Shown here one piece after another: positions 1-64,000 of a DNA stretch of 64,000 bases (positions are counted from its first letter, which is position 1; each line of letters opens with the position of its first letter). Both the position numbers and the translations under genes were made by a program. The notes under the pieces were generated by a model. It was given only the letters and a program-made list of their open reading frames with translations, was not told the origin of the DNA and did not search any database. The stretch covers positions 7,453 to 71,452 of the forward strand of contig CACGDO010000001.1 in NCBI GenBank assembly GCA_902571865.1, in the 5' to 3' direction. The stretch is from an uncultured Alphaproteobacteria bacterium. GTDB lineage: Bacteria; Pseudomonadota; Alphaproteobacteria; HIMB59; GCA-002718135.

Positions 1-1602
1 TCCTGATTTAATATTATTTATAGCATTAACAATTGCTGCTCCATTTATATCAGTTGTAGCTGATGCTGCACTTGCTGATGTGTTAGGCACTTTTTCTGTG
101 TCCGTTGAAGAGATTTTTATATGTTCGTAATTAAGGCCAAATTCATTTGAAGCCACTAAAGCAAGTTTTGTCATTAATCCTTGACCCATTTCAATTCCTC
201 CATGATTTAAATGAATGGATCCATCAGTGTAGATATGAACTAAGGCACCACCTTGGTTTAAATGAGTAGTTGTAAATGATATTCCAAACTTTACAGGTGT
301 TATTGCTATTCCTTTTTTTAAAACTTTATTTTTTTTATTAAAATTATCAATTTCTATTATTCTTTTTTTGTAATTAGATTTTTTAATTAGTTTATTAAAA
401 ATATCTTCAATCACATTGTCAGTAATTTTCATCCCATAATGAGTAGTATTTTTATTTTTATCTTTATAAAAATTAATTTTTCTTATTTCACTTGCTTCTC
501 GATTTAATTTTTGGGCAATGTTTTCAATTATATTTTCAATACAAAACATTCCTTGAGGCCCACCAAATCCACGAAAAGCTGTATTAGAAACAGTATTTGT
601 TTTACATCTATAAGAATTAATTTCTATATTTGGTAAGAAGTAGGCATTATCTATATGATAGATGGCTCTATCATTTATAGCTCCTGATAAATCTGGAGAG
701 ATACCACATCTCGATGCCATCATTATTTTTAGAGCAAGTATTTCACCACTATTATTAAAACCTACTTCATAATCAAATAAAAAATCATGCCTTTTTCCAG
801 TCATGATCATATCATCATCTCTATCGACTCTTAACTTTACTGGTTTAGATAACTTTTTTGCTGCAATGCTTGTAATGGCTGCAAACAAAAAAGATTGTGT
901 TTCTTTTCCTCCAAAACCACCACCAATTCTTCTTACTATCACATGGATACTATTGTAATTTTGTTTAAGAACTTTACCAATAATTTGCTGTGTTTCTGAT
1001 GGATGTTGTGTTGAAGAATAAACTAAAAAATTATTATCTTCTTGTGGAATAGTCATTGCAATTTGACCTTCTAAATAAAAATGATCTTGACCTCCTGAAT
1101 ACAATTTACCTTTTAGAATGTTGTCAGATTTTTTAAACCCATCTTTTATATTTCCTCTAGTAAGATGCTTCGGTTTTAAAACAAATGATTTTTTCTTTAA
1201 TGCTTCTTCAATTGAAACGATTGGTTTAGATATTTTTAAGTCTATTTTTACTTTTAATGCAGCTTTTTTTGCTAAATTATTTGTCTTTGCTATAACTGCA
1301 AAAATTGGTTGCCCATAATATTCTATATTTTTTGAAGTAAATATTTTATCTCCCTTAAATATTGGCCCAACATCATTTATACCTTCAATATCTTTTTCAG
1401 TAATAATGTCTACTACACCTTCTGAAGATAAAACATCTTTATAATCAATTTTTTTTATTACTCCTTTACTGCAATTACTGTATCCAATTACTGCGTGAAG
1501 TAAATTTTTAGGCTCTGATATATCATCAGTATAAATTGCTTTTCCAGTAACATGTTTTACTGCACTTTCATGTTCAATATTTTTTGTAAATATTTTATCC
1601 AT
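1..1602 (-). CDS. xdhB: xanthine dehydrogenase molybdopterin-binding large subunit, N-terminal 534 codons; gene runs off the left edge
   Basis: Absent from the ORF track because there is no stop in the window. My own minus-strand translation from the ATG at 1602..1600 reads MDKIFTKNIEHESAVKHVTGKAIYTDD ... HVIVRRIGGGFGGKE ... AFRGFGGPQGMF. The segments I translated are in frame with this ATG and I noticed no in-frame stop. The ATG overlaps the xdhA stop (TAATG). Confidence 0.85.
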   Translation of the reverse strand, partial: MDKIFTKNIEHESAVKHVTGKAIYTDDISEPKNLLHAVIGYSNCSKGVIKKIDYKDVLSSEGVVDIITEKDIEGINDVGPIFKGDKIFTSKNIEYYGQPIFAVIAKTNNLAKKAALKVKIDLKISKPIVSIEEALKKKSFVLKPKHLTRGNIKDGFKKSDNILKGKLYSGGQDHFYLEGQIAMTIPQEDNNFLVYSSTQHPSETQQIIGKVLKQNYNSIHVIVRRIGGGFGGKETQSFLFAAITSIAAKKLSKPVKLRVDRDDDMIMTGKRHDFLFDYEVGFNNSGEILALKIMMASRCGISPDLSGAINDRAIYHIDNAYFLPNIEINSYRCKTNTVSNTAFRGFGGPQGMFCIENIIENIAQKLNREASEIRKINFYKDKNKNTTHYGMKITDNVIEDIFNKLIKKSNYKKRIIEIDNFNKKNKVLKKGIAITPVKFGISFTTTHLNQGGALVHIYTDGSIHLNHGGIEMGQGLMTKLALVASNEFGLNYEHIKISSTDTEKVPNTSASAASATTDINGAAIVNAINNIKSG

Positions 1603-3017
1603 TAATATAACGTTGATTTAATTTTATTATTTTCATTTAAAAACCTCTCTAAAAGGTTTTGACTAATTTTAGTTCTATAATTTTTTGACGCTCTCATATC
1701 ATCTATTGGATCAAATTCTTTTTTAATAATTTTCTTTGCTTCATTAATATTTTCTTCATTAAATATTTTATTCAATAAAAATTTTTGTGCTTTTTCAGCT
1801 ATTTTTGGAGTTTCTGCCAAACCTCCACAAACAATTTTTATTTCTTTAATAATATTTTTTTCAATCCTAGCATTTATAGCCATGAAAACAGAACTTATGT
1901 CATCATCTATTCTTTTTGAAATTTTATAACATTTAAGAATATTTTTTTTATAAATGGGTATTATAATTTCTTTAATTATTTCATTAGGTTTTAATTTAGT
2001 TTTTCGATAGCTGAGAAAATAATTATCCAATAATAAAGTTTTTTTAACTTTTCCTTGAATTACAATTTTACTATTGAGTGCAATTAACACAGGCAAACTA
2101 TCACCTATTGGAGATGCGCTTCCAATGTTACCTCCAAGAGATGCAGTATTTCTTATTTGCTCAGATCCGTATCTTTCAAACATTTTAGCAAATGTTGGAT
2201 AAATATTTTCTAAAATTGGTAAAATATCATTTATGGGGGTAGCGGATCCAATGTGTAAATTATTGTTTTTATTTTTAACATAATTTAAATCATTATTTGA
2301 TCCTAAATAAAAAATATTTTTTAAATCTTTTCTTTTTTTTGTTACTTCAAGAGCGAGATCTGTACCCCCGACTAGTAAATGTCCATTACTAATCTTTTGA
2401 TAGTCTTTTATTAGAGAATTTAAATTATAATGGATGAAAAACTTAGAATCATTTTTTTTAATAACAATATCAGTTTTCTTAATTGATTTTAATAATCTAA
2501 TAACTTTACTTTTTGAAAATTTATTACTTTTATAGCTATACATATTCTTAATTGCATTTTTAATTGGAAGATAACCTGTACATCTACATAAATTTCCTGA
2601 AAGAAATTTATCTATATTTTCTTCTGTTGGTTTTATTTTGTTTTCGTACATATTGTACATTGACATAATAATACCAGGTGTACAAAAACCACATTGAGAT
2701 CCATCACTATCAATCATTGATTGTTGAACAGGATGAAGTTTATTTTTTTTTATATGTTCAACCGTTATTAATTGCTTGCCATGGAGAGAGTACAAAAAAG
2801 TAATACAAGTATTTATACTTTTATAAGAAATTTTATTCTCTTTTAATTCTCCTACAACTGCAGTACATGCTCCGCAATCACCAGATGCGCAACCTTCTTT
2901 TGTTCCAGTTAACTCATGATTGTTTCGAAGATAATTTAAGACCGTTGTATTTGTGTCTAAATCTTTGATAGAGATTTTTTCTTCATTAAGAAGAAAATCG
3001 ACATGCGCTTTAGACAC
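1602..3017 (-). CDS. xdhA: xanthine dehydrogenase small subunit (2Fe-2S plus FAD-binding domains)
   Basis: 471 aa. It has the Fe-S motifs CASGDCGACT, CGFCTPG and CRCTGY, followed by a flavoprotein-type half. The GTG start shares 1 nt with the uraH stop. Confidence 0.85.
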   Translation of the reverse strand: MSKAHVDFLLNEEKISIKDLDTNTTVLNYLRNNHELTGTKEGCASGDCGACTAVVGELKENKISYKSINTCITFLYSLHGKQLITVEHIKKNKLHPVQQSMIDSDGSQCGFCTPGIIMSMYNMYENKIKPTEENIDKFLSGNLCRCTGYLPIKNAIKNMYSYKSNKFSKSKVIRLLKSIKKTDIVIKKNDSKFFIHYNLNSLIKDYQKISNGHLLVGGTDLALEVTKKRKDLKNIFYLGSNNDLNYVKNKNNNLHIGSATPINDILPILENIYPTFAKMFERYGSEQIRNTASLGGNIGSASPIGDSLPVLIALNSKIVIQGKVKKTLLLDNYFLSYRKTKLKPNEIIKEIIIPIYKKNILKCYKISKRIDDDISSVFMAINARIEKNIIKEIKIVCGGLAETPKIAEKAQKFLLNKIFNEENINEAKKIIKKEFDPIDDMRASKNYRTKISQNLLERFLNENNKIKSTLY

Positions 3018-3370
3018 TAGCTTCCTCTATATGTTGAATAACTCCACGGGGTAATAAGAAGAGGTACATGGTAGTGCTCTTCTTTGTTAATTCCAAATCT
3101 AATTATTACGTCATCAAGAAAAAATGGTTCATCAAGATTTGTAAATTCCTTAAAATAACTCCCGCAAAGAAATAATAACTCATATTTTCCAAGTATAAAA
3201 TTCTCTTTACTTAGTATAGGCTCATCACATCTGCCATCTTCATTGAGAATGAAATTTGAAATTTTAACTTTATTTTCACCATCAATTTTGAAAAGTGACC
3301 CTTTTATACCAGTACCAGGCTTACCATTATAGGTATCCAAAACATGAGTAGTTAAATATCCTTTAGACAT
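3017..3370 (-). CDS. uraH: 5-hydroxyisourate hydrolase (transthyretin-like)
   Basis: 117 aa. The C-terminal signature is HYHVPLLITPWSYSTYRGS, with the terminal YRGS. Confidence 0.85.
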   Translation of the reverse strand: MSKGYLTTHVLDTYNGKPGTGIKGSLFKIDGENKVKISNFILNEDGRCDEPILSKENFILGKYELLFLCGSYFKEFTNLDEPFFLDDVIIRFGINKEEHYHVPLLITPWSYSTYRGS

Positions 3371-3391
3371 AATACATATTCGTTTATACAG

Positions 3392-3405
3392 TATTTAGCT
3401 AAATA
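3392..3405. promoter_or_regulatory. perfect 14-bp palindrome TATTTAGCTAAATA in the 52-bp divergent uraH/puuE spacer; candidate operator
   Basis: I checked it base by base: 3392-3398 pairs with 3399-3405. It sits where both purine-catabolic promoters must lie. Confidence 0.3.
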
Positions 3406-3422
3406 TTAAATCAAGCATTTTT

Positions 3423-4334
3423 ATGAAAGACGACAGAAATTATAAAGGTTATGGAAATAATGACTCTAACTTTTATTGGCCTAATAAATCAAAACTAGCT
3501 CTTCAATTTGTTCTAAATTATGAGGAAGGTGCTGAAAATTCAATAATGAATGGTGACGAAGGATCAGAAACTTTTTTATCGGAAATAATTAATGCAAAGC
3601 AAATAATAGGTGCCAGAAATATGAATATGGAATCAATATATGAGTATGGCTCAAGAAGGGGCTTTTGGAGAATACATAATGAGTTTGAAAAAAGAAAATT
3701 ACCTTTAACAATATTTGGCGTTGGCGTGGCTTTAGAAAAAAATCCTGATGTTTGTGAACAAATAATTAAATCAAAGTATGAAGTAGCTAGCCATGGTTAT
3801 CGATGGATAGACTATCAAAATATAACTGAGGAAGTTGAAAAAGAACATACAATAAAATGTAACAACATTATTAAAGATATTTTTGGTTATTTTCCATCTG
3901 GCTGGTATACCGGTAGAACAAGCCCAAATACAAGAAACATAATTTTAGAAAATACAAATATTATTTACGATAGTGACTCCTATGCTGATGATTTACCCTA
4001 CTGGATAAAAGTAAAAAATAAAAAACATCTAATTGTTCCATACACTCTAGATAATAATGATATGAGATTCTCTACCTTACAAGGTTTTAACACAGGTGAG
4101 GATTTTTATAATTACTTAAAAAACTCATTTGATACATTATACAGAGAAGCAAACGAGTTCAATAAACCAAAAATGATGAGTGTGGGTTTACATTGTCGTT
4201 TAATAGCCAGACCTGGAAGATTTATGTCTTTGGTAAAATTTTTGAATTATGTTTCTGGTTATAATGATATTTGGATATGCAAAAGAGAGGAAATTGCCAA
4301 TTATTGGTATGAAAATTTTAGTGATGAAAATTGA
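3423..4334 (+). CDS. puuE: allantoinase, PuuE type (polysaccharide deacetylase fold)
   Basis: 303 aa. The strings ALQFVLNYEEGAEN, MESIYEYGSRRGFWRI, IVPYTLDNNDMRF and GLHCRLIARPGR are collinear with PuuE allantoinases as I remember them. Confidence 0.8.
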   Translation: MKDDRNYKGYGNNDSNFYWPNKSKLALQFVLNYEEGAENSIMNGDEGSETFLSEIINAKQIIGARNMNMESIYEYGSRRGFWRIHNEFEKRKLPLTIFGVGVALEKNPDVCEQIIKSKYEVASHGYRWIDYQNITEEVEKEHTIKCNNIIKDIFGYFPSGWYTGRTSPNTRNIILENTNIIYDSDSYADDLPYWIKVKNKKHLIVPYTLDNNDMRFSTLQGFNTGEDFYNYLKNSFDTLYREANEFNKPKMMSVGLHCRLIARPGRFMSLVKFLNYVSGYNDIWICKREEIANYWYENFSDEN

Positions 4335-4833
4335 AGATATTAATAATTATAACTCTGAAAAATTTATTGATTCTTTTAAAAATATTTATGAAGAATCTAA
4401 ATTTATAACAGAACATGCTGATAAAAAACGACCATTTAAAAATAAAAAAGAAATGATATTCATATTTTTAGAGTTGTTTGATAATTTAGATGAAGAAACT
4501 AAAATAAATATAATTAAAAAACATCCTGATCTAGCCGATAAAATAAAAATAAATAAAGGTTTGTCTGAATTATCTGATGAAGAACAAAGTAGGTCTGGTT
4601 TAAAAGATTGTTCAGAACAAGAATTTAACTTATTTAAAGATTTAAATTCAAGATTTAAAAATAAATTTAATATTCCATTTATTTTTGCAGTTAGAAATAA
4701 AAATAAAAATGAAATTATAACAGAGTTCAAAAGTAGATTAGGCAATAATGATTTAAACTTAGAAATTAAAACTTCAATTTCACAAGTAAAAGAAATTGCA
4801 AAATTAAGATTAACAGAATTAATTAATGAATAA
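4324..4833 (+). CDS. uraD: 2-oxo-4-hydroxy-4-carboxy-5-ureidoimidazoline (OHCU) decarboxylase
   Basis: It has the HPDLA motif and the size typical of OHCU decarboxylases. I prefer the ATG at 4324 (MKIEDINN...), which overlaps the puuE end by 11 nt. The track start at 4249 lies inside puuE. Confidence 0.75.
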   Translation: MKIEDINNYNSEKFIDSFKNIYEESKFITEHADKKRPFKNKKEMIFIFLELFDNLDEETKINIIKKHPDLADKIKINKGLSELSDEEQSRSGLKDCSEQEFNLFKDLNSRFKNKFNIPFIFAVRNKNKNEIITEFKSRLGNNDLNLEIKTSISQVKEIAKLRLTELINE

Positions 4834-5803
4834 GAAATACATTCAAAAAAATTATATAAACTTATGTAGTAAGGTTTTAGGTACAAAAATTCATAGATTT
4901 TCTGATCAGTTTTTTGGATCAGCATCCAGATTGCTTAAAGAGGAACAGCCAATTTTTAAAGAAGGAGTTTACGATAAAAATGGGAAATGGATGGATGGAT
5001 GGGAAACAAGAAGAAAAAGAATTGAAGGAAATGATTATGTTACTATTAAATTAGGCCTTCCTGGTAAAATTAATTTTGCTGAAATAGACACAAGCTATTT
5101 TAATGGCAATCAACCTGAATACGCAAGCATTGATGCTTGTTATTTTGAAAAAAATAAATTTAATTGGGTTAATATTTTATCAAAAAGGAAACTGCATCCA
5201 AATTATCTTCATGGTTTTAAAACTCAACAGAATAATAAAGTTTTTAACTTCATAAGATTGAACATCTATCCAGATGGAGGAGTTGCAAGATTAAAATTAT
5301 TAGGAAATCTAGATGTATCAAAATTAAATTTTTCAAATAAAAAATTTGATTTACTTAGCATCCTTAATGGTTCAAAAATTGTGGCATGTAGTGATGAACA
5401 TTTTGGAAGGGCAGAAAATTTATTACTTCCATTTAAATCTAAAAATATGGGAAATGGTTGGGAAACTAAAAGAAGAAGAGGATCAGGATATGACTGGGTT
5501 ATAATTAAACTTGGCAAACCTGGTTTAATTGAAAAGTTTAATATTGAAACTCATTATTTTAAAGGTAATTATCCGTCTCATTGCACAGTACAAGGTCTTT
5601 ATTCAATAAAAAATATAAATATAAGCAAATTAATAAATGAAAGCAAAAATTGGAAATTTTTAATAAAAAATAAAAATCTTAAACCTAATTCATCATTAAA
5701 AATTAATTCATCTAAACACATTAAAAAAATAAATTATTTGAAGTTAAATATTTATCCTGACGGTGGTATTTCACGGATCAGGGCAATTGGAAAGTTTTTG
5801 TGA
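4826..5803 (+). CDS. alc: allantoicase
   Basis: 325 aa with two internal repeats. Each repeat carries GWET(R/K)RRR and NIYPDGG(V/I)(A/S)R motifs. Confidence 0.85.
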   Translation: MNKKYIQKNYINLCSKVLGTKIHRFSDQFFGSASRLLKEEQPIFKEGVYDKNGKWMDGWETRRKRIEGNDYVTIKLGLPGKINFAEIDTSYFNGNQPEYASIDACYFEKNKFNWVNILSKRKLHPNYLHGFKTQQNNKVFNFIRLNIYPDGGVARLKLLGNLDVSKLNFSNKKFDLLSILNGSKIVACSDEHFGRAENLLLPFKSKNMGNGWETKRRRGSGYDWVIIKLGKPGLIEKFNIETHYFKGNYPSHCTVQGLYSIKNINISKLINESKNWKFLIKNKNLKPNSSLKINSSKHIKKINYLKLNIYPDGGISRIRAIGKFL

Positions 5804-6294
5804 ACTATAAAATAAAGAATATTAGTAAAGAGAATTTCAAAAATTATGGTGATTTAATTACAACATCTAATAAAAATTATGAAAGTATTAATAAAGATAC
5901 AACCGATAGTTTTTTTGATTTAGCAAATATTCAAATAATTGGTGATGACAAAAGATCTAGATTAAATATTTTTCAGGCAAAGAAAAGAAACTTTCCATTA
6001 AAAATTAACATGTTAGAAAATCACCCCTTTAGCTCTCAAGTATTTCTTCCGTTTAATGCTACAGGTTTTTTAGTTTTAGTTGCTCCAATTGGTAACAAAC
6101 CTAAAATTGATTTAATTGAAATATTCAAAGTAAGCGGTGGTGATGGTATAAATTTTAATCCCAAAGTATGGCATTTTCCTCTAATATCTCTTGAGAATGA
6201 AAAATATATTACCATTGATAAAAAAGATGCGGATAATAATATTGAGATTTATAATTTTGAACAATCAGAAATATTTGAATTAAATTATGAGTGA
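5800..6294 (+). CDS. allA: ureidoglycolate lyase
   Basis: 164 aa. It has an NHPFSSQVFLP motif and cupin-like size. Its start overlaps alc by 4 nt. Confidence 0.75.
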   Translation: MNYKIKNISKENFKNYGDLITTSNKNYESINKDTTDSFFDLANIQIIGDDKRSRLNIFQAKKRNFPLKINMLENHPFSSQVFLPFNATGFLVLVAPIGNKPKIDLIEIFKVSGGDGINFNPKVWHFPLISLENEKYITIDKKDADNNIEIYNFEQSEIFELNYE

Positions 6295-7792
6295 TACAAT
6301 ATTAAATATAGAAAATATTACAAAATCTTTTCCAAGAGTAATTGCAAATAAAAAGGTTACTTTTGATATTAAAAAAAATGCAGTTCATGCAATTTTAGGA
6401 GAAAATGGAGCAGGGAAATCTACGTTGGTAAAAATTCTATATGGTCTCTTAGAACCAGATGAAGGAAATATTAAATTAAATAATAAGGATTTTAAAGTTA
6501 ATTCCCCAGCAGAAGCAAGGAAACAAGGAATAGGAATGGTATTTCAGCATTTTTCTTTATTTGATTCTTTATCAGTAAAAGAAAATTTAATTTTAGGAAT
6601 TGATGAAAAGATGTCTTATTCAGATTTAGAAAATAAGCTAGAAAATATAAGCTCAAGATATAATCTTCCCTTAGATTTAGATGCTCCAATTACCGCTTTA
6701 TCAGCTGGAGAAAAGCAGCGTGTAGAAATTGTAAGAATTTTATTACAAGACCCTCAGATACTTATTATGGATGAGCCAACTTCAGTGTTAACACCACAAG
6801 AAGTTGAAAGTTTATTTGTAACATTAAATGCACTCGTAAAAGAAGGTCGTACAATATTATATATCACTCATAAACTCGAAGAAGTAATATCAATATGTGA
6901 TACAGTTACTATAATGAGAAGTGGTGAAATTATAGACACTTCAAGTACTGCAAATCAAACTGCAAAAACACTTGCAACAAAAATGCTAGGACAAAAATTA
7001 GATGACTTAAAAACTAATTATGAGCATATAAAAGATGAAGTTAACTTTGAAGTAAAAAATATTTCATGTGATTTTAATGATCCGTTTTTAACAGATCTTA
7101 AAAATATTTCTTTTCAAGTTAGAGTGGGTGAAATTTATGGCATTGCTGGAGTTGCTGGTAATGGACAATCAGAATTAATGGATATTTTAACAGGAGAAAA
7201 TATAAATATTAAATCTGGATCAATTACTTTTGATAATAAAAAAATTGAAAAGTATGGGCCACAAAAAAGAAGAGATTTATCTATTTCTTTTGTTCCGGAG
7301 AATAGATTGGGTCATAGTGCAGTACCTGAGTTAAGTTTGTCTGAAAATATTCTTTTGAGTCAATTTCCAAAAAATAATTTTATTAAAAATGGCATAATAT
7401 TGAAAAATAACGTTGATGATTTTGCTAATAATGTAATTAATGAATTTAAAGTTATTACTCCTGGTAATGATACTAAAGCATCAAGTTTATCTGGAGGAAA
7501 TTTACAAAAATATGTCATTGGTAGAGAAATATCATCTAAGCCAAAAATATTAATTATTTCACATCCAACTTGGGGGATAGATGCCGGTGCTGAGCATTCC
7601 ATAAGAGAGTCTTTGATAAAATTATCTCAAAATGGAACGTCTATAATTGTTATTTCTCAAGATTTAGATGAGTTGATTGAAATTACTCATAAAATATCTG
7701 TTATTTATGATGGTAATTTATCCAAACCTTTTAAAACTAGTGAAATAGAAATAGAAAAATTAGGATTATTGATGGGTGGAAAAAATGAATAG
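6287..7792 (+). CDS. ABC transporter ATP-binding protein, duplicated ATPase (BMP/nucleoside-type importer)
   Basis: 501 aa. It has Walker A GENGAGKST, signature LSAGEKQR and Walker B LIMDEPT. A second half carries LSGGNLQK. Confidence 0.85.
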   Translation: MSDTILNIENITKSFPRVIANKKVTFDIKKNAVHAILGENGAGKSTLVKILYGLLEPDEGNIKLNNKDFKVNSPAEARKQGIGMVFQHFSLFDSLSVKENLILGIDEKMSYSDLENKLENISSRYNLPLDLDAPITALSAGEKQRVEIVRILLQDPQILIMDEPTSVLTPQEVESLFVTLNALVKEGRTILYITHKLEEVISICDTVTIMRSGEIIDTSSTANQTAKTLATKMLGQKLDDLKTNYEHIKDEVNFEVKNISCDFNDPFLTDLKNISFQVRVGEIYGIAGVAGNGQSELMDILTGENINIKSGSITFDNKKIEKYGPQKRRDLSISFVPENRLGHSAVPELSLSENILLSQFPKNNFIKNGIILKNNVDDFANNVINEFKVITPGNDTKASSLSGGNLQKYVIGREISSKPKILIISHPTWGIDAGAEHSIRESLIKLSQNGTSIIVISQDLDELIEITHKISVIYDGNLSKPFKTSEIEIEKLGLLMGGKNE

Positions 7793-8858
7793 TTTATTTC
7801 CTTCTATAGTTTCTCGCTCACAGAGCTCGGGTTTAATGAATTTTTTTGTTCCTATAATATCTATTGTTCTAACCTTAATCACAGGTTCAATTATTTTTGT
7901 TCTTCTTGGTTTTGATCCAGTTTATGCATTGTATACATTTTTTATTTCACCTATTTCTTCAACCTACGGTATTTCTGAATTGTTTGTAAAAGCAACTCCT
8001 TTAGCCTTAATTGCAATTGGTCTCTCATATTGTTTTAAGAATAATATTTATAATATTGGAGCTGAAGGACAACTTACCATGGGTGCAATTTTTGGTGGAG
8101 GTATTGGAATATTATTTCATGATACAAATGCTTTCTGGTTGTTGCCATTAATGATTTTTGCAGGAGCAATTGGAGGAGCATTGTGGGGTTTAGTACCTGC
8201 AATTTTAAAAACAAAATTTAATACAAATGAAATTTTAACAAGTTTAATGTTAGTTTATGTTGCTTTATTTATTTTAGATTATTTAGTAGTGGGGCCTTGG
8301 AAAGATCCATTTGGTTATAGTTTTCCTAAATCAAGACCATTTAGTGAATCTGGAAGAATGCCACTATTATTTGATGGTTTGAGAGTGCACTTTGGACTAA
8401 TTATAACGCTATTTTTAATTTTTGTATCTTGGTTTATATTTTCAAAAACTATTTTTGGCTTTCAATTAAAAGTATCTGGTTACAGCCCCAAAGCTGCTAG
8501 ATATGCTGGTTTCAATCAAACAACTTTAGTTTTTTTTGCTTTTGCAATTTGTGGCGCTTTTGCAGGTATTGCAGGTTTAGCTGAAGTATCTGGCCCAATT
8601 GGATTATTATATAGAGATATTTCTCCAAATTATGGATTTACTGCAATTATTGTTGCTTTTTTAGGTAGACTTCACCCAATTGGTATTATTTTTGCTTCTT
8701 TAGTTATCGCTCTTACTTATCTTGGTGCTGAAGATGCACAATTGTTTTTACAAATACCTTCAGCGGTAGGTTTTATATTTCAGGGTTTGGTTTTATTTTA
8801 TTTATTAGGTGCGGAATTACTAATTAACTATAAATTAACTTACAAAAAATTATTATGA
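7776..8858 (+). CDS. ABC transporter permease
   Basis: 360 aa and polytopic. It is translationally overlapped with the ATPase and the next permease. Confidence 0.8.
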   Translation: MEKMNSLFPSIVSRSQSSGLMNFFVPIISIVLTLITGSIIFVLLGFDPVYALYTFFISPISSTYGISELFVKATPLALIAIGLSYCFKNNIYNIGAEGQLTMGAIFGGGIGILFHDTNAFWLLPLMIFAGAIGGALWGLVPAILKTKFNTNEILTSLMLVYVALFILDYLVVGPWKDPFGYSFPKSRPFSESGRMPLLFDGLRVHFGLIITLFLIFVSWFIFSKTIFGFQLKVSGYSPKAARYAGFNQTTLVFFAFAICGAFAGIAGLAEVSGPIGLLYRDISPNYGFTAIIVAFLGRLHPIGIIFASLVIALTYLGAEDAQLFLQIPSAVGFIFQGLVLFYLLGAELLINYKLTYKKLL

Positions 8859-9724
8859 ATTTAGATTTAATACTTGGAATATTACAAATTGTTTTAATTG
8901 CAACAACACCTCTAGTTTTTGCTGGTATAGGTGAGTTAGTTACAGAAAAATCTGGAGTATTAAATTTAGGTGTAGAAGGAATGATGTTGGTAGGAGCAGT
9001 GTCCGCTTTTATTATCTTAGTAATTACCGGAAGTTATTTTTTAGCTTTTTTTGTATCTATATTATCTGGAATTATCATGTCTGGTTTATTTGCTTTTCTT
9101 GTTCTATTTTTAATGTCAAATCAAATTGCTACAGGATTAGCATTAACTATTTTTGGAATAGGTCTTAGTTCGATGCTTGGTAAACAATATATTGGAACAC
9201 CAATTGATGGTCTGTCACCATGGTTTTTTGTTATATTTTCTTTCTTAATTGTTTTTTTGGTTAGTTATTTTTTTTATAAAACTAAAGTTGGTTTGATTTT
9301 AAGAGCAGTAGGGGAATCCCATAATTCTGCACATGCTTTAGGATATAGCGTTATTAAAATTAGATTTTTATCAATTTTATTTGGAGGTTCTATGTGTGCT
9401 CTTGCAGGATCATATATTTCAATTTGTTATGCTCCAATGTGGCAAGAAGGTATGACAGCTGGACGTGGATGGATAGCGTTAGCATTAGTTGTATTTGCAA
9501 CTTGGAAACCAGAAAGAGTACTTATTGGAGCTTATATATTTGGAGGTGTTACTATTCTTCAAATGAATCTTCAGGCTTTAGGATTAAGATTTCCTGGTCA
9601 ATTTTTCAGTATGGCTCCATATGTTGCAACTATTATAGTTTTAGTGTTAATTTCTAGTAATAAATTAAGAATAAAACTTAGTGCACCAGCTTCATTAACT
9701 ATTCCTTTTTATAAAGGCAGATAA
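8855..9724 (+). CDS. ABC transporter permease
   Basis: 289 aa and polytopic. Its start overlaps the preceding permease by 4 nt. Confidence 0.8.
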   Translation: MNLDLILGILQIVLIATTPLVFAGIGELVTEKSGVLNLGVEGMMLVGAVSAFIILVITGSYFLAFFVSILSGIIMSGLFAFLVLFLMSNQIATGLALTIFGIGLSSMLGKQYIGTPIDGLSPWFFVIFSFLIVFLVSYFFYKTKVGLILRAVGESHNSAHALGYSVIKIRFLSILFGGSMCALAGSYISICYAPMWQEGMTAGRGWIALALVVFATWKPERVLIGAYIFGGVTILQMNLQALGLRFPGQFFSMAPYVATIIVLVLISSNKLRIKLSAPASLTIPFYKGR

Positions 9725-9830
9725 ATATCCACTTCTTTTTTTCTATAATCATATAGATTTATTGATCAAACCTATTTGTATATATTAAGTATACAGTTGA
9801 GTAATCGTTATATTAGCAGGTGAGGTTAAA

Positions 9831-10898
9831 ATGATTAGAATAATAACTTTTTTATCTACTTTTTTGGTATTTGCATTTGGTTCAGCATATGCAGACCCTA
9901 AAAAAGTTGGATTTATATACATAGGTCCTCCAGGTGATCATGGTTGGACATATATGCATGATGTAGGTAGAAAATATATGGAGAGCCAACTTGGTGACTC
10001 TATTACTACTACTTATCTTGAAAATATTCCTGAAAACGCAGATGCTGTTAGAGCAATCCGAAAACTAGCAGACTCAGGACATGATTTAATATTTACAACG
10101 TCTTTCAACTATATGGATCAGACACATGAAGTAGCTAAGGATTTTCCTGATATAAAATTTGAACACGCTACTGGGTATATCCAAGCAGATAACGTTGCAA
10201 CTTATTCAGCTAGATTTTACGAAGGTAGAATGATTGAAGGGCATATTGCCGGTCATATGACTGAAACTAATACTATTGGTTATATAGCTTCATTCCCTAT
10301 TCCTGAAGTTGTAAGAGGAATTAATGCATTTTATTTAGCGGCTTCAAAAGTAAATCCAGATATCAAAATGAAAATTATTTGGGTATTTACTTGGTACGAC
10401 CCAGGTAAAGAAGCTGATGCAGCTAATACATTAATTAATCAAGGAGCTGACATAATTGTTCAGCATACTGACACATATGCTCCTTGCCAAGCTGCTCAAA
10501 AAGCGGGTGTTTATGCATTTGGTCAAGCTTCAAACCAAGAAGAATTTTGTCCTGATGCACATTTAACTTCAATTGAAGATATTTGGGGCCCTTACTATGC
10601 TGAAAGAGCAAAAGCTGTTGTGGACGGCACTTGGTCTTCTGGTGATACTTGGGATGGTATGGATAAAGGTATGGTTGTAATGTCACCATATAATACTAAA
10701 CTTATGCCAGCAAGTTTAATTCAAGAAGCAGTAAATATGGAAGTTGGAATTAAAGATGGAACTATTCATCCTTTCACGGGTCCAATTTACAATCAAGCTG
10801 GTGAGCTTGTGGTTCCTGAAGGTGAAGTAGCGCCTGATGGAATGTTACTTGGAATGAACTTTTATGTTCAAGGTATTGACGGCGAAGTACCACAATAA
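9831..10898 (+). CDS. BMP-family (PnrA/Med-like) ABC substrate-binding protein, probable purine/nucleoside binding
   Basis: 355 aa with a signal peptide (MIRIITFLSTFLVFAFGSAYA). It has a strong SD, AGGTGAGG, at 9818-9825. It is visibly richer in GC than its neighbours. Confidence 0.8.
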   Translation: MIRIITFLSTFLVFAFGSAYADPKKVGFIYIGPPGDHGWTYMHDVGRKYMESQLGDSITTTYLENIPENADAVRAIRKLADSGHDLIFTTSFNYMDQTHEVAKDFPDIKFEHATGYIQADNVATYSARFYEGRMIEGHIAGHMTETNTIGYIASFPIPEVVRGINAFYLAASKVNPDIKMKIIWVFTWYDPGKEADAANTLINQGADIIVQHTDTYAPCQAAQKAGVYAFGQASNQEEFCPDAHLTSIEDIWGPYYAERAKAVVDGTWSSGDTWDGMDKGMVVMSPYNTKLMPASLIQEAVNMEVGIKDGTIHPFTGPIYNQAGELVVPEGEVAPDGMLLGMNFYVQGIDGEVPQ

Positions 10899-10914
10899 TT
10901 AAATTTCTTATAAC

Positions 10915-10940
10915 CCTCTCTCTTTTAAAGGGAGAGGTTT
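10915..10940 (+). terminator. rho-independent terminator after the binding-protein gene
   Basis: The stem CCTCTCTC (10915-10922) pairs with GGGAGAGG (10930-10937) with one G-U pair. The loop is TTTTAAA and a T tract follows. Confidence 0.6.
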
Positions 10941-10965
10941 AATTCTTAATTTCAAAGGAAGATTT

Positions 10966-11469
10966 ATGTCTGATTTACACATTAGTTGGGACGAATATAG
11001 AAGTAAAACAGAAGATTTAGCAAAACAAATTCATAAGGATGGATGGCAATTTAATCAGGTTGTATGCATCGCAAAAGGAGGTATGAGAGTAGGGGATGTA
11101 ATGGCAAGAATATTCGATGTTCCTTTAGCAATTCTTTCTGTTGAATCATATAAAGGTGAGGGAGTAAAAAATAAAAGAGGTGCAATTACATTTTCAAGAG
11201 ATTTAGCAAAAACAAGCCCTAACATTGGATCAAAAGTTTTAATAGTAGATGATTTAGCAGACTCAGGAATTACTCTTAAAAAAAGTATTGATTGGTTAAA
11301 TCATACTTATGGTTTTTATATAGATGAACCAATAAGAACTGGAGTTTTGTTTTATAAGTCAGTATCTTCGTTTAAACCAAATTATTATGTTGATTATTTA
11401 GAAGATTCTCCTTGGATACATATGCCTTATGAGGTTTATGAAACTATGAAACCAGAAGAACTTGGTTAA
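10966..11469 (+). CDS. purine phosphoribosyltransferase, Gpt-like
   Basis: 167 aa. It has the PRPP-binding motif VLIVDDLADSGITL and a Gpt-like layout (SWDEY..., CIAKGGMRVG). Confidence 0.7.
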   Translation: MSDLHISWDEYRSKTEDLAKQIHKDGWQFNQVVCIAKGGMRVGDVMARIFDVPLAILSVESYKGEGVKNKRGAITFSRDLAKTSPNIGSKVLIVDDLADSGITLKKSIDWLNHTYGFYIDEPIRTGVLFYKSVSSFKPNYYVDYLEDSPWIHMPYEVYETMKPEELG

Positions 11470-12143
11470 AAAATTGAAGTAATTTCCTCAAACTTTTTCT
11501 TTTGTTTTGCAAACTTTGGAACTTTTATATCTTTATCTGGACGTCCAACAATAAGTAAAACAAATGGTTTTTCATTACTAGGTCTTTTCAAAATTTTATT
11601 AAGAAATGTCATTGGGCTTGGCGTGTGTGTTAACATTGCTAAGCCAGAAAAATGTAAACAAGTAATTAATATACCAGTAGCTATACCGACAGACTCTTTT
11701 ACATAATAATTTTTTATTTTCTTATTTTTTGAAACTGAAAATTTTTTCTCAAATATAGCTATTAAATAAGGTGCATTTTCAATAAATTTTTTATTTTCAT
11801 CAGTTCCTAAAGGAATTAAAGCATCTAACCATTCTTTAGGTGCTTTGTACTTATAAAAATTTTCTTCTTCTTTTTCTGCTTCTATTCTAATCTTCTTTTT
11901 TACGTTTTTATTTTTTATTACTACAAAATGCCAAGGTTGAAGATTTGCTCCACTTGGAGCTGATCCTGCAGATAAGATCGCATTTTTTATAATATTTATA
12001 TCTATTTTATCTTTTGAAAATTCACGTATGCTTCTTCTTTCTTTAATTTTATTATAAAATTTTTTTGAATTAATCTTCATTTCTTTGATAGTTTGATTTG
12101 AAAATTTTAAATCTTCAGCTATGTATTTTGTAACTTTATGCAT
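11466..12143 (-). CDS. nitroreductase-superfamily flavoprotein, IYD/BluB-like subgroup
   Basis: 225 aa. It has RRSIREF...SAGSAPSGANLQPWHFVV and an acidic lid segment EAEKEEENFYKYK. Confidence 0.7.
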   Translation of the reverse strand: MHKVTKYIAEDLKFSNQTIKEMKINSKKFYNKIKERRSIREFSKDKIDINIIKNAILSAGSAPSGANLQPWHFVVIKNKNVKKKIRIEAEKEEENFYKYKAPKEWLDALIPLGTDENKKFIENAPYLIAIFEKKFSVSKNKKIKNYYVKESVGIATGILITCLHFSGLAMLTHTPSPMTFLNKILKRPSNEKPFVLLIVGRPDKDIKVPKFAKQKKKFEEITSIF

Positions 12144-12326
12144 TGGTTAGTTATTATTGTTGGGATACTATTAATTTCTTTATCAATTAGTAATCCTCTA
12201 TACAAACTAATTATAAAAAAACGAATAAGATTTAATCTTTTTATTGAAATCCTGTTCAGGATAATAATGTTTTTAGTTAGTGTAATTATTATTTTTCTAG
12301 GTTTGTACTTAGAGAGTATTTCTTAA
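12138..12326 (+). CDS. possible small two-TM membrane protein
   Basis: A 62-aa hydrophobic ORF exactly fills a 179-bp gap between two minus-strand genes in an otherwise gap-free genome. I recognise no homology. Confidence 0.35.
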   Translation: MHWLVIIVGILLISLSISNPLYKLIIKKRIRFNLFIEILFRIIMFLVSVIIIFLGLYLESIS

Positions 12327-12655
12327 TATCTTCTTATATTTCTGTCAATTAAAGCAGCCCATGCGTCTATTCCGCCAAGTACATTAACACAATGATTATA
12401 ACCTTGTGCTTTAAGCCATTTACATACAGCTTGGCTTCTTGTACCGGTATGACACATTACAAAAATATTTTTTTTCTTATCTAATTCGGTGTATCTTTTA
12501 GCAATCTCCGAAAGTTTCATGTGTATTGTACCTTTAATATGGGCATGATCTCTCTCAGTATCTTCTCTTACATCTATAATTTGAATTTTTTTGTCATCTT
12601 GCTTGAGCTCATTTAATTGATGAACTGTAATTTCACTGCTACTGTAAAGATCCAT
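12323..12655 (-). CDS. rhodanese-domain sulfurtransferase
   Basis: 110 aa with the active-site loop CHTGTRS. Confidence 0.8.
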   Translation of the reverse strand: MDLYSSSEITVHQLNELKQDDKKIQIIDVREDTERDHAHIKGTIHMKLSEIAKRYTELDKKKNIFVMCHTGTRSQAVCKWLKAQGYNHCVNVLGGIDAWAALIDRNIRRY

Positions 12656-12764
12656 TTGATTATCTTATTATAAATACTACTAGATTTCTACTATTTTAAA
12701 TAAAATTAATTTTAAAAATTAAATTTGTTATTTCTAAGTTTTTCATATAAGAGCGCATATCATT

Positions 12765-13064
12765 ATGACTAAGAAAATAACTTTTTCAGCTTTTGGTAGA
12801 GATTCATATTATCACAGAGATTGGTTCAAAAAAAATGGTTTCAAATTCGATAGAAGTTCTAGAAAATGGACTGTAGAAAATTTACCAATAGATAATGCAG
12901 AAGAATTTGCCAGTTATTGTAGGAAATACGGTTTAACATTTGAACGATCAGATAGAATGATTACAGAATTTGATTACGCAGATTATCTCTGGGATGGAAG
13001 AAGAGATGAATTTATGAAACCTTCTGAAAATATTGAAATTCCACAACCAAAAAATAAAATCTAA
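12765..13064 (+). CDS. hypothetical protein
   Basis: A 99-aa ORF with non-low-complexity, charged and aromatic-rich sequence. I recognise no family. Confidence 0.5.
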   Translation: MTKKITFSAFGRDSYYHRDWFKKNGFKFDRSSRKWTVENLPIDNAEEFASYCRKYGLTFERSDRMITEFDYADYLWDGRRDEFMKPSENIEIPQPKNKI

Positions 13065-13067
13065 TTT

Positions 13068-13985
13068 TTGTTTAATAAATTATTATCAAATAATTTAATA
13101 CTTCTTATAATTTTAGCTGCAATTTGGGGATCTTCTTTTTTTGTTATTAAAATTTGTCTGTCTAGTTTTACACCTACAAGTATTGCTTCCTTAAGATTAA
13201 TTATAGCATCAATTTTCTTAATTATTTTATATTATTCATATAACAATCATCCTAAATTAAATCTCGATTTAGTTTTAATTCTTTCTTTTATTGGCATTAC
13301 TGGAAATTTTTTACCATTCTATCTAATTAGTTGGGCTGAACAATACATTCCTTCTTCTACTGCGGGGTTATTAATGTCGGTTGGTCCCTTAATAACATTA
13401 CTAATGTCTCATGTTTTAACTTCAGACGATAAGTTTACTTGGGTTAAATTTTTATCAATTATTATAGGTTTTGTAGGTATTATTTTTATTTTAGATATAA
13501 GTAAATTTAATTTTCAAGATGAAAACTACATTAGTACTTTAGCAAAAATTTTTGTGATTATAGCTGCATTTGGCTATATGATTTCAAATATTGCTGCTTA
13601 TAATAAATTAAAGAAATTAAGCCCTATTTCGATTACTACTTTTGCTACATTATTTGGAGCGATAATATCATTACCTTTTTTATTCTATGATTTTATTAAT
13701 TATGAGAATAATATTAATAAGATTTCTTTAATTTCTATTATTTATTTAGGTGTTTTTCCAACAGCTATTGCATTTCATATGCGCTATCATATAGTTAAAC
13801 AATCTGGTCCGGTTTTCTTGTCTTATGTTGCCTATTTAATTCCTGTTTTTGCATTAATATGGGGATTCATATTTCTTTCTGAACAAATAGTATTTAGTTC
13901 TGTAGTTGGAATTATTCTAGTTTTTATTGGTCTGTTTGTTGGGCAAAAAAAATCAATGAGTAAAATATCCGTAAAAAACATATAA
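13068..13985 (+). CDS. DMT-superfamily (EamA) transporter
   Basis: 305 aa with about 10 TM segments and two EamA-like halves. It uses a TTG start. Confidence 0.75.
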   Translation: MFNKLLSNNLILLIILAAIWGSSFFVIKICLSSFTPTSIASLRLIIASIFLIILYYSYNNHPKLNLDLVLILSFIGITGNFLPFYLISWAEQYIPSSTAGLLMSVGPLITLLMSHVLTSDDKFTWVKFLSIIIGFVGIIFILDISKFNFQDENYISTLAKIFVIIAAFGYMISNIAAYNKLKKLSPISITTFATLFGAIISLPFLFYDFINYENNINKISLISIIYLGVFPTAIAFHMRYHIVKQSGPVFLSYVAYLIPVFALIWGFIFLSEQIVFSSVVGIILVFIGLFVGQKKSMSKISVKNI

Positions 13986-14083
13986 TACTAACAAAACAGC
14001 AATAAAAATAGACACATTTTTGAAGTTAAAGTATTTCATTTATGGTTGAAATTTAATTTTTTATAGTCCAATATACTTTTATT

Positions 14084-15448
14084 ATGAGCGACTCAATTAA
14101 ATACTTACTTGAAGAAAATAAAGCACCAAAGTTTTGGTATAATATTAATGCAGACTTACCAAGTCCACCACCACCACCATTACATCCTGGAACTAAACAA
14201 CCGGCTGGTCCCGATGACTTTGCTCCTTTATTTCCAATGAGTTTAATTATGCAAGAAGTTTCTACTGAAAGAGAAATAGAAATTCCTGAGCCAGTAAGAG
14301 AAGTATACAAACAATGGAGACCTTCTCCTTTATTTAGGGCAAGAAGGTTAGAAAAGTTTTTAGATACACCAGCTAAAATTTATTACAAATATGAAGGTGT
14401 TAGTCCTACAGGAAGTCACAAACCAAATACTGCAGTTCCGCAAGCATTTTTTAATAAAGAAGAAGGAATTAGTAAAATTTTTACTGAAACGGGCGCAGGT
14501 CAGTGGGGAAGTTCATTAGCTTTTGCAGGTCAGATCTTTGGTATAGATATAGAAGTTTTCATGGTTAAGGTTAGTTTTGATCATAAACCTTACAGAAAAT
14601 TAATGATGCAATCGTTCGGCGCTAACTGTCACGCTAGTCCATCTAATTTAACTGACTTCGGTAACAAGTTATTATCAGAAAATCCTGATAACCCTGGTAG
14701 TTTGGGAATAGCTATATCAGAAGCAATAGAAGCAACTGTTAAAAGTGGAGGTAAAGCAAAATACTCACTTGGAAGTGTTTTAGGCCACGTTCTAATGCAT
14801 CAGACTATAAATGGTAATGAAGCTATTATGCAAATGGAGATGGCTGGAGATTATCCTGATATTATAGTTGGCTGTACAGGTGGTGGTAGTAATCTTTCTG
14901 GATTAATGTTTCCATTTTTAGGACAACAGTTAAGAGGTGGTCAAAAAATTGATATAATTGGTTGCGAGCCTGCATCATGTCCTTCATTTACTAAGGGTAA
15001 GTATGCTTATGATCATGGTGATATGGCAAAAATGACTCCATTAATTAAAATGCATACTCTAGGATCTGATTTCTTACCACCGGCTAATCACTCTGGTGGA
15101 TTAAGATACCATGGCATGTCTTATCATTTAAGCCACTTATATGAGTTAGGTCTGATGAGAGCAAAGGCTTACGGTCAAAAAGATTGTTTTGAAGCTGGTT
15201 TAACCTTTGCAAAACAAGAAGGAATTATTCCTGCTCCAGAAGGAAACCATGCAATCAAAGGTGCTATTGATGCAGCTTTAGAATGTAAAGAAAAAGGAGA
15301 GTCAAAAACTATTCTCTTTAATTTATGTGGCCATGGATATTTTGATATGTCAGCTTATGATGATTATCTAAATGGATCAATGGCTGATGATGTTATTGAT
15401 GATGATGGAATAGGTAAATCTATTTCTCAAATACCAGAAGTAGCGTAA
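14084..15448 (+). CDS. trpB2: TrpB2-type tryptophan synthase beta-like PLP enzyme
   Basis: 454 aa. It has the PLP-lysine motif GSHKPNTA, GAGQWGSSLA and GCTGGGSN. The N-terminal extension is typical of TrpB2. Confidence 0.8.
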   Translation: MSDSIKYLLEENKAPKFWYNINADLPSPPPPPLHPGTKQPAGPDDFAPLFPMSLIMQEVSTEREIEIPEPVREVYKQWRPSPLFRARRLEKFLDTPAKIYYKYEGVSPTGSHKPNTAVPQAFFNKEEGISKIFTETGAGQWGSSLAFAGQIFGIDIEVFMVKVSFDHKPYRKLMMQSFGANCHASPSNLTDFGNKLLSENPDNPGSLGIAISEAIEATVKSGGKAKYSLGSVLGHVLMHQTINGNEAIMQMEMAGDYPDIIVGCTGGGSNLSGLMFPFLGQQLRGGQKIDIIGCEPASCPSFTKGKYAYDHGDMAKMTPLIKMHTLGSDFLPPANHSGGLRYHGMSYHLSHLYELGLMRAKAYGQKDCFEAGLTFAKQEGIIPAPEGNHAIKGAIDAALECKEKGESKTILFNLCGHGYFDMSAYDDYLNGSMADDVIDDDGIGKSISQIPEVA

Positions 15449-15494
15449 TTTAAGTTTAAATTTTTTTTTATTTAATTAAAGGTGTTTCTTAATT

Positions 15495-16709
15495 ATGGTT
15501 GAGATTAAACCTTTTAAAGGAACACGTCCTTACAACGAAGATGCAAAAAATTTAATTGCTCCCTCTACTGATCATTTAAGTATTGAAAATATAGAAATAT
15601 TTAAAAAAAATAATTATTGGAATTATTTAAAAATCTTGAATCCTGTTGGCCAATTAAAAGAAGCAGATACTCTTTTAGAAGCAAAATCGCATTTTAATGA
15701 AATGAAAGAAAATGATGTAATTAAAAAAGATAAAGAATTATTCTATTATATTTATCAAATTGAATTTCAAGGCCATACTCAACTAGGATTTTTATCTCTT
15801 TCTAAAATCTCAGATTTTGTAGAAGAAAAAATTAAAGCTCATGAAAAAATATACGAGACAAGGATGAGAGAAAGAGCAGAGCAAATGTTAAATATAAAAA
15901 CACAAATTGGTCCTATCTATGTGGTATATAAAAAAAATAATAAGATAAAAAATTTGTTATCCTCTATTATATCAAATACTCCAGACTATGATTTTGAAAG
16001 TTTCGATAAATCTATTCACAAACTATGGTGTATTTCTGATAAATCTTTTATCGAAAACTTATCTTCTGTTTTTTTAAATGATGTAGATAATTTTTATATT
16101 GCAGATGGACATCATAGAATGGGTGCAATGAAAATTATTGGAGAATTAAATTATAATAAAAATATTCTTCAGGAAGATTTTATGATAGCAGCTTTTCCAA
16201 GTGATGAAGCTAAAATATTTGACTACAATAGAGTTGTTAAAGATTTAAATGGTTTGACTGAAGAAAAGTTTTTAGACATTCTTTCTGAAAACTTCGAAAT
16301 AAAAAATGAAAAAAATCCATTTAAACCTCAATCAAATAAACAATTTGGAATGTATCATGAAAAAAAGTGGTATTCATTGTATTTTAAAAGTGAATTAAAA
16401 ACTGATAATTTTATTGATACACTAGATATTAATATTTTAAACAATTTCATTTTCAAAAAACATTTAAATATTGTTGATGTTAATAATGATGAAAGAATAA
16501 GATTTATTGCCGGATGTCATGGTTTGGAAGCTTTAGAAAAAAAAGTTGATGAAAATAATGACAGTGTGGCATTTTCTATCTTCCCATCTTCAATAAGTGA
16601 TGTTATTACAGTTGCGAATAAAAATTTGACTATGCCCCCTAAATCAACATGGTTTGATCCAAAACCTTTAGATGGCTTAGTAGTTTATGAGTTTGAAAAA
16701 AATGTATGA
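15495..16709 (+). CDS. DUF1015-family protein (unknown function)
   Basis: 404 aa. It has the N-terminal IKPFKGTRP, an ADGHHR motif and the size typical of DUF1015. Confidence 0.7.
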   Translation: MVEIKPFKGTRPYNEDAKNLIAPSTDHLSIENIEIFKKNNYWNYLKILNPVGQLKEADTLLEAKSHFNEMKENDVIKKDKELFYYIYQIEFQGHTQLGFLSLSKISDFVEEKIKAHEKIYETRMRERAEQMLNIKTQIGPIYVVYKKNNKIKNLLSSIISNTPDYDFESFDKSIHKLWCISDKSFIENLSSVFLNDVDNFYIADGHHRMGAMKIIGELNYNKNILQEDFMIAAFPSDEAKIFDYNRVVKDLNGLTEEKFLDILSENFEIKNEKNPFKPQSNKQFGMYHEKKWYSLYFKSELKTDNFIDTLDINILNNFIFKKHLNIVDVNNDERIRFIAGCHGLEALEKKVDENNDSVAFSIFPSSISDVITVANKNLTMPPKSTWFDPKPLDGLVVYEFEKNV

Positions 16710-17869
16710 ATAAACCTAATACTAAACCTAACAATCCAAATTTTTCAAGTGGTCCAACTTCAAAAAGACCAGGCTGGGACATATCTGTTTTGAGTAATGC
16801 TTTAACTGGTAGATCTCACAGATCTGTTGAATGTAAAGCAAGATTAAAAGAAGCAATAGATAAATCTAAAGATATTCTTAAATTACCTGATGATTATTTA
16901 TTGGGTATCATGCCTGGATCAAATACTGGTGCTTTAGAAGCTGCTATGTGGTGCCTATTAGGAAAAACCGGAGTCGATATTCTTGCATGGGAAAATTTTG
17001 GTAAAGATTGGGTAATCGATGCAATCAGCGAATTAAAATTAGATAATTTAAATATTCATGAAGAAGATTATGGAAAACTACCTGACCTAAGCAATGTCAA
17101 TTTTGATAATGACGTTATTTTTACTTGGAATGGAACAACATCTGGTGTCAAAGTTCCAAATGGAGATTGGATACCTGATGACAGAAAAGGCCTAACCATT
17201 TGTGATGCTACTTCGGCAATCTTTGGTATGACTATAGATTATAATAAATGCGATGTTATAACTTGGTCTTGGCAAAAAATACTTGGAGGAGAGGCTGCTC
17301 ATGGAATGATAGCAATTTCCCCACGCGTTGTTGAAAGATTAGAAAGTTTTACACCTAGTTGGCCAGTACCAAAATTATTTAGATTAGCTGAAAACCAAAA
17401 ATTGATAAAAGGTATTTTTGAAGGAAACACAATTAATACACCTTCTATGATATGTGTTGAAGATATAATTGATTCATTAAATTGGGTTTCTTCTCAAGGA
17501 GGATTAAATTCATTAATTTCTAAATCCCAGAATTCTTTACAAAAAATTCGAGAATGGATTAATGCGAGAGATTGGGTTACTTTTTTATCTGAAATTGAAG
17601 ATGAGAATTATATTTCAAATACTGGAATAACTTTTAAAATTATTGAAGATTGGTTTACTAATAAAGATGAAAGTAGTCAAAGAGCTGTAATGGCCGATAT
17701 TTGCAAGTTACTTTCTGAAAATAATGTTGGATTTGATTGTAATGGATATCCCAAAGCACCACCCTCTTTTAGAATATGGGCTGGAGGAACTGTTCAAACT
17801 TCAGATGTAGAATTAGTTTTACCTTGGATTGATTGGGCTTATTCAGAAATTAAATCAAAACATGCCTAG
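16706..17869 (+). CDS. serC: phosphoserine aminotransferase, long alphaproteobacterial type
   Basis: 387 aa with the N-terminal PNFSSGPTSKRPGW. Its start overlaps the DUF1015 gene by 4 nt. Confidence 0.8.
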   Translation: MNKPNTKPNNPNFSSGPTSKRPGWDISVLSNALTGRSHRSVECKARLKEAIDKSKDILKLPDDYLLGIMPGSNTGALEAAMWCLLGKTGVDILAWENFGKDWVIDAISELKLDNLNIHEEDYGKLPDLSNVNFDNDVIFTWNGTTSGVKVPNGDWIPDDRKGLTICDATSAIFGMTIDYNKCDVITWSWQKILGGEAAHGMIAISPRVVERLESFTPSWPVPKLFRLAENQKLIKGIFEGNTINTPSMICVEDIIDSLNWVSSQGGLNSLISKSQNSLQKIREWINARDWVTFLSEIEDENYISNTGITFKIIEDWFTNKDESSQRAVMADICKLLSENNVGFDCNGYPKAPPSFRIWAGGTVQTSDVELVLPWIDWAYSEIKSKHA

Positions 17870-18800
17870 AGTACTAATATCAGATCCACTAGATAGTATT
17901 GCATCTGAAATTTTAACAAAGAATAATATTTCAGTTGATACAAAAACAAACTTATCTCCCGAAGAATTAAAAAAAATAATTGATAATTATGATGGTTTAA
18001 TCATTCGTTCAGCAACTAAAGTGCGAAAAGACACAATTGATTCTCTTTCTAATTTAAAAATTATAGGTAGAGCAGGAGCAGGAGTAGATAATGTTGATGT
18101 GGAAGCTGCTAAAAATAAAAATATTATCGTAATGAATACTCCAGGAGGCAATACAAATGCTACAGCAGAACACACAATTGGTTTAATTTTTGCATTGCAA
18201 AGAAAAATTACTGTTGCCAATGAGACAACTCATAAGGGTCTTTGGGAAAAAAAGAAATTAAAAGGAAATGAAATTAAAGGCAAGAAAATTGGTATCGTTG
18301 GTTTTGGTAATGTAGGTAAAAGAGTTGCAGAAATATCTAATGTATTGGGAATGCAAGTTTCAATATTTTCTTCATACTTTAAAACAATTAAGGATAGCTA
18401 TCCTGAATATAATTCTTGTTCTATCGATGAGATTATTAAAGATTCAGATATAATTTCTTTTCACTGTAAACCCAATAAAGATGGTAATCCGATTATGAAT
18501 AAAAATCATTTATCGCTAATGAAAAAAAATTGCATTATTATCAACACCGCTAGAGGTAACTTAGTTGATGAAGATGATCTTAAAAACGCTCTTGAAAAAA
18601 AAGAAATTAAAGGCGCTGCATTAGATGTTTTTAAAAATGAGCCTTTGGAAGAAAGTGGGTTTTATAATTTAGATAATATAATTTTAACTCCACATATTGC
18701 TGCTTCTACTGATGAAGCACAAATAGTTGTAGCAGAAATGGTCGCTAATCAATTTGTTGAATTTTTTAATAATAAAAAAATAATAAATTCAGTTACTTAA
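17862..18800 (+). CDS. serA: D-3-phosphoglycerate dehydrogenase, short form without an ACT domain
   Basis: I prefer the ATG at 17862 (MPRVLISD...). It has IGRAGAGVDNVDVEAA, the Rossmann motif GIVGFGNVG and TPHIAAST. At about 312 aa, the regulatory domain is absent. Confidence 0.75.
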   Translation: MPRVLISDPLDSIASEILTKNNISVDTKTNLSPEELKKIIDNYDGLIIRSATKVRKDTIDSLSNLKIIGRAGAGVDNVDVEAAKNKNIIVMNTPGGNTNATAEHTIGLIFALQRKITVANETTHKGLWEKKKLKGNEIKGKKIGIVGFGNVGKRVAEISNVLGMQVSIFSSYFKTIKDSYPEYNSCSIDEIIKDSDIISFHCKPNKDGNPIMNKNHLSLMKKNCIIINTARGNLVDEDDLKNALEKKEIKGAALDVFKNEPLEESGFYNLDNIILTPHIAASTDEAQIVVAEMVANQFVEFFNNKKIINSVT

Positions 18801-20652
18801 TAAAAATTTCTGTTAAATTTTCTAAGTAAGCAGATGGATTTGAGAGAATGTTGCCATCTAATATATTAGCTTGATCTAAAATTAAATTTGAAGCTTTTTT
18901 ATGGTCAATTTTTGATAAATTTTGAGATAAATTTACAATCATCGGATGGTTAGGATTAATTTCAAGTATCTTTTTCGAAACAGGAGTTTTTTGATTATGC
19001 ATTTTCATCAGTTTTTCCATATTTATATCCATCCCAGCTTCTTCAGCAACAAGCAGAATTGGGCTTTTGGTTAATCTCTTAGATACAATAACATCAGATA
19101 TTGTCTCTTTAAGCTCTGTTTTAAGTATGTTGATTAAATCATTGATTTTACTATCTACTTCTTTTTTATCTTCGTCTTTCTTACTTGATTTTTCACCAAC
19201 TTTTGAAACATCAACCTTGCCTTTTGTTATTGATTTAAATTCTAAATCTTTAAATTTATTTACATTTTGTATCCAAAACTCATCTACTGCATCTACCATA
19301 AACAAAACTGGTATCTTTTTATCAGTGAAAACTTCTAATTGAGGGGAGTTTTTAATATGATCCTTATCAGTATTAGCAAAATAATAAATTTCTTTTTGAT
19401 CTTTAGCCATTAATTTAGTGTACTCTTCAAGAGATATTTTTTTATCATTTAAAGAATTTTCAAATCTCAATAGTGGTAGGATTTTTTCATGATGATCATT
19501 ATGTTCGTATAACCCTTCTTTTAGAACAGGACCAAAATTATTCCAAAATGTCTCAAATTTATTCTTTTCTTTCTTAGCCAAGCTATCAATTTCACTTAAA
19601 ATTTTATTTGTAATACCTTTTTTTATTTTTGTAATAATAGGATTATTTTGAAGCATTTCTCTACTTATATTGAGAGAAATATCTTGTGAGTCGACTACTC
19701 CTGGAATAAAACGTAACCAATTAGGAATTATGTCTTCACAATCATCAGTGATAAAAACTTTTTGAACATATAATTTTATTTTATTTTTCCTATCAGCATT
19801 GAATAAATCCATAGGTTGATTTGTAGGAAAATAAAGTAAAGCCTTATAACTAATAACACCCTCAGCGTTATAATGAATAGTTTTTAAGGGATCATCAAAG
19901 TTAAATGAAATATTATTATAAAATTGCTTATAGTCTTCCTCTTTTATATCTTTTTTATCTTTTAGCCATAATGGACTACCTTCATTTATTTTTTCTTCTT
20001 TTTCTTTATCATCAAGGTCCTTAAGATAAATTGGAAAAGGAATATAATTTGAGTATTTTGTTATAATTGATCTTAAACGAAATGAATCCAAAAATTCATC
20101 AGCATCTTTCTTGATATTTAGAGTTATACAAGTGCCTCTTTTATCTTTTTTAGCTTCTTCTATGGTATAATTTTCTTTTCCATTAGATGACCAAAGATTT
20201 GTTTCTTCATTTTCAGCATCTTTAGAAAGCACTTCAACATTATCTGCAACCATATATGAGGAATAAAAACCAACACCAAACTGTCCAATTGCAGAAATAT
20301 CGCTGCTTTTTTTATTTTTCATTGCTTCAATAAATTTACTAGTTCCTGATCTCGCTATAGTTCCTAAATTATCAATAAGTTCATTTTTTGACATTCCAAT
20401 TCCATTATCTTCAATTTCAATAATTTTTTTCTTTTTTGAAACTCTGATATTAATTTTTAAATCCTTTTCATCTTTCAAAAGATTTTTTTTGGAAAGTGAT
20501 TGATATCTTAATTTTTCGCAGGCATCAGCTGAATTAGATATTAGTTCTCTTAGAAATATTTCCCTTTCACTATAAAGAGAATTAGCAACAAGATCTAAAA
20601 GTTTACTTACTTCAGCTTGAAATGTTAAATTTTCTTTAGTTTTTTCTGCCAT
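18793..20652 (-). CDS. htpG: molecular chaperone HtpG (Hsp90)
   Basis: 619 aa with FQAEVSKLLDLV, ELISNSADA and GQFGVGFYS. Confidence 0.95.
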   Translation of the reverse strand: MAEKTKENLTFQAEVSKLLDLVANSLYSEREIFLRELISNSADACEKLRYQSLSKKNLLKDEKDLKINIRVSKKKKIIEIEDNGIGMSKNELIDNLGTIARSGTSKFIEAMKNKKSSDISAIGQFGVGFYSSYMVADNVEVLSKDAENEETNLWSSNGKENYTIEEAKKDKRGTCITLNIKKDADEFLDSFRLRSIITKYSNYIPFPIYLKDLDDKEKEEKINEGSPLWLKDKKDIKEEDYKQFYNNISFNFDDPLKTIHYNAEGVISYKALLYFPTNQPMDLFNADRKNKIKLYVQKVFITDDCEDIIPNWLRFIPGVVDSQDISLNISREMLQNNPIITKIKKGITNKILSEIDSLAKKEKNKFETFWNNFGPVLKEGLYEHNDHHEKILPLLRFENSLNDKKISLEEYTKLMAKDQKEIYYFANTDKDHIKNSPQLEVFTDKKIPVLFMVDAVDEFWIQNVNKFKDLEFKSITKGKVDVSKVGEKSSKKDEDKKEVDSKINDLINILKTELKETISDVIVSKRLTKSPILLVAEEAGMDINMEKLMKMHNQKTPVSKKILEINPNHPMIVNLSQNLSKIDHKKASNLILDQANILDGNILSNPSAYLENLTEIFIK

Positions 20653-20753
20653 TTTTGAAATTTAAGCATTCATATCTATAATTCAATAGTAAGCAATAAT
20701 TTTTTGCCACATTTAAGACTATATAAGTAAAAATTATGGTATTTAGGTTCATA

Positions 20754-21368
20754 ATGAAATTTGATAATTTATTTAAATTATTGTGTATTACATTGTTATT
20801 TTTATATGCATGCACCTCAAATCAGTTAACAAATACTGCTGATAGTTGCATAATTTTTGATGAAAAGAAAAGCTGGTATAAAGCAACTAAAAATTCTTAT
20901 GATAAATGGAATACCCCAATTGCATTCCAATTAGCAGTTATAAAACAAGAATCATCTTTTACTCAATTTGCAAAACCGAAAAGAAAAAAATTTTTAGGTT
21001 TAATACCAACCTCTAGACCATCAACTGCTTTTGGTTATGCACAAATAACAAATCCCACTTGGGATTGGTATAAGAATAAAACTGGAAATCAAAATGCATC
21101 AAGGGCGAACTTTAAAGATGTAACCGATTTTATTGGCTGGTACACAACTCAGTCCGAAAATATGATTGGAATTTCAAAAAATGATTACTATAATCAATAT
21201 TTAGCATACCATGAAGGTCAAAACGGATGGTCGAAAGAGACATTTAAAAGTAAAGATTGGTTGATTGATGTTGCTAAAAATGTAGAAAGAAATACTAAGA
21301 TGTATAATAAACAACTAAAACAATGTGAAGAAAAACTAAATAAAAAAGGTTTCTTCGGAATACTATAA
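20754..21368 (+). CDS. lipoprotein with lytic-transglycosylase-like motif
   Basis: I prefer the ATG at 20754, giving a signal peptide plus lipobox LYAC. It has an SLT-like VIKQESSF motif. Confidence 0.55.
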   Translation: MKFDNLFKLLCITLLFLYACTSNQLTNTADSCIIFDEKKSWYKATKNSYDKWNTPIAFQLAVIKQESSFTQFAKPKRKKFLGLIPTSRPSTAFGYAQITNPTWDWYKNKTGNQNASRANFKDVTDFIGWYTTQSENMIGISKNDYYNQYLAYHEGQNGWSKETFKSKDWLIDVAKNVERNTKMYNKQLKQCEEKLNKKGFFGIL

Positions 21369-22546
21369 TGCCAATTTTAAATAGCATAAATCAAATGCAA
21401 GGTGAGATGACTGAATGGCGCCAGGATTTACATAAAATTCCTGAGATAGGCCTTCAAGAATTTGAAACATCAAAATATATCAAAAATAAGTTAAGTGAAT
21501 TTAATATTAAATTTAAAGATGGTTACGCTAATACAGGTGTTGTTGCTTGGGTAGATGGTAATGAAGTTACTAATGATAAGACAATTGGTTTAAGAGCAGA
21601 TTTTGACGCCCTTCCTATGCCAGAACAAAATGAATTTAATCATAAATCTCAAAATAAAGGTATGATGCATGGTTGTGGCCATGATGGTCATACCACAATG
21701 CTTCTTGGAGCAGCGAAATATCTAAGTGAAAATAATAATTTTAATGGAAGAGTATATTTCATTTTTCAACCAGGAGAAGAGGGTTTTGCTGGAGGAGAAA
21801 AAATGATTCAAGATGGTATGTTTGATGATTTTAAAATTGATGAAGTTTATGCACTTCATAATTGGCCTGAGTTACCTTTAGGTACGTTTGGTGTAAATAG
21901 TGGGCCGATGATGGCAGCAGTTGATGAGTTTGATATTACTGTAAAAGGAAAGGGTGGTCATGCTGCATCACCTCATCTAGCAATTGATCCTGTAGTAATT
22001 TCTGCACAAGTTATTTCTGCTGTTCAAACAATTATAAGTAGATCCACAGATCCTGTTGATAAAGCTCTTATAAGTATTACAAAAATTAATGCTGGTACAG
22101 CGTATAATGTGATTGATGATCAAGTTAAAATGGGTGGGACTATTAGAACTTTTCGAAGGGAAACACGAGCATATATAGAGAAAAGATTAAATGAATTATG
22201 TAAGGGTATAGCTGATGCACATGGTGCAGAGATAAAAATTGAGTTTGATTTAGTAAATAAATATCCACCTACTATCAATTCCAAAGAAGAAACAAAATTT
22301 GCTGCAAATGTAGCTAAAGATTTAGTCGGTGATGATAAAGTTATTACTGATATTGACCCGTCAATGGGAGGAGAAGATTTTTCATATTTGTTAGAAAAAA
22401 AACCCGGTTCCTATCTTTATCTTGGTCAAGGAGATGTTGAACATAGCGCTCATCTACATACAACAAAGTATGATTTTAATGATAATTTATTACCTATTGG
22501 TGTAAATTTTTGGGTGGATCTTGTTCAAAAATACTTTTCTAAGTAA
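21368..22546 (+). CDS. M20-family amidohydrolase (hippurate hydrolase / N-acyl-amino-acid deacylase type)
   Basis: 392 aa with MHGCGHDGH and FQPGEEG metal-binding motifs. Confidence 0.8.
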   Translation: MPILNSINQMQGEMTEWRQDLHKIPEIGLQEFETSKYIKNKLSEFNIKFKDGYANTGVVAWVDGNEVTNDKTIGLRADFDALPMPEQNEFNHKSQNKGMMHGCGHDGHTTMLLGAAKYLSENNNFNGRVYFIFQPGEEGFAGGEKMIQDGMFDDFKIDEVYALHNWPELPLGTFGVNSGPMMAAVDEFDITVKGKGGHAASPHLAIDPVVISAQVISAVQTIISRSTDPVDKALISITKINAGTAYNVIDDQVKMGGTIRTFRRETRAYIEKRLNELCKGIADAHGAEIKIEFDLVNKYPPTINSKEETKFAANVAKDLVGDDKVITDIDPSMGGEDFSYLLEKKPGSYLYLGQGDVEHSAHLHTTKYDFNDNLLPIGVNFWVDLVQKYFSK

Positions 22547-22552
22547 TCTTAA

Positions 22553-23317
22553 TTGATGTTAAATTTTAGTGCGATTTATTCAATAATCGCATTTAGAATA
22601 AAAGAATTTCTACAAGAGTATCATTATTCTTTATTAGCCCCTTTAACTACAAATCTTTTATTTATATTAGTTTTTATAACAGTAGAAAATTATTACTCCC
22701 TTTCTATGGATTCAGGTTCTTTCGTTGAATTTATTGCTCCTGGATTAATCATTATAATCGTTGCTCAGGAAAGTTATGATAATTCGTCTGCTACTTTAAT
22801 TCATATGAAACAAATTGGTTCTTTAGATGATTGGTTAATGGCACCTATCTATAGGATTGAAATATTAATATCTTTAATATTCACATCTCTTATTATTGGA
22901 ATTATTTTAGCACTGTTTAATTTTTATATATTTACTTTTTTGATAGATATTGAAATTTATAATTATTTTTATTTTTTTTACTACCTATTTTTAGTTATAA
23001 TATTTTTCTCATGTTTAGGATGTTTCGTAGGAATAATTTTTAATTCTTGGGATTCACAAAGTACATTCTCGAGCTTTTTTGTTGCGCCAATCAATTTTTT
23101 ATCAGGAACCTTTTTTTCAATAAATTATCTTCCTGATAATTTTAAGGCTATACTTTTATATAATCCTTACTATTATGTTGTAAGTTTTTTTAGGAATTCA
23201 TTCAATGATGAATTTTCATTTAATTTAGTTGAAAATATCTTTATAATATTATTTATTTTATTAATTTTGATTATTACATCATTTATTTTTTTCAAAGGTT
23301 TTAAGATTATCAAATGA
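22553..23317 (+). CDS. ABC-2-type transporter permease
   Basis: 254 aa with about 6 TM segments in an ABC-2 layout. No adjacent ATPase gene is present. Confidence 0.55.
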   Translation: MMLNFSAIYSIIAFRIKEFLQEYHYSLLAPLTTNLLFILVFITVENYYSLSMDSGSFVEFIAPGLIIIIVAQESYDNSSATLIHMKQIGSLDDWLMAPIYRIEILISLIFTSLIIGIILALFNFYIFTFLIDIEIYNYFYFFYYLFLVIIFFSCLGCFVGIIFNSWDSQSTFSSFFVAPINFLSGTFFSINYLPDNFKAILLYNPYYYVVSFFRNSFNDEFSFNLVENIFIILFILLILIITSFIFFKGFKIIK

Positions 23318-23907
23318 TTGATGTTATTTTTAATTTTTTAATTCAATTTGATTTATTAATTAAAAATAATTTAGAATTATCTTTAATTTTATATTTTTTA
23401 TTTTCATTTTTGTTTTTTACATTTTCTCTACCTGGTAGTTTAATAATTATACTAGCATCAAGTTTCTTTTTTGGATTTATTACAGGTTTTATAATTAATA
23501 TAACAACTATTGTTTTAGGTAGTTTATGTTTTTTTCTTTTTTTTAAAAATATATTTAAAAAATATTTTAATAAACAAATCGAAAAATTTAGTGATAAACT
23601 AAATAAAATTATTAAAAAATCATCTTTTGAATACTTAGTTTTATTACGACTTATCTTTGGAGTGCCACTATTTGTTCAAAATTTATTTTTATCAACATTA
23701 AATATTTCTAAAACTAAATTTATAGTTTCATCTTTTATTGGTTTCACTCCTTATTTTATTCTTTTTTCATTTATTGGCAATCAATTTTCTGATCTTATTG
23801 AAGTTAAAGAATTTCAACTTAGTAATATTTTATCATTTGAATTAATTCTAATTTTTTTACTATTAATTATTTTTTTATTACTTAGAATTTTTTTTAAATT
23901 TAAATAA
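23314..23907 (+). CDS. TVP38/TMEM64 (DedA-related) membrane protein
   Basis: 197 aa and polytopic, with a family-like N-terminal LPGS...G..G region. Confidence 0.5.
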   Translation: MIDVIFNFLIQFDLLIKNNLELSLILYFLFSFLFFTFSLPGSLIIILASSFFFGFITGFIINITTIVLGSLCFFLFFKNIFKKYFNKQIEKFSDKLNKIIKKSSFEYLVLLRLIFGVPLFVQNLFLSTLNISKTKFIVSSFIGFTPYFILFSFIGNQFSDLIEVKEFQLSNILSFELILIFLLLIIFLLLRIFFKFK

Positions 23908-24283
23908 ATAGTTTTTTAAATCTCATTGAAATGAATAATAAATAAATAGTAACAATTATTGCTGCATAAATAGTTATATCAATAATTATTAAATTATTTG
24001 CTGAAAATTCATTTGTTATTCTTGAATATATCAAAGCTGATGTCTGTATTACGGATGTAATAATAATAACATTAAGTAATCTGATTGAGCCCTTTGTATT
24101 TAAGTAGATCATTAAAAGACCAATAAATAAAATGCCTGTTATAGCTCCTCCAAGATTTCTTAGCCATGCTATATTAGTACTTTCCGCAACAGTTAAATCT
24201 ACAAAACTATATGGAAAAATTAAAAAATAAATTCCATAAATTAAAGAAAAAATTGATAAAAATAATATGCTTAATCTGATCAT
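23900..24283 (-). CDS. hypothetical 4-TM membrane protein
   Basis: A 127-aa hydrophobic ORF with no competing frame. Confidence 0.5.
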   Translation of the reverse strand: MIRLSILFLSIFSLIYGIYFLIFPYSFVDLTVAESTNIAWLRNLGGAITGILFIGLLMIYLNTKGSIRLLNVIIITSVIQTSALIYSRITNEFSANNLIIIDITIYAAIIVTIYLLFISMRFKKLFI

Positions 24284-24351
24284 CTACTAAAAACTATTTA
24301 TTAAGATATAATTAGTATTGCAAATTAATTTTTACTAAATATAGAAAATAT

Positions 24352-24585
24352 ATGATCCGATTGTTAATAGTTTTAATTGTTATAGTAATTATACTATTTA
24401 TTTTGAGATCAAGAGCCAAATCACAATATAATAATTATGGTAACTTTTATAGAAATTTAATTCTGATAGTCATAATTGGAGGTATAATCTTCTTCCTTGC
24501 AACAACTGGAAAATTCTTGATACCACAGTTATTAAATCTTATTAAAGTTGGTTTACCATTCTTGACAAAATTAATAGGAATATAA
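24352..24585 (+). CDS. hypothetical 2-TM membrane protein
   Basis: A 77-aa ORF. Its stop shares 1 nt with the ATG of the next gene (TAATG). Confidence 0.45.
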   Translation: MIRLLIVLIVIVIILFILRSRAKSQYNNYGNFYRNLILIVIIGGIIFFLATTGKFLIPQLLNLIKVGLPFLTKLIGI

Positions 24586-25448
24586 TGAAATATTTTTCAA
24601 CAAATGATCTACCCTTAAATGATGAAATGATTAAATTTTGGAATAATAATGGATATTTGGTTATAGAAAATTTCAACACAGATAAAGAATGTGATGAATT
24701 AATGGAACGGTCATCATATCTTATCGAACATAATAATTTTAATAATCAAAAATCTATTTTTGATACAGTCAATCAAGCTCACAATGATGATAATTATTTT
24801 TTAGAATCAGGAGATAAAATTCGTTTCTTCTTTGAAGAAAAAGCTAATTTAAATGATGATAAAATAGAAGAAAATAAACATTTTATTGTAAATAAAATCG
24901 GTCATGCGTTGCACGACTTAGATAAAGTTTTTTATAAATTTTCTCATAAACAAAAACTTCAAGATATTGCTTTATCACTTGGTTTCTCAAAACCAAAATT
25001 ACTTCAGTCTATGTATATTTTTAAACAACCTAAAATAGGTGGTGAAGTAGTTTGCCATCAAGATTCTACTTTTTTATATACTGAGCCAGAAAGTACTATC
25101 GGTTTCTGGTTTGCATTAGAAGATGCAAATAAAACAAACGGATGTTTACAAGTTGCAAGCGGAGGTCATAAAGGCCCATTAAGAAAACTTTTTAAAAAAG
25201 TAGACGGTAAAATGCAAATGATAGATCTAAATGATAAGCCATTTCCTGAAACTGATACTTTTGTAGAAGTAAAAAAAGGATCACTTGTTTTATTACATGG
25301 TAGACTTCCTCATTATTCGTGTGAGAACACAAGTTTAAAATCAAGACATGCTTACACAATTCATGTAATTGATAATAACAACGAATATCCTGAATGGAAT
25401 TGGTTACAAAGATCTTCAATACCTCTTAAAAGTTTTATTAATGACTAA
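24585..25448 (+). CDS. phytanoyl-CoA dioxygenase (PhyH) family Fe(II)/2-oxoglutarate oxygenase
   Basis: 287 aa. It has the HQD facial-triad motif (VCHQDSTF) and a distal His in SRHAYTIH. Confidence 0.7.
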   Translation: MKYFSTNDLPLNDEMIKFWNNNGYLVIENFNTDKECDELMERSSYLIEHNNFNNQKSIFDTVNQAHNDDNYFLESGDKIRFFFEEKANLNDDKIEENKHFIVNKIGHALHDLDKVFYKFSHKQKLQDIALSLGFSKPKLLQSMYIFKQPKIGGEVVCHQDSTFLYTEPESTIGFWFALEDANKTNGCLQVASGGHKGPLRKLFKKVDGKMQMIDLNDKPFPETDTFVEVKKGSLVLLHGRLPHYSCENTSLKSRHAYTIHVIDNNNEYPEWNWLQRSSIPLKSFIND

Positions 25449-26385
25449 AAAAATAATTTTAGATTGTGATCCAGGTCATGATGATGCTGTAGCAATAATG
25501 TTAGCCGCTTCTTCTAAAGAGATTGACATACTGGGTATCACTTGTGTCGGTGGAAATAGTGGTTTAAATAATACAGTAAATAATGCTCTTAAAGTTTGTA
25601 CGTTAATTGAAAGAACGGACATCAAAGTTTACTCTGGTGCAAACAAACCTATTCATTATGAATTATTTACAGCTGAATATGTTCACGGAAAAACCGGATT
25701 AGATAAAAAAGGTGAACCTATAATAATAGATACAAATTATAAACCTCAAGAAAAACATGCAGTTGATTTTATAGTAGAAACTTGTAAATCTTCAACAGAG
25801 CAAATTTATTTATGTCCAACAGGACCTCTTACAAATATTGCCTTAAGTTTAAAAAAAGATCCATCTATTAAAGAAAATATAAAAGAAATAGTTTTTATGG
25901 GTGGAGCTGCTATGTGCTTAGGGAATACTACACCATCAGCTGAATTTAATATTTATGTGGATCCACATGCGGCTAATATTGTTCTAGAATCAGGCATTCC
26001 TCTAACAATGATGGGTTTAGATGTTACTCATCAGGTAAATGTAAATTCAAAAATTATCAAATCAATGAATGAAAATAAAAATAAAAGTTCTAAGTTTTTT
26101 GGAGAGCTAATGGAATTTTATACAATATTTCATAAAGAATTATACGAAACTGAGGAAACTCCTTTGCATGATCCATGTGTTATTGCATATTTGTTAGATC
26201 CATCTATTTTTAGTGGAAAAGAAGTTAATGTAACAGTTGAAGAAAATTCTGAATTAACAAGAGGGGAGACTGTTGTTGATTGGCTAGGTGTTACTAAAAG
26301 ACAAGTAAATTGTTTTGTGATGAATGAAGCTAATGATGAAAAATTTTTTCAATTACTTAAAGCTAAATTATCGCTATTACCTTAA
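25441..26385 (+). CDS. nucleoside hydrolase (IUNH/Rih family)
   Basis: I prefer the ATG at 25441 (MTKKIILDCDPGHDDAVAI, the DxDxxxDD motif). It overlaps the PhyH gene by 8 nt. Confidence 0.8.
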   Translation: MTKKIILDCDPGHDDAVAIMLAASSKEIDILGITCVGGNSGLNNTVNNALKVCTLIERTDIKVYSGANKPIHYELFTAEYVHGKTGLDKKGEPIIIDTNYKPQEKHAVDFIVETCKSSTEQIYLCPTGPLTNIALSLKKDPSIKENIKEIVFMGGAAMCLGNTTPSAEFNIYVDPHAANIVLESGIPLTMMGLDVTHQVNVNSKIIKSMNENKNKSSKFFGELMEFYTIFHKELYETEETPLHDPCVIAYLLDPSIFSGKEVNVTVEENSELTRGETVVDWLGVTKRQVNCFVMNEANDEKFFQLLKAKLSLLP

Positions 26386-27302
26386 CTATAAAAACTCTTT
26401 GCAATCTTTCCAGCTAAATTCGCATTATTAATTATTAAAGATACATTAGCATTTAGAGTTTCATTTTTTGATTGTTTGTTAATTTGTTTTATAAGAAACG
26501 GGGTTAATTCTTTTCCACTAATATTATTTCTATCAGCTTTTATTGTTGCATTATTTATCCATTTTTCTACGTCATTTTTATTAAGTGCTTTTTCTAATGG
26601 AACTTTATTAAATATGAGAATTGATTTTTTATTTTCCATATTTTCATTGAGTTTTAAAAAAGAAGAAATTTCATGAATTTCATCAAATTTATTATCGACT
26701 TTAATTTTTGTTTCTTCATACCAAAAACCAGGCATATAATTTGTTTGATAACCAATTCTTGTAATTCCTAAAGTTTCAAGAAGTTCATTTGTTTTACTTA
26801 AATCTAATATAGATTTAGCACCACTACAGATTACAAAATTTGAATTCTCAGAAAGTGCATATAGATCTGCAGATACATCATTGGTATTTTCAGCATTTAG
26901 ATGCACTCCACCAATTCCTCCTGTTGCAAAAAATTTTATTTGAAATTTAGAAGCTATAGAAATTGTACTTGCTACTGTTGTAGCAGCATTTTCTTTATTA
27001 AATATTGATAAATTTATATTGTGGTTTGAAACTTTTTGTACATTTTTCTCTTTTGCTAATATTTGAATATCTTCTTCAGATAATCCTATTTTAACCTTAC
27101 CTCGAATTATTCCTATTGTTGCAGCAATTGCACCGTTATCTTCAACAGCCTTTATAGACTCATTTGCGACTTTAATATTTTCTGGATAGGGCAATCCATG
27201 ACTAATCAATGTACTTTCTAAAGCTACTATTGGTTTTTTTCTATTTATTGCTTCTTGAACTTTTTTACTTATATCAAATATTTCATGCATACTATTGTAC
27301 AA
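26382..27302 (-). CDS. psuG: pseudouridine-5-phosphate glycosidase
   Basis: 306 aa with VALESTLISHGLPYPEN and GGIGGVH motifs. Confidence 0.85.
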   Translation of the reverse strand: MYNSMHEIFDISKKVQEAINRKKPIVALESTLISHGLPYPENIKVANESIKAVEDNGAIAATIGIIRGKVKIGLSEEDIQILAKEKNVQKVSNHNINLSIFNKENAATTVASTISIASKFQIKFFATGGIGGVHLNAENTNDVSADLYALSENSNFVICSGAKSILDLSKTNELLETLGITRIGYQTNYMPGFWYEETKIKVDNKFDEIHEISSFLKLNENMENKKSILIFNKVPLEKALNKNDVEKWINNATIKADRNNISGKELTPFLIKQINKQSKNETLNANVSLIINNANLAGKIAKSFYS

Positions 27303-36207: not shown

Positions 36208-36771
36208 ATGAAATTATATCTTATTAGACATGCAGAGTCAGAAGCTAATGCAGCATCAGATTTAGATAATCCAACTTATTATTATGATGCAAGAATTACT
36301 CAAAGAGGAGTTGAGCAAGCAAAAAAATTAAATAATAGAATTAAAAATCTCAAATTTGATAATTATTTTTGTTCCCCCTTAACGAGAACATTGGAAACAT
36401 TCTCTATTGTTTTTCCATCTAATAAACCGGTAATTGAACCATTAATAAGAGAACATTTGTATCACTCATGTGATGTAGGAAGACAACCAAAAAAATTAAA
36501 AAAAGAATTTAATGATTTTGATTTTAATAATTTAAATGATTTTTGGTGGAATAATAACAAACCTATTAATGAAAAAAAAATTATACAAGAGTCTCACAAT
36601 GATATTAAAATTAGATTAAGGTCTTTTCTACTATCTATTAAAAACCTTAATTTACAAAAAATTGTATTAGTCAGTCATGGTACATTCTTAAGTCAAATAA
36701 CTGAATATATGCTGGATAACTGTGAGGTATATGATTGTGAGTACAATGAGGTATACGAAAAATTTTTTTAA
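36208..36771 (+). CDS. histidine phosphatase (phosphoglycerate-mutase-like) family protein
   Basis: 187 aa with the N-terminal LIRHAESEAN and a distal SHGTF. Confidence 0.7.
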   Translation: MKLYLIRHAESEANAASDLDNPTYYYDARITQRGVEQAKKLNNRIKNLKFDNYFCSPLTRTLETFSIVFPSNKPVIEPLIREHLYHSCDVGRQPKKLKKEFNDFDFNNLNDFWWNNNKPINEKKIIQESHNDIKIRLRSFLLSIKNLNLQKIVLVSHGTFLSQITEYMLDNCEVYDCEYNEVYEKFF

Positions 36772-36794
36772 TTTAATTCTTGATAAATAAAAAT

Positions 36795-37562
36795 CTAAAA
36801 CATCTCATTTATTATTTTATTTAATTTTTGTGTTACTCTATCAATTATTTTTTTTCCTATCTGTGCATTGGATTTTCTAGGATCTCCAATAATTCCACTT
36901 TTACTTAATTCTTTAGTTACCCAAGCTTTCTTAATATTTTTCTCATAAGAAATTGTTTTAGATGATAAATAATCGGAAGATAATCTATGTTTAGAAATTT
37001 TAGATTGCCTAACTAGGTTTGGAAATAAATATAACATAATAGATGTTTCAAATTCTCCTCCGTGATAACCAAAGTCTTTTTCTTTACTTGATATAATTCC
37101 TTTAAATTGATCAAATAAAAAATAAGTGCCTTTTACTATGTTTATCTTAAATTCTGATTTCAATTCTTTAGCAATAATATCTATATGGCTAATTTGTCCA
37201 CCATGACTATTTAAAAGTAATATATTTTTAAATTTCAATTTACATACATTTTCTAAAATTGACAAAGAGTGCGATATAAATTCCAATGAATCAATACTTA
37301 TTGTTCCATCAAAATCTGTATGTTCAGCAGCTGAACCAAAATATATTTTAGGCATAATTAAATATTTATTTGAATTATATTTTTTATTGAATTCTAATAA
37401 TATTCCTTCAAGAATTTTTTTATCAGTATTTAATGGAAGATGCGGACCGTGTTGTTCTATTGATGAAAATGGGAAAATTAAAACTGTTTTTCTATTTATT
37501 TTTTTAATTTCATTTGTTGTTAATTCTTCCCAAAAGTTTGTTAGCATTTTTTTATTATACAT
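36795..37562 (-). CDS. creatininase-family metal-dependent amidohydrolase
   Basis: 255 aa with EQHGPHLP, EHTDFDGT, NSHGGQ and GGEFETS motifs. Confidence 0.75.
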   Translation of the reverse strand: MYNKKMLTNFWEELTTNEIKKINRKTVLIFPFSSIEQHGPHLPLNTDKKILEGILLEFNKKYNSNKYLIMPKIYFGSAAEHTDFDGTISIDSLEFISHSLSILENVCKLKFKNILLLNSHGGQISHIDIIAKELKSEFKINIVKGTYFLFDQFKGIISSKEKDFGYHGGEFETSIMLYLFPNLVRQSKISKHRLSSDYLSSKTISYEKNIKKAWVTKELSKSGIIGDPRKSNAQIGKKIIDRVTQKLNKIINEMF

Positions 37563-37575
37563 TTATAAGTAAATT

Positions 37576-38535
37576 ATGAAATCTTATTCTTTATGGATTG
37601 ATAGAAAAAAACAAGCTAAAATTTATCAAAAAAAACTTATTTACAATAAAAATAACAAAACAGTTTTAGTTAAAACTATTTACTCAGGTATTAGCAAGGG
37701 AACTGAAAAATTAGTTTCATCTAAAAGCGTAAGTAAGGATCAATTTGAATTAATGAAAGCCCCTTTTCAAGAGGGTTCTTTTAATTTACCTATAAAATAC
37801 GGTTATATAAATGTTGGGTATATTGTCGATGGTCCAAGGAAATATATAAATAAAAAAATATTTAGTCTTTATCCTCATCAAGATTTATATGAAATTTCTA
37901 TTCAAAATTTAATTTTTTTACCAAAAGGAAATTTGAGAAAATATGTTCTAACTGCAAATATGGAAACAGCAATTAATATCTTTTGGGACGCACAATCTAA
38001 AAGTAATAACAAAATTCTAATTGTAGGACTTGGCTCTGTAGGATTATTAACTGCATTTTTTTTTAAAATTAATGGATATAAAAATGTTTATGTTTTTGAT
38101 AATAATAAAAATAAAAGAAAAATTGCCAACTATTTAGGATTAAATTTTATTGAAATAAGAAAGATTGAGAAAATAGATGTAGCAATAAACACTACAGCTA
38201 ATTATAAAGTTCTAAATTCTTTAATGGAAAAATTATCTATCGAAGGAAAAATAGTAGAAGCTAGTTGGTATGGTAAAAATAAAGGAGAAGTTGCCTTAGG
38301 TGGGTATTTTCATTCTAAAAGATTAAAAATTATTAGTTCACAGGTATCTAAAATACCAAAATACATGAAAAATAAATATGATTTTGAGGGGAGATTAAAA
38401 TTAGCAATTAAATCTTTAAAAAATTCAAAATTAGAAAAATTAATTACTAGTGAAAGTAATTTTTTTGATTTAGAAAAAGATTACTATAAAATCCTTCAAA
38501 ATAAGGATACAATAATGCATCTAGTTAAATATTAA
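37576..38535 (+). CDS. MDR-superfamily (alcohol-dehydrogenase-like) oxidoreductase
   Basis: 319 aa with a GroES-like N-terminus and the Rossmann motif VGLGSVGLL. I see no obvious structural-zinc Cys cluster. Confidence 0.65.
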   Translation: MKSYSLWIDRKKQAKIYQKKLIYNKNNKTVLVKTIYSGISKGTEKLVSSKSVSKDQFELMKAPFQEGSFNLPIKYGYINVGYIVDGPRKYINKKIFSLYPHQDLYEISIQNLIFLPKGNLRKYVLTANMETAINIFWDAQSKSNNKILIVGLGSVGLLTAFFFKINGYKNVYVFDNNKNKRKIANYLGLNFIEIRKIEKIDVAINTTANYKVLNSLMEKLSIEGKIVEASWYGKNKGEVALGGYFHSKRLKIISSQVSKIPKYMKNKYDFEGRLKLAIKSLKNSKLEKLITSESNFFDLEKDYYKILQNKDTIMHLVKY

Positions 38536-38537
38536 TT

Positions 38538-38936
38538 ATGTATTCGATAAAAGTAAGAGAAAATATTCTAATAGCTCATTCTTTACCTGGAGAAGTATTT
38601 GGACCAGCCCAAAATATGCATGGAGCTACATATTTAGTAGATGCAGAATTTTTCACTGATAAACTTAATAAATACAATATAATTATGGATTTAGGAATAG
38701 TGTCCACGACTTTAAAAGATATTCTTAAAATATATAATTATCAAAATTTAGATGAGATTGATGAATTTAAGGGAAAAATTACCTCAACAGAGTTTTTAGC
38801 AGAGGATATTTGCAATAAGATCTTGAATAGACTAAGAAATGAATTCTCTGAAGATTACAAATCTTTAAAAAAAATTAAAATAACCTTGCAAGAATCAAAT
38901 ATTGCATGGGCATCATATGAAAAAGAGGTTATCTAA
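38538..38936 (+). CDS. divergent PTPS/QueD-fold (COG0720-like) protein
   Basis: 132 aa. It has IAHSL...NMHGATYLVDAEF in place of the canonical AAHRL...C..LHGH.Y. The catalytic Cys and one Zn-binding His are not conserved. Confidence 0.6.
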   Translation: MYSIKVRENILIAHSLPGEVFGPAQNMHGATYLVDAEFFTDKLNKYNIIMDLGIVSTTLKDILKIYNYQNLDEIDEFKGKITSTEFLAEDICNKILNRLRNEFSEDYKSLKKIKITLQESNIAWASYEKEVI

Positions 38937-39963
38937 TAATAAATCTGATATTTATTTTGTTTATCCAGGAAATATTAATGCAAAAACTGGAGGATATATT
39001 TATGAAAAAAATATCCTAGAATATGCAAAGATAAGAGATATAAATATTAGACCAATTGCTCTAAGTGAAAATTATCCTTTTCCTACAAATAACGATATAA
39101 AATATTTTCTAAAAATTTTAGATAAAATTGATCCTAACTCTAAAATTATCATAGATGGATTAGCTTTAGAAGGAATGTATTCAATTTTTAAAAAATTACT
39201 TACCTATAATGTCATCGCGCTAATACATCATCCTTTATATCTTGAATTTAAAGGTCAAAGGTCAAAAAAATTCTTACGTTTAGAAAAAGAAAATTTCAAA
39301 AAAATAAATAAATTTATTGTTACATCTAAAAATACAAAAAATTTATTAATAAATGAATTTAAGGTTCTAAATAATAAAATATCTGTAGTTGAACCTGGAA
39401 TAGAAAGACTAGCAAATTATAGTTTTAAAAATAATAGTAAAATTCATCTTTTAACATGTGGAAGTATAATAAATAGAAAAAATTATCTTTTTTTATTAAA
39501 AGTTTTAAAGCCTTTAGATAATTTTATTTTAGAAATTGTTGGTGATACTACAAGAGATATAGGTTATTACAAAAAACTCAAAAAATTTATTTCTAAAAAT
39601 TCAATGAACAGAAAAATAATATTCCACGGTACTATTTCAGATACAAAATTAGCTAAATTATATTCTAAAACAGATTGTTACATTTCGGTAAGTAAATATG
39701 AAGGTTTTGGAATGTCCTTAGCAAATGCATTAACAATTAAAAAGCCAATTATAACCTTTTTTACTCATACTATCTTAAATACACTAGGAAAAAAGGGTGT
39801 TATTTATTTCAAAAAATTTGAAGTAAATGATCTTAGAATTATAATCATTAAAAATATATTAAATAAAAAAAATTTTAATAAACTAAATATTGATATTCAT
39901 AAAAACAAAAGATATCTTCTTACTCCTCTAGAGTCAGCTAAGAAATTTGTTAATTTAATTTAA
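38917..39963 (+). CDS. GT-B glycosyltransferase (group 1)
   Basis: I prefer the ATG at 38917. It has the C-terminal Ex7E-type motif YEGFGMSLANAL. It overlaps the PTPS-like gene by 20 nt. Confidence 0.7.
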   Translation: MKKRLSNNKSDIYFVYPGNINAKTGGYIYEKNILEYAKIRDINIRPIALSENYPFPTNNDIKYFLKILDKIDPNSKIIIDGLALEGMYSIFKKLLTYNVIALIHHPLYLEFKGQRSKKFLRLEKENFKKINKFIVTSKNTKNLLINEFKVLNNKISVVEPGIERLANYSFKNNSKIHLLTCGSIINRKNYLFLLKVLKPLDNFILEIVGDTTRDIGYYKKLKKFISKNSMNRKIIFHGTISDTKLAKLYSKTDCYISVSKYEGFGMSLANALTIKKPIITFFTHTILNTLGKKGVIYFKKFEVNDLRIIIIKNILNKKNFNKLNIDIHKNKRYLLTPLESAKKFVNLI

Positions 39964-39964
39964 T

Positions 39965-40753
39965 ATGCATGAATTTCAAAATAAATGGTTAATTCTTAGA
40001 GAAACTGTCGATAGAAATTCACGAAACCAAAGAATACTATATTTAATTAATAAATTTTTTAAAAATAAAAAAAATATTAGAATAGTTGATTTGGGTTCAG
40101 GCGCTGGATCTAATTATAGATTTCTTAAGTCACGATTATTAAATAATCAATATTGGTCTTTTGTAGACATATCACATCAATCAACAAATTATTTTAAAAA
40201 AAATATACAATTATCTTCTAAAATAAAAAAAACTAATTTTAAAATTGTTGATGTAATTAATAATTTAGAAAAAATAAATTTTAATGATTATAATTTAGTT
40301 ACAGGATCTGCTTTTTTAGATATTCTTCCAAAAACATGGTTTAAAAATTTTTATAAATTAAATCTTGATACAGAAATTGTCTATTTTGCCTTAAATTATA
40401 ATGGTAATTTTAAATTTTTTCCAAAACACAAGGATGATAAAAAAATTCTTAATATTTTTAATAAAGATCAAAAATCTGACAAAGGAATAGGGGAATTGGC
40501 TGTTGGACCAGATTGTACTGAATTAATAAATAAAGTATTTAAAAGGACTCACAAAACATATGTTTCAGACTCTACATGGGATGTTAGTACAAATTATGAA
40601 TTTCAAGTTTATTTCTTAAATTTTTGTAGAGAAATTATTCAAAAAAATAAACTTAACTTTGATGATTGGTTAAAATTTCGTTTAAAAAGTATTAAAGAAA
40701 AAAATTCTAGATTTATTTTAAATAATACAGATTTTTTAGCTATTAAGAAATAA
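39965..40753 (+). CDS. class-I SAM-dependent methyltransferase
   Basis: 262 aa with motif I, IVDLGSGAGSN. Confidence 0.65.
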   Translation: MHEFQNKWLILRETVDRNSRNQRILYLINKFFKNKKNIRIVDLGSGAGSNYRFLKSRLLNNQYWSFVDISHQSTNYFKKNIQLSSKIKKTNFKIVDVINNLEKINFNDYNLVTGSAFLDILPKTWFKNFYKLNLDTEIVYFALNYNGNFKFFPKHKDDKKILNIFNKDQKSDKGIGELAVGPDCTELINKVFKRTHKTYVSDSTWDVSTNYEFQVYFLNFCREIIQKNKLNFDDWLKFRLKSIKEKNSRFILNNTDFLAIKK

Positions 40754-41569
40754 ATTAACAATAATTTCATTATCTAATTCATTAAAATTATGTTTTGGTC
40801 TGATAGCTTTATTGAGATTTGAAATTTCTTTTAAATTTAATGAATTAATTCCTGAACCTATTAATATTGGGGCAATCATAAATTGAAGAATATCAATATA
40901 TTTATTATTTATTAATTCTGAAATAGTTTTTGATCCTCCCTCTACTAAAATATTTTTATATTTAAGTTTTTTTATTTGAGTAATAAAGTTTTTAGTAAAA
41001 TTTTTTTCTTTTAATCTTATTATTGTTGAATTATTCAATTTAATATTTTTATTACTTTTTGTAAAAATTATATTTTCATTACCGTCATTAAATATTTTAT
41101 ATTTATTATTTAGCGAAAGACTACCATCGATAATAATTCTTTTTGGATTTGTGCCCTTTATTTTTCTTGTTGTTAATAGGGGGTTGTCTTTTTTAATGGT
41201 ATTTGAGCCTACAATAATTGCATCACTGATACTTCGTAAACAATGTAAATAAATAATACTCTTGGGATTATTTATGTAATGTGAATTACCATTATTTAAT
41301 GCAATTCTACCATCAATACTTTGTCCTATCTGAGCTATAACTAATTTTTTGTTTTTTCTTAATATTGGGAGAAGGATATTTAAGATTGATTGATAAAATT
41401 TACTTATATTAATTTTAGATTCCAGATTATTATTTTTTATGTAAAAATTACTTTTTCTTTTTGATGATAAAGAAATACTATTTTTTTTAACCAATAAATA
41501 TAAATCACTATTCTTTTTAGAATTTTTTATAAAATCTAGTAAAATTCCTATATTTTTTGATGTAATCAT
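40736..41569 (-). CDS. RibD C-terminal-domain (pyrimidine reductase / DHFR-like) protein without a deaminase domain
   Basis: 277 aa with AQIGQSIDGRIA, DAIIVGSNT and ILVEGGSKT. It has no H(A/C)E...PCxxC deaminase motif and carries about 75 extra N-terminal residues. Confidence 0.7.
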   Translation of the reverse strand: MITSKNIGILLDFIKNSKKNSDLYLLVKKNSISLSSKRKSNFYIKNNNLESKINISKFYQSILNILLPILRKNKKLVIAQIGQSIDGRIALNNGNSHYINNPKSIIYLHCLRSISDAIIVGSNTIKKDNPLLTTRKIKGTNPKRIIIDGSLSLNNKYKIFNDGNENIIFTKSNKNIKLNNSTIIRLKEKNFTKNFITQIKKLKYKNILVEGGSKTISELINNKYIDILQFMIAPILIGSGINSLNLKEISNLNKAIRPKHNFNELDNEIIVNLFLNS

Positions 41570-41605
41570 TTGTTTTTATTTCAATTATATCTATATAAAG
41601 TTTTC

Positions 41606-42727
41606 ATGAGTTTCAAATCTAATACAGGAACTATTATAGATAGGGCAATTAACGAACTCAGGACCGGAAGACCCTTAATAATTCAGAATAGCAAGGAATA
41701 TTGGATGTTCTTTAATATAGAGCATTCCCAAAGTAAAATTTTTAATCAATTCAATAAGCACTTAATTGATGAAAAATATCTACTTATTACTAAACAAAAA
41801 GCTCAATCAATTTTTAATAAGAATATTAAAAGTAATATTTATTTTGAGATAAATCCAAAAACAGATGTAAATCAAATAATAAATTTATTTGTTAATCCTC
41901 TTAGTAATAATAAAGTAATTAAATTTACCAATATTAAAAAATTCAAATCTAAAAATTTTCATAATGTTAGTATTGATCTTTCCAAAAATGCTAAAATGAT
42001 ACCATCGCTAGTTTTTAAAAAAATTAATAAAAAATATTACAAAAATATAAATGAATTTGGATTTAAGAATGGAATTTTAATATTCGATTACAAAGATTTA
42101 TTGAAGCAAAATGAATTAATTTGTGAAAGTATTAAATTAGTTTCTAGTGCAAAAGTTCCACTACCAAAAAACGAAAATTCTAATTTTAAAATATTCAAAT
42201 CATATATTGGATCTGATAAACATGTAGCGATAATTGTTAATCCAAAAAAAATAAATAAAAAATCTGTTAATTTAAGAATTCATTCAGCTTGTTTTACAGG
42301 TGATATTTTTCATTCTTTAAAATGTGATTGTGGTGAACAATTAAATCAATCAATCAATTACATGGTTAGAAATAATGGTGGAATTATATTATATTTAGAA
42401 CAAGAAGGTAGGGGAATAGGATTAGCTAATAAAATGAGAGCTTATTCTCTTCAAGCAAGAGGTATGGATACAATAGACGCCGATCATAATATTGGTTTTT
42501 TAGATGATGAAAGAGATTTTAATATTGCTGCTAGAATACTGAAATTATTAAAAATAAATAAAGTTAATCTTATTACAAATAATAAAAATAAAATTAATTC
42601 TATTAAGAAAGCTGGAATTAAAGTTGAAAATCAAATAAATACAAAGCCAACATTGAATAAATTTAATAAAAATTATTTTAAAACAAGAGTTAAAAAAGCT
42701 GGGTACGGTCTTAAACTAGTAGTATAA
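41606..42727 (+). CDS. GTP cyclohydrolase II with degenerate DHBP-synthase-like N-terminal domain
   Basis: I prefer the ATG at 41606. The C-terminal half has HSACFTGDIFHSLKCDCG (Zn Cys triad) and EQEGRGIGLANKMRAYSLQ. The N-terminus IDRAINELRTGRPLII lacks the acidic RENEGD-type motif. Confidence 0.8.
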   Translation: MSFKSNTGTIIDRAINELRTGRPLIIQNSKEYWMFFNIEHSQSKIFNQFNKHLIDEKYLLITKQKAQSIFNKNIKSNIYFEINPKTDVNQIINLFVNPLSNNKVIKFTNIKKFKSKNFHNVSIDLSKNAKMIPSLVFKKINKKYYKNINEFGFKNGILIFDYKDLLKQNELICESIKLVSSAKVPLPKNENSNFKIFKSYIGSDKHVAIIVNPKKINKKSVNLRIHSACFTGDIFHSLKCDCGEQLNQSINYMVRNNGGIILYLEQEGRGIGLANKMRAYSLQARGMDTIDADHNIGFLDDERDFNIAARILKLLKINKVNLITNNKNKINSIKKAGIKVENQINTKPTLNKFNKNYFKTRVKKAGYGLKLVV

Positions 42728-42729
42728 TT

Positions 42730-43173
42730 ATGAAAAAAATTCCTAAGATAAAACTTCAATTAACAAACGATAATGAATTTGATTCATCTAAATTAAAGAA
42801 TAAAACAGTTTTATTCTTTTACTCTAAGGCGTTAACTGGTGGATGCTCAGTAGAAGTTGCAGATTTTCAGAAATATTTAATAAAATTTAATAAAATTGGC
42901 TTTGACGTAATAGGAGCTTCTAAAGATCCTGTTGATCGGAATAAAAAATTTTTAGATAAGTATAAATTGAAATACCCACTTGGTTCGGATGAAGGAAAAA
43001 ATTGTGATAAACTTGGTATTTGGATAGAAAAATCTATGTATGGTAGAAAATATTTTGGGATAGATAGATCTACATTTGTAATCGATAAAAATGGAAAAAT
43101 TCTAAATTCTTGGCATAAAGTTAAAGTTAAAGGTCATGTTGAAGAAGTTTATAATTTTTGTAAGGATCAGTAA
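42730..43173 (+). CDS. bcp: peroxiredoxin, Bcp-like (AhpC/TSA family)
   Basis: 147 aa. It has FFYSKALTGGCSVE in place of the canonical FYPKD.TPGCT.E, followed by GASKD. Confidence 0.6.
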   Translation: MKKIPKIKLQLTNDNEFDSSKLKNKTVLFFYSKALTGGCSVEVADFQKYLIKFNKIGFDVIGASKDPVDRNKKFLDKYKLKYPLGSDEGKNCDKLGIWIEKSMYGRKYFGIDRSTFVIDKNGKILNSWHKVKVKGHVEEVYNFCKDQ

Positions 43174-43177
43174 ATTT

Positions 43178-44071
43178 TTATTTAATTTTACCTATTTCTT
43201 TTTCTCTTTTGATTACAAATAAACCACTTAACGTAATAATTATTGCGCCAATAATCATATTATAAGTTGGAGTTTCACCTAGTATTAAATACCCAAAAAT
43301 CATTCCAAATATAATTACACTGTATCTTGCAGAGGCCGTTAATGAAAGTGGTGCATAAAAAACTGTTAATACTGAAAATAAATATCCGAATAAAACAAAT
43401 ATACTAGAAGCAAAAATATAATTTAGATCTTCACTGCTTACTTGATAACCAAAAATTATTGAACCCAACCCTGCAAACCCAGTAATTAACAATGCTGTCA
43501 CAAATGTAATTTCAACACTATTTGATTTAGTTGCTAAACTTTTTGTAGCAATATCTCTAATAGTCAAAAAAATAGCAGCTAAAATTGGTAACACTAAAAG
43601 ATAATTAAATTGAAAATTTTGTGGATTTACAACTACTATCACACCTAAAAACCCAATAATAACTGCACACCATCTTCTTATTCCAACCTTCTCTCCCAAA
43701 AAAAGAAAAGCAAATATTGTGACAAAGAAAGGATTAGTCATTAAAAGTGTGTAAACCTCAGATATTGGAAGTAAAATTAATCCAACCAAAAAAAATAATG
43801 CCGTTAAAACTTCATACAAACCTCTTATATGAAAACTTTTGATTGATAGTATTTTAATTAAATTCTTTTTTTCGAAAAAAATTAAATATAAACCTAATAA
43901 ACTTGATGTAACTAAACCTCTTAAAAAAATTACAGAATATAATGAATTGTCATCACCTATATTTTTTACAACAAGTTTGACATAACTATCATTTATAGAG
44001 AATGATAATTGGCCAGCCATCATAAAAATTACACCTATCGTCCCAACTGAAAATAAAATCTTGCTTTTCAT
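43178..44071 (-). CDS. DMT-superfamily (EamA) transporter
   Basis: 297 aa with about 10 TM segments. Confidence 0.75.
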   Translation of the reverse strand: MKSKILFSVGTIGVIFMMAGQLSFSINDSYVKLVVKNIGDDNSLYSVIFLRGLVTSSLLGLYLIFFEKKNLIKILSIKSFHIRGLYEVLTALFFLVGLILLPISEVYTLLMTNPFFVTIFAFLFLGEKVGIRRWCAVIIGFLGVIVVVNPQNFQFNYLLVLPILAAIFLTIRDIATKSLATKSNSVEITFVTALLITGFAGLGSIIFGYQVSSEDLNYIFASSIFVLFGYLFSVLTVFYAPLSLTASARYSVIIFGMIFGYLILGETPTYNMIIGAIIITLSGLFVIKREKEIGKIK

Positions 44072-44095
44072 AATAAAAAAAAATATTTAGCTGAT

Positions 44096-45430
44096 ATGTT
44101 ACAAAGAAATACTTCAAGCCATTTATATGGATTTACTGACTTGAAGTCATTAAATGAAAGAGGCCCTTTAGTTATTTCTTATGGAAAAGGAATATATGTT
44201 TACGATACTAAAGGTAATAAATATCTAGATGGGAATTCTGGTCTATGGAATCAGTGTGCTGGTTTTGACCATCCTGGATTAATTGAAGTTGCAAAAAAAC
44301 AGTATGAAAAATTTGCCGGTTATCATTCTTTATTTGGAAGATTGTCTGAAGAAACGTTACAGCTATCTGAAAAAATTATTGAAGTATCACCTTTTGATCA
44401 AGGTCGTGTATTCTTTTGTAATTCAGGATCTGAAGCAAATGACACCATGGTCAAAATGTTATGGATGTTAAATGCAAGAATCGGAAAGCCAAATAGACGA
44501 AAAATTATAACAAGAATTAATGGATATCATGGCGTTACTTTAGGAGCTTCTTCAATGACAGCCAAACCATACAATAAAGAGTTTGGTTTACCATCTGAAG
44601 AATTTATTCATATTGAATGTCCACATTATTGGAAATATGGATTAGAGAATGAAACGGAAGAAGAATTTTCACTTAGGATGGCCAAAAATTTAGAAGAAAA
44701 AATCATCAAAGAGGATCCAGAAACTATTGCAGGTTTTGTTGCAGAACCTGTTCAAGGTGCAGGAGGTTGTATACCTCCTTCAAAATCGTATTTTGATCTA
44801 GTTCAGCCTATATTAAAAAAATTTAATATTCCTTTTATTGCAGATGAGGTAATTTGTGGATTAGGTAGAACGGGAAATTTATGGGGTTGTGAAACCTACA
44901 ATATCAAACCGGATATAATTATCTCATCAAAATGTTTAACAGCTGGTTACTTTCCTATGGGTGCAGTTATAGTTAATAAAGAATTTTCAAATAAATTTGT
45001 TGAAGTATCAGAAGAAGCAGAAGAATTTCCACATGGTTTTACAGCTGGTGGTCATCCTGTTGGATGTGCAATTGCTTTGAAAGCAATAGATGTAATTATG
45101 AATGAGGGTTTATTAGATAATGTAAAGTTGATGGAACCCTATTTTTTTGAAAGATTAAATGAATTTAATAATTATGAACACATTGGAGAAACTAGAGGTA
45201 TAGGTCTTATGGCGGCATTAGAGATGGTAAAAAATAAAGATACAAAAGAACCTTTTGAAGGTTATCTTAATATGGGAGATAAAGTTGCTAATTTATCAAT
45301 TGATAATGGATTAATTTGCAGACCTTTAGGTCCTGCAATTGTTTTGTGTCCTCAATTCACAATTACTAAAAATCAAATTGATGAAATATTTGATTCTCTT
45401 CATAAAACTATAAAGCAAGTTTTTAATTAA
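44096..45430 (+). CDS. class-III (omega) aminotransferase, amine:pyruvate type
   Basis: 444 aa with GLWNQCAGFDHPG, NSGSEANDTMVKMLW, ADEVICGLGRTG and SSKCLTAGYFPMG. It is collinear with Vibrio-type omega-transaminases as I remember them. Confidence 0.8.
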   Translation: MLQRNTSSHLYGFTDLKSLNERGPLVISYGKGIYVYDTKGNKYLDGNSGLWNQCAGFDHPGLIEVAKKQYEKFAGYHSLFGRLSEETLQLSEKIIEVSPFDQGRVFFCNSGSEANDTMVKMLWMLNARIGKPNRRKIITRINGYHGVTLGASSMTAKPYNKEFGLPSEEFIHIECPHYWKYGLENETEEEFSLRMAKNLEEKIIKEDPETIAGFVAEPVQGAGGCIPPSKSYFDLVQPILKKFNIPFIADEVICGLGRTGNLWGCETYNIKPDIIISSKCLTAGYFPMGAVIVNKEFSNKFVEVSEEAEEFPHGFTAGGHPVGCAIALKAIDVIMNEGLLDNVKLMEPYFFERLNEFNNYEHIGETRGIGLMAALEMVKNKDTKEPFEGYLNMGDKVANLSIDNGLICRPLGPAIVLCPQFTITKNQIDEIFDSLHKTIKQVFN

Positions 45431-45723
45431 GTTTCGTATTTAACTATAAAACCTGAATACTTAACATTACTAATGATACTATTTGGAATAACTCCTTCAA
45501 CTAGAGCTAGTGATGGACCATCTTTAGCTTTTTCAGTAATAGATAGTATACTTTGCATATCTCCTTGAATTATGGCCTCTACTTCATCTTTACTCTCTTT
45601 ATTTTGAATATAACCATTTAATCCCAAAGATATTGCTAAATCACTAAACCAATGTCTAAAGCCCACTCCCTGAACTTTTCCTTTAATAATAAGTCGATAA
45701 GTTTTTATTTCATTTGTATTCAT
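45427..45723 (-). CDS. acylphosphatase
   Basis: It has the IKGKVQGVGFRHW signature. I prefer the Met at 45723 (MNTNEIKTYRL...). The track start at 45849 adds 42 unconserved residues and overlaps the neighbour. Confidence 0.65.
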   Translation of the reverse strand: MNTNEIKTYRLIIKGKVQGVGFRHWFSDLAISLGLNGYIQNKESKDEVEAIIQGDMQSILSITEKAKDGPSLALVEGVIPNSIISNVKYSGFIVKYET

Positions 45724-45776
45724 TAAAGTATCAATATAAGTACTTTTTTTTATCATACAATCCTTCAATTCATTAT

Positions 45777-46655
45777 ATGAAAAAAAGTATAGTTTATTCT
45801 TCAATTCTTTTATTTTTTGCTGGAATTTTTTTTGTAACAAATGATGCAATAATTAACTACCTAACACAAACAGATGTAAAATTTTATCATTTCATCTTTT
45901 ATGGAATACCCATTTATTTATGTTTCCCCTTATATTTATTTTTTAATGGAACTTTAAAAAAAAATATAAAATGCACTAATTATTTTCCACCTATTTTCAG
46001 AGGGTTTTTAAATATTCCATTGCCTTTTATTGCCTTTATAACACTTGAACAAATTAAACTTCCAGAATTCACAACATTAAATATGACTGCCCCATTGATG
46101 GGAACAATATTTGCTATTTTTTTACTGAATGAAAAATTAAATTTTTTAACATATATATCTTTGTTCATTGGTTTTTTAGGTGTGTTATTTGTTATACAGC
46201 CAGGGTTTGAAAGCTTTAATATTTATTACCTAATTGTGCTTATCGGAGTATTATTAATTACAATTACAACATTTATTGTAAATAAATATAATCATGTAAC
46301 TACAAATATTGGATATTTTCTTTATGGTGGTTTCTTTGTTCACTTTATTTCAATACCTTTATTTTTAGTGAATCCATTAAAAGTAACCCTTTTTGAATTT
46401 ATTTTAATTTCAACTGCTGCATTATTTATTAATTCAGCAATGTTTTTTGCAACTACTGCTTTTAAGATTGCACAAAAACATTATGCATCAGTATTTAGTT
46501 TGGTTTACCTCCAGGTATTATGGTCATCTTTAGTTGGAATATTTATATTTAATGAATATATGAATCTATATGCTTATATTGGAGCAATATTTATAGTTTT
46601 AAGTGGAATTGTTTCGTTACCTTCACAAATAAAACAATTAAAGGAAGCAAATTAA
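45777..46655 (+). CDS. DMT-superfamily (EamA) transporter
   Basis: I prefer the ATG at 45777 (MKKSIVYSSILLFFAG...). It has about 10 TM segments. Confidence 0.7.
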   Translation: MKKSIVYSSILLFFAGIFFVTNDAIINYLTQTDVKFYHFIFYGIPIYLCFPLYLFFNGTLKKNIKCTNYFPPIFRGFLNIPLPFIAFITLEQIKLPEFTTLNMTAPLMGTIFAIFLLNEKLNFLTYISLFIGFLGVLFVIQPGFESFNIYYLIVLIGVLLITITTFIVNKYNHVTTNIGYFLYGGFFVHFISIPLFLVNPLKVTLFEFILISTAALFINSAMFFATTAFKIAQKHYASVFSLVYLQVLWSSLVGIFIFNEYMNLYAYIGAIFIVLSGIVSLPSQIKQLKEAN

Positions 46656-47377
46656 TGTATAAAATAATTTTATTTTTATTTCTTTTCTTTTTTAGCTATA
46701 AATCTTTTTCTAACGAAGTTAAGATTTTAAATGAAACTATTGGCAATGGTTTAGAGGTAAAAAATCATTCAAAATTATCTGTTCATTACATCGGTAGACT
46801 AGAGGATAATACTGTTTTTGATAGTTCTTACGATAGGGGGCAATTTTTTGATTTTCAAATAGGAGTAAGGAAAGTAATCCTAGGTTGGGAAACTGGGTTA
46901 CTTGGTATGAGAGAGGGTGGAAAAAGAACAATATTTATTCCTTATCAATTAGCTTATGGAGAAAGTGGGGCAGGAAATTTAATTCCACCAAAATCAAATC
47001 TTATTTTTGATATTGAAGTAATAAAAGTAATTCCACCTGCATATAAGGAAATAGATGGTTATCAGTTAAAATTAGCGATGACCGATGATTTTAAAATTAT
47101 AGATATTAGAAATGAAGATCAAATAACTAATAAAAATAAAATCCCAGGAGCAATACAGATAACGGCATTTGATAAAAATGGTAATTTTTTTCAAGATTTT
47201 TTTGAAAAGTATAAAGAAAATGTTCAAATAGGAGAGAAAGTTATTTTTATAAGTCAAAATGGAGACGTATCTTCAATTTTAGCTAACGGATTTGTTGAGC
47301 AGCTTAATCAAGTAAATATTTATCATTTAAAGGATGGAGTATCAGGTTTAGAAAAAATAAATTTTGATTTTGAGTAA
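46655..47377 (+). CDS. secreted FKBP-type peptidyl-prolyl isomerase fused to a Cys-less rhodanese-homology domain
   Basis: 240 aa with a signal peptide. The FKBP core is HYIGRLEDNTVFDSSYDRG...GWETGLLGMREGGKR...FDIEV. The C-terminal IIDIRNEDQ...VIFISQNGDVSS resembles rhodanese with Gln where the catalytic Cys would be. Confidence 0.65.
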   Translation: MYKIILFLFLFFFSYKSFSNEVKILNETIGNGLEVKNHSKLSVHYIGRLEDNTVFDSSYDRGQFFDFQIGVRKVILGWETGLLGMREGGKRTIFIPYQLAYGESGAGNLIPPKSNLIFDIEVIKVIPPAYKEIDGYQLKLAMTDDFKIIDIRNEDQITNKNKIPGAIQITAFDKNGNFFQDFFEKYKENVQIGEKVIFISQNGDVSSILANGFVEQLNQVNIYHLKDGVSGLEKINFDFE

Positions 47378-47378
47378 A

Positions 47379-48182
47379 TTAAATATCTATTTTTTTATTA
47401 TTTTCAGCTGCATAATTAATAATAAATTGCCATGCTGATCTACCAGTTCTATTACCTCTTTGTAAACTCCATTTAATTGCTTCTTTTTCAGTATTATCAT
47501 TAAAAGGAAGTTTAAATTTTTCACAATACTTAAAAATTATATTAACAAAATCATTTTGAGAAATATTATGAAAGCCAATCCATAGACCAAAACGATCACT
47601 TAAGCTTATTTTTTCTTCAACACTTTCATCTGTATGAATAGCAGAAGACCTTTCATTTTCTATCATATCTCTTGGCATTAAATGTCTTCTATTAGATGTC
47701 ACATAAAGAACAATATTTTTAGGCTGATTTTGTATGCTTCCATCTAAAGTAGATTTAATTATTTTGTAATCGCTATCTATTTTTTCAAATGATAAATCAT
47801 CAATAAAAATTATAAAATTAAAATTCTTAAAATTTGCATATTTTTCATAAATAATTTCAATATCAAAAATATTATTTTTATTTAATTGTATTAATTTTAA
47901 ATTCTTATTTTTTTTATTTATTTCATTAAAAACTGATTTAATTAGTGAGCTTTTACCATTACCTCTTGATCCCCATAACAAGGCATTATTTGTAAAATTT
48001 CCTTTAGCAAAACTTATCGTATTATCATAAATAGTTTTCTTTTGTCTTTCTATTCCAATTAAAAGATCAAGATCTATAAATCTAAAATGAGTGATTATTT
48101 TGAGGTTTTTTATTTTACTATCCCAAATAAATGCATTTCCTCTTGAGAGTGTAAGATTTGATAAAAAATTGCTTAAAAACAT
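47379..48182 (-). CDS. DUF815-family AAA-type ATPase
   Basis: 267 aa with Walker A LLWGSRGNGKSSLIKS and Walker B FIIFIDDLSF. Confidence 0.7.
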   Translation of the reverse strand: MFLSNFLSNLTLSRGNAFIWDSKIKNLKIITHFRFIDLDLLIGIERQKKTIYDNTISFAKGNFTNNALLWGSRGNGKSSLIKSVFNEINKKNKNLKLIQLNKNNIFDIEIIYEKYANFKNFNFIIFIDDLSFEKIDSDYKIIKSTLDGSIQNQPKNIVLYVTSNRRHLMPRDMIENERSSAIHTDESVEEKISLSDRFGLWIGFHNISQNDFVNIIFKYCEKFKLPFNDNTEKEAIKWSLQRGNRTGRSAWQFIINYAAENNKKIDI

Positions 48183-48257
48183 TATAAATACTTTATTTGA
48201 TTTTTCTTATTACACAGTATAATAAATCTCTCAAATTAAATCATCATAGGTACTATT

Positions 48258-48599
48258 ATGGAAGCATTTGGAACATTTCTACCACTTATATTAATATTTG
48301 TAGTTTTTTATTTTTTATTAATTAGACCACAACAAAGAAAAGTTAAACAGCACAAAGAAATGCTATCCAATCTCAAAAGAGGTGATAAAATAGTTACTTC
48401 AGGTGGCATTATAGGAACTATAAATAAAGTAGCTGACAATAGGGAATTAACCCTAGAAGTTGCTGAAAATGTTGAAATAAAAATTGCATCTGGAATGGTT
48501 GCAGATTTATATGCAATGCCTGAAGTTCAAAAAAAAGAACCACCAAAAGATGATAATAAAAGTAAATCTGGCTTCTCTTTATTTTCTAGAAAAAAATAA
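48258..48599 (+). CDS. yajC: preprotein translocase subunit YajC
   Basis: 113 aa with FYFLLIRPQQRK...LKRGDKIVTSGGIIG. Confidence 0.9.
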   Translation: MEAFGTFLPLILIFVVFYFLLIRPQQRKVKQHKEMLSNLKRGDKIVTSGGIIGTINKVADNRELTLEVAENVEIKIASGMVADLYAMPEVQKKEPPKDDNKSKSGFSLFSRKK

Positions 48600-48611
48600 A
48601 TTTTTTTATTA

Positions 48612-50162
48612 ATGAAAAATTATCCCTTCTGGAAATCATTTACAGTATTATCATTAGTCTTATTAGGAATAATTTTTGCAATTCCTTCAATTATTTATGA
48701 TGAAGATTCAGAAAACTGGTTTTTAAAAAATAAGATAAATTTAGGTTTAGACTTACAAGGTGGATCATATTTATTATTAGAAGTTCAACTAGACGTTTTG
48801 TATAAAGAAGAATTAGATAATTTTGTCGATAGTGTTCGTCTGATTTCTAGAGATCAAGCTGTAAAAATTGAAAAAATTGATATTCAAGAAAATGAGGTTG
48901 TGGTTTTTTTTGGTAATAAAGAGAAGATAAAAGATATTAAAGATAGTTTTTTTCAAATGTACAGAGGAGTTACTTTACAAATTAATAACAATAAGCTCAG
49001 TATAAAGTTAAATGATGAATATAGAAAAATTATTCAAGACTCAGCAATTAAGCAATCACTTGAAATTGTTAGAAAAAGAATTGATGAATCTGGTACTAAA
49101 GAACCTTTAATTCAAAGATCTGGCAAAAAGAGAATACTTTTACAATTACCAGGAGTAAAAGACCCTGAAAGAATTAAAGATTTATTAGGTAAAACAGCCA
49201 AATTAACTTTTCACATCGTTGATAATGAGAATACATCTGCTCTTCAAAACAATTTAGCGCCTTTTGGAAAAATTATTGTCCCAGACATGTATGATGAAAA
49301 TACAAAATATCTATTAGATAAAAGAGCAGTTGTAGGTGGAGAAAATTTAGTTGATGCCAAAGGTTCATTTGATCAAACAGAAGGTCATGCAGTGTCATTC
49401 CGTTTTGATACAGAAGGTGCGCAAAAATTTGGTAAAGTTACAACAAACAATATTGGTAAAAATCTCGCTGTTGTATTAGATGGCGTTGTCATTACAGCTC
49501 CAAGAATTAGCAGTGCTATTACGGGAGGCTCTGGGATCATAACTGGAAATTTTAATGCCCAGGAAGCATCTGATTTAGCTGTTTTATTAAGAGCTGGTGC
49601 CTTGCCAGCGCCTTTAGAAATAGTTGAAGAAAGATCGGTAGGGGCTGGTTTAGGAGCAGACTCTATAGCTGCTGGTCAAATAGCTGCTATTATTGGTATG
49701 GTTTTAGTATGTATATTTATGATACTCATATATGGAACTTTTGGTGCTCTAGCTAATGTTTCATTAATTGTAAATTTATTTATAATTATTTCATTACTAG
49801 GAACTATTGGCGCAACATTAACATTGCCTGGTATAGCTGGAATTGTATTAACAATAGGAATGGCAGTAGACGCAAACGTTCTAATTTTTGAAAGAATTAA
49901 AGAAGAGAGTTTAAAACAAACAAAAGTTTTTCAGATTGTAAAAAATGGTTTCGATAGAGCGATGTCAACTATACTTGACGCCAATATTACTACTTTAATT
50001 GCTGCTGTTTTACTATTTGCATTTGGATCTGGTCCAATAAGAGGTTTTTCAATTACATTATCTTTGGGTGTGATTGCGTCAATGTTCACAGCTTTAATGC
50101 TTACAAATTTTTTAGTATATATGTACTTATCATTTGCAAATAAAAAGGAATTAAAACTATAA
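48612..50162 (+). CDS. secD: protein translocase subunit SecD
   Basis: 516 aa with LGLDLQGGSYLLLEV and a C-terminal 6-TM region ending in ILDANITTLIAA. Confidence 0.9.
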   Translation: MKNYPFWKSFTVLSLVLLGIIFAIPSIIYDEDSENWFLKNKINLGLDLQGGSYLLLEVQLDVLYKEELDNFVDSVRLISRDQAVKIEKIDIQENEVVVFFGNKEKIKDIKDSFFQMYRGVTLQINNNKLSIKLNDEYRKIIQDSAIKQSLEIVRKRIDESGTKEPLIQRSGKKRILLQLPGVKDPERIKDLLGKTAKLTFHIVDNENTSALQNNLAPFGKIIVPDMYDENTKYLLDKRAVVGGENLVDAKGSFDQTEGHAVSFRFDTEGAQKFGKVTTNNIGKNLAVVLDGVVITAPRISSAITGGSGIITGNFNAQEASDLAVLLRAGALPAPLEIVEERSVGAGLGADSIAAGQIAAIIGMVLVCIFMILIYGTFGALANVSLIVNLFIIISLLGTIGATLTLPGIAGIVLTIGMAVDANVLIFERIKEESLKQTKVFQIVKNGFDRAMSTILDANITTLIAAVLLFAFGSGPIRGFSITLSLGVIASMFTALMLTNFLVYMYLSFANKKELKL

Positions 50163-51061
50163 TGTTTGGTTTAAATAAAATTATTCCTGTTGAGCCTGAT
50201 ATAAATTTTTTAGGCTTAAGAAGAAATTTTTTAATTTTTTCTATTTTAGCAATATTAATTTCAATTGGTCTGTTAAGTATAAAAGGTTTAAATCTTGGTA
50301 TTGATTTTAAAGGAGGTACTTTAATTGAAGTAAGTACAAAAAATACTTCAATCGGTGAATTAAGAGAAATTTTATCTTCTTCTTATAGTGATGTATCTTT
50401 ACAGGAATTTGGTAATGAGAATATTATTTTAATAAGACTTCAAAATAAAAGTAATCAAGAAAGTATTGAAACAGTTAATTCTGTCAAAAATTTAATTCAA
50501 GACAAGGTTGTTGAGTTTAGAAGGTCTGAATTTGTTGGTCCTACAATTAGTTCTGAACTTCTGTTTAGAGGATTTCAAGCTGTTTCTTTTGCACTAATTG
50601 CCATTTTAATTTACATTTGGCTGCGTTTTGAATGGCAATTTGGTTTCGGCGCAGTTGTTGCATTAACTCATGATGTATTGTTTACTCTTGGATTGCTATC
50701 TATTCTTAATGTAGAATTTTCTCTTGCAACAATAGCAGCAATACTTACAATTGCTGGATATTCTATTAATGATACAGTAGTGATATTTGATAGAGTTCGT
50801 GAAAATTTAAGAAAATATAAAAAACTCGAATTAGTAGATTTATTTAACTTATCAGTTAATAACACTTTATCGAGAACTATAATGACAAGTTTAACAACGC
50901 TTCTTGCTTTAGTTTCTTTATTTATATTTGGAGGAGAGGTTATTAGACCTTTCGCTTTAACAATGATTATAGGTGTAATAATTGGTACTTATTCATCTGT
51001 TTTTATTGCGGTCCCAACTTTATTAATTTTTAAGTTCAGACCGCAAGATGAAGATGATTAA
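50162..51061 (+). CDS. secF: protein translocase subunit SecF
   Basis: 299 aa with GIDFKGGT and INDTVVIFDRVRE. Confidence 0.9.
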   Translation: MFGLNKIIPVEPDINFLGLRRNFLIFSILAILISIGLLSIKGLNLGIDFKGGTLIEVSTKNTSIGELREILSSSYSDVSLQEFGNENIILIRLQNKSNQESIETVNSVKNLIQDKVVEFRRSEFVGPTISSELLFRGFQAVSFALIAILIYIWLRFEWQFGFGAVVALTHDVLFTLGLLSILNVEFSLATIAAILTIAGYSINDTVVIFDRVRENLRKYKKLELVDLFNLSVNNTLSRTIMTSLTTLLALVSLFIFGGEVIRPFALTMIIGVIIGTYSSVFIAVPTLLIFKFRPQDEDD

Positions 51062-51654
51062 GCGTTATTTAAGTTTTCTGTAACTTTTTCCCAATTAACT
51101 AAATTATCGATAAAAGCTTTTAAATAATCAGGTCTTCTATTTCTATAATCAACATAATATGAGTGTTCCCAAACATCACATCCAAGTAGAGGAGTTTGAC
51201 CATGTACTATTGGGTTTTCTCCATTTGGTGTTTTAGTAATTTCTAATTTTCCATTATTTAGAACTAACCAACACCAACCTGATCCAAATTGACCAATGCC
51301 TGCATTTATAAAATCTTCTTTCATTTTTTCAACTGAACCAATATCTGAAACTATCTTATTTTCCAGCTCAGAGGGAATTTTTCCATCTGGATTATTTTTC
51401 ATTACTTCCCAAAAATGAACATGATTTATATGTTGTGCCACATTATTAAATATGGGAGCATTTTTTTGATAAGAGTTGATAACTATATCATTAACGTTAT
51501 CGTATGCTATATTTTGTTCTTTAATAAACTTATTTCCATTAGTAATGTAAGCCATGTGATGCTTATCATGATGCAACTCTAAAGTTTCAGCCGACATATA
51601 CGGCATTAGAGCATCTTTACTATAGGGTAGATCTGGTAACTCTAGATTTATCAT
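51058..51654 (-). CDS. sodB: Fe/Mn superoxide dismutase
   Basis: 198 aa with LPDLPY, HHDKHH and DVWEHSYY. Confidence 0.9.
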   Translation of the reverse strand: MINLELPDLPYSKDALMPYMSAETLELHHDKHHMAYITNGNKFIKEQNIAYDNVNDIVINSYQKNAPIFNNVAQHINHVHFWEVMKNNPDGKIPSELENKIVSDIGSVEKMKEDFINAGIGQFGSGWCWLVLNNGKLEITKTPNGENPIVHGQTPLLGCDVWEHSYYVDYRNRRPDYLKAFIDNLVNWEKVTENLNNA

Positions 51655-51669
51655 TTTATTTCCTTTGAT

Positions 51670-54475
51670 TTATAAAATTTTCTTTAAAAACTCACCTGTA
51701 AAGCTTTTTTTATTATTTGCAATATCTTCGGGGGTACCAGTTCCAACAATTTGACCACCATTTACACCTCCTAGAGGACCCAGATCAATTATATGATCAG
51801 CTGTTTTAATAACATCAAGATTATGTTCAATAACGATTACAGTATTACCTTCATCAACAAGAGTATGAAGAATTTTAAGTAATTTTTTCACATCATCAAA
51901 ATGAAGACCGGTAGTCGGTTCATCAAGAATATATAATGTTTTTCCTGTTGATCTTTTTGATAATTCTTTTGATAATTTTATTCTTTGCGCTTCACCACCT
52001 GATAAAGTAGTAGCTGATTGACCAATTTTTATATAATCTAATCCGACATCCATTAATGTTTGTAATTTTTGTTTTATTGCAGGAATTTTATCGAAAAATT
52101 TATAACCTTCTTCAACAGTCATTTCTAAAACATCAGAAATAGATTTATCCTTATATTTTACTTCTAAAGTCTCCCTATTATACCTTTTGCCTTTGCAGAT
52201 ATCGCACTCGACATAAACATCAGCTAAAAAATGCATTTCTATTTTTTTCACCCCATCACCTTCACATGATTCACATCTGCCACCTTTTACATTAAATGAA
52301 AAACGACCTGGTTTATAGCCTCTAGCACTTGATTCATTTAAATTCGCAAACCAATCTCTTATCGGAGTAAAACAACCTGTATATGTTGCTGGGTTTGATC
52401 TTGGTGTTCTTCCAATAGGTGATTGATCAATATCAATTACTTTATCGATATGATTAATACCTTTAAAGTTAAAACGACTTTCATCTTTATTTAAAGATTT
52501 ATTGAAATACTCATCTAACCTTTGATACAATGTATCAATAATTAATGAAGATTTACCACTTCCAGATACACCTGTAACAGTAATAAAATTTCCTAAAGGT
52601 AAAGTTATATTAAGATTATCTAAGTTGTTTGTTTTTATTTTATTAAGCTTAAAAACTTTATTTTTATTAAATTTTCTTCTATTTTTTTGGAACTTCTATT
52701 TCTAAGGATTTATTCAAATATTTTGCTGTCAAACTTTTATTATTTTTAAGTATTTTTTTAAGTCCTCCCTCTGCAATTATGTGCCCTCCATTAACTCCTG
52801 CTTTAACACCAATATCAATTATATGATCAGATTGTCTAATTGCATCCTCATCATGTTCAACAACAATTACAGTATTTCCTAAATCTCTTAATCTAAATAA
52901 AGTTTCAATTAGTTGCTGATTATCTTTTTGATGTAATCCAATAGATGGTTCATCCAAAACATATAAAACTCCTGTTAAACCTGAGCCAATTTGACTTGCT
53001 AATCTAATTCTTTGACTTTCACCTCCAGACAAAGTTTTACTAGCTCTTGCTAATGATAAATAATCTAAACCAACTCTATTTAAAAAAACTAATCTATCTT
53101 TTATTTCTTTAATAACTCCTTCAGCAATTTTTTTATTATTTTTATCAAGTTTACTTTCAAGTGATGAAAACCAGTTTAAACATTCGCTAATTGATTTTTT
53201 AGTAATATTTCCAATATGATTTTCATCAATTCTTACGGCTAAAGCTTTATCGTTAAGACGGAAACCATTGCAAACTTCACAGTCTCTTTCAGATAAATAT
53301 TTTTCTAATTCATACTGAAGCCACCATCTCTCAGTTTCCTCATATTTTCGATCAATAAAGTTAATTATTCCCTCAAAATCATATAGAAAATTTATTTCAT
53401 TATTCTCATCTCCATAAAGAATTATATTTTTTACTTTTTTTGGAATTTCACTCCATGGAAGATTTTTCTTAACTTTGAATTGTTTTAAAATTTTATCTAT
53501 TGTTTCAACAAAATATTTTTTATGATAACCAAATACTTTTGTTTCCCATGGTTTAATAGCCCCATCAGAAATTGATCTAGTCTCATCTGGCACAATCTTG
53601 TTTTCGTCAAAATATTTTTCAACTCCTAACCCATCACACTCAGAACATGCACCCTGCGGTGCATTAAAACTAAATAATCTAGGTTCAATCTCTTCAATAC
53701 TAAATCCAGACACTGGACATGCAAATTTTGATGAAAATATCGATATTTTATTCGTATCTAGATTTTCTAAATATAATAAACCATCTGATAAAGTTAACGC
53801 AACTTCTATACTTTCACTCAGTCTTTGTTGGATATTTTTTTTTACAACAAGTCGATCAATTACAACATCAATATTATGTTTAAAATTCTTTTTAAGTGAA
53901 GGCACTTCATCAATATCATAGACAACATTATCTACTTTAAGTCGTTGATAACCTCTTTTTTTTAAATCTTCGATTTCTTTTCGATATTCACCTTTTCGAT
54001 CTCTAACTATTGGAGATAAAATATAAATTCTTTTATCAATATTATTTTTAATTATAAGATCAGTCATTTCACTAACTGATTGCGATTTAATTGGTTTACC
54101 TGTTGCTGGAGAGTAGGGAACGCCAACTCTAGCATATAGCACTCTTAGGTAATCGTAGATTTCTGTAACTGTACCTACGGTACTTCTTGGATTTTTTTGT
54201 GTAGTTTTTTGTTCTATAGAAATAGCTGGTGAAAGACCATCAATACTATCTACATCAGGCTTATTCATCATTTGAAGAAATTGTCTTGCATATGCTGATA
54301 GACTCTCAACATATTTTCTTTGTCCTTCAGAATAAATTGTATCAAATGCTAAAGTTGATTTTCCTGAGCCACTTACACCTGTAATTACAACAAGTTTATT
54401 TTTTGGTATTTCTAAGTTGATATTTTTAAGATTGTGCTCTCTTGCACCTTTTATAACAATTTTATCTAAATTCAT
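51670..54475 (-). pseudogene. uvrA: excinuclease ABC subunit UvrA, reading frame broken by one extra nucleotide at a homopolymer (true pseudogene or sequencing artefact)
   Basis: The N-terminal ORF 52679..54475 (598 aa) ends ...EIEVPKK-stop. The C-terminal ORF 51670..52530 (286 aa) is in the +1 frame. That frame is already open from the break and encodes the missing segment [50 protein letters not shown]. The break is at CCAAAAAAATAG, which is T7 at 52682-52688 on the plus strand. Confidence 0.8.
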
Positions 54476-54532
54476 GAATATTAGTGTTATCTAATAACTT
54501 TAATATGTTATATGGATATATATAGAATTCTT

Positions 54533-55006
54533 ATGGTTGGTAGTGTTAATAAAACAATTTTATTAGGAAACTTAGGAAGAGATCCTGAAATTAGGTCTAT
54601 GCAGTCTGGAGCTAAAATGGCTTCATTTTCAATTGCAACTTCAAAAAGATGGAAAGATAGAAATACTCAAGAACAAAAAGAAAAAACATCTTGGCATAAC
54701 ATTGTTGTTTTTGGAGACGGCTTAGTTGATATAGTAGAAAAATACGTAAAAAAAGGATCTAAAATTTACGTTGAGGGAGAGCTTCAAACAAGGAAATGGC
54801 AAGATAAAGATGGAAATGATAGATACACCACAGAGGTCATTTTACAGGGATATAATTGTAATTTAACCCTCTTAGACAGCAGAAATACTAATTCTCAGAT
54901 ATCTGATAATTCACAAGAAATGGATCAATCTAAGCCTATTGAGGACAATTCTTTTGGAAATCAATCAGGTGATTCTGAAGATTTAGATGAGGATATCCCT
55001 TTTTAA
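54533..55006 (+). CDS. ssb: single-stranded DNA-binding protein
   Basis: I prefer the ATG at 54533 (MVGSVNKTILLGNLGRDPE). It has the acidic tail DEDIPF and is divergent from uvrA. Confidence 0.9.
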   Translation: MVGSVNKTILLGNLGRDPEIRSMQSGAKMASFSIATSKRWKDRNTQEQKEKTSWHNIVVFGDGLVDIVEKYVKKGSKIYVEGELQTRKWQDKDGNDRYTTEVILQGYNCNLTLLDSRNTNSQISDNSQEMDQSKPIEDNSFGNQSGDSEDLDEDIPF

Positions 55007-55148
55007 ATATTTTCATTAGATATTATTATTTAATTACTGAAAAATATGGTTTTTTTAATATAACTTAATTATTTATTTATATTGGTTTAAATTGTGCTTT
55101 TTGATATAAAAAATTCTTAATTTTTCTTAGAAAACTTGGATTTTTTTA

Positions 55149-64000: not shown

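What the first reader, a model, noticed from the sequence alone, without database searches (positions are those of the whole stretch)
36795..42727. Orphan seven-gene cluster: riboflavin-pathway paralogues plus degenerate PTPS-fold protein, creatininase-family hydrolase, dehydrogenase, glycosyltransferase and methyltransferase
Seen in the sequence:
- There are two back-to-back divergent units with almost no spacers. The creatininase-like gene (minus) faces MDR dehydrogenase, PTPS-like, GT-B glycosyltransferase and SAM methyltransferase (plus; overlapped or 1-2 nt apart). The RibD-C reductase-like gene (minus) faces GTP cyclohydrolase II (plus).
- The GCH II half keeps the Zn Cys triad (HSACFTGDIFHSLKCDCG) and the Tyr in KMRAYSLQ.
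- Its N-terminal DHBP-synthase-like domain has lost the acidic catalytic motif.
- The RibD-like protein has only the reductase domain and no deaminase motif.
- The PTPS-like protein has lost the catalytic Cys and one His of the HGH zinc site (MHGATY).

Established knowledge:
- GCH II plus a RibD-type reductase turns GTP into diamino-ribosyl/ribityl-aminopyrimidinone phosphates.
- The COG0720 fold acts on GTP-derived pterin intermediates.
- The creatininase family includes the archaeal ArfB formamidopyrimidine deformylase.
- Pteridine glycosides in cyanobacteria and green sulfur bacteria are made by GT-B enzymes, and some are O-methylated.
- Toxoflavin synthesis shows that ribA/ribD paralogues can be recruited for non-flavin products.

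Inference: this is a self-contained pathway from GTP to a reduced, glycosylated and methylated pyrimidine-, pterin- or flavin-like small molecule. I do not know of a characterised equivalent.
Basis: partly seen in the sequence, partly recalled or inferred. Interest (0 to 1): 0.8.

Follow-up and report, generated by a model that had tools for sequence, protein, structure and literature searches.

The report
Conserved GTP-derived metabolite module beside ribA
This SAR11-type ocean bacterium carries, next to its GTP cyclohydrolase II gene, a six-gene enzyme set found in hundreds of bacterial species and partly in haptophyte algae; it probably turns a riboflavin-pathway intermediate into a sugar-bearing, methylated pterin- or pyrimidine-like compound that nobody has yet identified.

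Summary
All seven ORFs exist at the stated coordinates, tightly packed, and every motif claim checks out. This includes the degenerate DHBP-synthase-like N-domain of the GCH II, confirmed by a structure model and fold search.

- The cluster is not an orphan. It is the SAR11 version of the Streptomyces coelicolor SCO6650/SCO6655-type cluster. The PTPS-like protein matches PDB 3D7J at E 1e-33.
- At least 597 species genomes encode a relative of the PTPS-like protein.
- The MDR-PTPS-GT4-MT core is colinear in most of the 80 loci fetched, from Actinomycetota, Alpha-, Beta- and Gammaproteobacteria, Gemmatimonadota and, in part, Bacteroidota.
- I found no paper that assigns a product.
- The GCH II is probably not a dedicated paralogue. 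It looks like the lineage's resident long-type RibA, paired with a histidine phosphatase. One SAR11-like contig (L094) keeps that pair without the module.
- The true module is six genes: creatininase-family hydrolase, zinc-less MDR, PTPS-like T-fold, GT4, MT and a reductase-only RibD_C.
- In most other taxa the module also carries a CDP-alcohol phosphatidyltransferase, a flippase-like protein and a sulfatase-family or GT2 membrane enzyme. None of these is in this 64-kb window.

Best reading: a branch from GTP/DARoPP to a glycosylated, methylated 2-amino-4-oxopyrimidine or pterin compound. Product unknown.

The parts
36208..36771 (+). Histidine-phosphatase family gene (His_Phos_1). It is associated with the GCH II gene and the cluster. 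Probable 5'-phosphatase for a ribityl- or ribosyl-aminopyrimidine phosphate.
   Evidence: - PF00300, E 2e-22.
- A 67%-identical orthologue lies directly downstream of GCH II in L087 and L092, on the opposite side of the cluster.
- It is paired with GCH II without the module in L094.
- A histidine-family phosphatase is the ARAPDP phosphatase of Aquifex aeolicus (PMC12051542).
36795..37562 (-). Creatininase-family metal-dependent amidohydrolase.
   Evidence: - PF02633, E 4e-55, full length.
- Below the cut-off of every named NCBIfam subfamily: MftE 105 bits, creatininase 79, IolN 54, ArfB 30.
- The EQHGPHLPLNTD, SHGG and HGGEFETS motifs are present (read; aligned to creatininases).
- Present in 46 of 87 sources, nearly always together with a GCH II.
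37576..38535 (+). Zinc-less MDR-type NAD(P) dehydrogenase (BchC-like). Probable secondary-alcohol or polyol dehydrogenase.
   Evidence: - Best NCBIfam hit is BchC, 1e-13.
- The zinc-ligand positions of classical MDRs read SGISKGTE and GYINVG; the nucleotide motif GLGSVG is kept (invariant columns). The comparison with the canonical Cys and His ligands is from memory.
- The profile hits polyol and secondary-alcohol MDRs in the PDB.
- Present in 79 of 87 sources, directly upstream of the PTPS-like gene.
38538..38936 (+). PTPS-like T-fold protein of the SCO6650 family. It lacks the catalytic Cys and one zinc His. It keeps TTTE/STE and ES acidic residues, which I read as the substrate anchors.
   Evidence: - PDB 3D7J (SCO6650), E 1.1e-33, full length.
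- Family invariants: A13 S15 F21 G22 A24 H28 G29 T31 D51 L71 D72 E119. Nearly invariant: H14, T82-E85.
- 416 clusters at 50% identity with E<=1e-10.
- At least 597 species genomes.
38902..39963 (+). GT4 (GT-B, retaining-type) glycosyltransferase. The start may be ATG 38917.
   Evidence: - PF00534, E 5e-18.
- Best PDB matches of the orthologue profile: sucrose-phosphate synthase 6kih (1e-36) and MshA inositol-phosphate GlcNAc transferase 7qsg/3c4q (about 1e-29). PimB', BshA, TarM and PimA follow.
- Present in 81 of 87 sources.
39965..40753 (+). Class I SAM-dependent methyltransferase.
   Evidence: - Weak Methyltransf_31/12/25 hits.
- Annotated 'class I SAM-dependent methyltransferase' in RefSeq copies.
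- Present in 75 of 87 sources.
- Fused to PTPS-like domains in the haptophyte-type protein P0145 and in P0261.
40736..41569 (-). Reductase-only RibD_C protein (pyrimidine reductase) of a cluster-specific subfamily.
   Evidence: - PF01872, E 6e-31; no deaminase domain.
- Conserved motif (A/G)Q(I/L/V)GQS(I/L)DG(R/K). It has Gln where the bacterial RibD structures have Lys and the archaeal DARoPP reductases 2azn and 6p8c have Asn.
- Present in 37 of 87 sources, including Rhizobiales copies that lack GCH II and creatininase.
41570..42727 (+). Long-type GTP cyclohydrolase II (PRK08815 type): a degenerate DHBP-synthase-like N-domain plus an intact GCH II domain with Tyr. Probably the resident ribA. 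The likely start is ATG 41606.
   Evidence: - NF006456, 265 bits over residues 14-382; NF001591, 218 bits, above its cut-off of 148.
- E. coli RibA 2bz0, 1e-41.
- Tyr105 equivalent kept.
- AF2 model and Foldseek.
- Stand-alone homologues in L090, L091 and L094.
- NJ tree.

Best explanation
The locus is a conserved six-gene biosynthetic module placed beside the lineage's own long-type ribA and a histidine phosphatase. The six genes are the creatininase-family hydrolase, zinc-less MDR dehydrogenase, SCO6650-type PTPS-like T-fold protein, GT4 glycosyltransferase, SAM methyltransferase and reductase-only RibD_C.

Proposed flow. Only the enzyme families and their linkage are shown here; every chemical step is inferred.
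1. RibA opens GTP to 2,5-diamino-6-ribosylamino-4(3H)-pyrimidinone 5'-phosphate (DARoPP).
2. The creatininase-family enzyme removes a formyl group or performs another amide hydrolysis at this stage. ArfB and BrbF are precedents. In actinobacteria the partner GCH II is the Met-type enzyme, which makes the formylated product.
3. The module's RibD_C reduces the ribosyl side chain while the 2-amino group is still present. This is the archaeal/fungal order of steps. It would give an intermediate that ordinary bacterial riboflavin synthesis does not use.
4. The MDR oxidises a secondary alcohol of the ribityl chain.
5. The T-fold protein binds the 2-amino-4-oxopyrimidine ring and promotes ring closure or isomerisation, possibly to a neopterin-type dihydropterin phosphate.
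6. The GT4 glycosylates the phospho-polyol side chain, as MshA and sucrose-phosphate synthase do with their acceptors.
7. The MT methylates, and a phosphatase removes the phosphate.

The product would be a methylated glycoside of a pterin or ribitylaminopyrimidine. In most other bacteria the same module continues with a CDP-alcohol phosphatidyltransferase, a flippase-like protein and a sulfatase-family or GT2 enzyme. There the compound probably ends up lipid-linked or in the envelope. In SAR11 only the soluble part is present at this locus.
For: Linkage:
- The MDR-PTPS-GT-MT order is conserved across phyla, and RibD_C, GCH II and creatininase recur with it.
- The same content is seen in annotated plasmid copies from Agrobacterium, Methylosinus, Streptomyces, Thiodictyon and Palleronia.
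- Fusion proteins: PTPS + HAD-like stretch + MT + MDR (P0261), 3xPTPS + MT in a cluster that includes haptophyte sequences, and PTPS-GT.

GTP origin:
- A GCH II lies in or beside the module in 48 of 87 sources.
- On a crude NJ tree these GCH II genes fall in at least three separate groups: SAR11 with stand-alone marine alphaproteobacterial RibAs, Rhodobacterales with other alphaproteobacterial RibAs, and a Gamma/Agrobacterium pAt/Longimicrobiales clade. The Met/His-type actinobacterial enzymes are distinct again.
- A 2026 review records that the third S. coelicolor RibA homologue has a function unrelated to flavin synthesis (PMC13151069).

T-fold protein:
- 50% identical to SCO6650 over the aligned length (3D7J).
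- The TTTE and ES acidic residues are conserved, while the Cys and the third His are lost.

RibD_C:
- A family-specific Gln replaces the Lys of bacterial RibD; archaeal DARoPP reductases have Asn there.

GT:
- The nearest solved relatives act on small phosphorylated sugar or polyol acceptors.

Phosphatases of three different families accompany the module:
- His_Phos_1 in SAR11.
- IMPase family in Rhodobacterales.
- A HAD-like stretch in P0261 (read from the sequence).
- Both the histidine-family and the IMPase-family enzymes of Aquifex dephosphorylate the ribitylaminopyrimidine phosphate (PMC12051542).

Creatininase precedent:
- BrbF, annotated as a creatinine amidohydrolase, is an AFRPP formamidase (PMC9478397).
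Against: - No step has been assayed, and the product is unknown in every organism.
- The SAR11, gammaproteobacterial and Longimicrobiales GCH II enzymes keep Tyr105. From my memory of Spoonamore et al. 2006, Tyr goes with full deformylation. A deformylase would then seem unnecessary, yet the creatininase is retained. Its role may be different.
- The PTPS-like protein lacks the catalytic residues of every characterised COG0720 enzyme. It could be a binding or scaffold protein.
- The frequent CDP-alcohol phosphatidyltransferase, flippase-like and sulfatase genes suggest that the real end product is a lipid or envelope conjugate. SAR11 may therefore make only a truncated or different product, or may encode the missing steps elsewhere.
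- I could not read a whole SAR11 genome. Whether this GCH II is the only one is not shown.
Confidence: 0.45

Rival explanations
1. The module makes the polar head group of a membrane phospho(glyco)lipid or a periplasmic or envelope decoration. In SAR11 the lipid-linking and export steps are encoded elsewhere or have been lost. This reading is compatible with the GTP-derived chemistry; it differs in what the end product is.
For: - A CDP-alcohol phosphatidyltransferase occurs in 54, LPG_synthase_TM (flippase-like) in 44, sulfatase-family (LtaS/OpgB-like, about 600 aa) in 23 and a membrane GT2/MdoH-like gene in 13 of 87 sources. They often lie inside the operon.
- PimA and PimB', which act on phosphatidylinositol, are among the GT's solved relatives.
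- A cytochrome b gene sits next to RibD_C in 9 sources.
Against: - None of these membrane genes occurs anywhere in the 64-kb window or in the SAR11-type loci.
- In the fusion proteins examined (P0261, and P0145 whose cluster includes haptophyte sequences) my family profiles found only PTPS-like, MT and MDR parts.
- No such lipid is known to me.
Confidence: 0.3
2. GCH II, creatininase, RibD_C and the phosphatase are simply SAR11's early riboflavin genes, following an archaeal or BrbF-like route. MDR, PTPS, GT and MT are unrelated neighbours.
For: - The GCH II looks like the resident ribA.
- BrbF shows that a creatininase-family enzyme can be essential for riboflavin synthesis in Alphaproteobacteria.
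- A histidine-family phosphatase serves riboflavin synthesis in Aquifex.
Against: - RibD_C and creatininase co-occur with MDR-PTPS-GT-MT in distant phyla and on accessory plasmids.
- RibD_C has no deaminase domain and carries a subfamily-specific Gln motif.
- The SAR11-like contig L094 has GCH II and the phosphatase without creatininase or RibD_C nearby.
- No ribB, ribE or ribD-deaminase motif lies near the cluster in any locus scanned. ribH was scanned only in the window.
- The window has no FMN riboswitch.
Confidence: 0.1
3. The module is a GTP cyclohydrolase I bypass. It supplies the pterin for folate or another essential pterin cofactor.
For: - Reducing and then re-oxidising the ribosyl chain of DARoPP could give a dihydroneopterin phosphate (inference).
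- COG0720 paralogues replace FolB in some bacteria (PMC5041015).
Against: - The GT, MT and membrane genes have no role in folate synthesis.
- The module sits on accessory plasmids of bacteria that, from general knowledge, have ordinary folate genes.
- The PTPS-like protein lacks the motifs listed for PTPS-I, -II and -III (CxxxHGH, CxxxxxHGH, ExxHGH).
Confidence: 0.05
4. The core MDR-PTPS-GT-MT acts on a sugar or cyclitol phosphate that is not derived from GTP. Its adjacency to GCH II in SAR11 is incidental.
For: - The MDR and creatininase families also pair in Thermotoga inositol catabolism: weak IolM and IolN hits.
- The GT resembles MshA and sucrose-phosphate synthase.
- Many Rhizobiales copies have no GCH II within 10 kb.
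Against: - GCH II and/or RibD_C accompany the core in most lineages, and the GCH II genes fall in at least three separate groups on a crude tree.
- All characterised COG0720 T-fold enzymes act on GTP-derived pterins, and the acidic anchoring residues are kept.
Confidence: 0.1

Closest known systems
Streptomyces coelicolor SCO6649-SCO6655 region (SCO6650 = PDB 3D7J; SCO6655 = GCH II homologue that forms the formylated pyrimidine)
   Same: - The PTPS-like protein is about 50% identical to SCO6650 over its full length.
- Streptomyces loci show CDP-alcohol PT< MDR> PTPS> GT4> MT> flippase-like> creatininase< GCH II>, so they hold six of the seven window gene families (no RibD_C in most).
- The product is unknown there too.
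   Different: - The Streptomyces GCH II is short (about 219 aa) and has Met at the Tyr105 position. The window enzyme is long, with a degenerate DHBPS-like domain and Tyr.
- Most Streptomyces copies lack RibD_C and include the CDP-alcohol transferase and flippase-like genes, which are absent here.
- The SCO gene numbering and the Met120/FAPy result come from my memory of Spoonamore et al. 2006 and 2008. Those papers were not held.
COG0720 subfamilies (PTPS-I/QueD, PTPS-II, PTPS-III, PTPS-V)
   Same: - T-fold; Pfam PF01242.
- RefSeq labels the homologues '6-carboxytetrahydropterin synthase'.
- PTPS-V is described as a subfamily whose function is still unclear (PMC5041015).
   Different: - It lacks the CxxxHGH, CxxxxxHGH and ExxHGH signatures; it reads QNMHGA.
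- I could not read Phillips et al. 2012, so the equation with PTPS-V is my guess. The RefSeq name is very likely wrong.
Early riboflavin steps in the archaeal/fungal order (GCH III/ArfA, ArfB, DARoPP reductase) and bacterial BrbF
   Same: - GTP ring opening, a creatininase-family hydrolase and a reductase-only RibD_C enzyme without Lys at the specificity position.
- A histidine-family phosphatase lies nearby, as in Aquifex riboflavin synthesis.
   Different: - No deaminase, lumazine synthase or riboflavin synthase is present.
- The genes are co-conserved with MDR, the T-fold protein, GT and MT, which have no role in flavin synthesis.
- The GCH II here is of the Tyr type.
Pteridine glycoside pathways of cyanobacteria and green sulfur bacteria; toxoflavin-type recruitment of ribA/ribD paralogues
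   Same: - The idea of a GTP-derived heterocycle that is glycosylated and/or methylated.
- A GT-B glycosyltransferase and a SAM methyltransferase are present.
   Different: - From general knowledge, those pterin glycosides start from GCH I and use other transferases. The window GT gave only three weak PDB sequence matches, none described as a pteridine glycosyltransferase.
- The toxoflavin-specific genes are not part of this cluster.
- These are analogies only.

Membership tests
SCO6650/SCO6655-type conserved cluster | PTPS-like T-fold protein of the SCO6650 type (HGA instead of HGH, no catalytic Cys) | tested here: met
   3D7J, E 1.1e-33 over residues 1-129. Family invariants in A1.
SCO6650/SCO6655-type conserved cluster | Colinear MDR > PTPS-like > GT4 > SAM-MT | tested here: met
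   The same order is found in the window and in about 70 of the 80 loci fetched.
SCO6650/SCO6655-type conserved cluster | GCH II and creatininase-family genes in the cluster | tested here: met
   Both are present. In the window they sit at opposite ends, each heading a divergent pair. In Streptomyces they are adjacent to each other.
SCO6650/SCO6655-type conserved cluster | GCH II of the Met type (product keeps the formyl group) | tested here: not met
   Tyr in the window, SAR11, gammaproteobacterial and Longimicrobiales copies. Met or His only in Actinomycetota.
SCO6650/SCO6655-type conserved cluster | CDP-alcohol phosphatidyltransferase and LPG_synthase_TM (flippase-like) genes in the cluster | tested here: not met
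   Present in 54 and 44 of 87 sources. No hit in the whole 64-kb window or in the SAR11-type loci.
Bacterial riboflavin operon | Bifunctional RibD with a deaminase domain | tested here: not met
   Only RibD_C (residues 77-243). No [HC]AE...PCxxC motif in the window.
Bacterial riboflavin operon | Active DHBP synthase, lumazine synthase and riboflavin synthase nearby; FMN riboswitch | tested here: not met
   No motif matches in the window. No ribB, ribE or ribD-deaminase motif in any locus (ribH was scanned in the window only). No Rfam FMN hit. The GCH II N-domain has the RibB fold but lacks the acidic motif.
Bacterial riboflavin operon | Catalytically competent GCH II (zinc Cys triad, Tyr105) | tested here: met
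   Alignment to E. coli RibA 2bz0.
Catalytic COG0720 enzymes (PTPS, QueD, PTPS-III) | Three-His zinc site and catalytic Cys or Glu signature (CxxxHGH, CxxxxxHGH, ExxHGH) | tested here: not met
   The sequence reads GPAQNMHGATY. The signatures are listed in PMC5041015.
Catalytic COG0720 enzymes (PTPS, QueD, PTPS-III) | T-fold with an acidic residue that anchors the 2-amino-4-oxopyrimidine ring | tested here: inconclusive
   PF01242 hit and a 3D7J homologue. E85 (TTTE/STE) and E119 are conserved. Equating them with the pterin-binding Glu residues of PTPS rests on memory, not on a superposition.
AFRPP formamidases (ArfB, BrbF) | Creatininase-fold metal hydrolase | tested here: met
   PF02633, E 4e-55. 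Weak ArfB model hit, 3e-7.
AFRPP formamidases (ArfB, BrbF) | Orthology to BrbF (SMc02977) or ArfB; formamidase activity | not tested
   I had no BrbF sequence in hand. The ArfB model score (30 bits) is far below its cut-off (180). The activity needs an assay.
DARoPP (2-amino) reductases of archaeal/fungal type | No Lys at the RibD specificity position | tested here: met
   Gln in all proteobacterial and SAR11 cluster copies, His in Bacteroidota. Asn in 2azn and 6p8c; Lys in 2hxv, 9no2 and 8dq9. The functional meaning of this position is from memory of the B. subtilis RibG work.

The most novel reading that the evidence does not exclude
The module makes a so far undescribed class of GTP-derived metabolite: a methylated glycoside of a pterin or ribitylaminopyrimidine. 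It would be soluble in SAR11 and phosphatidyl-linked and exported in many soil and marine bacteria. Parts of the pathway would also be used by haptophyte algae. The alphaproteobacterial long-type RibA paired with a creatininase-family hydrolase might also be the missing 'BrbG/BrbF' pair proposed for riboflavin synthesis in Rhizobiales.
Probability: 0.4. Interest if true: 0.8.

Novelty: new variant of a known kind. Interest (0 to 1): 0.62.

Why it matters
- SAR11 genomes are highly streamlined, yet every SAR11-type lineage I could inspect that has the module keeps all six genes next to ribA. That suggests the product matters in the surface ocean.
- The same module occurs in at least hundreds of bacterial species, often on plasmids or chromids, and its core domains are fused in haptophyte-type proteins.
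- Two of its proteins were studied in S. coelicolor around 2006-2008, but I found no product assigned since.
- Identifying the product would name an unknown branch of GTP/riboflavin-precursor metabolism.
- It would also correct the widespread '6-carboxytetrahydropterin synthase' annotation.
- It might reveal a new lipid head group or envelope modification.
- SAR11 offers the minimal, soluble-enzyme version, which is the easiest to reconstitute.

Tried and rejected
1. Literature. Ten full-text searches on combinations of creatininase, 6-pyruvoyl, GCH II, CDP-alcohol transferase, SCO6648-6655, PTPS-V and SAR11 rib genes found no paper that assigns a product. Phillips 2012 and Spoonamore 2006 were not held.
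2. Canonical rib genes. Motif scans of the window and of all loci found no ribB, ribE or ribD-deaminase match next to the cluster.
3. Short GCH II hits (P0312-P0315), which I took for a possible second SAR11 RibA, turned out to be truncated gene calls inside the same cluster on error-prone contigs.
4. The idea that the PRK08815 long GCH II is cluster-specific. The Agrobacterium pAt copy passes the NF006456 cut-off, but stand-alone homologues in housekeeping contexts reject the idea.
5. The promoter and terminator scan was uninformative: fewer promoter-like sites than in shuffles.
6. Single-sequence PDB searches for the MDR and MT gave nothing useful.
7. Comparison with BrbF was not possible, because I had no BrbF sequence. 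The plasmid tblastn returned many unclassified creatininase-family genes.
8. Single-linkage clustering of all ORFs merged families through read-through ORFs. I replaced it with per-family HMMs.

Full report
**1. What is there**

The window is about 27% G+C and SAR11-like. It matches single-cell genomes titled 'uncultured Alphaproteobacteria bacterium' at 94-98% protein identity with the same gene order.

- Creatininase: PF02633, E 4e-55.
- MDR-type dehydrogenase: weak Pfam hits; best NCBIfam hit is BchC.
- PTPS: PF01242, E 3e-20.
- GT4: Glycos_transf_1, E 5e-18.
- Class I SAM methyltransferase: weak hits.
- RibD_C only: E 6e-31.
- GCH II: E 2e-48; best full-length match NF006456/PRK08815.

The packing is as described: a 13-nt divergent spacer, 1-2 nt gaps or overlaps, and a convergent 18-nt overlap.

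The motif statements hold:
- The zinc Cys triad and the Tyr105 equivalent of the GCH II are kept.
- The PTPS-like protein has HGA in place of HGH and no catalytic Cys.
- RibD_C has no deaminase domain.
- The 'DHBP-synthase-like' N-domain is invisible to Pfam. An AlphaFold2 model built on 49 homologues (pLDDT 88.5) matches RibB structures (E about 1e-5, TM about 0.6) and the two-domain Mtb RibA2 and RibBX. Its acidic motif is gone.

**2. It is not an orphan**

- The PTPS-like protein is about 50% identical, over its full length, to SCO6650 of Streptomyces coelicolor (PDB 3D7J, E 1e-33).
- An exhaustive representative search finds 416 clusters at 50% identity with E<=1e-10.

Counts among the 87 sources:

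| Family | Sources |
|---|---|
| PTPS-like | 87 |
| GT4 | 81 |
| MDR | 79 |
| MT | 75 |
| GCH II | 48 |
| Creatininase | 46 |
| RibD_C | 37 |

The order MDR>PTPS>GT>MT is almost invariant. It is seen in SAR11, Rhizobiales, Rhodobacterales, Beta- and Gammaproteobacteria, Actinomycetota and Gemmatimonadota, and partly in Bacteroidota.

Annotated plasmid copies show the same content. They come from Agrobacterium pAt, Methylosinus OB3b, S. fungicidicus, Thiodictyon and Palleronia.

Fusion proteins join the components:
- P0261: PTPS + HAD-like stretch + MT + MDR.
- P0145: three to four PTPS-like repeats + MT. Its 90% cluster includes Emiliania huxleyi and Gephyrocapsa oceanica sequences.

**3.

Outside SAR11 the module usually carries further genes:
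- CDP-alcohol phosphatidyltransferase: 54 of 87 sources.
- LPG_synthase_TM, 'flippase-like': 44.
- Sulfatase-family membrane protein of about 600 aa: 23.
- FkbM methyltransferase: 16.
- Membrane GT2/MdoH-like: 13.
- Cytochrome b: 9.

None of these is found anywhere in the 64-kb window or in the SAR11-type loci. SAR11 therefore holds a minimal, soluble-enzyme version.

**4. The GCH II is probably the resident ribA**

- All proteobacterial cluster copies are long (PRK08815 type) and keep Tyr. Actinobacterial copies are short and have Met or His.
- The long type is not cluster-specific. Homologues at 36-45% identity stand alone in housekeeping contexts (L090, L091).
- On a crude NJ tree the SAR11 enzyme groups with those marine alphaproteobacterial RibAs. 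It does not group with the Gamma/Agrobacterium/Longimicrobiales cluster clade.

One contig is decisive for the picture. L094 (27% G+C) shares CMD and MFS genes, at 74-76% identity, with the flank of the L009-type SAR11 cluster. It carries xth, a response regulator, GCH II and the histidine phosphatase, with none of the six module genes on that 10-kb contig.

The same phosphatase accompanies the cluster in the other lineages:
- It is 67% identical between lineages.
- It lies downstream of GCH II in L087 and L092, and on the other side of the cluster in the window.

A histidine-family phosphatase is the ribitylaminopyrimidine-phosphate phosphatase of Aquifex (PMC12051542).

I therefore read the locus as ribA plus a phosphatase, with a six-gene add-on module next to them. 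Whether SAR11 has another GCH II could not be checked here.

**5. Clues to the chemistry**

- RibD_C: the cluster subfamily has a conserved (A/G)Q(I/L/V)GQS(I/L)DG(R/K) motif. It has Gln where the bacterial RibD structures have Lys and the archaeal DARoPP reductases have Asn. This suggests reduction while the 2-amino group is still present. That would give an intermediate not used by the bacterial riboflavin route. The functional reading of that position is from memory of the RibG literature.
- MDR: it does not have the Cys and His zinc ligands of classical MDRs at the expected positions and resembles BchC and polyol dehydrogenases.
- T-fold protein: it keeps two of the three His residues, the Asp, and the TTTE and ES acidic residues.
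- GT: the orthologue profile is closest to sucrose-phosphate synthase and to MshA. PimB', BshA, TarM and PimA follow. These are retaining GT4 enzymes, and the top matches act on small phosphorylated acceptors.
- Phosphatases of three families accompany the module: His_Phos_1, IMPase and a HAD-like stretch.
- Creatininase-family precedents for deformylating the GTP-derived formamidopyrimidine are ArfB and BrbF (PMC9478397). The retention of this gene beside Tyr-type GCH II enzymes is not explained by that role.

**6. Verdict**

- The pathway idea is the best-supported reading: GTP to a reduced, glycosylated and methylated pyrimidine or pterin compound. It remains unproven.
- The cluster family has been noticed before in S. 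coelicolor. It may correspond to the COG0720 subfamily PTPS-V, described as 'function still unclear' (PMC5041015).
- No product is on record in the papers and family libraries I could search.
- The SAR11 form is a distinct, reduced variant that uses the housekeeping-type RibA.

Noticed in passing
L094:4851-7317 (ENA marine metagenome contig, 27% G+C): A SAR11-like contig has response regulator< GCH II> His_Phos_1> with no module genes on its 10 kb. Its CMD and MFS genes are 74-76% identical to those flanking the L009-type cluster. This is a natural presence/absence contrast for the six-gene module.
   Followed up: partly
P0145, P0125, P0123, P0147, P0261 (proteins): Eukaryote-type proteins carry three tandem SCO6650-like T-fold domains. 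P0145 also has the cluster-type methyltransferase. P0145's 90% cluster includes Emiliania huxleyi and Gephyrocapsa oceanica sequences. P0261 (1032 aa) fuses PTPS-like, a HAD-like stretch, MT and MDR.
   Followed up: partly
L082:13011-13544, L085:12528-13085 and 7 other sources: A small cytochrome b gene sits next to RibD_C in Agrobacterium, Thiodictyon and several Rhizobiales copies of the cluster. It hints at a link to membrane redox chemistry.
   Followed up: no
window 28160-31210 (+): A 1016-aa ORF combines an APH-type phosphotransferase domain, a Peptidase_M23 domain and a class III aminotransferase domain. This is an unusual three-domain fusion.
   Followed up: no
window 25369-28179: An IU-nucleoside hydrolase gene, an Indigoidine_A-family gene (the family of pseudouridine-5'-phosphate glycosidase) and a PfkB kinase gene lie together. 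This looks like a nucleoside or pseudouridine salvage set.
   Followed up: no
window 40001-42000: This stretch has the lowest G+C of the window (0.206 against about 0.27 overall), over the MT, RibD_C and the start of GCH II. This could reflect relaxed constraint or foreign origin of the module.
   Followed up: no
window 43178-44071 (-) and 45714-46655 (+): Two EamA/DMT-family transporter genes lie just downstream of the cluster. L088 and L092 also have an EamA gene within about 7 kb. They could export the product, but the family is common in SAR11.
   Followed up: no
RefSeq annotation of homologues (L082-L086): The SCO6650-type proteins are named '6-carboxytetrahydropterin synthase' with a queuosine GO term. 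They lack the QueD catalytic Cys and the third zinc His, so the name is probably a propagated mis-annotation.
   Followed up: partly
L087:5567-6930: In this 125-kb ENA contig the MDR, PTPS and GCH II genes are split into several short calls. This is probably due to indel errors in the assembly, and it produced misleading 'short GCH II' database entries (P0315).
   Followed up: yes
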